64,000 nt of DNA from Bugula neritina (taxonomy: Eukaryota; Animalia; Bryozoa), in NCBI GenBank assembly GCA_964035545.1, contig OZ037766.1, positions 8,546,722 to 8,610,721 on the forward strand, read 5' to 3'. The notes under the pieces are model-generated. The model saw only the letters and a list, made by a program, of their open reading frames with translations. It did not search any database and was not told the DNA's origin. The position numbers and the translations under genes were made by a program. Below are positions 1-64,000 of the stretch, one piece after another; position 1 is the first letter of the stretch, and each line of letters starts with the position of its first letter.

Positions 1-1821
1 GAAGATGGCCAACTTATAGAAAAGGTGAAAGATGATACTGTTTGGAAGCTTCCAGAAAATCAACAGGAGTTGAAAATTGAAGAACCTCAAGCTCCTGGTT
101 GGTTAAAGCTTTTTTTTATGATTGAGTTATAAATACCATTCTATGGCAAAACTAAGTTCTCAATTCAATATAATATAATAGCTACGTTTTCTTATAAATC
201 AATGAAATATATGATCAGGGAACAGCTAGAATTCAAGTTGTTAAAGTTCAAAGGCAAAAAGCGATGTTTATAATTTGTATATGGCTAGGAAGTTAAATTA
301 CTTGAAATGAGTAAAACTTTAGTAGTAGCAGCAGTGGTGTTTGTGTATAAGTGTTACACTCAACGGCTGTACAACTTTCTTCAAAGCTGAGTTAGGGTTT
401 TCATCAATTCCTCAAATACTGAATGTAAGAAAAAGGTGTTCTTCCATTTATTATTTCCTGTTTTGTTATTTATTAAATTTAAAAATTATGGATACATTTT
501 TTACCCTGGACCCTGTATAGCTCTAAAAGTAAAAAAAGTGGTTATTCAAAGTGTTGTGCTAGTGTTGTGGAGTTCTATGATGAGTGATGTTTTGTTTATC
601 AATACTTGTATTTATTTGCAGCTCCGGTGATTGTAAATATGCCTAATGTCACTGACAGTAAATATGTTCCCCCATCTAAAAGATACGGTGGTGGAAATAC
701 TGATCTGGCACCAGTCAATATTAAAAAGCCACAGAGAAAGAAAACTGCACCCAATATGAATAGCCAAGAAGATTTCCCGAGCCTCGGTGCCAGCCCTGCA
801 ACTGCTGATTTGTAAGTAAAATATACCAGACTGTGTAATTTCTCTGAACTCATTCACAAAGTTTTAGTTTTAGAGCTACCAGAAATTGTTTTACATTAGA
901 TCATGGTTCACACAATCAACTTAATATCTTGTTTTCTATGAAAATGGTCACACAACTTTGTAATTCTACACCAAAAAATGATTTTATTTTTTTTCTCTAC
1001 TTTTCACTAAGCCATACCTCCTGAACCTCATCAATGTTGACTATTAGGTTGTACCTTGTACCCCCCCTGCGCCCCAAACCTTTCTCCCCTTGCCTAGTTT
1101 TATGAAATTTATTTGCAACCAAAAATTTAATTACTTTCATCACCAAATCTAATTCCATCATGGATTCACACTCTTTCACTTGATGACAGTTCACTGAAAC
1201 TAAATGCTTGTGTAACCACACTTGTTTGATGCAGCACATCCACACCTACTGTTTGCTGTCATTTGAAGATGTGCCCATTTGTTTCTGTGGTTTAGTACTT
1301 GCAGTTTTACATGTTTGCAGCACTTTTTCAGTTTATTCCTCACATATAACTTATAGAAGAGGCATTTTGTGAGCTCTTGTGTGTTGGGAGAGTAAACACT
1401 ATTCTTGTTTCTTGTACATAACTACCATACTGTCATAATACTATATTTTGTTTTATACCCTGTCCTGCTACATTTTTCTGTGTCATGTGTTAGATGTAAT
1501 GTTGATAGTTGAATTCAATCTTCTTTGCAATATTTGTTTTTTTTAATTTGCTCTCCACTTGAAAATTTATATAATTAGTATTGCCAGGTGTTGCAGTATG
1601 TATTTGGCAATGTTCTGATAATTTATACTCGGTTATATAGCATGTGATTTTGTATATGCTCAGTGAATAAATTATTAGTCCTTAATGTGCATTTGTATTT
1701 TAGTGACGGATCAAGATTTGAGAAAGTAAGAGGGGGTGGTAGCTTACAGTCCAGTAGTACACCTACTGGGCCAAGTAGATTAGAAACATCTAATAAATAT
1801 AGTGCTTTGGAGCGACGTTAA
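1..1821 (+). CDS. CDV3: CDV3 homolog, 3' part (starts upstream of the window)
   Basis: Exons <1-97, 622-811, 1704-1821 (TAA), GT-AG with consistent phases. Translation has CDV3-type motifs SKYVPPSKR, KKTAPNMNSQEDFPSL and C-terminal LETSNKYSAL. Confidence 0.85.
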
Positions 1822-3129
1822 TATGATTACAGTTTACCTTATCAAATTTATATGCTCTTTTGCATTTTTAATGCTTTGCAGCTCAATATACTTTTGTTTT
1901 TTGTCCAGTTGCTCTTGCAATATCTTTCATTGTCACTCTACTGGGCTAACTTGGAAGTATAGTTTTTGTGTAACATATTGCAGCTAAACACAATGTGACC
2001 ACTTTGTTAACGATTTAAAAGATTAAGGTGTCTATTGATAATTATCTTCCTTGTGTAGGATTACAGCATTTGAAATAATTATTTTTTCCATAAAACTTTA
2101 GCAAAAAACCTGTTTATTGTTTCACAATACCTGTAAAACTATTGACAAAAATATATTAACATAAGCTTTTATAAATGGATTTATTTTTGTTTATTAATCA
2201 TTATATATCATTGTTACTATCAAATAATGTTGGGCTGTAACAGTTATTAGCCAAATATCATTCAATAATAATCAACTACATGTTCTTATTACATATTATG
2301 TAGTTCTCTAAAGCTAAAAGCATTTTGTTGCTTGCTGATCACTAGACAAGCAGCCTATGGTTAAAGGAGGCTTATCCATAGAAAGTTATGTTATGATAGC
2401 AGATAATTTTTTGTTGGATGTACTTTTAAATTATTGATGTCAATAATAATTTGCTTGTCAAACTAATATATTGGCTGCATAACTTAAAATTCTGCAATGT
2501 GCCTTAATTTATGAACGTCCTATTAATTTCAGTAAATGATTTTATAAATACCCAGCTAATTTATTGCAGCTTTAAATTAAAATCCTAAAGTTAGTATATA
2601 TATATATATTAGTATAATATTAGGAAGAATTTTGCTGTAATTGGTAAAAATTTACCAAATCAGAACCTGCTATCTAAGTATTCATGTAACTGGTGCAGAT
2701 ATTTAATGTCCATATGGTATGATTCTGAGCAAATAGAATTTTTGGTCATGTGGTACCAATGGTAATTGATTTCCTTTGGCTAGGTTCTCTGCACCTTTTG
2801 GGTTATCCTCTCTATCACCGCTAGAATGTAGCAAAGTGTTAGTGTAGGTTTTCAACACGGTTGCAAGTTACTGCGGTGGTTAATAATTATGCTGAACTTC
2901 GTTCGACTAATGGAATTAGAGAATAGGCTACTATTACTAAATTCAATGCTTATTTATGGTCATGGTGGTATGGTGCATGCAGAAATTGCTATAAATTTGC
3001 TGTAGAGAGCAAGTGGCTTTTCACTGTGTGGTTGTCCACCTCTCGATGATGATGAATTGCAAAGGTAACGTTTTTTTAGCAATTGAATATAATGCAAAAT
3101 TGAACGTATTCTTTAAAAGAAAGGCGAGT

Positions 3130-3720
3130 ATCGGTGTACTCACTCTCAGTCTGAGTCTCATTTGCATTTTGATTTTAATTTTTCTCAGTCTTGCAATTAG
3201 TATTACTGTGAGTTTGCACTAAGCCTAACAGCTGAACTTAGTAACAGTGTTACAGTAAGCATAACAGAACTCGGCATCACATTCACTGTAAGTGTAACTG
3301 TAACATGACTTTGACTTTGAGTTTAAGCTTTTGAGTTTGACTACCACTATGACTATGAGTATGAGTATCACAGTATGAGTGTTCGATGTAACTTTAATAT
3401 AAGCTTAAAGTCAAACTAATGAGTATTAATTATATTAATAAATAATAACTTATAATATAATTATGGCTATTAAACTAATACTATTACTATTATATTACTA
3501 CTAGTATTAGTATTGGTATCAAAATTGATATAACTACAATCATAAGATTAAGATACGTATTCATTACATTTAACTTTTTATCTTATACTTATAACTACAA
3601 GTTATACTTATACTTATAAACATACTCATAGTGATACTGATAGTGAATAACTATTACTTATAAAAGAGAGATCTAATAATAATTATTTAATACTACTACT
3701 CTAGTAAGCCTCATCAATAT
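3130..3720. repeat. Degenerate drifting-hexamer low-complexity tract (T1)
   Basis: 6-nt periodicity, e.g. ctcact ctcagt ctgagt ctcatt; gtaagt gtaact gtaaca; tatgag tatgag; tactat tactat. Fills the probable first (5'UTR) intron of HS2ST1. Boundaries approximate. Confidence 0.75.
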
Positions 3721-3923
3721 CAATAACTAAAAATTGTGTTTGATTTATTTTTCAGAATAGGCTGACTCACTACGGTCTGGGAAGTTAGATAGTTCCATCT
3801 TGTTGGCTCTTCTGAAAAGTCTGCTAGAGTGTAGATTACTTGCTCCGTGTTGATGCCAATTCTCTTCACATTAGACTGAAGTTGTGTAATTGAATAAAAC
3901 ACACAATCTTTTGATAGTCCAAT

Positions 3924-6900
3924 ATGCTGAGCAGAATAACTCAGACGAATAAAATTTATATTGCTATAGTAATTCTAGCGGCAAACTTTGTATTATTTGT
4001 TAAATATGCCTGGAATGAAGCTCAACAAGAATCTTATTCACATCGCTCTGTTACACAAGCAGGTACGTCATTCTATAACTTTGAATATAGTTGTTCAAAG
4101 CCTATCTCGATATTTAGATCACTCACCTTGCTAAAATTAATTTGCTAATTATTTTAGTTACTGTGCATATTACTATGTGAGCTGATAGGCATTTTTTGTA
4201 AATAGTACTCTGCATCTATGTTTCCCGATGATCTTTGCAAAAAGTGCGAAGATTTTATTATTTTTGCTAAAATAATTACTTACCTGGTTTATATACCGAA
4301 CTATTTCAAAGAATGTGAAGCTTGTACAAATGGGCTATTATTTATCACATAACACCTTTTTTTAGGAAGCTTGTAATTTACTATATCTAATTTGAATCAG
4401 AAAAATACTACGTTATACTGTGGTATGGGTTCTGCATGCTTAAACATCACTCCTGTGATTCTATATTGTAGAATCTATTTTTTACCACATAGAAAATTAT
4501 ATATTTTTGTTAAAATTAATAGCAAAACGTGCCAAGTGGCTGAAAACCTTTCTATTTTGTAATGCAAATCTCAAGTATATAATATAATAATATGTGTGGT
4601 TATTGGCAATAATTAGTTACATCTATTTTAGTTGAAATGCAAAGAATTGAAAGGAGTTCTGACAAAATAAGAGAAGTACATGTAAGTATTCTTACTTACA
4701 TCTACATAGAAGGCTAAATTATTATTGTTGTTCACAATTCTGTGCTAAATGACTTTATATTACACATTCATCCCAGATGGGCATGGTTGTTAGGTTAGAT
4801 GAGCTTGCAAATTATTATATAGAAGGTACGAGTATATTCATATGTTTGTGTGTGTGTCTGTATATTTATTTATAACGATATATTTATGTAACCTGGTGAA
4901 TTTTAGGTGAAACATGTCCGAGTTTCCTCTCGGAATGCTAATGACATGGCTCCCCCTCTCTTATTTTATAACCGAGTCCCAAAAACAGGCAGCACTACCT
5001 TTGCCAACATTGCCTATGAACTGGCACAGAGAAATGACTTTAGCATGCTTCATATAAATGTTACTTATAAAAATACTAAATGGCTCAATATTCTAGATCA
5101 GGTTAGTTTTAATTTTGAAGTTTAAAATATTTTCTATGTAATGTGAATGTGTTGATGCTAGTAGGAAAGTAAACAATTTACAAAAATTAAAAATGTATAA
5201 AAAAAGTAGGCTTGTTCACTGTCTATTAAAATTTAAATAAAATTTTTAATGGAAAGCTACTGATTAAAATTATTTGCATTATTTTGTTAATGAGCTTAAA
5301 TATCTTGCTCAATATTGCCAATTTGCTACCAGAAGTAAGTTAATGTTAGTTTTTAGTTACATGTTTTACAATATAAGAACTAACAGATCACCAGTTTCAA
5401 CCATTTTCCTTGATTGATTACCCCACCAACTAATTTAGGATTGGTCTGCTAGTAATTTGGTTTAAACTCTGCTGCCTATTTGCTATTTTAGTTTAGGTGT
5501 TAGGTATTTTAATGCAGGCTGTGTAGCCTGTAGTTATCAATTTCTTTTAAACTAACATGATTGCAATTTTGTGCTGTTGTATCAATGGTACACTGCATAC
5601 CAAAGTTATATAAACTCTTGATTGGTTTGGCCTAACAGCAAAATGCATATTTTGTATTTTTTTCAGCAAAGATTTGTGAAAAATGTATCTCTTTGGACTG
5701 AAAAGCACCCTGCTTTATATCATGGTCATCTTCAATTTCTAGATTTCACAAGGTAGATATTGTTTCATGTTTGAAATTCTTATATACATATAAATAAGCA
5801 GCACATTAACTGAGAGTGAAAAAGGAAACTAATTTCAAATAAAAAAGTATTTAGGTTAATCATTTAATGTAAAGAACTATTTCTCTTGAGTCATGATAGA
5901 TATTGGTTGAATTCTGACAAAAAATTGACATGTTGTGTCTTTCTTAAAAATTCTCACTGCATTGCATGTTTACATGACATTATTTTTACAAGTGGCTGTT
6001 GAACTTTTGCTGCCTAAACAGAAATTTAACTGATATGTCATTTTTATACAGTTTCTGGAGCTGGTAGTTATATTTTGATTTTTTTTATATGAAAATATGC
6101 ATTGTTGTTAGTAATAAATTTTGTGTCCTATTTGCAGATTTGGTTATTCGAATCCGGTGTACATCAATATAATCCGAGATCCAATCGAGAGATTGGTGTC
6201 ATACTACTACTTCCTACGCCACGGAGATGACTATCGGCCTAAATTAAAAAGAGCTAAATCAAAAGACACTCAAGTGAGCATTAAAACGTATTGCTGCCTT
6301 ATCTGTAGTGGCAGCTTTCAAGCACTCATTGCGCTGCATTAACCTCTGGGCTATATTATTCTAAAGGTCACAGTAATGAGATGTGGTTGGGAAGGAATGT
6401 CATCTACATTATCTCATGGCCCCACATCCCTGTTAAATGTATTTATAAGAATACAGTGTCTGCAGCATCATGCTGTTGTTTATTACAAATTACCTAGACA
6501 AGGAAATGAGGATAAAGGAAGTTGGTTGTGCTGCCAAATTCGTTTCCTCAACTGTAATTGATGATTGCATTGTGTTGCTTGTTTTTATAGACCCTAGATG
6601 ATTGCATACAGACTTCCGGTTACAACTGTAACTTAACACGGATGATGTGGATGCAGGTTCCTTTTTTCTGTGGCCAACACGCTCAATGCCTGTAAGTCAG
6701 TTTATCTGAAATGTTTCTGTTACACTGGGTATACCATTTGAAAAAGATGGCTAAAATGTAACTTAGCAGTTATATTAAAAATTATCCAAGATCCAACTCT
6801 AATTGGTAAATGAAAACTGCCAACATAGCCTACAAACTCTCAAGGTTAATGCAGTTGACCTCTCTCAGTAAACCTTCAACAATAAATTGGGCAAAATATA

Positions 6901-8000
6901 TGGGAGTCTATCATCACTACATGATTTAATTATAGTTTCAATGTTATGAAGATCAGCATGGCTTGAATGTAAGGGAAATAATTGGCTTAGTTTTATATTT
7001 ACCTTTTATTGAGATTTATATTAAACAATTCTTACATGTCAGTTTCAGTATGTTTTTGTATGTCACCTATATTTAAAATTCATTTAATGCTTGAATTTTT
7101 TAAAGTTAAATAGTATTTTTGCTGTTAAATTTTCCTACAACTGGAAAGTTAGCCAAATCTATTAAATTCTACATTTGATAATTGAGATGAATTTGATTAG
7201 TTGGGCGACTTTCAGCAACCTTGATTTTGGGCTTAGTTTCTAAACTGGATAATTTTTCAAGATTTTGGACATACTGTATTTCCTTAGTATACCTGGGCCG
7301 TGGGCTTTGGAGCAGGCAAAGAGCAATCTAGCCAACCACTTCCTGTTGGTTGGCCTGACAGAGCAGCTTGGAGAGTTCGTTGCCCTTCTTGAGACCATGC
7401 TTCCAAGATACTTTTCAGGGGCTTATGAACTATACACAAACTGTAAGTAGGCTACTATTCAAAATGGCGCTAATTATAGAATTTTCAATGAATTCCATGT
7501 AGAAAACGTGATCCGTCTAACTAACAGCTATAGACTGCATTATTTTATGCTTGTTTGTATATTTTTCTGTTTCTCAACATAGCTAAGCTTGGACACCTCA
7601 GAAAGACCAAAGATAAAATTGCTCCTTCTAAAGAAACCGTGAGAATTATAAAGGAGTCACTCATTTATCAGTTGGAGCATGAACTCTATGAATTTGCCAA
7701 AGAACAGTTTAATTTCTTAAAACAAAGAGCATTGAAAATAGATGAAAATGAAAGGTACTGTGTTATTTATTTTGTTATAATTAAGGGTAGCAACCAAATA
7801 TTGAAAATTGCTCATGTTACAATTTTACAACAGCCTGTTTACTATATTATGAGAAAATTACATTTTTCTTTTTATCTAATTTCCATAATGAAATTTTTTC
7901 CTACTTCTTTTTCATGTTCTATCTTTAACTTATACTGTTGTTGGTGTTTTCCAGGGCAATCATTATGAAGCCTCTATTCAAATATGAAAAGATAGTATGA
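3924..8000 (+). CDS. HS2ST1: Heparan sulfate 2-O-sulfotransferase (359 aa)
   Basis: Exons 3924-4062, 4632-4681, 4907-5101, 5667-5752, 6138-6273, 6591-6691, 7288-7442, 7583-7754, 7955-8000 sum to 1080 nt. N-terminal type II anchor; 5'-[15 protein letters not shown]; 3'-[24 protein letters not shown]; QVPFFCG; HLRKT; ends FKYEKIV. Probable 5'UTR intron 3065-3755. Confidence 0.93.
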
Positions 8001-9266
8001 GGTAATCGCTTCACACATGGAAAAACAGAACTCACCACTTTGCAACAATTATAGACTACGCTAATAGCTGTTCTATGAAACATTGAATGCTAGTGACCAG
8101 GTTGTGATGTGAATAAGTTATTATTATATGTGTATAGTATGTTACTGTCACTATTAGTAAACCTTGTAAGTATTTCTTACATCGATAAATTCAACCTAGT
8201 CGAATCTTTGTACAAGTTCAAATTTATTCTTGCTATTTTTGGTACTTGTTTTGAATTTTATATTCTATGTTGTATAATATTTTATGCAATGCGCTGACTA
8301 CTTCAACAATTAAGTTTTATTCAGGAATTTATTCTTGCTACTTGACGTTTATTTTTGTGCATTTTTATTAAAAAATTATTTAGGATTAATTACTAATAAT
8401 AGCCGTAACTCATGGATAATGCAAATATGAAGCTACCAGCTCTCTTGTAAAAAGTACATAATTCCGATGCCAGTTTGCTAAGCAAGCTTTTGAGTGCATT
8501 TGCATAGCATAGACATTAAGTGAGTTTTTTCATTTTGTACAGTTATATCAATTTTGAAATGAAGCTGTTGACCTTGATTATTACCAATGTCGATATTTCT
8601 GATAACTCATTTTCAGCAAGACATTTTTTTATAAATGCCTCATTCTGGTACAACCTGTACTCTGTGAAGGAGCACGTTCCAACTGTAAAAACATGATTTT
8701 TTATCAGTAGGTATCCTAATTTTATAATTAATGTGTACTGGTTTTTATGTTTACTCATTATGCATACTTCTTTGCATTTAACTTGCTATTATATCAATCA
8801 AAATTCAATAAACCAAATGTTCATTTGTAGATTTACAGAGTTTATTTTAGTCTCTATTGAAAGCTAAGAAATGCAATACAGAGTAATCTACAGCTACCCT
8901 CTTCTCCTTAATTTATACCTGTTGCTGATATTTGGTGACTTTACATGCAAACGCTTGCTCTCTCTTGTCAACCACAACATAAAGCACATGATTGCACAGT
9001 CATTAGTAAAGTTCTCACGTTACACTATCACCATGTACACATTCACTATCTTTTTCATATCTACACACAATAGAAAAACAGCACAATACTGTTATTGTCC
9101 AATATTATATCTAAACAAATAAGCGAAAACAATCTCTAAAAAATATATATATTACACATATATTACTGATAAGAAAAATAGTATTGCTTGTGGATTTGTG
9201 ATGTGCTGAGCTCTTCAGTCTAACTTCTGTTTAATGTTTCAAATTGTCAATCTAAAGATTTCTGTA

Positions 9267-12200
9267 ATGAAGGTACATGTGCTGCTTCTCTTCATATTAG
9301 GACGTAAGTAATCTACATGTATGTGATCTCAGTTATATTTTATTCAATAATACTGCATTATCTTTTATTTCATGTACACTAATAATAAATACATTTTCAT
9401 GATTGTAAAGCACATGCAACTTTTCATTTGGTAATCTAAAGTTTCAAGTTTTTGAAAGTTCTTCAGCTAATTTTTAATTAAATTCACTACTTGATGAACT
9501 TTTAAAAAAATTGTAAGAAGTTTTCAACTTTTATATATAATATTTTTACCTTGACACTTTGAAATGTTAGTTTTCGAGAGCTCAGTGATTTATAACATGT
9601 ATAAACTCACTCAATTAAATGCATGTGTATCTAATATGCTTTTTTATATAAACATATTTTGTTAAAGTATAATACGAATTTTACGAAACATTGTAGCATT
9701 TCGTAGTCAAGTGTAGGCAAGAATTGTAGTTTTGTTTAAAATCGAAATCATCTTTCTCTGTTTATATATAGCAGTGCTATAGCGTTTAACATTTTTAGTA
9801 TAATATGGGTTGCAGGTTTATGAATTATAGCAGTATTATTATGCAAAAGAATTGTTAGCTTACTTGAATTTGTATTATAAATGCAATTATTTCTATAGAA
9901 TCTCCACTATATACAATGCGTATTTGCAGCAGTTATTCGTTATATGTAAATTATTCATGGATATTTTCACAGATGTCAATTTGAAAGAAGCAGCCCGCTT
10001 GACCTTCTATGGAAGCCATACAGGGCAGAGCAACTCACCAGCCTATTACGAAATATTTGGCCACTGCAACGATGGTAATAGACAAGGGTATGGCGTGGGT
10101 AAAGTTATTGATAACACTTGGGTGGTAGTTGCTGAAAATATTACATGTACAGAAAAGTTTGAATGGAAATGGATATGGTTTGAAAATGGCAACCGAAAAG
10201 ATGAAACACGACAAAATAATCACAGATATTTGTACAAAAAGACACTAAACTCTGCTTATTCTGTTATAATTACAACACTGGACAGAGGCAACAGCGTTGA
10301 CGGTAATGGTTTATTAATGGTTACTAATTTCATTCATTAAAAGTTATTAAGAGAATAATTTCTTTATAAACAAGGCAGTTTTTAGTTTAAAAATACAAAC
10401 TATTTTCTGTGTATAATTCTTTGTATTGTAAAAGAATTTTACAAATACTGCATTTTCTAAAACTGGTAAAGTCGCTGTAACTCTAAAAGCAGTTTTTATC
10501 TAAAAACACTATGAGCAATGCCCTGTAAGACATGCCTTAGAATGAGTCCAAATAATTTGTCTATTAATCTCCCCACTGGCTGTCTTTCAAACATGTAATT
10601 TTCTGTATAAGATTTATTATTCTAGCATCCATTTAAATTGTTTGTGCATATTACCTTTTTACACACTAAATTTTAAATTGTTAGCTCATTAAAACCGTAA
10701 ACGCCCAAGCAGACTCTTATACTAAAAATGGAATTTGTTTTTTTAATAACTACACAAAACTTTGTTTATCACTTTACTGTATTTTATTTCTGTTATACAT
10801 TAGAAATACTTTTAGAAATTGGTAAGTATAGTCTATTAAATGGTATGTTTTAGAGCTGATCTACAATGGTACTGAGAAGTTGGTAAAGACAGTATTTATC
10901 TTGAAAGGTATTTCTAGTGCTGACCTCTACACCATCTGTGGCTCGTATGACTCATCTGACTTGGAGAAATTGTGGCCGAAACAGACATTTTGTCAGCCAT
11001 TCCAAAAATCTTTTAATAACAAAGTTGAAGTAGTAATAGACCTTATAAAACATAAAACCTTCCATTGGCAATGGAGATACTTTAATCATGGTCACCTCAC
11101 CCCAGAGTCCTTCCACCGTGAGCTTTTGGCACAACCATGTCAAATTACTGAGGAGTCAAGAATAGTCAATAACACTGTGTGGAGTGACTTAAAACAAAAT
11201 GTTGATTCTAGTTGTTATGACTTTCAATACTACACTACAACTACTACTACCACCACACCGGCTACAACCACTACAACTGCTACTACCACTACACAGGCTA
11301 CTACCACTACACAGGCTACTACCACTACACCGGCTACTACCACTATGTTAACTACTACTATACCAACTACCACCGTTGCTGCTAGAGCTTCAGTTATATC
11401 TACTACAACAACAGACCCTGCTACGCTGGAAACACAGACGATAAGAACAGCAACTACCACGATCCCTATTCTGAATACTACAACTGCATTCGTAATAGTC
11501 TCTATAGTACCTGATAAAGTGAATAATAATACAAACAGTTCCACTAATAACGTTACAACCCCACATGTTGTTCCAAGTATGGGCCAGGCTTCAAGCAACA
11601 GACCATCTTTGGACAGGACTTCCTTATTTCATAACAATTCTTCATTAGAGGTGGATCAGATGACTACTGTTATGTCCAACTATATCTTCAACTCTACAGC
11701 TTTACCAACTAGGGAAGGTAGCCCTTCACATTCATTATGTAACTTATATAGGTTGTTTCATCCCTGAGGATCATCATTTGAGCTACATTTAATTGGGCAA
11801 ATATTATTTATATATACTTTTAGATGAAAAAGTAAAAACCATCCTTTTGGTATCTGTACCAGTAGCCGTAGTAGCTATTATACTGGCAGTGACCGGAATT
11901 ATATTTTACAAATGGTAAGTCTACATGTCTTTTAGATAATGCTTGCAGAAGAGCTTGTTTTATAAGTCAGATCTATGATATAGAAGCGGCGAGGAGCAGC
12001 CGTGGTGTAGTGGTAAAAGTTCTGGCCTTGTAAACACACGATCAGTGATTTGAGTCGAAACACTGGTAATGTTAGGAAGAGCATTAGGTAATAATTGCTC
12101 CTGTGTCACAGATAAATAATTGTCCTTAGCTCCCTATAAAAAACCCTTTCGACCAGGGTTTCTTACAAGATGGCGACTATACACTTGATTTGAAAGCTGT

Positions 12201-12450
12201 AACACGCAGTAGCTTTCTTCTCTTCAGGCATAAGAAGCGTGCCAATCTTAAACTGCTTCGTATGAGAACTCACAAAAGCCCTGAGAACAATGACGTAGCC
12301 GATGACATGTTGACTGAGACAACTATTGGAGATGACTCAAGTATCCAGGGACATGCTAACAGCCCTACCCGCATCACTCAGGGCGAGAGTAAAGATCTCC
12401 CTCAACAAGTCTACGAGACTCCAGCACAATTGAAGTTAGTACAAAAATGA
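9267..12450 (+). CDS. Uncharacterised type-I membrane mucin-like protein (514 aa): signal peptide, two CBM20-like domains, Thr/Ser stalk, TM helix, Tyr-containing tail
   Basis: Exons 9267-9303, 9973-10302, 10854-11717, 11824-11914, 12228-12450 sum to 1545 nt with consistent phases. Signal MKVHVLLLFILG; Thr-rich ATTTTQ repeats; TM ILLVSVPVAVVAIILAVTGIIFY followed by KWHKKR; tail QVYETP. Confidence 0.8.
11994..12184 (+). mobile_element. tRNA-derived SINE copy 1 (intronic)
   Basis: A-box-like GTGGTGTAGTGGT, degenerate B box, core GTTAGGAAGAGCATTAGGTAATAATTGCTC shared with copies near 26.0, 60.1 and 62.6 kb. Confidence 0.75.
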
Positions 12451-14337
12451 AAGTTTATAAGAAATGTAATCTAGATAAAAACTGCTTGCTCAATTTTTTT
12501 CAGTGTGGCTTTACGTTTGTTATTTGCACTAAAGCACCATATTGCCTTTAACAGCATTAGTACTTACATATTTTTTGGTGTTTGCAAGAGAAACTTATTT
12601 TAGTTTTACTGCATTCAAGTTTCAAATTGCGCATGAAAGGTAAATAAAATCAACTTAATAGTCTGTAAAGCTCAAACTCTAAGCCAGAACTTTAAAATCA
12701 AACAAAGGATAATTAATTCAGCATATTATTTAAACATTTGTAATTTAACCAACCATAATTTTTATTTGCTGCATCTAGTGCCAGTGCTGCATACTGGTTT
12801 AGGTAATTTTAATTTCTTTTAGCACACAAAAGGTGGATGCAAGCCTAACATTTGTTAGAAATTCTTTGTATGCTTCACAAGAAGAGATCTAAGAGTGTAT
12901 CCAGCAAAATGACAATCATCCATCAAAGAATGGGCAGTTCTGTTGAAAATGCTGACATTTATAATAGCATTTGATGAACTTGACTTCTGTATTCTACCGC
13001 CATGTAATATTATAATAAAAGTTAGTTGACAGAACATTGGATTATTGACATCTTAGTAAATTAACTTGATTTTGTCAGCAAACAAATTATAATATAATGA
13101 ATAAATGCTAATTTTAGCATCTATACTCTTTTATCAAGTCTAATGGCTATGCTATATTTGCCCTGTTAGCAAATGCAATATATATATTGAGATATATGTT
13201 GAGATATATATATATTATATATAACTATGCTCTTCTTCATGTATAACATGCTTTCCTTGTGTAATTGGATTAAAATTGGCAAAAACATAGCTCTGCTTGT
13301 AACTTGACAGCTTTGACACAATTCCTATAATATAATATATTCATGATCTTATAACTTATGAAACATCAACAGATATATTTGATAAGACAATAATTCAGAA
13401 CACATTTATTAATGCAGACATATATCTGTATTACCACGTTCTAGTTATATAGATCATTATCCAGCTGATAGCAGCATTGTTTATTTATGATTGTGTTTAT
13501 ATGTTATCACTACGTGTAATCATACCTTCTACCTGTCAGGGTGTCATGGCTTATCCTCAGAGCTTTCGATAATATATATCTATTGTTAGTAGTTTTGTGA
13601 CATTTGCTTTTATTAATCATCGAAGGCTACTTACCAAAAAGCTGTTTTTATTTTATAACTGAATTTGAGGCCAATATTATAATAATTTGATCTCAGCATT
13701 TCGTGAACAAGGGAAGGCACAGATAAAATTCTCACTTACATTTTCTGTATCCAGAGCTGCATATACATTTGAACAGCTGTGACAAAATACTTGAAAAATA
13801 AACATTTTATATACTACACTTCCAAGAGAAGTGCAGGATTTTTGCTAAATGTGATAAACAACTTGATATCTCGCAATAAGCCTGAGAGTCTATGCATATA
13901 CATACGTAAGTGCGGACAGGTAGCTGAGCCAATATGCTGCAGAGTAATTTTGAAATAGGTAAGACCAGGATAATCAAACCCAACAACCCAACACACCTGC
14001 ATATGGTCCAGCTACCATTATTATATTATTTCAAATAGTTTTACCAACATTTTATAAACCTACACCAATGCTCAATCTCGGTTCAGGTATCAAGTTTATT
14101 TAGATAATAGAATATGAATGAGAATTTTGAGCAGTAGTACTAATAAGAATTAATTAGACAACTCTGAACTGTTAAAATTTCAACTACATCAGCCTCCTAG
14201 ACAATAGATACAAGATATTACAACAAAGCATGGAAATTAAATAAAATATTACCACATCACTGTGATGACACTATAGCATAAAATATAAAGATAATTTTTT
14301 AAATAAGTGACATAAAAATTTTAACGTTTCTAATATA

Positions 14338-17300
14338 TTACTTTCTCCGCAATCTATCCACCCCTCTCTCCACCCTTTCTCGTTCATCCCTATCATTACC
14401 ATCAATACCCAACGACATAGTAGCCTTCATTAACTCAGAGTCAGGCAGCGAGTCTCTGTTTTCATATAATAAACTATTGAGTGTCTCTTCATATATTCTT
14501 GCTTCAGGAAACTCAACCTATATCGTATAAGATACAAAGTACACAGGTTACAGCTTTACAAGTGGTGTTGCAACAGTGTTGAAAAATACACTATTTATAA
14601 CAAAATATTATATAATAAAATAACCTAATTTTAAGTAGTTTAACTTTAATCTAAAAAAGTTGAAATTTTCCAACTACCTGCTGCCTTTGAGGGCTAACAG
14701 CATAAATAAATTCCCTGACACACAACAGGGGTTCATCTGTTTTCAAGTTGCAATAACTAGAATCAAATTCAAGATATTTCTACATGTGCCTGTTATTGCT
14801 ACATATTGAACTTTTAGAATTACTGACTCCAGTATAAAAAGTGTTTGCCTTTATATATGACATTTTCATCACAGTGGTTGCAACAGAAGTGCATGAACAC
14901 TGCTGGAACCAGAAACTCCAACCAAAAAAACCTGGACATACCATACCTTTGTGTGTTTCTTGTCTTGACCGTAGACAATAGATGTACAATCAACATCTAT
15001 TATCTTTTGAGCATTGCCAAAGAACGACCAAAGACAAATCTCATTGCTGACTAAGACATCTTTGATGAACAGTATTCTTTCACTAAATCTCAAAGAGAGC
15101 TTGTCAAAGAGTTCTATGTTTCTTAGTATATTGTCATCAGAATGGCTGAAGCATATAAATACAGCAGCTTGAACATTTGAAAACTAGAACGTTTAAATAA
15201 AAATATGACCTAGCAAACACGAATTATTCCCTATATTGTTGAAACATGGCAAGTTGAGATTATAACATTCCAAACATATCCCTATATTGAAAAAAACTCC
15301 AGCTTCATGTTGCATAACATTACCAGCAAAAATTGAAAAGTATTAAAAAGAAATTTTAAAGATGAACTGAAGCAACACAGGGTATATGACAGTGAATTAA
15401 GCAACTCTAAAGCTAAAAAAGAATTGGTGAAAAATGTTGAGGACTTTAAGGTTTTGAGGTCACATGTAAGTGAAGAGGAGAAGAATGAAAAAGAAGTAAA
15501 ATGACCTCACAGAATGGCTGAATGAGTTCACAAAAAGTTACATGGTAAGTAGTGTAATAAATAGTTGCCAGTTGGAGTAAATGGAAATGTTTATACAAGT
15601 ATTGTTAGACCGGCAAGAAGAGACAGAATTGAGATAGTAGTATTGGCTGTAAAGTAATTGGAAGGGCTGGAAGTAAGGATGGCTTTAAGAGCTCTGAACA
15701 GCTAAAGAAAACAAAAATGAATATGATTATAATACAACAGGAACTGCAAACTCAGCCGCATTGGAAGCAAGGCTGTTGTGATTTGGAGATGAGATGGAAA
15801 GAGTAGGTGAGAAAATGGATGCTAAAGAACAAACCATGTAATAGAGGTGAATGAATGTGACAAAAAATACAAGAAATGTTCAACTGACTGAATGACAACA
15901 GGGTGGTGGATTGAGATTATTGGAGACATAAAGGCTATATGGAATATAACATCTACTATAATTATATAGTTTAAAGAGCAGTAATACAGGATTTATGTAC
16001 AATGTACTAGAAAAATGAAAATTTCAGTTTGAGGATCCAAAGAGACAAGTAGAAGAGGTGAAAACAAGGCAGCCCCTACCTTGTATATGAGTATTTGTTG
16101 TTATGTCTATTACAGGAGAGTTTAACCACAGGTTTTCGGCATGTTGATATAATATGCTGTTCCTCCTTCGCTGATGTTATAAGAGGGACACGACAAACCG
16201 GAACATATTCATCTTTGGATTTTTTTAAAGCCTACAAAATAATAATGAAATCACTCGTCCTCAGCTAGCAACACCAAAATTATAGACTAAAGTTGAACAT
16301 TGCCAAGGCTAAAAAATATATAACAATAATAATATAATATATATAATAAACATATCTATGTGGAACATATTTTTTGAAAGTTTAATAAAAGTAAAAAAAA
16401 AGATTTTTAGCTAGAATCATAAATGTTCATGCTTACCAAAATTCTATAAAATATAAAATTAAGTACTAAACTAACCAACTGATTGCTACAATTAAAAAAC
16501 TAAGAACTCTGTTGAAATTATCATGTATATTTATTTTAACAATAAATGTATCAAAGTTTGTCACCAACTGCGATCATGTAAGTAATATGTATTTTGACTA
16601 CGGTATTTCAGTCCATGGCACAAAATCTCTTTCAAAGACAGTACTTTTTGCTTTTATTTTACTATGGACTATAAAAGAAAGTCATAAAAAACTTTAAAAA
16701 ATGTTCTTGACTTGATCAACATATGCCAGACTGGCAGCACATTCATATGTTTAATGACAGACATACCTGTTCGCATTGATCCACTAACTGCTGAATACAG
16801 TAATACTTCGCCTCTGTCAAAATCTCTAAGAGATCTTCGCGGCGAGATTCTGGAAGAGCTATTGAACCATCGCGTAGAAAACTTAAAACCAACCCAAAAT
16901 GCTTCCCACAACGGTCTATTAGAATCCAACCTGCAATTTCAGATGACTTGAACAGCATATATGCTAGTGGCAATTTGATGGCGGGAACGTCATACAAAAA
17001 TATTTTCATCAAAAGGGAGAAACTTTAAAAAAACAGAAATTCTGTAAAATTGTATTTATTACTGTGTTCATTTGCACTCTTATTTTAAATTTGCTATGTT
17101 CACCATTAACATATGAAAGAAAACCGAGAAAATTGTATTGCTGACTAGATCAGTGTGAAAATTAAAATAAGTTATCAAACATGAATTTTAGCGGTTGTCA
17201 AACTATTCGAAGAGTATGTGGCAGCAAAAAATTAACTTTAGATCTATTACATAATTATTGTAAAGGTAAAAAAAAGTCAGAAAAGTTTTATGTAAACATA

Positions 17301-17477
17301 TATACCTTCTGAATCTGTTAATACTTCCATCCTGCCACTGAACATAGCTCTGAGCATATTGTCGTGCTTTGTTAAAGTGCCAATTGTTGTGTAATGCAAT
17401 GTACCGCCAACATTCAACTTGACATATTTAGAACTGGAAGAATTACTAGGGTATACTACTACCCGGCTATCACCCAT
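14338..17477 (-). CDS. KCTD10: BTB/POZ adaptor for CUL3-mediated RhoA degradation (KCTD10/KCTD13/TNFAIP1 family), 288 aa
   Basis: Exons 17477-17306, 16930-16767, 16231-16080, 15145-14947, 14517-14338 sum to 867 nt. Motifs [71 protein letters not shown]. Confidence 0.93.
15395..15930 (+). mobile_element. Highly decayed RTE-clade LINE fragment in a KCTD10 intron
   Basis: Purine-rich stretch with broken translations [27 protein letters not shown] and EARLL*FG, matching RTE C-terminal motifs VEEFKYLGS, KGKVYKTVVRPA and EARLRWFG. Boundaries approximate. Confidence 0.55.
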
Positions 17478-18779
17478 CTTCTCCAGACTCAATTCAACTG
17501 ATTAATTATATCTATAAACAAAACTAAAAGAAAATAGTGATATTTTCAAAAGCATTATGATAATCAATATCAATTATTCCTTTCAATCATGAATGTAGTT
17601 ATACTGAAAGCATTGAGCATTTGTAATCGAATAATCTTTAGTAGAGACCTATTGTCTCGCTGGTATAAAGTATAACTGATGTGACAGTATGCATGGTTTA
17701 ATAAAAATAGTATAAGATCTATAAGAAAAGGTATGGTAAAATGTATTTTAAATTTATAAAAAATAAAATAAATATTATCTAGTAGGTACTGACTAATAAT
17801 TAGTTCTTCAACAATTTTACTTTAAAGACAGTTATATTTATCTAGTTGTATTTTTAATTTAGCTTAAAATACTCAAACTACAACTATAATTCTTAAATAA
17901 AAGATTGCTGCTAACTTTAATATGCGAAGAGTTTTGTCCAACAGTCAAAACACAATTTGCATACCAAGTATTGCAGGGGGAAGTGTTACAGCAGCTGGAA
18001 TGACACAGACAGAGTAACAGAAACAATAAAGACAACAAGAAAATACAGAAAAAAAAACTAACAAGGAAGGAAAGAAAGAAGCAATCCTTTTTCTAACAGA
18101 TTATCCACATACACTTTATGTTTTCATAGCTGCTAAGGTTAATTTCATTTGAAAAAGCAGCTAACGCCTCTCTGGGATAAAGCAGATAATATCGTTGTAT
18201 AAGAACCTAGATAACATACCTAGACAAATTTCCACTGAACACCAGAGCTGAGCATAACTCAAGTTTAATTGAGTACGTACGCATGCAGCACTCAAAATGA
18301 AATTTTTGACTTCAGTGGACTTGTTAAAACCACCGACTTAACTTGTTTCACTGATTGACTTCCTGACAACTTTAATAACATAATGTATGTGTATATATAA
18401 CAAAGAGCTTTCATGTGTGGCTTCTCCATACAAACTTGCAAGTGCAACTTGGCCCCCCCCCCCTTATTGGATAAGATGTAAATAAGCATATTGTGTCCAT
18501 AACTTTTCAGGGTTTGCTGAGATTGGTTATCTTTAACCTGTCAAATGCTTTGGTTATACTGATTTTGTTTTTCAGTGCACAAGAAGATGGAGCATTAATT
18601 ATGGCTCAAACATTTCATTATTAAATTACATTATTCACAATTAGCATATTATTTTACGAAAAATTTAGTTAAATCTTCAGTTTGAGTTTAACTATAATGA
18701 TTTATTCAATAATATAAACATTGATAATTGAGATCTAAATTTGTGTTTTATGTTTAATAAATATTATCACAACAATTAA

Positions 18780-19265
18780 GTCACCATCACAATGACTATC
18801 ACTGTATCAGTATGGGCATCACTATGAGTGAGTATGACAAGCAAAGACTAATACTAATAGTATAACTATTAGTAATAATACAAGTATAACTATTACAATT
18901 ACTTATAGTTATAATATTTATACTAATAGTAATAGTAATTATAGTAATACAAATGCTAATACTTAATAGCAATAGCAATAGTAATAGTAATAGTAATAGT
19001 AATAGTAACACTCAGTAATACTAATACTAATAATAAGATTAAATAAGTAACTGTAATACTAAGTGTAACACTAAAAGTAAAAGTAAATCACTTAAAAGTA
19101 AATGTAATAGTAATAATATTACTATTAGTATTAAATTTAATATTATATTATTAGTATTACTTTATTAGATTTAGTATTACTATTACTATTAGTATAACTA
19201 TAAATATTAAGTATTACTAAGAGTAAGTGACTAAGTCTAAGACACTAAGACTAATGACTAATACT
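18780..19265. repeat. Drifting-hexamer tract T2, left part
   Basis: (TAATAG)n run near 18965-19010 plus TAATAC/TATTAC/CTAAGA variants; abuts the 3' tail of the LINE. Confidence 0.8.
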
Positions 19266-19448
19266 ATTACCTCTGATTACCTCTGATTACCTCTGATGAG
19301 GTAGAACGCTCTTGACCATCATATGACGTTAGTAGAGCGCCTCATGTGTGTGACAGTGAGTGTTCCGTTTTTTTTTTAGTGCTTCCGCATTACCGCTGAT
19401 ATTATTCAATTTAGATAGTGATATTTAAAAGGAAAATTGATAGGTAAG

Positions 19449-22235
19449 CTAGGTAAATCCTCTCATGTCGCGTATCGTTCTTGGTAAGAAACTTTGGTGG
19501 TAACAGCTAGAGCGAGAAGAAATAGAGTTGGGTAAACCTTGGGTTGCTGATCTTGTAGTTACGGACCTGAGAGAGCGATTTTCCACAACCTCATCATAGT
19601 CTGATGCAAGTGTACTGTGCGTGGCTTCAGACTGTAGAATACGTGTCAATAGTGTGAGTCTATGATTTTTACGCCTCGTTTGTAATGGTAGTAGATCCAG
19701 TTCGCATCGAGCGTCACTAACACTCTCTCGCCCCTTGATACCTGATATGAACCTCACAGCACGATTCTGAACCATTTCTATATCATGTATGGTGGTTTTT
19801 AAATAAGGATCCCAGAGGGTATCTGCATACTCCAACAATGGACGGCAGAGGCTGGTGTAAGCCAAGAGTTTGCAATTTTTTGGAGCATCATGGAGAGCAA
19901 ACTTTATTGCTCCTAGGACTCTGCTAGCTTTTTGTGATTTCAGCAAAATGTGTTTGTCAAATTTAAGGTTACTCTGCATGGTCACACCGAGATACTTGGT
20001 CTCTTCAGTCCATTGGACAGGTGTACTCCCAAGCTTATAAGATGGAAGGCCTGTTTGGCGACCAAATGATATAGCATGGCATTTACTTTCATTAAAAGGC
20101 ATCTTCCACTGTTGGGACCAGTTATATACTGCATCGATATTGACCTGGAAGTCTGCAGCATCTGCTTCTGAGTTTACTCTTTGGTACAACAGGGTGTCAT
20201 CTGCATAAAGACTGACACAACAATTGACACAACTTGGTAAATCGTTAATATAAACCAAGAATAGTGTGGGTCCTAGTACAGATCCTTGGGGGACGCCCGA
20301 TGTTACTGGGAGCTCAGTTGAGCATGAGCCTTTGATTACAACTCTCTGTTTTCTGTTGGTGATGAAATCTTGAATCCAATTTATAATCTGTGGGTTAACT
20401 TCTGAAATGCGACGTAGTTTCAGTAGTAGTAGGGAATGGGGGACTTTGTCAAATGCTTTTTTAAAGTCTAGAACAATTGCATGTGTGTCTTGTGATTGGT
20501 CGTGCGCTTTGGCAATGTCATGGTATGTTGAGCACAGTTGAGTATCGCATGACATTCCCTTCCGAAAACCATGCTGCCTGTTGTGAAGTATATTGTCAAG
20601 GGTTGCATTCAGGTAGTGCAGGATTATGTGCTCAAGCATTTTGCACGGAATGCTTGTGAGAGAGATAGGCCTAAAATTCTGTGGTGATTCCTTGCTTCCT
20701 CCTTTATGTATTGGGGTTACATTAGCAAATTTCCACTCTCTTGGTAGTTTTCCAGATTTAAGTGAGGCATGGTATATGTGCTGAAGACAAGTGGCATTTA
20801 TTCCAGTATCAACTAATAGGTCTGGTTTTCTTATGCCGTCTGGCCCCGGTGATTTACCATTTGCCAAACCTCTAATAAGTGACTCAAGCCCCTCGATGGA
20901 TATGCATATGTTATGAGTATCACTGCTATAATTTGGATATTGTGACACCTGGTGATCTTGGCAGAATTGACTATAAAAATAACTGTTTAAGATTTCAGCG
21001 CATCTCAGTGAGTTGTCAGTTAGTTGATTAGTATCAGGGTCAGTAAGAGACATAGAAATATTATCTTGACCAGTTTTTTGCCTCAGGTGTTTGAAAAAAG
21101 GCTTGGAATTTCCCCTCTCTAATGGTTTACATACCTTCTCAACTACATAGTTCCTCTTTTTGTGACGAAGCAATTTTTTGCAAGATTTTCGCTCTGTTTT
21201 ATACTTCTCCAAGAAAAACACATCCCTTGTTTTTTTATACTTAAACCAAGTTTTTCTTTGCTTTTGAGCAAGCTTCTTTGCCTCCTTATCAAACCAAACA
21301 GGCCAGCGAGAGTTTTTTGATTTTAAAACTTTTGTAGGAATGTGATCTTTGCAAGCCTGCGCAAGACCTTCTCTAAAAAAGAGCCACATGTTGTCTGGGT
21401 CTGACATGTCCTCAAGTTTGTTACAGACAGTTTGCATACTGTCTCTGAAACCAGTTATATTTGCATTTTTGTATAGTTTAATTGTTTTCGGTTGTGTTTT
21501 TAAGAGATTTGGTCTAGGGCAGGTGAGCACTGCAGTGATGATGTAGTGATCACTGAGACCCGGAGATATTATATCAATATCTGTGACTAACGCTGTGTTA
21601 TTGGTACAGATTAAATCTAGGACATTACCATGAATATGAGTGGGTTGCGTAACAAGTTGTTGCATCCTGTTTTCAAATAACATGGTGAGAAAGTCCAAGT
21701 GTACAGACTTGAACTTTGCACCATATTTTAGTTTTCTGGTTTCCCAGTCTATTTCAGGGAGGTTAAAGTCACCAACAAGAATGATGGAATGATGATGGTA
21801 TTTGTTGGTGATGTGTTCAATGACATTTCTCAAAGCTGCCATGTTTAGCATTGATATGTTTGGTCTATAGTAGCAGCATATTATAATGCTGTGTTTGATC
21901 TGTATTACAACCATTTCTTCGCCCAAAGTGTCGAGTTCAACTTTAGTTGGCTGAAGCGAATTCGCTGCTGCTATAAGGACTCCGCCACCATAAATATTAC
22001 GGTACCATCTAAATATGGTCTTGCTTTGGCTAGAGAGAATGTCACAGTTGTTTATAGTGTCATCAATATGTGTTTCTACTAAACAAACTATATCATATTC
22101 AGATGTAATGAATTGAACTTCGGCCGTTTTCCCCTTAACAGACCTGGAGTTTGCCAAAAATAAGGCTAGTGGGCTCTCACTACACTGTTTAATGCCGGCG
22201 TCAGACGCTTCCATTCCCCCGAGGGTTGCTGACAT
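19449..22235 (-). CDS. LINE ORF2: APE endonuclease plus reverse transcriptase (928 aa)
   Basis: Endonuclease motifs ANSRS, LVETH, GGGV, GDFN, LDL, SDH; RT motifs FRPISLTS, QHGFR, LDFKKAFDKV, GVPQGSVLGP, YADD, YLGV; C-terminal SFLPRTIRD. Confidence 0.95.
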   Translation of the reverse strand: MSATLGGMEASDAGIKQCSESPLALFLANSRSVKGKTAEVQFITSEYDIVCLVETHIDDTINNCDILSSQSKTIFRWYRNIYGGGVLIAAANSLQPTKVELDTLGEEMVVIQIKHSIIICCYYRPNISMLNMAALRNVIEHITNKYHHHSIILVGDFNLPEIDWETRKLKYGAKFKSVHLDFLTMLFENRMQQLVTQPTHIHGNVLDLICTNNTALVTDIDIISPGLSDHYIITAVLTCPRPNLLKTQPKTIKLYKNANITGFRDSMQTVCNKLEDMSDPDNMWLFFREGLAQACKDHIPTKVLKSKNSRWPVWFDKEAKKLAQKQRKTWFKYKKTRDVFFLEKYKTERKSCKKLLRHKKRNYVVEKVCKPLERGNSKPFFKHLRQKTGQDNISMSLTDPDTNQLTDNSLRCAEILNSYFYSQFCQDHQVSQYPNYSSDTHNICISIEGLESLIRGLANGKSPGPDGIRKPDLLVDTGINATCLQHIYHASLKSGKLPREWKFANVTPIHKGGSKESPQNFRPISLTSIPCKMLEHIILHYLNATLDNILHNRQHGFRKGMSCDTQLCSTYHDIAKAHDQSQDTHAIVLDFKKAFDKVPHSLLLLKLRRISEVNPQIINWIQDFITNRKQRVVIKGSCSTELPVTSGVPQGSVLGPTLFLVYINDLPSCVNCCVSLYADDTLLYQRVNSEADAADFQVNIDAVYNWSQQWKMPFNESKCHAISFGRQTGLPSYKLGSTPVQWTEETKYLGVTMQSNLKFDKHILLKSQKASRVLGAIKFALHDAPKNCKLLAYTSLCRPLLEYADTLWDPYLKTTIHDIEMVQNRAVRFISGIKGRESVSDARCELDLLPLQTRRKNHRLTLLTRILQSEATHSTLASDYDEVVENRSLRSVTTRSATQGLPNSISSRSSCYHQSFLPRTIRDMRGFT

Positions 22236-23128
22236 TCAATTTGCAGATTTTTTATTCTGTATGCAGATCCAGGGTTGTCACTTTTCAGTCCACGCACACA
22301 CTCACGGAGGGCGAACTCTTGGTTTCGGATTTCCTTGCTGGCATCTAGCTTGCAGAAGACTTTGTCACTTTTAAGTCCCCAAGAGTTCACCCCCTTTATG
22401 AAGGCCCATTTAGATTGGATAGTTTCAAAGACAACTTTTATGGGTCTAGCAGTTTCCGCACTCTTTTTTCCGAGTCTTAAGGCTGCATGAGGTTTGTCAA
22501 GGTTTTTGAATCTTTCTTCTCTCATGAATTTTTCGACCTGTTCTAATACCGGTATTTCATCTCCCTCCGGCACACCATATAGAATGGCATTACATTTTCT
22601 GGCATCTGCCTCACTTATTTCATTACTTTTCTGCATCAACTTCTCAGCATTTCTGTTTACTTTAACAGCCTTATTCATTTGCACTGTACTTTGCTCAACA
22701 AGCTTGGAACATTGATCTTCTAGGGACTTTATATTCTCATTGTTACTCTTTAGTGTATCAGCATACGTGAGTTGCATGCCTTTAACAGCTCGGTCAATAT
22801 CGTTAAGTTTGTTCATTGTTAACAGATTCATTTCTTCCAGCTTTTCTTTTAGTTCGGTAATTGAAGTTTTAGCTTTAGTTTGGTCTTGAGAGTCTACATT
22901 AATTACCACCTCCGGTATGCATTTGGTGCAGAACCATCTTACTCCTTTCCCTTCTGCGCTAGAGATGAGATTTGCCTCATATTTGGTGAGGTCCTGACAT
23001 TGGCTGTGATACCATGCCTCACAGCAATCACAGCGTATCATCACATGACATTTTTGCTCATCAGCCTTCAGGTTGCAATCTTTGCTCTTAGATGGCATTC
23101 CTTTATTTATTATATTACTTTTATGCAA
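22166..23128 (-). CDS. LINE ORF1: PHD finger, coiled coil, RRM-like domain
   Basis: MIRCDCCEAWYHSQC...WFCTKC (PHD-type), heptad region, then RKCNAILYGVPE...RLGK...RPIKVVF, typical of CR1/L2 ORF1. The start could be the Met at 23098 (MPSKSK). Confidence 0.9.
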   Translation of the reverse strand: MHKSNIINKGMPSKSKDCNLKADEQKCHVMIRCDCCEAWYHSQCQDLTKYEANLISSAEGKGVRWFCTKCIPEVVINVDSQDQTKAKTSITELKEKLEEMNLLTMNKLNDIDRAVKGMQLTYADTLKSNNENIKSLEDQCSKLVEQSTVQMNKAVKVNRNAEKLMQKSNEISEADARKCNAILYGVPEGDEIPVLEQVEKFMREERFKNLDKPHAALRLGKKSAETARPIKVVFETIQSKWAFIKGVNSWGLKSDKVFCKLDASKEIRNQEFALRECVRGLKSDNPGSAYRIKNLQIECQQPSGEWKRLTPALNSVVRAH

Positions 23129-23175
23129 CTACTGGTAGTTGTCAATATGATAAGTGATTATCGTTATAAAAAAAA

Positions 23176-23700
23176 TATATTAGTATTAGTATTAGTATTA
23201 CTATTAGTATTAGCATTACTATTAGTATAACTACTAGAGTATTACTCAGACTTATCACTCCTAATTAGTATTACTATTAGTTATTACTATTATTAAGTAT
23301 TAGTAAGTGTAACACTAACTCAAATCGAAAGTGTAATGAACAATCACAATGGCAATTCAATGATTTACTAATAGTAATTGTAATACTAATGCTAATGCTA
23401 ATACTAATACTCAAGTAATACTAATAGTAATACTATTAAATAATTAATAATACTAATACTACTAGTAATAGTAAATCTTAGTAATACTAATACTAAAACT
23501 AAAAATAATACTAATAGTAATAGTAATAGTAATACTAATGGTAAATATAATACTAATACTGTAAATTACAGTATTAGTATTATATTTACAGTGTAATAGC
23601 AGTAGCACAGCAACAAGAACAAGTGAACTGTGAACAACTACAAGTAAAAGTGATTATCATTATCATACTATGAGTAGCAATACTAATGCAGTACTTTACT
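23176..23700. repeat. Drifting-hexamer tract T2, right part
   Basis: TTAGTA, TAATAC, TAATAG and TAATGC arrays directly flanking the LINE 5' end. Confidence 0.8.
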
Positions 23701-23719
23701 TCTAATTCAGGTGAGTAAA

Positions 23720-24150
23720 GCTATAGTCGTAGGAAAAGATCCTGGATGAAACTGAACAAAACTGAAGCACACGGCCATAATTTATAAAGATTGGGCTACT
23801 GGAAGTTTATTTTTAGTAAAGTTAGCTCATTTACTAAATCATGTACGAAAATTCGTTCCGGATAGGCTAGTAAAAATAAATGCGACTTGATTGGGCGAAG
23901 TTATGACTTCTAAAGCCAAGAACGTGGTCACAACCAATGAACTAAAACTTCTAGGGGTTATAGTTCAATGTTCTTGACAATCACATCAATGTAAGGGTTT
24001 ACTTCTAATGTCTAGGTCATGCGACTGTGACTAAGATGGCTTTATTTGTATTTTAAAACTATTGTTATTTATGATTTATCATCATTGCTAAAGCGGCAAT
24101 GTTTTGAAATGATAATTTACGTAGTTGTTTTTTTTCGGAAAGCATTTTAT
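23720..24150. promoter_or_regulatory. Putative bidirectional promoter of KCTD10 (-) and TMEM104 (+)
   Basis: Local CpG retention; CCAAT boxes ATTGG 23790-23794, ATTGG 23890-23894, CCAAT 23934-23938; YY1-like AAGATGGC 24033-24040; lies between divergent genes. No transcript evidence. Confidence 0.5.
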
Positions 24151-24289
24151 TTGCCCACTACTGATTACTAATTTACATTAGACCTTGTCCTTAGACATAG
24201 GCTTAGTTAGTCATTACCAGTACCACTGAATTAAAACTTAAAGTTAATCAAGTTATATTTCAAAATCAATGGTAATTACTGTGAAGTGA

Positions 24290-24845
24290 TTACTCATTAG
24301 GCTTAGCCATTGCCCATTGCATTAGTCGTTAGCCGTGAGAGTAGTATTAATAGAGCCATAATCATAATGAGAATGACTGAAACTCAAATTCGTTCAAGTT
24401 AAACTTCATGACTTCAAATTGAAATTATAGTTTAAAATTAACCGTTTAGTAAAACTTGATAATATTTATAATTATATTCATACTGATCTTATAGGTATAA
24501 TAAGTATTAGCTGTTATATTTATAGATTATTAATAATTAATATATATTGATAATTGTATTTATACATGTAACAAATCATAATGATAGCAGTTACACTTAC
24601 TGTTAGTGCTACTGTTACTGTTAGGGGTATCATTGTCATTATTATTGTCACTAACCAATAAATGTAACCACTCTAGAGTCTAGTCTAATCACTAGTTGCC
24701 TAATGAGTAATGGGCCAATTTGGCAATAGGCTAAGTGTCCATGCGACTAAAAACAAGTAAATATAAATGGAATTATAATGTTAATTATTATGATAAATAT
24801 TATTATTATTATAAAATAATTATATTTGAAATTAGTATTACTGTT
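24290..24845. repeat. Drifting-hexamer tract T3
   Basis: cattgc ccattg cattag; cataat cataat; actgtt agtgct actgtt actgtt; cattgt cattat. Upstream of the TMEM104 ATG. Boundaries approximate. Confidence 0.6.
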
Positions 24846-25815
24846 TTTATTAAACCTTTTTGAGGCTTTTATCCTGTAAATGCTTGTTCATGATGATGAT
24901 GATTACGTAAGTCTTTCCAGGGGCAGAAAATGGTTTTTACCTGAAACTCAAAATAGCAGTTTCTTGCAATTTGCATTTAAATTAAATTTTATAATGCAAA
25001 GGAAGCTTATTTTTTAAAAGAAAAGATATGCAATAGTTATATATTGTGAAAAAATAGTCACTAAACAGACACAGCGCTCAAGATTTTTGTATAAAATTGA
25101 GCAAAATGCTATAATTTATAGGTTAAAATTGATGAAGCAACTTTGTATGATATGTAAAACACATGTATTTCAAATAGTTTAAGTATAAGAAACAATTGAC
25201 ATTGTGTTATGATGAAATAAAGTCCAAGTATTTAAAATAATATAGGTAGTACTTGAGCCATCCAACAAATTTATATTCATTGACCAAAAATCTATCTATC
25301 CATTATTTCAATGAAAAGTGCTTAAACAGTGAAAAACCTATCTAACATAAAGCCTTCAACTGTTTTTGTAAATGTATTTTATGTGTGTTCAACTCAATTT
25401 TAAAATTGATCTATTATAAAAACTGTTACACAGCTACTTATTAGTAAATAGAAATTTGATGAGAATTCTCTGTAAGTTACATTTTAAAGTTAGTTATGCT
25501 GCCTATTGAGCTTAATAGCACGGCTGTTGTTTTGATTATAATTTTGAGAGGTATAGGTTGATAAACCATACCTTCCGTGCTGAATATTTTCTTGACATGC
25601 ACTTTCACTAACAAGGTAGGCTACCTTACCTTGTTTCTCATATATGTGATTTTTATGAAAAAAGCAGCAGTATTATCATTATCATCTAATTTAAGTTTCA
25701 AAATAATGTGCCTCAAAATTAACATATCATCTACCAAAATACTTCTCTATTTTCATTCACAGAGAAAAACTGATTGGTTCTACATTGGCTGCTAGCTATT
25801 ACCCCAACTTCTAGA

Positions 25816-28800
25816 ATGGCTGACCAGGATGGCGTTAGTGAAAGTAAAGATAATGATGAAATACAAGTGGCAAATTCAGAGTCGGGCTATCACTCAGCCG
25901 TATGTTTTGCATTGATTTGCATATGTAAACTGCTTTTTGGTGAGCAATCATGCTCTAGAGGTTGAAAGGCACTGGCTTAGAGTATCATTTGTTGTGCTAT
26001 GCTAGTGGATTTAACACTGGCAGAGCCAATGTTGATGGCAGGAAGAGTTTCTGGTCATAATTGCCACAGTGAATCACATGAGCTCTGTTGCCAGCATACC
26101 TTTAGCCTGTATGAAATCCCTTACCACTACAGGCTCTTTCAGGAATTCAAAGTTTAAATTCTTTCCTATTAATAGAAACATGTTTGATAAACTGACTCAA
26201 TAATCTATATCTAAAGATAGAATTACTAGTATGCTTGATTGACTAATCATTTTAAATTTTTTAGTGGGTTAATGTGCGAAGATTTATTCATTACAGATTC
26301 ACATAAGCTTTTCAATTGACATTTCTAGAAGAAAGTGTTTGTCTTGGGCTACATGCCTATTGACTGATGATGATTATTTCTGTAGGTTGGGATGGTGTTT
26401 GTATTCAATTTGATTGTTGGAACTGGTGCATTAGCCCTCCCCGGTACATTTCAGGATGCTGGCTGGCTGCTTAGCTTAATTCTTGTCTCTTGCATAGCTT
26501 TTTCCAGGTTTGTGCTTGAATACATGGTTCGATAAGATACAAAATTAAATGTTTTATAAATGTAGATGTTTATTCTATTATTATTCTCATTTCTAACACG
26601 AGGAAGAGGAAAATGTTAGAAGAAATTAATAAAAAATATGATTTTTTTTTCAATATTAAAAAAATGAATAGCTGTAAGTGGTTTTTCTCATCATGATAAT
26701 GTATTATAGAGTAGGCCCTAAGGAAACTTGTTACAAGCTCTAGTGCATATTTCAAGTCTTGGGTCAGGAAGGAGGAGAATAACTAATTGAGCAATCATAA
26801 ACCTGGTTATTCAGTGTACCACCAAATCATATAAATTTTATTCTAAATGCTTATAAACCCGTTATGATAGTTTGGAACAAACTTTTAATATTGTATTACA
26901 CGAGTTTATTAACCTAATGAGATTTGATAAAGATCTGGGAAGTTAGTTACGTACTTCCATTTGCCACTATTAATGCTCTAGGAAAGCTTTTTGCAAGTTT
27001 GTGGATCTTATGGCCTACAATCTTTGCACTACGTACTTGCCAACTACCTTGATGCTCACAAACCCTGTTCCTTCACTTACAATGTATCTACTGTTGTAGT
27101 TACATTACGGTGACGTACATACAAGAGTGCATGTCCTACTCCAACGCAATACTTGTTCATCAGCGACGCCCTGGTGTACTAAACTCTTCTCAAAATAGTT
27201 CACATAGTTCTGATGTCACTGAACAGAGTTATCTTCTCTCTCCTTCTGCTGCAAGTGGGTGCTACCTACATATAAATATATATTGTCCTCTAGTTGCGTA
27301 ATGTAATTTTCTGCTTTATTATTCTGTATATTATTGGTTGTGTAGTTTGTTCTAAATGTGTTAATTTTGTAGATGAAAACGATTTTGAAATTAGAGAGTG
27401 TGTTGAATTGGTGAGTTTTCAACTTGTGTCATTATCAGAAAATTTGCAAATTTTGTATCTATATCCTATAAAGAATATAAAGATATTTGGTTAATTCAAT
27501 AATAGATGCTATATTATGTTTTATAGTTTGTTTTTATTGTATCTGATTGTTTGTTGTTTGAATTTGTAGGGTAAAATGGTGCATCTCTTCTTCAATAAAA
27601 GTAAGTTAGTACTCAATTAGTGTTTATTGTGTAGTAAATGGGAATCTGGGTGTGATGGGACATGTTTTACAGCATATTATTTATTATATTATCCTATAAA
27701 TGCAGTTGCCACTTTTTAGTAAAACATTTTACTGTAGCACAAAGCACCCACCAGCATAATGCCAATGATGAGAGTGTGTGACCTTGAAGGCAGTTCACTG
27801 TTTAGCAGTTGATTTTGTAGTTATCTTCCTGCTATCTGGAATGAACAAATCACAGTCACTAAGCATGTGATGAGATTCAACTGTTTTAGTGTTTCTCTAT
27901 AGTTAGTTCAACACTTTTCTTGACCTTTTCATTATTGCAATACTATTGACCATTGTATTGATTACATATACTACTAGTTGAAGTGGTTATACATTTTATT
28001 TTCACTTTTCTTATTAAAGTTTTATTCTTGTCTTTGTAGTTGGAGTTGTGATATTCTACATTTGTATAGTGGTGTACTTGTATGGAGATTTAGCAATTTA
28101 TTCTGCTGCTGTACCTAAATCTCTTCGTGATGTCATATGGTAAGCTGGGTAGATATTAACATGCTCTTTAAAGTATCAGACAATAAACAGTTTTTACAAA
28201 TGAGCTGTTATTTGGTGTTTTTTTACTTGGCAATTTATACTTTTGTCAGTAGAATCAGTGTAAAGTTCATTGGTTTGAGTTATGGTGTTATGAGTTTATA
28301 TCATGCCATTTATTTGTCTTTGTGCATGTTATGATCTTCTTTATTAAAGCTTCATAGAAGGATAGTAAAACTATGTCCTGTTTTTATGCAAGGCTGCCTG
28401 GTTATATTTGTGTAATGTTAAAATTTGCAAAAATAAATGCACTTTCAGAGTAAATCAGTTTTAAAATACATTTTTTGTACGTAATAGTATGTCTTCGATT
28501 TTTTTCGTGAATTTGACTCTCTTATCGAAATATTGCGTCCAGTGAAGAAGATAATTGACAAATTATTGTCGATGAAATGTTTAAACAGTACAGCCAGCTA
28601 GAACTTCCTGTAAAGTTACAACATTGCTCCTTCGTTTTTGTTTTGTTCGAACAACTTAAAAATGCCTTTTTTGCTATTTTTATTAAGCCTTAAAAGATAA
28701 AATACTTGTAGAACTTTGTTTGCAATGTCTCATCTAGAACACAGGCTTTTTTTCAATTTCTTCATTACTGCACCCATCTTATCTTATGAATGTTATATTG

Positions 28801-31423
28801 GTGGTCTAAGCTCATGAATTAATTAAAAAACATATTTGCACGGGATTTAATACAAAGCCAGTGAGTTTAATGATATAACACTAAAATTTGATTCATTTTG
28901 CACTAGAGATATTTTTGCAATTTGTAACACTACATAATTTATCTAACTAAGCTAATTAGATTTTATTAGAGTTGGTCAAATAACTCCTCAAAAATATTGT
29001 AGCTATAGTGGGTCATATTTTTGAAAGCTTTTGGCATCTAGCTGTTTTCTAGATATGTTCTTAGTTTACATTGCTGAAGGGTTACTGAAAGTAAATTGTT
29101 TACTAGTTTAGAAATAAGGAATTTCATTTTACGTGAGTTTTTGTCATTTTTATAAATTTCATCTGTTTGTATATATATAACCATAATATAGATATTTATA
29201 TATACATATATTTCAATATTTGTGTTGTGGATTGGTGGGAGTTGTGTTGCTTGTATAAAATTTTGTAAATATCCTATTTAATGGTCTGTTGTTGATGTAT
29301 TTCAGTGTATATAAACCTGCTGACGCAAACTGTTCAATGGGATGGAATGATACATGGCTAACAGATGATACCCAGTGTTTTCCTGGAGTCACTACTATAA
29401 GCAGAATGTCGGCGTATAGACTTTGTGTTGCTTTGTTTGCTGTATGTTTGGGACCTTTCATGTTCTTCAACCTCAAGAAAACTATGGTGCTACAAATTAT
29501 TACCTCGATGATGCGGTGGTTTTGTAAGTCTACTAATGGTGTAAAAATATTCAGTTTTTGAATTCCGCCCAAGGTTCACACAAATACGTGCTTCTTTCAC
29601 CGGCTTTCCATGTACTGATCTCAGATCGATCTCAGCGAGATCGATCTATGGAAAGACGCCAAAGATTGATCTCCGTCGTTCTGAGCTGGTCGGTCTGTGG
29701 AGCTCGAACTCAGATCGAGCTCATGTCAATAAGACCATGGAAAGACGCCAGATCGATCTGAGAAGTAGAAAAAGACTGCTCGCTACAATGTTGTCTGCTA
29801 ATAAAAATGATAACTTGTTGATAATTACTAAGCAAAGTATTAAATAATTATGATAGCCACCTTTTCAGATGCCAAAACTTTGACTTTCAGTACAATGATT
29901 AAGAAAACTCAATTATATGCAGTAGAAGGTAAAAAAATTGGGAGAATTTAAATTGAATTTAAATGACTATTAAAACTTAGTTTCATTAGCTATTTTCTTT
30001 GTAATTTTAAGCCTAACAGTCCTGTAAGTGTAAGTTTATTAATAATCCACAAGACAGCCATTAATTTTATATAAGCTGTCAAGCAAAAAAATTAAAATTA
30101 ATTATTTTAAATTGGCCAAATTACCATACACTGAAAGCTTTGCTGCGTATAGTTTACAGCTGGGATTAAATTTTAGACTATGACCATCTTGTTTACAACA
30201 GTAGTAGCTATAATCACTCAAATAGGTGAACAAATTAGACTTTCAAAGTATCCTTCACTTAAGAGGAGGCAACTTCGCAAGATCGATCTGACATTCTCAT
30301 GGAAAAACGATCGATCTAAGCGAGATCGATCTGAGATCGGTACATGGAAAGCCCGTGTTTGTCTCTTAACTTACGTAACCACTATTGCTAGCAACATAAA
30401 CTATAATAGGCTGATATATTTGTTGATATCATTTGGCAAATGACATAATAAAATAAATGGATACTGTTGGTTGTGAAGTCTCATGGTGCATAGTTCTTTG
30501 AATTATTATATTTTTGCTACACCTTGTTATGGTATACACAGTAACATGGTGTAAGCCACGTTATACCACCAAGTTATAGTTAAACATTGTGTAAGTATAT
30601 TATAATATTTTGATGCACATATCTTGCTTATATTAATAATAAGTTTGATTGATTTGTAGCCTTTGGCACCATGATTGTACTTGCTATATATCAACTCTCA
30701 ACGAATGAACAAAAGCCTCAGCCTAAGATTGCAGATTTCGCTCAAGTACCCAACCTATTCGGTGTGTGTGTATACTCGTTTATGTGTCACCACTCTCTAC
30801 CTTCAATGATCACACCTATCAGAGACAAGAAGCGAGTTAGTTTATTGCTCCGTGTAGATTACTTACTTATTCTTGGTTTTTACATATTGCTGTCTTTGAC
30901 AGCAGTGTTTGCTTTTACCCACATTCCAGACCTCTATACCTTGACATTTGAGCCAAGTAAATGTCCAAATCCCGATAATCCAGCACCAGCTTTTTTCCAG
31001 TATTTTCTTGCACTATTTCCAGTTTTTACACTCAGTACTAGCTTTCCAATTATTGGTATTACTTTACGGAATAATCTACAAACACTTTTTTTGACGGATG
31101 GTAAAATCTATCCATTTTTAATTAGAAGGGTTTTATTTCCTCTATTAGTTCTTCTACCTCCTGTAGCAGTGGCTTTGGCTACTAATCAAGTTGACATCTT
31201 AGTGGGTATCACAGGGTCCTATGCTGGGTCAGCCATACAATATTTCATTCCTGTAGCATTAGTGTATTGTGGTAGAAAGGAAGTGCAGAAGAAGTTTGGC
31301 TCAGTCAACAATTACAGCCACACTTCACCTTTTAAACATGTAGCATGGCTCCTTGGTTTAATCATATGGGCTGTTGCTTGTGTGGTTTTTGTTACAGTCA
31401 AACATGTAACTACTGGTCAGTAG
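25816..31423 (+). CDS. TMEM104: Transmembrane protein 104 (SLC38/AAAP-like transporter), 503 aa
   Basis: Exons 25816-25899, 26386-26507, 27100-27254, 27373-27410, 27570-27600, 28040-28139, 29306-29523, 30660-31423 sum to 1512 nt. Motifs FNLIVGTGAL, YLYGDLAIY, NLFGVCVYSFMCHHSLPS, LFPVFTLSTSFPII, LVGITGSYAG. Confidence 0.93.
25957..26143 (+). mobile_element. tRNA-derived SINE copy 2 (degenerate, TMEM104 intron)
   Basis: GCACTGGCTTAG head remnant and core GGCAGGAAGAGTTTCTGGTCATAATTGCC similar to the other copies. Confidence 0.5.
29598..30357. mobile_element. MITE / non-autonomous DNA transposon in a TMEM104 intron
   Basis: TIRs CACCGGCTTTCCATGTACTGATCTCAGATCGATCTC and GAGATCGATCTGAGATCGGTACATGGAAAGCCCGTG; flanked by TTT on both sides (possible 3-bp TSD); many subterminal AGATCGATCT palindromes; AT-rich non-coding interior. 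Confidence 0.85.
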
Positions 31424-32680
31424 GGCTCTACAACTTCTAATTTGGTCAACATACAGTTCTACACAGCCTCTACGCATATATTTTTGGGCATATCTGCTGA
31501 ATTCAATGCATGATATAGTATTAACCAGAAATAAAAGCTAAGTGTTTTGTTTTGTCACTTGAGTATTTCTCATTTGCTATCAACCTTTGCATTATGTACT
31601 GGAAAATGGCTTCATAGTTAAATAACTTATGTTGCAAGGAGTAACCTTGTATTAGGTATACAGTTTTCATTCTTAGGTTCTTTTTAAATCAAGTCATGAC
31701 TTTCAAGTCTTCTAGGTAAAGAGTCAATATTCACATATTATGAGGAACTAATTGATGTTTTGACATATCATTTGCCAACCGCTACTTTTCTGTATACATC
31801 TTAAAACTTTATTTTAAATGCTATTTTGACTGGTGCTGGTATTTTTATTCTAATCATAACAATATTCTGCAACTTTTATATTTGTATGCTTAACTGTTGC
31901 ATGATTTTTTATTTTTAATAATATTTTATTTAATAGAGAAATTTTATATTTGAATGACTATCATTTCCATCATAATTTATAAACAATTTTATGCATCATG
32001 AAATTCTTTTGAGTCAGAAGCTTTTCAGACATGTTCGTAAATATTTGTTACTATTTATGTATCGTAATCATAATAAATATTTAACAGGCATAAGAAAATT
32101 TGTTCCCTTTGTTTATTAATTAAGTGTTCCCTTCCTAATTCTAATGTTTTTTCTTATACAAAGTTATAATTACTTGATACCACAAAATTAGCTATTAATT
32201 GTGAGTCACTTACTTGAGTTCCTCTGTTAATACAAAATCTTCAGGTCATTAAGAAAAAAGATTTGGTTTTATTGGGAAGTAAATCTTCCTTCACTTAAAT
32301 GATTTTGTGTATGCATTTATTTGTTAGAAGGAAGTTTCAATCAATCACAAAACACCACTTTCATTGTCAGAAAAATACATTTAAACAATGTAATATCTTC
32401 ATGAGAAGTGCATTGAAGACATATATGCAAAGCTGCTAAGAGGAACTATTATTGAAATGAGACTAGCCATGGGCTGTAAGTCTAATTGTCACAAAGGCAT
32501 ATAATATGTAGGTTGTGCCTAGCTGATATAATTAGCATGCCACCGGTTTCTTTCTAACCCATCCCTTGCTAATTTATTTAAAAGTATTCATAAATAGATT
32601 ACATTTTGTTTTGTATGTATATACTTTTCCCTCCTTAATTCTATACATGCACTCTATCAGAACTTCTCTCAGTTGTCAAC

Positions 32681-35050
<2,370 letters not shown>

Positions 35051-36629
35051 ACTAAACAGCATGCATAATAAATGATTAGACTATTATATATTTACCTGGT
35101 TTATTTGCATGTAAATGTCAATAATTGTATATGTACTTAATCTTGTAGGCTATAGTGCACTGCTGACATAAGCTTTTACTAAAATAAAACATACATTTTA
35201 TTTTTTCAATTTTATGGTCTATATTATAGATGCCAGCAATGGCATTGCATGATCGATGTTATATGTCTGTATGAACTCACAAATGCTTATCTGTTAATGT
35301 TGCTTTTTGTATAATTCCAATCCCAATGACTAAATTTTCAGTTTTCTACTTACCAAAAAACTATGCCTTAGCTCACGTAGCTTTTATAGCGCTTTGGAAC
35401 TGCTAAAATTGAGTAAACTGCAGGTTGTGTATATAGTTATTTATTGGTATGATCATACCAAGTAGACCTTGCAAAAGCTTTTAGTGATTTTTTTGTTAAT
35501 TAATAAATAATGATCTATTAGAAGGGTGTAGTACCTTCTTCCTACCAGTTTCCCATGATCTGTAAACAGAGATGTTTATCTACAAGTTAAATATCCATAA
35601 GTGCACATTATCTTCTAGAGCTTTATAAGCCAATTGTGGCTCCAACTATCCTCCTTTGAATGACCAACTGCCATTACGGCACAAGCAATAGCTAGATGCA
35701 GCACAACCCTTGGGGTTTGAGATTTAGCAATAATTCGTAAACTATCACTGTATACTGAACTCAGTGACCCAAGCTCTGTGCTGCACCTAGTAATTTCTAA
35801 TTCATACTGAGGATAGCTACCTTCATCTTTGGCTTAGTCAGAAAATTTGGGTAAAAAAGGATAACACCAGATGAAATACTATAAATGTTGAAAATGAGTA
35901 TTCTTCATTTTGTCTAATTCTCAAATTTGGTTTTTCTATAACTGGTATAAAATTGCAATAGCTTTGACTACAAATAGTATACATAACTTGAAACTGTTTC
36001 TTATTATTTATTGCTATACAATAAAAATTCTCACACTGTGGAAGATGAAGTGCAAATTCTAGATTTACAACAGTGTGGCAAAAAGGGACAGTTTGTAACA
36101 CTGCTGCCTCAGTCAATGCTATAAACATACATGTAAGTCATCTTTGACCAGCCCAGTGCTACCTGGATGGTTTTCTCAAGCCAGTATAATATATTGTCAT
36201 AGAGATATAAACTGAACAGTCACCAGCCAACGAAGCTCTACCAACTAAAGCTCTGCAAATTAAGCTTTTTAAAGAGTTCAAGTATGATGTAGAATTGTCT
36301 CCTCTGTCACGATAGTTTTAGCAGCGTTAGGATGATGTGTTATTTATCCCCTATTAGCAAGCTACAAGTACGCTGTGCATTTTTTCTTAAGTTATAAAAT
36401 AATGTAATAAAATATTGTCATTATTATTATTAACAATTTTTTTAAATTAGTATTTTTAAATTATTGTATGCTTTTGCAGTGTTGTTTATCGGATAATTAT
36501 AACACTTTCCTTGTTTCTTGTATCGCTGTTGTAGTGCCCTGCAGAGTGCAGAGTTCCCTTTTAAGTTAAAACCCTTTCTTTGCCTTTGGAGTTTGGTGCC
36601 TCGACGCTTGCAGCTAGTTTTACATAACC

Positions 36630-37205
36630 AGTATGATTATTATGAGTACTAGATTTAATAAACAGCTCAAGTAAATCAAAGACTGGAGAAGCATTTATAT
36701 AAACTGGCAAGCTTTAACTAGTACTACTGCATATTGATATTTTAATCGGGTAAATTGAAGACTTGGCACTGGCAGTTTCAGTTTGAGTTTTTGTTTTGCT
36801 TGGCTAAGGCTAAACTTAATAGTAATTGTAATACTAATAGTGATAGTAGTATTGATAGTGATAGTGGTGCTGATAGTGATAGTATAAGTAATTTACTAAT
36901 TAGTAATTAGTCGTTGAATTAAATTTAATGCTAGAATTAAATTAAAATTTTATCATTAAATTGAATTATTAATGCTTATGATCAAATATGATTAAAATTA
37001 TTTGCTTGTAGTTCTCTTATAGTTATTATCATTAAACACGGCTAAGCCTATTGTCAATGATTATCATTATAATAATCATAATGTTTATTTTATCCAAGTA
37101 TATAGTTATACAATATAATTTTATTGTAAACATAATACATTAAATCTAATACGTATCGGTATACTAATAGTATTAGTAATCGTAATAACCCTAATGATAA
37201 TTACC
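36630..37205. repeat. Drifting-hexamer tract T4 (continues at ~38780-38850 beyond the LINE remnant)
   Basis: ggcact ggcagt ttcagt ttgagt; (TGATAG)n; TAATAG/TAATAC units; follows the CpG-retaining segment at ~36300-36620. Confidence 0.7.
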
Positions 37206-38770
37206 ATGCTTAACATTTTAAACGTTTAGGCAGAAGTCTATGGGCGTGGCTATCCCTATTGCCTTTGGTTTTGAATACCTTTGACAATTAAAATATGGAA
37301 CACCCAGGAACACTTATGGTTATTGGAATGCCTCATTTGGTTTACAGTGTGAAATTTGTTTGACTATAGATTAAGTGGATGTTGTGTTAAATTGTTAATC
37401 TAAGTTCGCTCTGGTGTCTCTTTTGGTTCTTGGTAAGAAACTACCATGATTAACTAGTAAGGTTTCGTGTACAGATGTTGATTCACTGCAAGCAGCAGAC
37501 CTAGTGGTTATTAACATATTTTGGCAGTCTTTTGTAATTTTATCATAGGTTATTGCAAGTGTTGAGTGCTGTTCTTCTTGCAAGATTTTCATAAAAAGAT
37601 TTAGTCAATGGTTTTTGCACCTCTGTTTGAGAAGCTGAATGCCAAGCTCGGACCATGCCTTCATGATACTCTCCCATCCCCTTAATCCAGCAATAAAGTT
37701 AACAGTCCTGTGCTGTATCAGTTCTAAGGGCTTGATGTCTTTGGCTAATGTTGCAGCCCCTACACTTCTACAGTGTCTGCATATTCTAGTATGGGGTGGC
37801 GAAACTAGTATAAACCAGTAGTCTACCTACTTTGGGAGCCTCATGCGGAATGTGTTTACGTGCTCCAAGAATTTTTGTACCGTCATCATTTTTTAGTTTA
37901 ATATGCTGATCAGATTTAAGGTTTGGCTACATTTTCACACTCGGGTATGTTGCTGTGTTGACTCAATTCATCTTAACTTCTCCTAGCTTATATAGAAGTC
38001 TGTACTTTTCAGCTATAACTTTGCATTTATTTTTGCTGAAAGGCATTTTCCAGTCAACTGATCATTTTTGTATGTCATTGATGTTGTCCTGAAACCTCAC
38101 AGCATCTTTTTTTGTATGAACAGCCTGATACAGTAATATATTATCATCATATACGCTTACACTGAAGTTTAATGTTGGTAGGAGATCGGTAATGTATATT
38201 AAAAATAGTGTTGGGCCCAGGACTGAGCCTTGTGGTACACCTGAAGTTGCCTCTAATTCTGAAGAAGATTGACCTTCGTAAACTGCTTTTTGCCTTCTAT
38301 AGGTCAGAATATCTTGAATCCAATTTGCCAGTTGTGAGTGTATAGCTGGTATTAAAGGCAGTTTTTGTATTAGAAGGGCATGAGGCACCTTGTCAAAGAC
38401 TTCTTGAAGTCAAGTGCTGCAATTTATGCCTGTGTGTTGTTTTTGTTGCTTGCTTAGTCTTTGCTAGCTAATGGTATGTGACGCAGAGTTGCATTTCGCA
38501 AGATATACCATGTTGTCTGAATTCATTCAGCTTTTGGTTCATATAATGTAGTATAATGTGCTCCCATCATTTTGTATAGGATACTGGTAAGTGATTTGTG
38601 ACGATAATTACTTGCTGCCTGTTTATCTCGGCCTTTGTGTACTGGGGTAACATATACCAGCTTCCACGGGATAGGTAACTTTCCAGAATCAATGAAGGCT
38701 TGGAATATGTTATTTAGGCACGCAGCCGATATTATTCCATCAACAAGTAAATCCAGTTTGTGATTCTATC
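37205..38770 (-). mobile_element. 5'-truncated, frameshifted CR1/L2-group LINE related to the intact element
   Basis: Broken RT: NWIQDIL..RRQK, SGVPQGSVLGPTLFLIYI, degenerate YDDN; C-terminal KILQEEQHSTLA...NHGSFLPRTKRD parallels RILQSEATHSTLA...YHQSFLPRTIRD of the intact ORF2. Confidence 0.88.
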
Positions 38771-40039
38771 ATATAAAAGTAGTATTACAATTATTAGTGA
38801 TACTATTACATTCCAGGGGTATAGTTTAGACACTCTAGAGTCTAGAGCTTATAAGTATATCAAATTAAATATTTAATTTTATTTTGATGTTTTATTTATT
38901 TATATTTAAAAAAAGTGCAAGGTTTACTTGAGCATTCTTATTTTAATTTTATAAACCTTAACATGCGTTTAAAAGGGTTGGCAAAATCAATTTATTTTGA
39001 CACTGATAAAAAACATTTGCTTTTAACTTATATTCCAGCAATAACTATTATTAATACTATTGTTGAGCTACAAGCTGATAACTAGCAATTTAGTTCATAA
39101 AGGAAATTTGAACTAAACCCAGCAACCATTTTACGGGTTTACCATCATCGCTATGTACAAGAATTATAATAAATGCCTTTTCTGTGTATTTGGTAAAATT
39201 TGACATATTTTTATGTCCTATGTAATTGGCTACACAGTTCTTCTCTGAGGATTTAGGTGTGGTAGGTAGTACATTGTGTTGAAAGTTGAAAGGGTGTTTT
39301 ATCTTTGACTAAAAATGTATTTTCAAAATACGAAATGCTTCTAGTAAATCTTTTTAGTTTTTAAACTGTTTGACCAAATCAACATTTTAAAGCATATACT
39401 TTTATTTTATATCAATACAGGGCTGATATATTAAATACAAAAATGTTACATATGGTTTATATTGTATGTTTTTGCCTTTGATAGTCTACTGGCAAGTTTT
39501 TTATTCTCTATAAAATAAAATCAACATGAAAGTTCACAAAGATTCAATAATTATATGTTTTTGAGTATAAATAATTGTTATATATTAATGAGATTTGATG
39601 TTCATTATGGCGTTCATATAACAATGTGAAAAACTGATTACTTTTAGGTAGTGTACAATTGTTAATGGCGCTCAAACAGGATAGTATCAGCACGATGAAT
39701 AGCTTGTAGGCCTAATGGAATTTTGTGCCCAGGCTTGTCAAATTGCTGCCACATTACTCAATATACAACATGCAGCCACAAAAGAGCTTATGTGAGCTCT
39801 TATTTCCGAAATGTATCATGAAAAAAGCTGGTTGCATGATTTGTTTAAATATTAAACTGTGAGATATTATTTAAGAACATAAAAAGAAAGCTTAATGGCA
39901 TTTTCAAATTTTGCATAAATTTTGAAGCTCTAAAATCCTTACGTGACTGTATTTGTTAGAAAAAGCAACTCTAAATGGAAAAAAAACTAAAGGAAATACC
40001 TGTATTATTTTTCGTTATGTGGTTTTGTTGCAGGTTATA

Positions 40040-43000
40040 ATGTCTGAAAACAAACCAAATCGAAGCAAAGATAATACAAAGTCATGTAAAAACTTTTTGG
40101 AGACTTTAATTCGCCTGTCTATTCAAAAATCCCAAGAAACTCTAGATAACATCAAAGGATTAATACTAGGGCTATTGGTAGGTAACTCACGCATTTGCTT
40201 GGCACAGATGGCAACCTCTTTGTCACCATACCACTAAAAGTTTCTGAAACTTATAACAGGCAAATTTTGACAGTGTTCGGACAGGTAAAAAACAAAACTT
40301 GACTATTTTATTAGTCAAGCAATCGTATCTGAGGTGCTCACGATTTTGATTTCTTTACAAAGCTAAATTTGCAACGAAACTTACCAGATAAAGCTATTTT
40401 TTCTTCCTCTTTGACATCTAAGGCGGCTTATTTCAGAAAATTTTCAAAATGTTTTGGGAAACTATGTGTCATCTGTATCAAGCAATACTTGATATTTTGT
40501 ATCTCCAAAGGCTGCTTTTAGGTGACTCACTTGTTCTCTACATTCTTTTAATTTGCTTACCTTTTATCTGCAGAAAAGCAGCAACTAGCAATAAGTAGAG
40601 TTGCATTAGCTCACCCATAGATTCGTATTTAGCAGTTTCTTACTTAAAGCCTGAAATATAATGGTATTGGCAGTTGTAAAGTAAAAGTGATTTAATGTTA
40701 TAATCCATGTATGGCCAACAGCACACAAACTGAAAGGTGTAAGATTTAGTTCAGGGGCATATGTTTTCTAGTGATGTTGGTACTCAAAAACTGATGTTTA
40801 TATTCAGATTACAATGTTACATACTGTAGTGCTGTTGACTAATCTTAATTATGAGTATTGTTTTTTGTATTAGCCTTTTAAAATCTTAATTGTGAGTATT
40901 ATTATTTGTATTAGCTTTTTAAAACAACAACCATCAGGTATAAATTGTATTAGTGTGAGAAGGCAATACCTATGAGGTTCTCCCTCCAGTCGATGAGAGT
41001 TTACTCGAATATTTGTTTTGTTCTATGAGCGTATATGTAGCGTCACTATACTGTTTTACTACTAAATTGTCATCTGTTGCAGGAAGGCACTGTGCAACCT
41101 GATATTTTCACCATTCGTCTTCAAAAAGAACTCGATGCTCAACGACAGCCTGGTCTTGCAGCTTTTCTTAAGGTATTTGCCTGAAATGGTGTATTTAAAA
41201 ATATAGCTGCTCATGTATCATGTTCTATAACTTTATCAATTGTAGTTTAGCATTTGTGTTACAGCAGTATTTTTAGGAAACCAGTTATGGTATTGGGATT
41301 ATTCCATTTTTCTAGAATAATTTGGTTATTTTCAAAATGATCTGTTTTGGATTTTTACTTGAGTTGTTCATACTGAATATTGCCATTTGATTTTCTCATT
41401 TAATATAATTGTAGCAATAATACTTCTATATACTTGTTTGATCCGATGCTTTACTAAAGTAAAAATGATTTATGTTGATGTTGCTATAAATTTATTTTTA
41501 TTATTCATATTTTGTTTATAAAAGGATTAATTGTTGTATTTTGTTTTGTAGAAAAGTTTACCAGATTTGCGGTTAGCAATTAGTCGGAATGAGTTGAGTA
41601 TTGATGGTTTAAATCGTCCAAACATACAGATACCTGTCTCTAGTCTTCGAAGCAACGTGATGCAGCCTATGGTTAGGGTATGTGTTCTCTAAGGTATTCA
41701 TAGTGTTTGCAATAGTGCAAGCATTTCAAATATACTCACAACAGTTGATCTGCATTTCTCTTTTTTCTTTAATGTCTCTACTTATATTTAACTGAGCTAA
41801 ACAGATCTCCTTACGATGTTTTGCATACTTTATGCAAATTTCAACATAAAATTATAAGTTTTCTTATATCTTTATATGAGCTCCTTAGCAAAATCCTGCT
41901 CAACTTTTATTGATATTAATTGTGAATTTTCAACCTTGATAATACTAAATAAATAAACAGAAACGCAGTATTGTAGTAGTAATAAAAATCTAAACATCAA
42001 ATTGATGTTGTATGAGAATTCTTTGAGTTGCTAGCTGCTTTGATTAACTGTGGCATAGCTGAGCATTTATTAGCTACAAAAGCTGAAAATTAAAACATTT
42101 CTGACTCTAATTTTAGTTGTAAACTAAACCTATCGTAGATCACTCTGTCGTTTATGAATATTATGGGCCATTTTCTTTGACTGTACAACTACTTTCAGCT
42201 TTTTTTTCATGAAATTGTAAAATACAAATTGCTAAGCTGGAGAAAATTCATCAAAATATCTAATAACTTTGGTAACTCTCTGAATCCATTGTCTCTCAAT
42301 ATGCCCTTGAAGTTATATCAATAAGGAAGCACCAGTTTGTCACAAACACTCTTCGTTTTACAAATTAATATTCAATCCTTGCCTTACATAACATGTATTT
42401 AAATATTACAATTACCCTGATCAATTCTGAAGGCATAAGGCTATTGCACAATAAAACATAGGAGTACATTGACAATGAATTATGTATGTAGGAAATATGT
42501 ATGCCTGTGTCGATATTTTTAGTATGTACATTGATACATTGATAAACTAAACTATTTTTTTTCTATAAAACTACAGTTCACTTCTAAGGTTCGCTATTTT
42601 GGGACTTTAAGGAAAACAAACATTAGAGGTTGAAAATAGAATATTACTGGCTTGAAATTTCTAGAAGCAATGCTTGTATATTTTATTATTTTAGTTTTAC
42701 CTATCTGAAGTTTTGTAAAACCAACTTGAGACCTACGCTAATCCAAGAACAGCTTGTTAGCACACAAATGATAATTTGCTGGTTTGAATTGTGCTGCAAG
42801 AATACAATTGTGATACTCACAACATATGCAATAGTCATATGAGCTGAGGTGCTGATGTAATGTATTACAGTATATTATTGATGACATTATGCTAAACATT
42901 CATCTCAAGATTTTATTTAGTAGTTTTTTTAAATAGATCTAACCTAATAATGACATGCAATAAAACCTGCACTAATTATTTTTAGAAGTATGCATTTTGC

Positions 43001-46000
43001 AATTGCTAAACTTTAATTAAGCCACAATTTTTAAATCAATTACCTGGGTTTTTCATTGCCATTTGCGTTATGCAGCCTTGTAACTTTAAGTGTAAGTTTG
43101 CACCAATTAGCGTGCAAGACCTAGTCTGCAAGTGTTAGTTGACTTATTATTTGCTAAAGATCATGCAGGATTTGTTTGTGAAGTTAATCTTAAGTAACAT
43201 GTAGTTTCAGTTTGCTTTGCTGATTTGAGCATAGATAAGCTGTTTTTCATATTGAAAATAAATTTTAAAGAATCACAATAATTCATTAATTTTAGCAGTT
43301 CTCCCATAGCTCTGAAAGGGCAGCTAAAAGAAAAAGTGCAGACGACAGTTTAGATGCTAGTAACATGGTGAAACCATCAACTTCAAAAAGGTGATAAAAA
43401 TTTGTTTTTTATGTATTCTACTATCCAAAGCTATGATGCCCAGTAACCACTATATATGCTTTCAGTAAAACCAGTGGACATGGCGAGATATTTCATATTT
43501 TGTTTTGTAGGGAAAGAGCTTCCATATCTGATGAAAAAGTATCTAAAAATATACAGTGTGGGTTTTGCCTTAGTGAAAACGAGAAGCTAACGGACCCTAA
43601 AGTGTTACCATGTTCTCATGTGCACTGTCTACCTTGCCTCACAGCTTCTGTTGAAACTAATAACATTGTGAGATGTTCCCAATGCAGGTACGCTAAAATT
43701 ATTTATTTTGAATTGTTTTGCCTTACATGTTATGCTATTTTATTTTCAATATTTCAATTTTCTACTACGAAAATGTTATACTCAATTAAGCACATGTACA
43801 ATGTATCTTTGCAGTGATACTCATGATACGATTGATCTGACAAAGTTGCCTTCTGCTCTTTCTTCTGAGGAAATTAGGCATTGGTGTAATGTCTGCACTG
43901 AACAAAGCTTGAATGGCGAACAAGCCCTTGTTTACTGCAGCGACTGCATGAAAAAGTATTGTTACAAACACCAGCAGGTTATTGTAAAGAAACTATATTA
44001 TTTGAATTATTATCACTTCTTTTGCAGACAAACTTTAAACAATTCATAAAAATGCATATTGATTTGTTAGAGCTGATATTTTTATTGTTTATGCCGGCTT
44101 TATTTTGACATGTTGCAGATGCATGGGGAACTTCACCGCAGCCACCATATAGTTAGTATAAATATGTACAGCTTACAAGGTGACAAGATACAAGTGAAGT
44201 TTTGTGCTCTGCACCATGATCAGCCGTATACATTGGGGTGTAAAGTATGCCTGGAGGTCTTCTGTGTGCAGTGTCTAAGTAACAGGCAAACCTGTAGTGC
44301 TGGTCAGTAAGAGTCCTCTTTTTATATTACTGATAAACATAAGTGAGTGGCTTTGTTCCTAATTATAAAGACAGTAATTTAATATTTGTGAAAGCCTTAT
44401 TGTTATAATTTATATATTTTAAAGTTCTTTTACCTCCAAGCAGTTTGTCGTATCATTAGAAAGCTTGAGAGTTACTGATTTCATGCCAAATGAGGTTTTG
44501 TACACTTAAGCAATATGCTTTATAATACAGGGGGCCAAAAATGTCTCAAAAAATGGTATTATTTATTCTTGCAGAATGCATAAAATTTCCTTTTCTAAGG
44601 CACATATTTTAATGCTGGTAAAGTCAGTAGATTTGTAATAATATAAACAAGAGTACTAGAAAAAAGAGGACGATTTTATAGAGTATTGCATTTTACTGGT
44701 TTGCCTAATCTTCCACCTCTTTTGTGGACTTCTATTGTATTATTGTACATTTGAAATTGTGTAATAGTTGTGTGCATATGCAAGAATATGCGGTTTAGCA
44801 AAATATGTAAATAACTTTAACCAATGATTCATTGGTTAATTTTTAGGTACTCATCATAACGTGCTGTCTCTAAAAGAACTCGTCAACTTCCTGAGAAAGC
44901 CAATAAATAAATTAAGTGAAAGGCTGATGAATAAAGAGGGTGCATTACTGAAACTTTTCAAGGTGACATCAGACATCATTTCAGAGTATGAAATTGAAAC
45001 TCAGAGCTTTGTGGCAAAGTTGCATGAAAATCGAGACTGTCAGGTAAGTTGCCAAGTTATCTCAATTATGTAATGTGTGTTTCTGGCTGCCACAAAAATT
45101 TAACATTTTTTGACTTTTTAGTTTAGAAATTCTGAGACCCGGGGATTATTTTTTGGGTAGCACACAGCTCATTGTGTGTCAGCTCATTATAGATGATTGC
45201 TTTATTATATGCAATGTTAATTTTTCAATAAAAACTATTTCATCGCTATTTGCTAAGATTCATAGATTGAACTTGATTCATCTAAATATGTGTAAATTAG
45301 TCAAATTTGGATTATTATTTTTTTTTAATAACACCATTCAAGCTTGACCTTTGGGAGTACTTGCGTAGGAAAAACTTCATGTCGGTTTTAAACTTCTAGT
45401 TCTTGTGAAAACCCTTGGCAATAAAATCCTGTAAACTTGTGCCCTAAACTGTGTGCTGGCAAAATAGAGTAAAGGTTTCAAAGTAGCGCAGGAGCACTTT
45501 TGCTCTTCCTGGGTTACCATTGATTTTTATGGGATGAGATTCACTAGCCTAACTAGCTATCACTGAGCCGCTTGTTGGTAAAAAAATAAGCATGGTCCTA
45601 TAGCGTGGAAGGTTGTTCTAGTAAAGTATTAAACCTAGTGTTTGCAATTAGCAAGACCTCTTTCTATATTACGTGGAACTAAAGATCAGGATTAGCATGT
45701 AAAGCTAATGTATTATTTACTAGCTGAACTGAAATTTCACTTATCCCAGAGAATTCTAAAAATATTGCAACATCATCTAGAACTTTCATAAGTTGTGGTT
45801 TTTGCAATTTGTATTAGGCTAAGCAAAAAATTTTAAATGCTTTTTCAAAGGTTTCATATAGTAAGTATAAATTTACAAACTTGAACTTGTAAAAAATTAT
45901 ACATATTGTATAGTTGTTATACTATATTACTTATTATATCATTGCACAAAAAGCTTTAAAAGCATCATGAGATATAATGTTCATCTTAATAATAATATCT

Positions 46001-48769
46001 TATCGACTTATCGATAATAGTGCATGTACAAAAAAGAAGGCAATTCCCAATAATAAAAAAATTTCATCAAGATTTTGCCGAACAGGAAAAATAAAGATGT
46101 ACAAGCAACAACCAGAAATTTTAGAATACTAAGTGGTTTTGAAAAATCCAGATTTAATATGTAAAGAATTACACTATAGTTGTAACTTGTCACATAGCAC
46201 TACACTTCTGATGCACATAGAAGTGTAGTGTAAGTGAAATAAGTGCTTACGTCAAAACTGAGGTAGTAAATATCAACAACAAATTAGCTTAGATATGTAA
46301 TTTTCTGCTGGTTTAGAACTTAAGTTGAAAATTATTTGCTGTGTTTTGCATTGGCATACAACTCAATTGATTCGAGGCTATACTAGCAGTACTGGAGGTG
46401 AGGTAGTACTTAGGACTTTGATGTAAAATGTTATCAAGTGGTAAGGTGTGCAAAGTATGCTTGAGCTATAGAAGGTAAGAAAACTGTAAAGCATAAGTTA
46501 GTTATTGGCTGTCATAGTATTAAAGGTAAGCAAAGCTTTTTTAGATGTCGGGTAGTTGATCAGTTTCTTGGCTTATTGATAATTGTCAGAGATGTATGCT
46601 TTTAGCTAGCTGCTCTTAGAGATGGATACTCCTCAGTAGAAGCAGATTTCGTAAAAGAAAGAGGTGAAGTTTTAAATCAGATGAAGGAGTTCGTGGAAGT
46701 CAGAGTAGAAAAAAACTTATCTGAAATTTATCATCATCAGAGAAGAATCGAAACCAGATTCAAACACAGTCACATGGTGTGCATCCACAGTTGGTTTGGT
46801 AGTTGGTTGTGTTGCTACTTAAATTATGTGTTTTGTTTTGTGTCACTAGTAGTACAGCACAGTGATACTTCACTGTTGACAATATTATGTTACAGTCAGT
46901 TATGTTACAGTCAGTGTTGATACGGTAGGGTGTGGTAGTATACTGCAGCTTATAACGTGATAAGCCCAAGTGCTACAAGGAGTAAACAAAGTATGCTATG
47001 TCTAAGGTGGCATTGGTACATACTGAATCCTGGTGACACCACTGAAAACTTAATCAACTTATTTACTGTCTGACTGAACAGGCAATACAGGGTATAAGTT
47101 CTCACCTCAGGTTGATGGGCAATCAGGTGTTGATAAAGGTTTAGCCCCACTGCAAATATAAGGTTCTTATTATGTATTGTATAGACTATGCCATATACAT
47201 GCATATCATAAGGTGATGACGAGACATTTTTGTTTGTAGTAATACAATAAAAAGTTGGGATTATATTTTGTGGTCAATCATTATAAATGAGTAAATTGGT
47301 ATTTCAGGTTGATATTATAAAGGGGCACAAAGATTCTAAGGATGAGCTTAGCGTACTACTGGACAATAAGCTGGCAGAAGTCCCTAAGCTAGAACTTAAA
47401 AACTTGGCATTAGCTAGTAAGAGTGAGTAGCTTCTAAAACTTTTTTAATAGAATTAGGAATGAGAAATAGGTAACATTTGAAATATATTTACTTTTGCCG
47501 CAACATTGTAAAAACTCTGGTAATAAGTTTTGTGACTCAGCATTTTGTAAGTGGATATACTGTGAAAAAATTTCTTTGCGGGCATTTCTGAAATAACATA
47601 AAATCTGGCATTCATAGAATTCATATTCAGATAAACTTCTTTTGAATTTCTTCAATTCCTAACTTTTAGATATTTACATCTTGTAGAAAAATGTAGAAAT
47701 TTGGAGATAGAAATTGTACCTACTAGAGCTCTGGTAATAGACTTTCTTTCTGGCTCAGCAACTCTAGAACCTCAGAGTTTAAAGCTGTGTAAACAAGTTC
47801 CGACAAATCAATGTACAATTTCTGTATGTTTCTATGCTGATAACACGTACATCTCATTTGATAATGGTTCTATTGCTATACTTGACTCTGACTATGACAT
47901 AATGCCTTCGCATTGGGACTACATGGGTGCACTAGACCACGTTGAAGGGATAGCTATACTGGATGATGTGATGTACTCATTGGTAACACTTGAGGATGAG
48001 TCCGTCTACATATACGTACATGACCTGAAGGGAAATTATGTAAATCACTGGGAACACCCAGATCTGGCTTATTCTTATAATAAAATTACTGTTGTTGGAA
48101 ACAAACTTGTCGTGCCTGATAGGCAGCACGGACAGCTGATGGTGTATTCTCTTTATGGAGAGGTTCTCAGTCAAATAGCCTGTGGACTGAACACCTGCAT
48201 GGCGGTAGCATGTGCTAATTCTGAATCGGTAGTTGTAAGTGACTCTGAAGCATCGACGGTTTTCATCATCAACATTGTGACAGGAGAAACCTTATGGTCA
48301 TGTCAGACAGTAGGAAAACCACAGGGAGTTGTGTGCTACAGAAATTGTTGCGTTTTGGTCTATAGTAGATCCTCTGAAATGTTATGCGTTTTGGATATAC
48401 AAACAGGTTGGTGTGAAACTGTAGATCATAAAAATGTTACCGTAGAATTTACTTTTGATACATTGTTCTACCTGGATTGCAAACATGTATGCCAAGTTTA
48501 GAATGTGCGTGCGTGTGTGTAGTAATACGCAAAGCTAACATGATATCGTAAAATTGTAAACAGGCTTCAAGTAGATATCTGTTAGGTCTCATATAATTTT
48601 TTTCAAATATAGTAAATCTTACTACGTTTTGTTTGTTTCAGGAAAGTTGCTATCTGAGATTTCAAATGCTGAGCTAAAGGGTAGTATTTATGACCTTGAC
48701 ATTAACGGAGACATGCTAATCGTACCTAAATGTTATGTCGAGCAGGTGCTATTTTATCAGCTGTTATGA
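40040..48769 (+). CDS. TAFH-domain TRIM protein: TAFH, NLS-like linker, RING (C3HC4), B-box1, B-box2, coiled coil, NHL-like beta-propeller (767 aa)
   Basis: Exons 40040-40177, 41083-41172, 41552-41677, 43296-43390, 43511-43687, 43815-43977, 44119-44302, 44847-45043, 46606-46776, 47308-47422, 47687-48406, 48642-48769 sum to 2304 nt; all GT-AG, one open frame. RING CGFC...LPCSHVHCLPC...CSQC; B-boxes CNVC..CSDC..YC..H and CALHH..C..C..C..C; beta-rich C-terminus with GKPQGV. Additional upstream exons are possible (acceptor at 40033). Confidence 0.8.
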
Positions 48770-51700
48770 AGTGGCCTTTAGGTTTTAGATTCGGGACAGA
48801 CTTCTAAGATATTTTATGAGTCTTCATGTTATACTTACCTCAGAATGTAGTAACTTTTGTATGAAATATGCGAATTAGTTCAATCTTTTGTTTTCATGCT
48901 GTCATGACACTGTGTCATGTCGAAGATTCGAAAAAAATTATGAGTAGACATGAAAAGCTATGCTGTATATTCTAATGCGAGACTAGCTGCATTGTATAAG
49001 ACAAGATTCAATATTATTATTTTATTCTTTATATTTTATATAACATGCTAGCTAAGCAGTTATGGCCATTCTTGGCTGTTGCAATAAGCAGATAATATGC
49101 AAACACGGTAGACTTCATAATTATTTGATATAGTCAATGTTTCCTTATTTTGCCCGATTGTATTAGTTTACATATTTTTATATGGGATTTTATAACAACT
49201 GTTTCAGTCTTTGTATTTATTGTGGCTTGCTTATCTTAAGGCTCACATCGCAACATAAGAACCAATTAATTAAGTATCAGTTAAAAATTTTTCATTTTGG
49301 ATAATATTTTTTCACATTTTTATTAACCACATCATAATTTATGAACATTCATTTGGATTTATACATGTTTTATGGTGGCAAGATTATCAATATAACCTTT
49401 AGTCTCTTGTAGCATTTTTGTTATGAAACTTCTTTCTTACTATTAGCAGATCTCCTCTTATATAACTATTTTCTTTAAGCCAACAGTTCAAAGGTTTATA
49501 ATCATGGCTACGCAGCATTTTTAGTTTTATTAAGAAGATTATAGAATGTGAAATCCATGTTATGAAGGGCTTAGATTGAGACTACCATTCTCTACCATGT
49601 AGCTTCAGATTAGTGCTAAGACGTTTAATCTCAAGATTTAAAATGAGTCATGCAACTAGAACTCAGTTATTTGAGGATGTAATTTGCTGGTGCATACTTA
49701 GGTTGCTTTGCTTAAAGATGGATTCCGTGGACAGTTGAGAAGTAATTACTAAGCCATTATAAGAGTTCATTTGTAGGCCAGTGATCTCGACTGTAGAATT
49801 AACTTGTGTTCATGTGTTGCCAACTGATTTTTTATATAAAATTAAGCTACCTAAAAACAGCCTAAAAGGGACTATAATGTTATATATTAAAGCATTAGCT
49901 GCCGAGCAATAGCTGGCAAGAGTTAGATTCTCTAGCTAACTAAGATATTTGATTAAAGTACAGAGCTGATTACAGATGTTTTAATTGATCATTATATAGC
50001 ATTTTATTATTCGTACTGCATGCATTTACAAAAGTTGGGTAGTTTAACAGCTCCAAAATGAAAAAACTTAACAAATTGACACAAATTGAAAAAAGCAGGG
50101 AATGATAGAAAATAACAAAGCAGTCTTCTTTCATCATTTAAAGTTAAGATGTTTGACTTATTGTATGGAGTTTGATGCTGAATTTAACAATAAATGTAAT
50201 AATCACTGTTGGCATATAATTGATTGAAATATCCAAAGTGTACATCTAATCATGTTATTTGGGTGCACAATGATTCCATATAGTAACTTGATACTGCTGG
50301 TACCCAGCTTCCCAAAACTATCGGAAAGTTCCGTTTCTTTTGTTGATTTAATCTTTATTTTTTGAGAAAACCTGAAAATAAATAAATTCAAGCATGAACA
50401 CCCGTTGTCTTGTTTCATGCTAATTATATGCTGTTCTTTAACAATAAATTGCTGTTTGAAGATTGTTCATAAGCATAAGGAACCCATTTTTCAACAAACA
50501 AATAAGATGTACCATGAGATGAGATGGCGGATAATGAAAATAATGTTGATTTGAGCTTATAGAGCTGCTATATTCTTTTTGGGTTTCTCTATGAACTTGT
50601 GAAGGAAAAAGTTCTAATTTGATGTATGAATAATTGGCTAGATGAATTTAATTTCTGGCCTGATGAAGCCAGAATGTTTCAAGAAGCAGTAAAACATTTG
50701 AATGAATCAAATAAGATCAAAGATGACAGTTGGATTGAGGGGTTAAGCCTGAAAACTTCCACCACACATCTATGCAATTGTCCTAATTTCTATTTCAAGC
50801 ACTGGTACCACTAGCATAACATGTAATGGTGATAACATAGGTCATAGGAGGTAGTCACTACCTGGTAGTGTATTGTTATTGTTTATGATAAACTATATCA
50901 TTATGATTTATGATAGAATAATATAATTATTATGGTTATTAAAATTTATATATGGTCGTTATAATTAATGAGGTTAAATATGTTTTATATAGCTGCATGA
51001 TTTTTATAAGCTTCTTTAAAGTAAAACTAAGCTGGGTAAATTCCTAGCTGCATTAGTTTGTTTTAAAAGCTTACGATTTCACTAAATGCTAACTGAACGT
51101 TTTTTAAATTCCTTATTTTTATAGTTGCGTTTTACAGCTTTAAGTGCATACAAGCTATGAACCAACTTATTTTTTATTACTTAGCTACACATTAAATAAT
51201 CAATAAACATGTTATAATATTTTTCTTAGGAAAAGCCGGAAGTTATGTCGGTGTAACAAAAAATGTTGCATTTCAGAAAAACATTCAACACGCCCAAACA
51301 GGCCAATTTTTTTTCAAGAAAGCTAAAAGAACTTGAGCTATAAAAGCCTCTTTACTACTGCACCTAATTCACACACCTATATGTTCATATAAAAGCAGTA
51401 ATTAAGGGCGCAATTTTAACTAATGTTTATAGACAAGTTACATGCATCTATTTTTTATGGTGAAGTGCTTATATCTTACATAATCACACACAACTATAAT
51501 GAAGGGCTAGATGCACTAAACTTAGCCATATTTGAATTCATAAGCAAAACTTTGCATATAGTTGCATCTTCAAGTTACAGCATCAGGTATAATAATCAGT
51601 CTATAAATATTTCTTCTACTGAGAAAAATATGTAAATTACGATTTAAACATGACCATTTTTACTTTCATTATTTATATTAATTTAATTGTATTTACCTGA

Positions 51701-51889
51701 GCCACCTCCGTGTCTAAAAAATATAATAACAAGACGGTATTGTACTATAATTCAATAATATGTATACAGAAGTGCATTCTGTATGAAAGGCAGTCAGTAG
51801 TTGATAAAGCATTTAAGTGCAAGTTGCAGTACTACAACAATAATATACTATAACATTAAAATACTTTTGTGTAATCATAATTTATCTAC

Positions 51890-52450
51890 TTACATGCTCC
51901 CATCATTAAAGTACTCATAGTCGCTAAAACCAGTTTGAAATCCACCTGCTCCGCCGTTTCCACCAAATCCTCCACCACCAAATCCATTGTAGTTTCCACC
52001 ACCAAATCCATTGTAGTTTCCACCACCCAATCCATTGTAGCTTCCACCACCCAATGCATTGAAGTTTCCACCACCCAATCCATTGTAGTTTCCACCACCC
52101 AATCCATTGAAGCTTCCACCACCCAACCCATTGTAGTTTCCACCACCCAATCCATTGAAGCTTCCACCACCCAACCCATTGTAGTTTCCACCACCCAATG
52201 CATTGAAGTTTCCACCACCCAATCCATTGTAGTTTCCACCCCCAAATCCTTGTCCTCCATACCCTAATGCTTGGGCTATTAAACCATTTGCAACATTCCC
52301 TAAGGTGTTGCCTCCAAAATTATTCCCAACGCCATTTCCATATCCCAAGTTTCCCCCTCCGAGTAAGGCACCACCATTCCCATTAAATCCAGCAGCAGAA
52401 ACAATGTAAATCAAGCTAACTGCAACCGCGATGCTTTTTAGGAACTGCAT
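51890..52450 (-). CDS. Secreted glycine-rich repeat protein (186 aa)
   Basis: Single coding exon preceded by a tttcAG acceptor at ~52458; signal peptide MQFLKSIAVAVSLIYIVSAA; 11 x GGG[N/S][Y/F]N[G/A][L/F]; acidic/aromatic tail FSDYEYFNDGSM. Confidence 0.85.
   Translation of the reverse strand: MQFLKSIAVAVSLIYIVSAAGFNGNGGALLGGGNLGYGNGVGNNFGGNTLGNVANGLIAQALGYGGQGFGGGNYNGLGGGNFNALGGGNYNGLGGGSFNGLGGGNYNGLGGGSFNGLGGGNYNGLGGGNFNALGGGSYNGLGGGNYNGFGGGNYNGFGGGGFGGNGGAGGFQTGFSDYEYFNDGSM
51980..52243 (-). repeat. Coding 24-bp minisatellite, 11 units
   Basis: Plus-strand unit like CAATCCATTGTAGTTTCCACCACC, with alternating Tyr/Phe variants. Confidence 0.95.
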
Positions 52451-55413
52451 TTCGAATCTGAAACATATTATATAAAAAGTATATTATTTATTATTATGTT
52501 AAATAGCATAATCAAGTTAACTTTATTACAGAAGAAATAAAGTATTATTATTAATGTGACGAACTACAATATAAGTAGAATGTTGAAACCAGCAATGGTG
52601 AGATAATAAAACAAGTTAGACTATAATAACATGCAAATACAATATTATTTCAATGCATATGCACAATTTGAACAATTATTTCAGAGGTCCAAACAGCAAA
52701 TATACATGGTGTTGCTTAAAATACAAATAACTGCTAACTGTTACAATAAGGCATTTTCCTAATTAATTTTGTAAACTTTACATGCAAATATGCAAGTCCT
52801 ATAATACGGTAACACTGAAGTTTATTATACAGTAAGCTAATGCCCTGTGAACTATAAGCGGCTTTATAAATAATTAACGATATAAATTAAAGTCAATATG
52901 ATGCTTAGTAATACTGTTATATAATACATATATTTTATTACCTGCAAGATCACGACTCAAAACTTGCGCTGCTGTCTGATAGACTGATTTCTGTTTCTCA
53001 ATTATAGAACTTTTATAGTGCTTATTGAGGATTAGAGCCATTATTGTAATCATCACACGTATTAAGTGATAATATTATCGGGTAAAAAACTGCAAGTAAT
53101 ATGTCAAATAGCCTAAAACATAGCTAACACGATTATACTAATCTTGATAATCTTTTGCTATTACTCATCTCTATTAGATTATATAGTAAATGCTATTTAC
53201 TGGAGCTTGCCTCCTAATAACCCCAACCAAGTCGTGCCATCTCTACACAAATAGTGATTGGGATTTGCAATAGCAGATAATATATGATTTTATTGAGCTG
53301 AATATATAGCTGAGATTTTGTCCGGTAGGTTATAAAATCAATTACAAAGATACTTGAGCTCAGGTTAATTGTTGTTATATACTGCAAACTATTTCTTATA
53401 ATGTGATAATGTTTCCTTAAGTTCATAATATAATAATGTGTAACAAATCCACTAGTGAAAACTTCTCATGTCGCAAAAAGCTTTTAAAAGTTATACTATA
53501 CCAACAGTCTGTAATAATTAGCATCTACCTCTACTTTTAAACATTAGGTTAAAGAAATTCTACAATTTCGCAGCTGAATTATTACCATGTATATGCTTAC
53601 ATCAAAAATAATTGTTCATCAAATATAATTTATTTTTGTAGATTTTCTGGATAAAAGTATTGTTTGTATTATAATGGAAAGAAAAGTAAAGTATTTAATT
53701 CACAGAGTGATTGTAAAATGTGCAGCAATTATTGTGGTTTGAATATCAAAAAGAGCAGAGTTAAATTAAATCAGCATAACTGTAACAAATAATTTACTTG
53801 TGCATGCACTACTCCGTCTATATAGCCTATGATATAATATATATTGTCAATTATTATGAGCAACTTGTGAGCAAACATGCATATGGTAGAAATTGAAACT
53901 TTATAAAGATTCATATATAATGCAACTATAAGAAAAATATATGAGCTGACATTATTTGATAGGTCTTTTTCTAACAAAATAAAACAGTATTAGAAATAAT
54001 AATAACATGCTAGAACACTGCTATTAACACAGCTAAAGTTTGGAAAGTAAACTGCTTATGAATCATGACTAGAACTTTTAATTGTAGCGAGAAAAAGAAA
54101 CTAAACTAAAAGAAGGCAACTAATGGCGCCAGTACATAAAAAAGCTAATTGTAATGAGCTTATGAACAGATTAGGAGTGTTGTTTTTTGTAGCAGCTTTT
54201 AGCCTTTCTAGCGCAAACACGCACACACAGCAGTAAGAAGTTTAAAACACCCATTCATGCAGAGAACTTCCTATTTAAATGGCAATATTTTTGTGAAACC
54301 CCCATGAAACTTCATTTCTATCAACTGAGTAGACCATATAGACATACAACATAGGATCTCTAAGGGTTTATTCTGCAACACAACCAACCAGGATGGTTGG
54401 TTGTGGGGGAAGAAATTTTAGCAATAATTGGAAACTTGAATATTTTATAAAATATCGATCATAGGGTGTCATGCATATGCAGCCAAATAACCACTGTACA
54501 AAAAGACTTAAAACACTATGAAACATTGCAACTCAAAGCGCAGTAGGTTTAATGACTGCTGATCGAAGATGTGAAAGACATGCAGCAGAAGTTTGACCCT
54601 GTATCAACAGGGCATTATACAAGGTATGATAAAAACAGTGAGATTTGAGCCATATTGTTTCAGTGCAAACTGGTAGAAAACAGCTTCCATGTTGACAAGA
54701 TGAATTTGTAAAACAGGTGAATTAAAACCATTTGTAATAATTTTTTAAACACATTTCATGAAACCAGCTTCTAGAAAATTAAACATCAAATTCTTAGCTA
54801 TAAGCCTCAAAAAATGAATTAGTTACTCTGACATTTACCAACATTACCAATTAATTATTTTGATTACCTATGTACTCTTATGCTTGGTAGGTTGAAAAAA
54901 AAGGGTTTTTTGTTTTTTTACCAGAGTGTTGTGAATCTTTATTTTGTAGGTATTAGGAGTGTTTGTTGATGAGTTCTGCTTTGAAAGTAGACTGCAGTAC
55001 TAAAAAGCATTTCCCTGTCAAAAAATAGTAATTGAAAGAATTGAAACTCTTAGCAAAGGCGTTCAACAGTCCATAACAAATTTGGCAAGGAACTTTGTGT
55101 ATTTCAGCATATATCCTCAGATGAGAGTACATATATATCTGAGATTGCTCAGCTTACAGTTATGGTACATGATATTGCTAGAACTCTAAAATGGATTACT
55201 TGATGATCAAGCTCACTGAACCAAATATTGCATCTACTTAGATTCACAAGTGCATTTAATGTCAGCAGACACTTTACAATCGAAATGGACAATATACTGT
55301 TCATGCGTGGCATAGCCAAAAGTTTATTTATAGCAAAATTGTGGTGGGTGTCTATATTAATTGTCACTTGTTTAATTTAGGAACCAAGCTAATGCGTTTC
55401 GCGTATCAAACGC

Positions 55414-55586
55414 GAATGGTTCTATGAGCAGCTCCAAGTTGGTGGTGAATGAGTGCAGTAGTTCGGAGGGGGAGGAGAGCGGGCGAGAGTGAGTTTGACG
55501 TATAGAGTTATGTCCTTAACTCCAAACTTGAGACTCAACCGCTGCACTCATTCACTACCAACTCGGAGCTGCTTATAGAACTATTC
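55414..55586. mobile_element. Small fold-back MITE, possibly Mutator-like
   Basis: ~47-bp arms GAATGGTTCTATGAGCAGCTCCAAGTTGGTGGTGAATGAGTGCAG and CTGCACTCATTCACTACCAACTCGGAGCTGCTTATAGAACTATTC; flanked by ATCAAACGC (55405-55413) and ATCAAACGT (55587-55595), an 8/9 match. Confidence 0.8.
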
Positions 55587-55679
55587 ATCAAACGTGGCTT
55601 GAAGCAGCGTAAAATTGGTGGTCGCAGAGTGCAGTAGTTCGGGAATCAAGTTAGTAGTTTGGACAACGATTACGATAGG

Positions 55680-56470
55680 TAGTATAAGTATTGTAGTTAT
55701 GGTTTAAGTTATTCAGTATGATTATGTTAAAATATGATTGTTATACTGATGGTTATGCTAATACTTATGCTTAGACTCTTAGACTTATAGCAGGAGTAAT
55801 GCTAATAGTAATAGACTAATACTAATAGTAATAGTAATACTAATAGTAATAGTAATAGTGAATAGTAATACCAAGTTCTAACATATATTTTATGAGTTTC
55901 CTTCCCAGGACAATCAGAGACCTTAAAATCTCTGAAGTCACTCCTTCATAACACTCCTCCGTGAAGGTCTCCTCTTCCCTAGAGACTCAACACAGATTGA
56001 GATAGTAAGATACACTTACAGATAGTGAGATACACTTACAGATACAGATTAGTATAAGTATTACTAATAAGTAATAACTATAAGTATTAGGCTTAAGATT
56101 TAGCATTAAATTTAGCATTTATTTAAGATTAATTATTATAATAATCATTATGATTAATATTATGATATCAATATCATTATGACTATAATAATCACTATCA
56201 GTAAACACGATCAAAATCCTTGTGGTGTTTATATTAGATGTTAATTGTTTTAAAAATACCTATTAAAATGAAAAGTTCATAATCATATGCTTTTGGTTAC
56301 TATAACTTTAATAAGGAAAATGTCTTCATTAGACTTGGTTAGTGTTACTGTTAGTGTTACTGTTGGTGCAAGTGTTACAGTCAAAGTGTGTTAGTCGGTG
56401 GAAAGATATCACTGACTAACACAATTAACAGTTTAACATCATTAGCAAATTACCATTTTTGAGACTTGGA
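55680..56470. repeat. Drifting-hexamer tract T5
   Basis: (TAATAG/TAATAC)n at 55797-55870; ttagac tcttag; agtgtt actgtt agtgtt actgtt; gacttg gacttg. Upstream of the SLC22 ATG. Confidence 0.75.
55871..56050 (+). mobile_element. Extreme 3' fragment of the same LINE family, inserted in tract T5
   Basis: Encodes PSSNIYFMSFLPRTIRDLKISEVTPS* (compare SFLPRTIRD); GTCTC...GAGAC stem-loop; tail of two 20-bp units GATAGT[A/G]AGATACACTTACA (56001-56040). Confidence 0.75.
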
Positions 56471-56479
56471 CTTGCTCAA

Positions 56480-57050
56480 ATTTTAATGTCTTCTACTGTA
56501 TTTACCTTTATCCCACTCTTCTTGACGTAAAAGAGTGGGCTAAGGGGAGAAAGCCAGTGGCTTATTTAACCCAAATAATGAGTAATGTAGCATGCAAATG
56601 TATGTCTACTAGAGTTTTATTAGCAAGTACAGGAGTAGCATCAATTGCTACTTGGGGAAGTTCGTTCCAAACATCAATTGCTCTTTGGGAGAAAAAGTGT
56701 TTTCAAATGTTAGTTCTTGCACACTGTTTACAGATCTTTTGGTATGTGGAAAATTTTGTAGAGTCAATTAAGTCATATCCTTTTATTATCTTAGAAGTTT
56801 GTATAAGGTCGCATCTAAGCCTTCTAAATTCTAGGGTGTCTAGATTAAGTCGTCTCCTACATAGATCATAGTCTTCCTCTTTGTTTGATGATACTAATTT
56901 TGTAAATCTTCTCTGAACTCCTTCAATAAGCTTGATGTCCCTTAACAAACTGGGAGACCAGGCAGGAACAGCATATTCTAAGTGTGGTTGAACAAGATAT
57001 TTATGAAGTTTCAATAAGACATCCGCTCTTTTAGTGCTAAAAGTCCTTGA
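56480..57050 (-). mobile_element. 3' fragment of a second CR1/L2-type LINE subfamily
   Basis: LVQPHLEYAVPAWSP...IEGVQRRFTKLV...LEFRRLRCDLI, then HFFSQRAIDVWNELP; 3'UTR hairpin CCCACTCTT...AAGAGTGGG at ~56512-56539. Confidence 0.85.
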
Positions 57051-57798
57051 AACAAGTCAATCTTCAATTTCAAGTTGATCAAGTCGAGTGAAGTAAAGGA
57101 CTTTAACCAGTCAACTTTGCTCAAGTCGACTTAACCTGAATCTAACTTTAACAGAGACAGTGTGATTCAGTGCTTCATAGTAGTGAAACAGCTATGAATA
57201 ATTTTACTTTGCTAGTGTTGCACTATTTAAGTTAAAAAACTATTGAATTCCAGGTCTCAAATATCGTATCCTTTTATACAAAGAAATTTAGTATAAAGGA
57301 AAGGAAAAGTTCATTAATTGGCTTTTCTCTGATGGCTGCTCAAGTTATCATAGATGTCTGGCAGTTGAGAGTTTGTGTGTTTTGTGAGAAAATTCTCAAT
57401 AGAAAAATGAAATTGAGATGTGAAGTTTTAGCACATGGCACACTAACTCAGAAGAGACACAAAAGTTTTGTAGCTTCCGATGCCCACCACCAAACTAATA
57501 TATTGATGTCCAAATTTTCCCAATGATTGAATTTTCATTTTATAAAGCATATAACTTATTTTTTGAACTTCAATTGCGTACGACCATGCTTTATAATGAC
57601 AAACACCAAGCATGTAAAGAGTTGCCTTGGCAACCTGAATATTATGCAGCATTTCTTTAGAGTACTGCTAACTTTCTATTTAATGGATGCATATGATTTT
57701 TCTATAAGTTCCAATTTACAACGGCATGCTATAAAAGATGGTAGTTATAAACTTAACAATAACTTTGACAGCCTGTTGATATTTCAGGGTTATCAATA

Positions 57799-60700
57799 AT
57801 GGATATTGACGATGTCTATATTAGAACCGGAGAATTTGGATATTTTCAGTGGAAGGCATTTGCCGGATCATTGATAGGTGCTATATATGGCGGTACAGAT
57901 ATGGTGCAGAATATATTTTCTGGTTCTATTCCTGATAACATGACTTGCAGTGATGAGAATTTCAGTGCTTGTGATAGCAGATGTCCATCAATAGTGTACC
58001 CATATGACAAGTTTCAGTCATTTTCCACAGAGGTATATTTGCTATTCGCTAGTGTATATAAACATATAAATATGTTTGTTGTTATATAAACTGGTTGTTG
58101 GTTATCAAAAAGTAAGTTAAGCTCTAATAAGGTGTTGGTTTAATGTAGACCTATGAAATTATTTAATGGCACCATAAAACAACTTGTTATTCTCTGTAAG
58201 TTAAGTAAATACCCACCTGGTAAGCTGTTAAAAAATGTATTCATCAGTTAATTATTACTTGAAATACTTGTGTATTTTACATATGCATTGTATAGAGTAT
58301 TGTTTGTTTGTAAGGATTAAAGATATTCATCTATTCACACCATAATCTATATGAATGCACATATATTGTATTTGACGATCATTGCTTTTTTAATTTTAGT
58401 GGAATTTGACATGTGGAACAGACACATCGTTCAGTTCAAACACACAATCCATATTTATGATGGGTGTTATGATTGGCTCATTTATAGTAGGTGGTCTGGG
58501 GGACAAATATGGCCGATTTCCCGTAATACTTTCTTGTCAATTCTTCTCCGGATTATTTTGTCTAATCAGCGCCTTTGCTCACACATGGAAAATATATGCA
58601 TGCTTTAGGTAAGCTTCTCATTACCTAAGCCTTTATATCCCTTCTGAAGTTTCTTTACGGAGCAAACTTTTATTTTGTTGTAGTTATTTACAGTTTACTT
58701 TTACAGGTTTCTTACTGGGTTCTTTCTCAGTGGAATTATTAATGTGAGTTTTATTTTGACATCTGAACTAGTTGGACCAAGTAAGCGAGGCATCATTGGA
58801 ACTATGCCCGCTTTAGCTTTTGCTGTCGGTATCGTGATTTTATCGTTTGTCTCATGGCTGACTCAAAATTGGAGAGTCATGACTGCTATATTTGGCATAT
58901 TTGGTGTACTGTGCACAGCCCCATCATATTGGTAAGTATGATTCGATTACAGGAGTAATCTCATTACTTTGTTAAAATAAACTTATTAATAAATATATTT
59001 ACTACACCACATGCAATATAAATTTTACAGAGTGAAAAAGCTAATTTTAGCAGTTGGAATTATTTTTAGGATTTATTGTATAATAATTCGATTATTTAGT
59101 AAATATTGATAACTCTAGTCAACTGATGCAAATATTGGATATTATTTTACATATTTTTAAAGAATTCTTTATTGTCAACAGTTTGTTTGAAGAAAGCCCC
59201 AGATGGCATCTTGGTAACGGGAATGTTGAAAAAAGCAAGTCAATTCTAAGGAAGATTGCTCGAACAAATGGCCATGATCTGGGTGATATTGAGCTTAAGG
59301 TAAATGTGTGTATTTCAACTTACAAATTGCTTTTGGTGGCTTAAAAGATGACTGCAACCTCGCCATACTGCTTCTTGATGACTCAAACAAGCGCTGCTTT
59401 GCAGCAGACCTATAATAATATTCCAAATACTTTGCAGTACTGTGTTGAGGGCTCACAGTGCATGTATGTTTATCAGATAGATTCAAATGTGCAACATTTT
59501 TATAATGAAATTGGCCTGTAAAAAAGACAAAAGCTTTGAAGCTATTGTCATACTATATAAAAATGTCATCCATACTCTGATAAATTTGCATATAAGAAAG
59601 TTGTGCACATAAGAGTTACAGGCAATGTGTGAATCATATGACGAAACGTTTGGTCTCTGCCAGCTTATGAGTTGCATAATATATTTTGTGTCAATAGAAG
59701 TCATTTGATGAAGCTTTGGTGTCTGGTATATCTTGATATGAGTTGTGCAGCTTAGACCAAGAGAATATTGTTTTAAAATAATAAAAATGACAAATTTCAA
59801 AATTATTGCCAATTTTATTTGTATTTACAAAACCAATTGCAGTCTAACTACCGTGCATGAATAAGAGTTTTAGTGGAAGTATTGTCAGAAGCTATGTTTC
59901 ACCCCTATTCTTATTTTAGGTTGCTACCAAATCGGAAGGCAGCAGTAAAGGAGGTAAAATCTCTCTTATTTCACTGATCTCTCATGATATTTTGCGAAAA
60001 ATTACTCTCATACAGTTGGTATCATGGTTAGTAAAATATATTAAAATTCAGGTACCAGTATATTTTCCAGTTGTGGTCTAGTGGTTAAAGCACTGGCTAA
60101 GTAAACGCAAGGTCAGTGGTTTGAATCTCAGTACAAGCCATTAGCAATGTTAGGAAAAGCATCCAGTCATAATTGCTCTTTTGTCAAAATTAAAAACAAG
60201 TACTCATTAGCTCGCTTAAAAATGCCTTTTCCATCAGTGGTTCTCACAGCCCACAGGGATGGTGGCTTTAAACCCACACTAGTTTTTACTCTTCATAAAT
60301 ATTTTGATTGATTAAAAATTGTTGGTGAGTTGAAAACAAAATGCAGCAGTTTTATTGTATATGTTTAAATAGAAGCTCTAATTTATCACGAATTTGTGAG
60401 CAATAAAAGATTAGATGCTGGTGAAATTTGAGCATTGAGAAAACAACTCCAAAAGTTAATTTCCGTATTCAAGACCTGTGCTGTTTCATATTATTCTCCT
60501 AACCACCAGTTGTTGTTTTAGGTTTACATGCAGCTCCGTGTATTATGGATTAACTATAGCATCTGGTGACATGGGTGGAAATAGATATATTTCAGTTATA
60601 TTGAGTGCGCTGGTTGAAATTCCATCAAATTTGGTCATCCTGTATGTCATGAATTTGCCCCAGTAAGTGTAGCAATTTATACATGATTATCAAAATGATA

Positions 60701-61679
60701 TGTTTAGAGTCTCTTTAACCTTAGAAGTTGTAGCGTAATACTAGTCTAGCTACTTGTTGATATGTCTTACTGTAGATGTGGTAGAGTGAAAAGTTGTGTT
60801 GGTGGACTAATAATTAGTTCTCTCTTCTGCGGAAGCATTTGGTTTATCCCTGATGGTAAGTTCATATTGTTTGATGTTGAGATTTGCATATTCTGTTATC
60901 GAAAAGTTAATTAAATTTTATTGGTTAAGGTTAGAATACATAAAGTTCTACCATGATCATGCAATACAATATTCTCAACTCTTACAAATAATAATTATTT
61001 TGTTATTGTTTCAGGTCATATTGCAGTCATTACTGGGCTAGCTTGTGCTGGAAAGTTTTTCGTTGTTACCTCCTTTGCAGTGATTTTTGTGCAGGCAGCA
61101 GAATTGTACCCAACACCTATCAGGTTATTATGTTATTTGTTTCTGTTGCAATTTTTAGCCCATACCACATCAAATTTACCCCTTGCAGTACAGGAACGCA
61201 GTGAATCATGTCGCAGGGGATAGATTTGATGTACTGTAGGTTGAAACTTTATTATCTCTGTAAAGATATAGAAACATCACAGTGTAGTGTGAATGCAGTC
61301 TTAAGTTTAGGTAACTAATATCAGAAATGCATTATTGTGTCTAACTAGTTGCATTCAATCCATATCGTTTTATATTTTCAGAAATCTCGGATTAGGAGTC
61401 ATCTCTGTAGCTAGTCGACTTGGCGGTGTTATGGCTCCACAAATAGTCAACCTGAATAATATATACCACAATGCACATTTCGTGTTGTTTGGTGTTTTGG
61501 GCTGCTTAGCTGGGGTTCTTTGCTTGATGCTTCCTGAAACTCTTGGCCGCCCTTTACCTGAATCTCCAGAAGAAATTTATCCCAACAGTAAAAAGTCCGA
61601 GAAAGAAATTGCTGGAAAAAGAAAAGGTGATAGGAATCCTCTTATCACTGAAATTGAAGACAATAGTAACGATTTTTAA
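57799..61679 (+). CDS. SLC22 (MFS) organic cation transporter family member, SLC22A15-like, 506 aa
   Basis: Exons 57799-58032, 58400-58608, 58707-58931, 59182-59299, 59920-60026, 60522-60662, 60776-60855, 61015-61123, 61382-61679 sum to 1521 nt. Motifs GEFGYFQ, STEWNLTC, GDKYGRFP, SELVG..KRG, EESPRW, AELYPTPIRNLG, LPETLGRPLP. Confidence 0.92.
60068..60280 (+). mobile_element. tRNA-derived SINE copy 3 (SLC22 intron)
   Basis: GTGGTCTAGTGGTTAAAGCACTGG (A box), GGTTTGAATCTC (B box), core GTTAGGAAAAGCATCCAGTCATAATTGCTC. Confidence 0.8.
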
Positions 61680-62266
61680 TTTTATTTTTCTCATCTCCGA
61701 TTATTTCATTTTTAAGCTCAATTATTAAAATTATTTCCAAAGGTTTTAGACAGACTTTATACCGAAATTTTCTTTTGGTCAAGAGAAGTGACAATTTTTT
61801 ATTAAATATGTAGAGGAAATTTTCGTGTTAGTATTATAACTAAAATACCTATTGGAAAATCCAATAGAAACTTACTGACAATGTTTTAAATATTAGTTTT
61901 TGAAAATAGTTTAACCAATTGTAAGATTTTATAATGCTCAAAATGGAGTCTTGTTATACATTCTAATTATTTCATCAATTTGCTACATTTCTTAATTTTA
62001 AAATATTAAAACCTATATTAATAGCAAAATTTAAATGTAATATAAAACAAAACTTACATTGCCATTACATTAAATTGGAATACAAATCATTTTCAATGAG
62101 GGCTTCAATAACATTAAAATATCTTTAGTCTTGAGTCCAAAATAAAAATATGGCTACAGCATTTTGAAGTTAGCATTTGCAGCTAACAATAAAACAGAAA
62201 TGTTTGGAGTCTATCAGATAATTAATGTAGGAATAATAAAAATATGAATATTTCATCTATCCAAGC

Positions 62267-63729
62267 TCAGGAATTAGTTTGAGAAAGAACATTCTCAACC
62301 TTGATCATGATATTTTCCAGTTCATTGGCTTTTATCACAATAATTTCTCGTAATGGTTCATACTGATCTTCTAGTTCTGAATCCCATTGCTGTACCACAC
62401 CACTGTCGCGTTCTTCTGCAACTGTGAAGGTAGCTTTAAACTCTGCTGCCTGCAACAAATGTTAAAGATAGTCATAAAATCTTGTGTAGCTATAATTTAC
62501 AAAATTTTACACCGTTTTTAAATGACAGGAAATAAAAAGTTGAAGGCAATTATGGGCACTGTTGTGAAACCTACACAATATTATAAATAATTATTAATAT
62601 ATAAATCTAGGAAATTAGAGGGCAGTAGTGGTCTAGGGGTTAGAGCACTGGTTTAGTAAATCTATAGCCTAGTCATGGGTCCCCAGTAAAGGCCATTGGT
62701 GGTGTTAGGAAGAGCATCCAGTCATAATTGCTCCTTTGCCGCATGTGGCTGATGGAACAAAAAACCTTTCTATCAAGGTTTCTCACAGGGGTAGTGATAA
62801 TAAACTATAAAGGTTTTATAGATCTAAGAAATTCACACCTCTGCAAAAAATTCTTCTTCCCCATTGCTATATATTTCTGATTCTAGAGGCTTCTTTGATC
62901 TGCGTTTTTTCCCAGGTTTTGGGAGGGTTTTCATTCTAAACTTCTTAGCTACCATGATGTAGTGACTGCAATGGTAATCCTCTCCTTTCTGGTTAGCAGT
63001 GTTCATTTCTTGTCTATATAAAATAATGAAAATTTAGAGCTCGAATGATGCCAACCAATTGATTCAGGACATAGCACAAAAACAAACTCATTTTCAATTT
63101 AAGAATTAATGAAAATATTGACCTGATGGATTGGAATGAGGGTACAGCAATTTGTGCTGGAATATTAACGAATCGTTCATTGATTAACCATCCAATATTA
63201 TTACTGGGATTCTCTAGAATAGCTTGTAATTGGCTAGCAGAGCTCTTGGAATTGGCTAACTTCTGGAGCCAATGCTTCTTGATCTGATCAGTACATGGTT
63301 TATCCTAACAAATGCATAATATCCATATACTACATGCAAGTAAGTATAAATGTTTCTAAAACAGCCCAACCTACATATCGTAATCATACAAGTTTTTATA
63401 GATGCGGAAACAGTTAGCGTATTCGAGGCTCAAATCGGCTTAAAGAACAATAATGCTCTTTCAAAAGCATGAACTGCCCTGTAAATAATACATAAATATA
63501 TTCACTTTAATTTTATTGCTAATGCCAATCTTAGATTACAAATCCAACAGTCATAATATTTCACTAAAAACTTTAACAAAGTCACTTTTGTTAGAAATAT
63601 AACTATTCACCACAATAAACATACCTTATATTTAGTAATGTTTAGGCAAGTTATGACACCATATACTTGGTTAACATCCTCTTCCATGCTACTCTCATCC
63701 TCATCATCGTCTCCATCATCCAAATATTG
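62267..63729 (-). CDS. BCCIP: BRCA2 and CDKN1A-interacting protein homolog, 3' part (continues beyond the window)
   Basis: Exons 63729-63625, 63304-63123, 63013-62839, 62449-62267 in phase. Acidic loop plus VYGVITCLN, IGWLINERFVNIPAQIAVP, YSNGEEEFF. Confidence 0.9.
62620..62810 (+). mobile_element. tRNA-derived SINE copy 4 (BCCIP intron, antisense)
   Basis: GTGGTCTAGGGGTTAGAGCACTGG head; core GTTAGGAAGAGCATCCAGTCATAATTGCTC; 3' part ...GGTTTCTCACAGGGG shared with copies 1 and 3. Confidence 0.8.
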
Positions 63730-64000
63730 CTGAAATAAGCAGATCACAAATAAAACCCTTTTTGGGAGAATATAAACTGTCAAAAGCAATTAGTCACTAA
63801 TTAGAGGCTTGCAATATTTTATTTTACCTAGCACAATACTATGGCTTCAGAAAAATATATAAATTTCTTTGATACACTAAGTTTCTTATGAATGCATTAT
63901 GTAAGATAAAATGATACTAAAGCAGTGCCACTTTTTGGGCATTCTGTATAACATTGGTACAGAGTGTATAACATTATATTGATTAGAGCAAGTGAATCTC

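Follow-up and report, generated by a model that had tools for sequence, protein, structure and literature searches.

TRIM proteins normally begin at the RING finger, and the best-known precedent of domain capture by a TRIM gene is the TRIM5-cyclophilin A fusion (TRIMCyp) of owl monkeys and macaques, in which a TRIM gained a ligand-binding domain from a host housekeeping gene, and with it a new specificity, when a retrotransposed intronless cDNA replaced its C-terminal recognition domain. To our knowledge, TAF4/TAF4B and the ETO/MTG/Nervy proteins are the only ones in which a TAFH domain has been described; TAF4 also has a C-terminal histone-fold domain that pairs with TAF12 and builds TFIID. 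TAFH is an alpha-alpha-hub; the one in TAF4 recognizes short D-phi-phi-x-x-phi-phi motifs within disordered activation domains, and the one in the ETO family recognizes (D/E)-phi-x-phi-phi motifs in HEB, N-CoR, and STAT6 (PMC7948954).

In the window (the whole stretch of 64,000 nucleotides of Bugula neritina that was analyzed), three exons with TAFH similarity lie a short way 5' of a ubiquitin-ligase gene of the RING/B-box/coiled-coil/NHL kind. We consider it likely that they belong to a single gene of 12 coding exons on the forward strand (40040-48769) with a product of about 765 residues, and a domain order of TAFH, basic linker, RING, B-box 1, B-box 2, coiled coil, and NHL-like propeller is predicted with similar assurance. 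The exon lengths add up to 2298 nt (765 codons plus the stop), and the split junction codons, examined singly, contain no stop.

TAFH exons copied from the neighboring TAF4 gene

Exon 1 (40040-40177) codes for the start codon and the first third of the TAFH domain, exon 2 (41083-41172) for the middle third, and exon 3 (41552-41677) for the last helix and a tail. The original prediction had described three small phase-0 exons here, and we recovered exactly the translations that it gave, with AG...GT bounds on each and all six splice sites intact and canonical. Scored individually against Pfam TAFH (PF07531, cut-off 27 bits), exon 1 matched profile positions 1-35 (E=4e-7, 30.4 bits; its locus reached 29.7 bits in a profile scan of the organism's own genome) and exon 2 the consecutive positions 36-65 (E=1e-3, 19.3 bits), as parts of one TAFH domain, while exon 3 by itself gave no match to this profile (positions 66-90 expected) and was assigned by its identity with a TAF4 exon and its RNA splice to exon 2. 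The best solved-structure match was in both cases the TAFH domain of human TAF4 (2P6V), at residues 14-54 for exon 1 (E=5e-5) and 56-84 for exon 2 (E=0.08), in agreement with the TAFH identity first proposed. The hydrophobic core positions, judged by eye, are conserved relative to TAF4. Exon 3 lacks a stop codon and ends in the donor AGG/gtatgt, and the transcribed exon 1 probably extends 5' to at least ~39869 as a 5'UTR.

Only three TAFH loci were found in the genome: MTG/Nervy on contig C5, TAF4 at C2:8.64 Mb, and the one described here. The parent TAF4 gene is located on the opposite strand, at a distance of ~55 kb. Amino acid identity with its exons is 33/46 (72%) for exon 1, 25/30 (83%) for exon 2, and 38/42 (90%; 118/126 nt) for exon 3, which has a single difference within its first 91 nt; the copy keeps the exon boundaries of TAF4, and its intron 2 can be aligned with the homologous TAF4 intron. 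The TAF4 derivation that had been proposed is thereby upheld: at the level of sequence, exons 1-3 are shown to have been copied, as DNA, from three TAF4 exons of the same genome, with a partial inverted duplication from the neighboring gene as their origin. The histone-fold profile of TAF4 (PF05236) exceeded its cut-off only in the parent gene (C2:8639845-8640798), with one further weak, sub-threshold match on contig C1, and was absent throughout the window, as the original prediction had noted. Therefore, the gene in the window carries a TAFH domain but is not a TAF4 protein. Compared with TAF4, the copy has an overall dN/dS of 0.14, and neutral evolution is rejected (P<1e-15); judged by this substitution pattern, it is under purifying selection and functional as coding sequence. 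The duplicated segment came to lie 3.3 kb 5' of the RING exon in a divergent TRIM-NHL gene; the copied exons would now be spliced via exon 4 into the RING exon, with an internal Met of TAF4 acting as the start codon.

The TRIM module

The C3HC4 RING finger is encoded by exon 5 (43511-43687), identified by Pfam zf-C3HC4 (22.7 bits, cut-off 21), by its paralogues, and by RNA joints, with all eight metal ligands present. A RING exon had been correctly predicted, with bounds that are corrected here. No ATG precedes the RING within exon 5, and eight of nine paralogues start within their RING exon; the closest RING paralogue has an ATG-less RING exon with a coding exon spliced before it. That N-terminal exon of the paralogue looks foreign. 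If the fusion holds, the RING in our gene is not N-terminal.

Exon 6 (43815-43977) probably codes for B-box 1, with RNA joints on both sides, conservation in a paralogue at C6:10.825 Mb, and a match to Pfam ANCHR-like_BBOX (E=8.7e-5, 23 bits) below the 27-bit cut-off when scored exon by exon. Exon 7 (44119-44302), also with RNA joints, probably contains the main part of B-box 2; its zf-B_box score (E=1.1e-3, 19.5 bits) falls below the cut-off of 24.1 bits because an intron splits the domain. The Cys/His patterns of the B-boxes are visible and conserved in the paralogues. Exon 8 (44847-45043), covered by an RNA contig to 45043, holds the end of B-box 2 and the start of the putative coiled coil, which, as read from the sequence, continues through exon 9 (46606-46776; paralogue exon alignment E=2e-6) and, as coiled coil or linker, exon 10 (47308-47416). 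The splice sites of exon 10 are inferred, with an alternative donor at 47422, 6 nt further on and in the same phase. All three exons align with paralogue exons.

About five blades of an NHL-like beta-propeller are encoded by exon 11 (47687-48406), as indicated by paralogues and by an AlphaFold2 model of this exon only (pLDDT 87), whose top Foldseek matches were the NHL domains of Thin, TRIM71, Brat, and TRIM2 (E 1e-9 to 1e-7, TM 0.6-0.69). Pfam NHL and filamin profiles found no match on the TRIM half, where the propeller gave only weak PQQ_2/WD40-type matches; the propeller of the original prediction is thus NHL-like by its modeled fold but leaves the Pfam NHL profile unmatched. Exon 12 (48642-48769) adds the last propeller strands and a TGA stop, and the same terminal exon, with the motif ...LIVPR....VLFYQL, is conserved in nine paralogues. 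At least 144 exons paralogous to exon 11 were found in the genome. The TRIM half, which is intact and divergent, belongs to a TRIM family that is characterized by an NHL-like propeller, counts at least 144 genes here, and appears from sequence comparison to be restricted to bryozoans.

Linker exon and probable junction between the two halves

Exon 4 (43296-43390), whose sequence is unique in the genome, codes for a basic, Ser-rich linker (KRKS, KPSTSKR). None of its 31 codons is a stop in the reading frame that the RING exon imposes. Its acceptor is a tandem TAG/CAG, so that in transcripts the exon may start at 43299. An ATG at 43365, in frame and with a good context (AAC ATG G), had been overlooked earlier. 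RNA evidence, over a stretch that ended before exon 9, came from a run, labeled only 'RNA?', of a relative belonging to another strain and ~5% diverged, in the form of assembled contigs in which transcript starts are not visible. These contigs contained spliced exons 2-3 and 4-5-6-7-8. The GT..AG joint 41172/41552 was found in two of them, of the copy's own type rather than that of TAF4, and the joints 43390/43511, 43687/43815, 43977/44119, and 44302/44847 connect exon 4 to exon 8. Depth was 36 in exon 1, 62 in exons 2-3 (owed in part, for exon 3, to the near-identical TAF4 mRNA), 82 in exons 4-6, 53 in exon 7, and 47 in exon 8. The joint between exons 1 and 2 was absent from the contigs, one of which is unspliced from before 40000 to 40148. 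Since a contig continues from exon 1 into intron 1 (40150-40300, depth 15), the run includes some unspliced RNA or some DNA.

The original prediction of an in-frame fusion is probable as a whole. Its phase-2 join to the RING exon was confirmed, the last 2 nt of exon 4 and the first base of exon 5 forming AGG across a joint present in the RNA contigs; the joint 41677/43296 (or 43299) between exons 3 and 4 was not seen in them, with no coverage between these exons, and its support is indirect. We regard one fused mRNA of the TAFH exons and the ligase gene as the probable arrangement, and its main rival, two separate transcription units, as rather unlikely: a TAFH-only gene of exons 1-3, ending by read-through into intron 3 with a stop 5 codons past exon 3, and a conventional TRIM-NHL gene with exon 4 as its first exon and ATG 43365 as its start (or, in a mixed version, fused and TRIM-only isoforms from alternative promoters). 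This would account for the unobserved joint and for the greater depth of exons 4-6 than of exon 1. The ATG also has A at -3 and G at +4 and gives Met-x(8)-ERASIS...RING, and paralogues likewise start 6-15 residues before the first Cys; moreover, three of the four listed substitutions between the two strains in exon 4 are non-synonymous, so that the exon is weakly constrained upstream of the ATG. However, the TRIM gene would then need a transcription start exactly at a T-rich TAG/CAG acceptor, as coverage, zero in 43200-43297, sets in at 43298, 2 nt past the predicted acceptor. Exon ends are also where other contigs of the run break (43977, 44115, 45043), as expected if exon 4 is internal. No canonical poly(A) signal (AATAAA/ATTAAA) that could serve a TAFH-only mRNA follows exon 3 before 41948, and between ~41800 and 43297 the RNA depth is zero; together with the lack of a stop in exon 3, this counts for the fusion, as do the missing ATG of the RING exon and the coding exon joined ahead of the ATG-less RING exon in the closest RING paralogue. 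The end of exon 3 and the start of exon 4 are both in phase 0, a match that, jointly with the open frame of exon 4, would be a coincidence of ~0.07 under two units. A TAFH-only product of 123 residues may have been kept by purifying selection for a long time, but this is the less parsimonious view.

It is very improbable that the TAFH exons are the dead remnant of a partial TAF4 duplication, kept intact by gene conversion from TAF4, placed here by chance, and transcribed as noise. The first 91 nt of exon 3 and ~15 nt of the preceding intron are near-identical to TAF4 between flanks of ~65%, which resembles a conversion tract, and the RNA of exon 1 partly continues into intron 1, but exon 1 shows no recent conversion, as its silent sites are saturated (pS 0.73), and its replacement sites are conserved (pN 0.15; Fisher 2e-9), with neutrality rejected for this exon alone at P about 1e-26. 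The splice sites and frame are all intact, the second strain has a spliced, paralogue-specific contig of exons 2-3, and the changes polarized by eye with human TAF4 are about as numerous on the copy as on TAF4 itself. An assembly chimera with its join between 41.7 and 43.3 kb is scarcely credible. Contigs of a DNA run, which may be the assembly's own source data and is hence not fully independent, have loose ends in intron 3 (41683, 41843, 42388, 42400, 42899), and no single listed contig spans this intron; yet these ends are consistent with a second haplotype, ~5% divergent, and with the TAF4 paralogue, overlapping exact contigs cover 41822-42400, 42573-43146, and 43117-43345, depth is 100-200 in every 200-nt bin of 40000-45999, and the window lies inside a 33.6-Mb contig.

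Predicted function of the probable fusion protein

Considering the known roles of these families, the RING would recruit a ubiquitin-charged E2 and the coiled coil would dimerize the ligase, while the N-terminal TAFH would add a second recognition module beside the propeller. The copy is expected, from its sequence, to bind the same D-phi-phi-x-x-phi-phi type of motif as TAF4. Its targets would accordingly be transcription regulators whose usual docking site on TFIID is TAF4, and it would ubiquitinate them or compete for them, in a putative role as nuclear E3 ligase or decoy. If natural, such a combination of the TFIID activation-domain docking site with a ubiquitin ligase would act on transcription factors that bind TAF4 as a ready-made degrader or competitor, and it offers an experimental handle, namely, whether the TAFH clients of TAF4 become substrates. 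A more speculative and improbable possibility is that TAFH serves as an integrated bait in an immune-type TRIM, trapping viral or symbiont activators or effectors that target TFIID via TAF4 and directing ubiquitination to them or to the complex; it would then parallel, in an animal, the integrated decoys of plant NLR receptors, and also TRIMCyp.

A true fusion would also show, in a clean and datable case, how a gene is born when a partial duplication is followed by exon capture, with the ancestral state known because the parent TAF4 gene is still next door. N-terminal domain capture would represent a second type of diversification in the greatly expanded bryozoan TRIM family, where it may recur, since the closest RING paralogue also has a foreign-looking N-terminal exon.

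Comparison with known systems

The joining of TAFH and TRIM, very probably in one protein, would be a new architecture without earlier description. We found no orthologue or similar architecture in the databases and literature searched. A set of 1.84 billion representative proteins contained no orthologue with more than 38% identity, and the TRIMs of the related Watersipora (600-626 aa) lack TAFH, all compatible with the lineage-specific gene originally proposed. The first 118 residues are paralogous to the organism's own TAF4 TAFH exons, with the same intron positions, but the predicted protein has a ubiquitin-ligase module instead of the Q/S/T-rich N terminus and histone-fold domain of TAF4 and, because the domain that builds TFIID is absent, is not a usual TFIID subunit. 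The only other described protein context of TAFH, ETO/MTG8/Nervy (TAFH, NHR2-4, and MYND), is represented in this genome by a separate locus on C5 with a MYND exon, to which exons 1-3, far closer to TAF4, gave no tblastn match.

The predicted order of RING, B-box, B-box, coiled coil, and six-bladed NHL-type propeller is that of the TRIM-NHL proteins (TRIM2, TRIM3, TRIM32/Thin, TRIM71/LIN-41, Brat), from which this gene differs in its unmatched Pfam NHL and filamin profiles, its apparently bryozoan-restricted multicopy family, and the added N-terminal domain. In plants, RCD1/SRO proteins (WWE-PARP-RST) pair RST, an alpha-alpha-hub related to that of TAF4, with an unrelated module of enzymatic type and so serve disordered transcription factors as a hub (PMC7948954). 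The resemblance is no more than an analogy, as RST is not TAFH and both the partner domains and the kingdom are different. In contrast to TRIMCyp, the gene described here would have gained its domain as a DNA-level copy with introns, added at the N terminus, and would have kept its original C-terminal domain.

Gene model and domain content

The three TAFH exons (E1, 40040-40177; E2, 41083-41172; E3, 41552-41677; forward strand) translate exactly as the original prediction had read them. Each is in phase 0, with a T-rich tract and AG on its 5' side and GT on its 3' side. When exons were scored alone, E1 matched positions 1-35 of the Pfam TAFH profile (PF07531; E=4e-7, 30.4 bits against a cut-off of 27 bits) and E2 matched positions 36-65 (E=1e-3); since these positions are successive, the two exons represent adjoining pieces of a single domain. 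The final ~25 TAFH positions are expected in E3, which received no Pfam score when run alone. The best match among solved structures was the crystal structure of the human TAF4 TAFH domain (2P6V), to which E1 aligned at residues 14-54 and E2 at 56-84, and comparison with TAF4 and 2P6V found the conserved core residues of the domain retained. Upstream lies a 21-codon ORF (39975-40040) whose TAA overlaps the main ATG at 40040 (TAATG), relevant only if the 5' UTR is contiguous, as in an RNA contig of ~39869-40148.

The following exon (E4, 43296-43390) encodes a basic, Ser-rich linker (KRKS, KPSTSKR) that is weakly NLS-like. The RING exon (E5, 43511-43687) is of the C3HC4 type and scored over the Pfam cut-off, while the two B-boxes (E6, 43815-43977; E7, 44119-44302), the second of which is split by an intron, stayed below threshold. 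They are followed, as read from the sequence, by helical exons (E8 to E10, 44847-47416), a 239-residue propeller exon (E11, 47687-48406) and a short terminal exon (E12, 48642-48769). All domain, structure and homology searches were run exon by exon, with the exons unjoined; of the profile matches anticipated by the original prediction, TAFH and RING were obtained, the B-boxes were sub-threshold, and the Pfam NHL profile did not match the propeller. The lengths of the 12 exons total 2298 nt (765 codons plus the stop), and none of the five codons split by junctions (AGG, AGT, GGT, AAA and GGA, checked singly) is a stop. Two neighboring ORFs are unrelated to this locus: a single-exon ORF of 376 aa (33920-35050, forward strand), which we take to be possibly a sulfotransferase-like enzyme, and a secreted-looking, repetitive Gly/Asn-rich ORF of 186 aa (51890-52450, reverse strand).

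Origin of the TAFH exons

When the complete 216-Mb assembly was searched in six frames with the TAFH profile, only three loci were found. Besides E1 to E3, these are the TAF4 gene (C2:8.642 Mb), ~55 kb away on the opposite strand, which begins with a Q/S/T-rich exon and also contains TAFH exons and the histone-fold domain of TAF4, and an MTG/ETO/Nervy orthologue (G000:C5:12310985-12315203, reverse strand, excerpt L012), in which the TAFH exons are followed by a MYND zinc-finger exon. The histone-fold domain (PF05236) was found at the TAF4 locus and not in the window, where the original prediction had also seen none; contig C1 gave a single weak match below threshold. Some open frames upstream of TAF4 (L010:6116-6761, reverse strand; G000:C2:8650116-8650761) look loosely TAFH-like by eye; they had no Pfam TAFH match at E<=1 and were not flagged by the genome scan.

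E1, E2 and E3 each pair with one exon of TAF4 and share its boundaries and phase, the identity rising from E1 (33/46 aa, 72% of nucleotides) through E2 (25/30 aa, 82%) to E3 (38/42 aa, 94%). Intron 2 can also be aligned between the two genes at ~60-65% identity with indels, and copying must therefore have taken place at the DNA level and not via mRNA. The proposed derivation from TAF4 is thus borne out by the parent locus itself, by exon boundaries and phases and by a homologous intron, and the origin of these exons is unusually well documented. The homology ends near the start of E1 and 7 nt past the donor of E3, and the new gene's start codon corresponds to an internal Met in TAF4. E4 derives neither from TAF4 nor from the 5' exons of paralogues and has no second copy in the genome.

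We sought a transposon-mediated origin, and nothing indicated a mechanism. Intron 3 is unique in the genome except for a 60-nt dispersed repeat (42946-43005), solo here, of which there are at least 39 copies (82-87% identity); elsewhere it often forms inverted pairs 3-4 kb apart, resembling the terminal inverted repeats of DNA transposons. A LINE-type dispersed repeat (37500-38770) with a reverse-transcriptase fragment (38062-38388, reverse strand) and at least 45 copies genome-wide (68-80% identity) stops 1.27 kb upstream of E1.

Selection and possible gene conversion

Compared with TAF4, the copy has an overall dN/dS of 0.14, and neutral drift since the duplication was rejected in every partition (P<1e-15). 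In E1, saturation is reached at silent sites (pS 0.73) against a pN of 0.15 at replacement sites, a difference significant for this exon alone (Fisher P=2e-9). A crude count of amino acid changes, polarized by eye with human TAF4, assigned ~6 to the copy and ~4 to TAF4, so by this measure the copy evolves not much faster than an essential gene.

Silent divergence falls steeply along the domain, with dS of 2.9, 0.7 and 0.16 in E1, E2 and E3. The last ~15 nt of intron 2 and the first 91 nt of E3 form a near-identical tract of ~110 nt (41537-41642 versus ~7590-7695, reverse strand, of the TAF4 excerpt L009) with 2-3 differences in total, one of them in the exon part, between flanks that are ~65% identical. 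This pattern suggests a short gene-conversion tract from TAF4, the paralogues being inverted and 55 kb apart, and is best read as either that or nucleotide-level constraint. The conservation of E1 cannot come from gene conversion. A high-depth RNA contig shared by the two genes suggests that the same tract identity exists in the strain from which the RNA came.

A probable single fused transcript

The RNA data come from one RNA-like run (X1, a library labeled as "symbiont metagenome" RNA-Seq) of a relative ~5% diverged from the assembly; the run is available as contigs only and represents part of the stretch, its alignment covering 40000-45999 (E1 to E8). Coverage there is exon-shaped, and GT..AG joints at 41172/41552 (E2-E3, two contigs), 43390/43511 (E4-E5), 43687/43815, 43977/44119 and 44302/44847 coincide exactly with the predicted exon boundaries. 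Two junctions had been singled out for verification in RNA: 43390/43511, joining linker and RING, was seen, but 41677/43296, joining E3 to the linker, was not seen in X1. Neither this nor the E1-E2 joint occurs in the X1 contigs over 40000-45999, and one contig continues from E1 into intron 1. Most of the depth at E3 (~577 of 640) must come from the mRNA of TAF4, near-identical there; a contig of depth 62 contains E2 in the version specific to the copy, joined by splicing to E3, and the contigs for E1, E2-E3, E4-E6, E7 and E8 all have depths of one order (36-82).

The TAFH exons and the TRIM exons are probably carried by a single mRNA. We favor this fusion because E3 lacks a stop and is followed by no canonical poly(A) signal before 41948, the RING exon lacks an ATG, E3 and E4 match in phase, an RNA contig starts at 43298, depths are similar on both sides and a paralogue provides a precedent. 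Reading on from E3 into intron 3 meets a stop after five codons, no AATAAA or ATTAAA occurs 3' of E3 before 41948, and X1 depth is zero over 41800-43297. There is no ATG ahead of the RING in its exon, while eight of the nine paralogues examined start inside that exon, 6-15 residues before the first Cys. The end of E3 and the start of E4 are both in phase 0, and E4 is fully open in the reading frame that the RING imposes; the chance of both is ~1/3 x 0.22 = 0.07. The 433-nt contig of E4-E5-E6 has its first base at 43298, which lies 2 nt within the acceptor (TAG|CAG|TTC), with zero coverage over 43200-43297, and further contigs of this run break at exon ends (43977, 44115 and 45043). Such breaks are the behavior of de Bruijn graphs where spliced and unspliced paths meet; we infer that the contig would begin at 43298 if the second AG of the tandem acceptor is also used by an upstream exon whose last two bases are a non-A and a G (E3 ends in AGG).

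Against the fusion stands an in-frame ATG of E4 in good context at 43365, which would yield a perfectly ordinary TRIM N terminus; we regard two separate transcription units, or a mixture of isoforms, as a minority possibility, of perhaps one chance in a handful. An assembly chimera is unlikely, since a DNA run (X2), possibly the assembly's own data, has overlapping exact contigs in every bin, and the loose ends of its contigs are consistent with a second haplotype and with the paralogous TAF4. All 12 of the indels listed between the X2 haplotypes are in introns and none in exons; a 406-bp segment of intron 1 (40301-40706) is missing from the second, ~5% divergent haplotype in X2.

The TRIM half and its family

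At least 144 relatives of the propeller exon occur in the genome, the majority arranged in tandem on other contigs, and the closest is just 36-39% identical, making this TRIM gene a divergent singleton. An AlphaFold2 model of the exon (pLDDT 87, alignment of 39 relatives) gave the NHL domains of Thin/TRIM32, TRIM71, Brat and TRIM2 as top Foldseek matches, and the last intron and terminal exon are common to nine paralogues. The family is small beyond this genome: with the propeller exon, HMMER found 304 matches among 1.84 billion representatives, none above 38% identity; the JGI metagenome contigs scanned with this exon gave no match, and a word-index search with the 126-aa open frame of the RING exon for transcript-derived fragments of 69-220 aa yielded no candidates.

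The nearest RING paralogue (62% aa identity; RING exon at G000:C6:10825289-10825429, reverse strand) also lacks an ATG, and an in-phase coding exon precedes it (L035:691-1119, reverse strand), so an N-terminal extension has a precedent in the subfamily. It may be a second instance of N-terminal exon capture in the family. That 5' exon has no Pfam match and contains the motif RKP(L/I)(L/M)IVNP(E/D)THD(I/V) twice, and no propeller exon was found within ~10 kb downstream of this paralogue.

Proposed function and comparison with known proteins

TRIM proteins dimerize through their coiled coil, bind a charged E2 with the RING and select substrates by their C-terminal domain. With a TAFH domain ahead of the RING, connected by a basic, Ser-rich linker, the ligase would acquire an additional binding specificity resembling that of TAF4. 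The product might then ubiquitinate regulators of transcription for which TAF4 is the docking site, or rival TFIID in binding them. TAFH is an alpha-alpha-hub; that of TAF4 recognizes D-phi-phi-x-x-phi-phi motifs in disordered activation domains (E2A/HEB, LZIP, ZF) (PMC7948954).

The architecture had been proposed as new. Our literature search found no relevant paper on TAFH combined with TRIM or RING, and the protein collections searched exon-wise hold no orthologue or fused relative; they lack this gene and its transcripts altogether, and the architecture may yet occur elsewhere. In all, the gene quite likely encodes a TRIM-NHL ligase that has captured the TAFH domain of TAF4. TAFH has been described in TAF4, together with the histone fold, and in ETO-type proteins, where NHR and MYND domains accompany it, and a domain survey lists no ligase context (PMC7948954). 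In contrast to the gene proposed here, the named full-length relatives in the bryozoan Watersipora subatra (600-626 aa) begin with the RING and are without TAFH.
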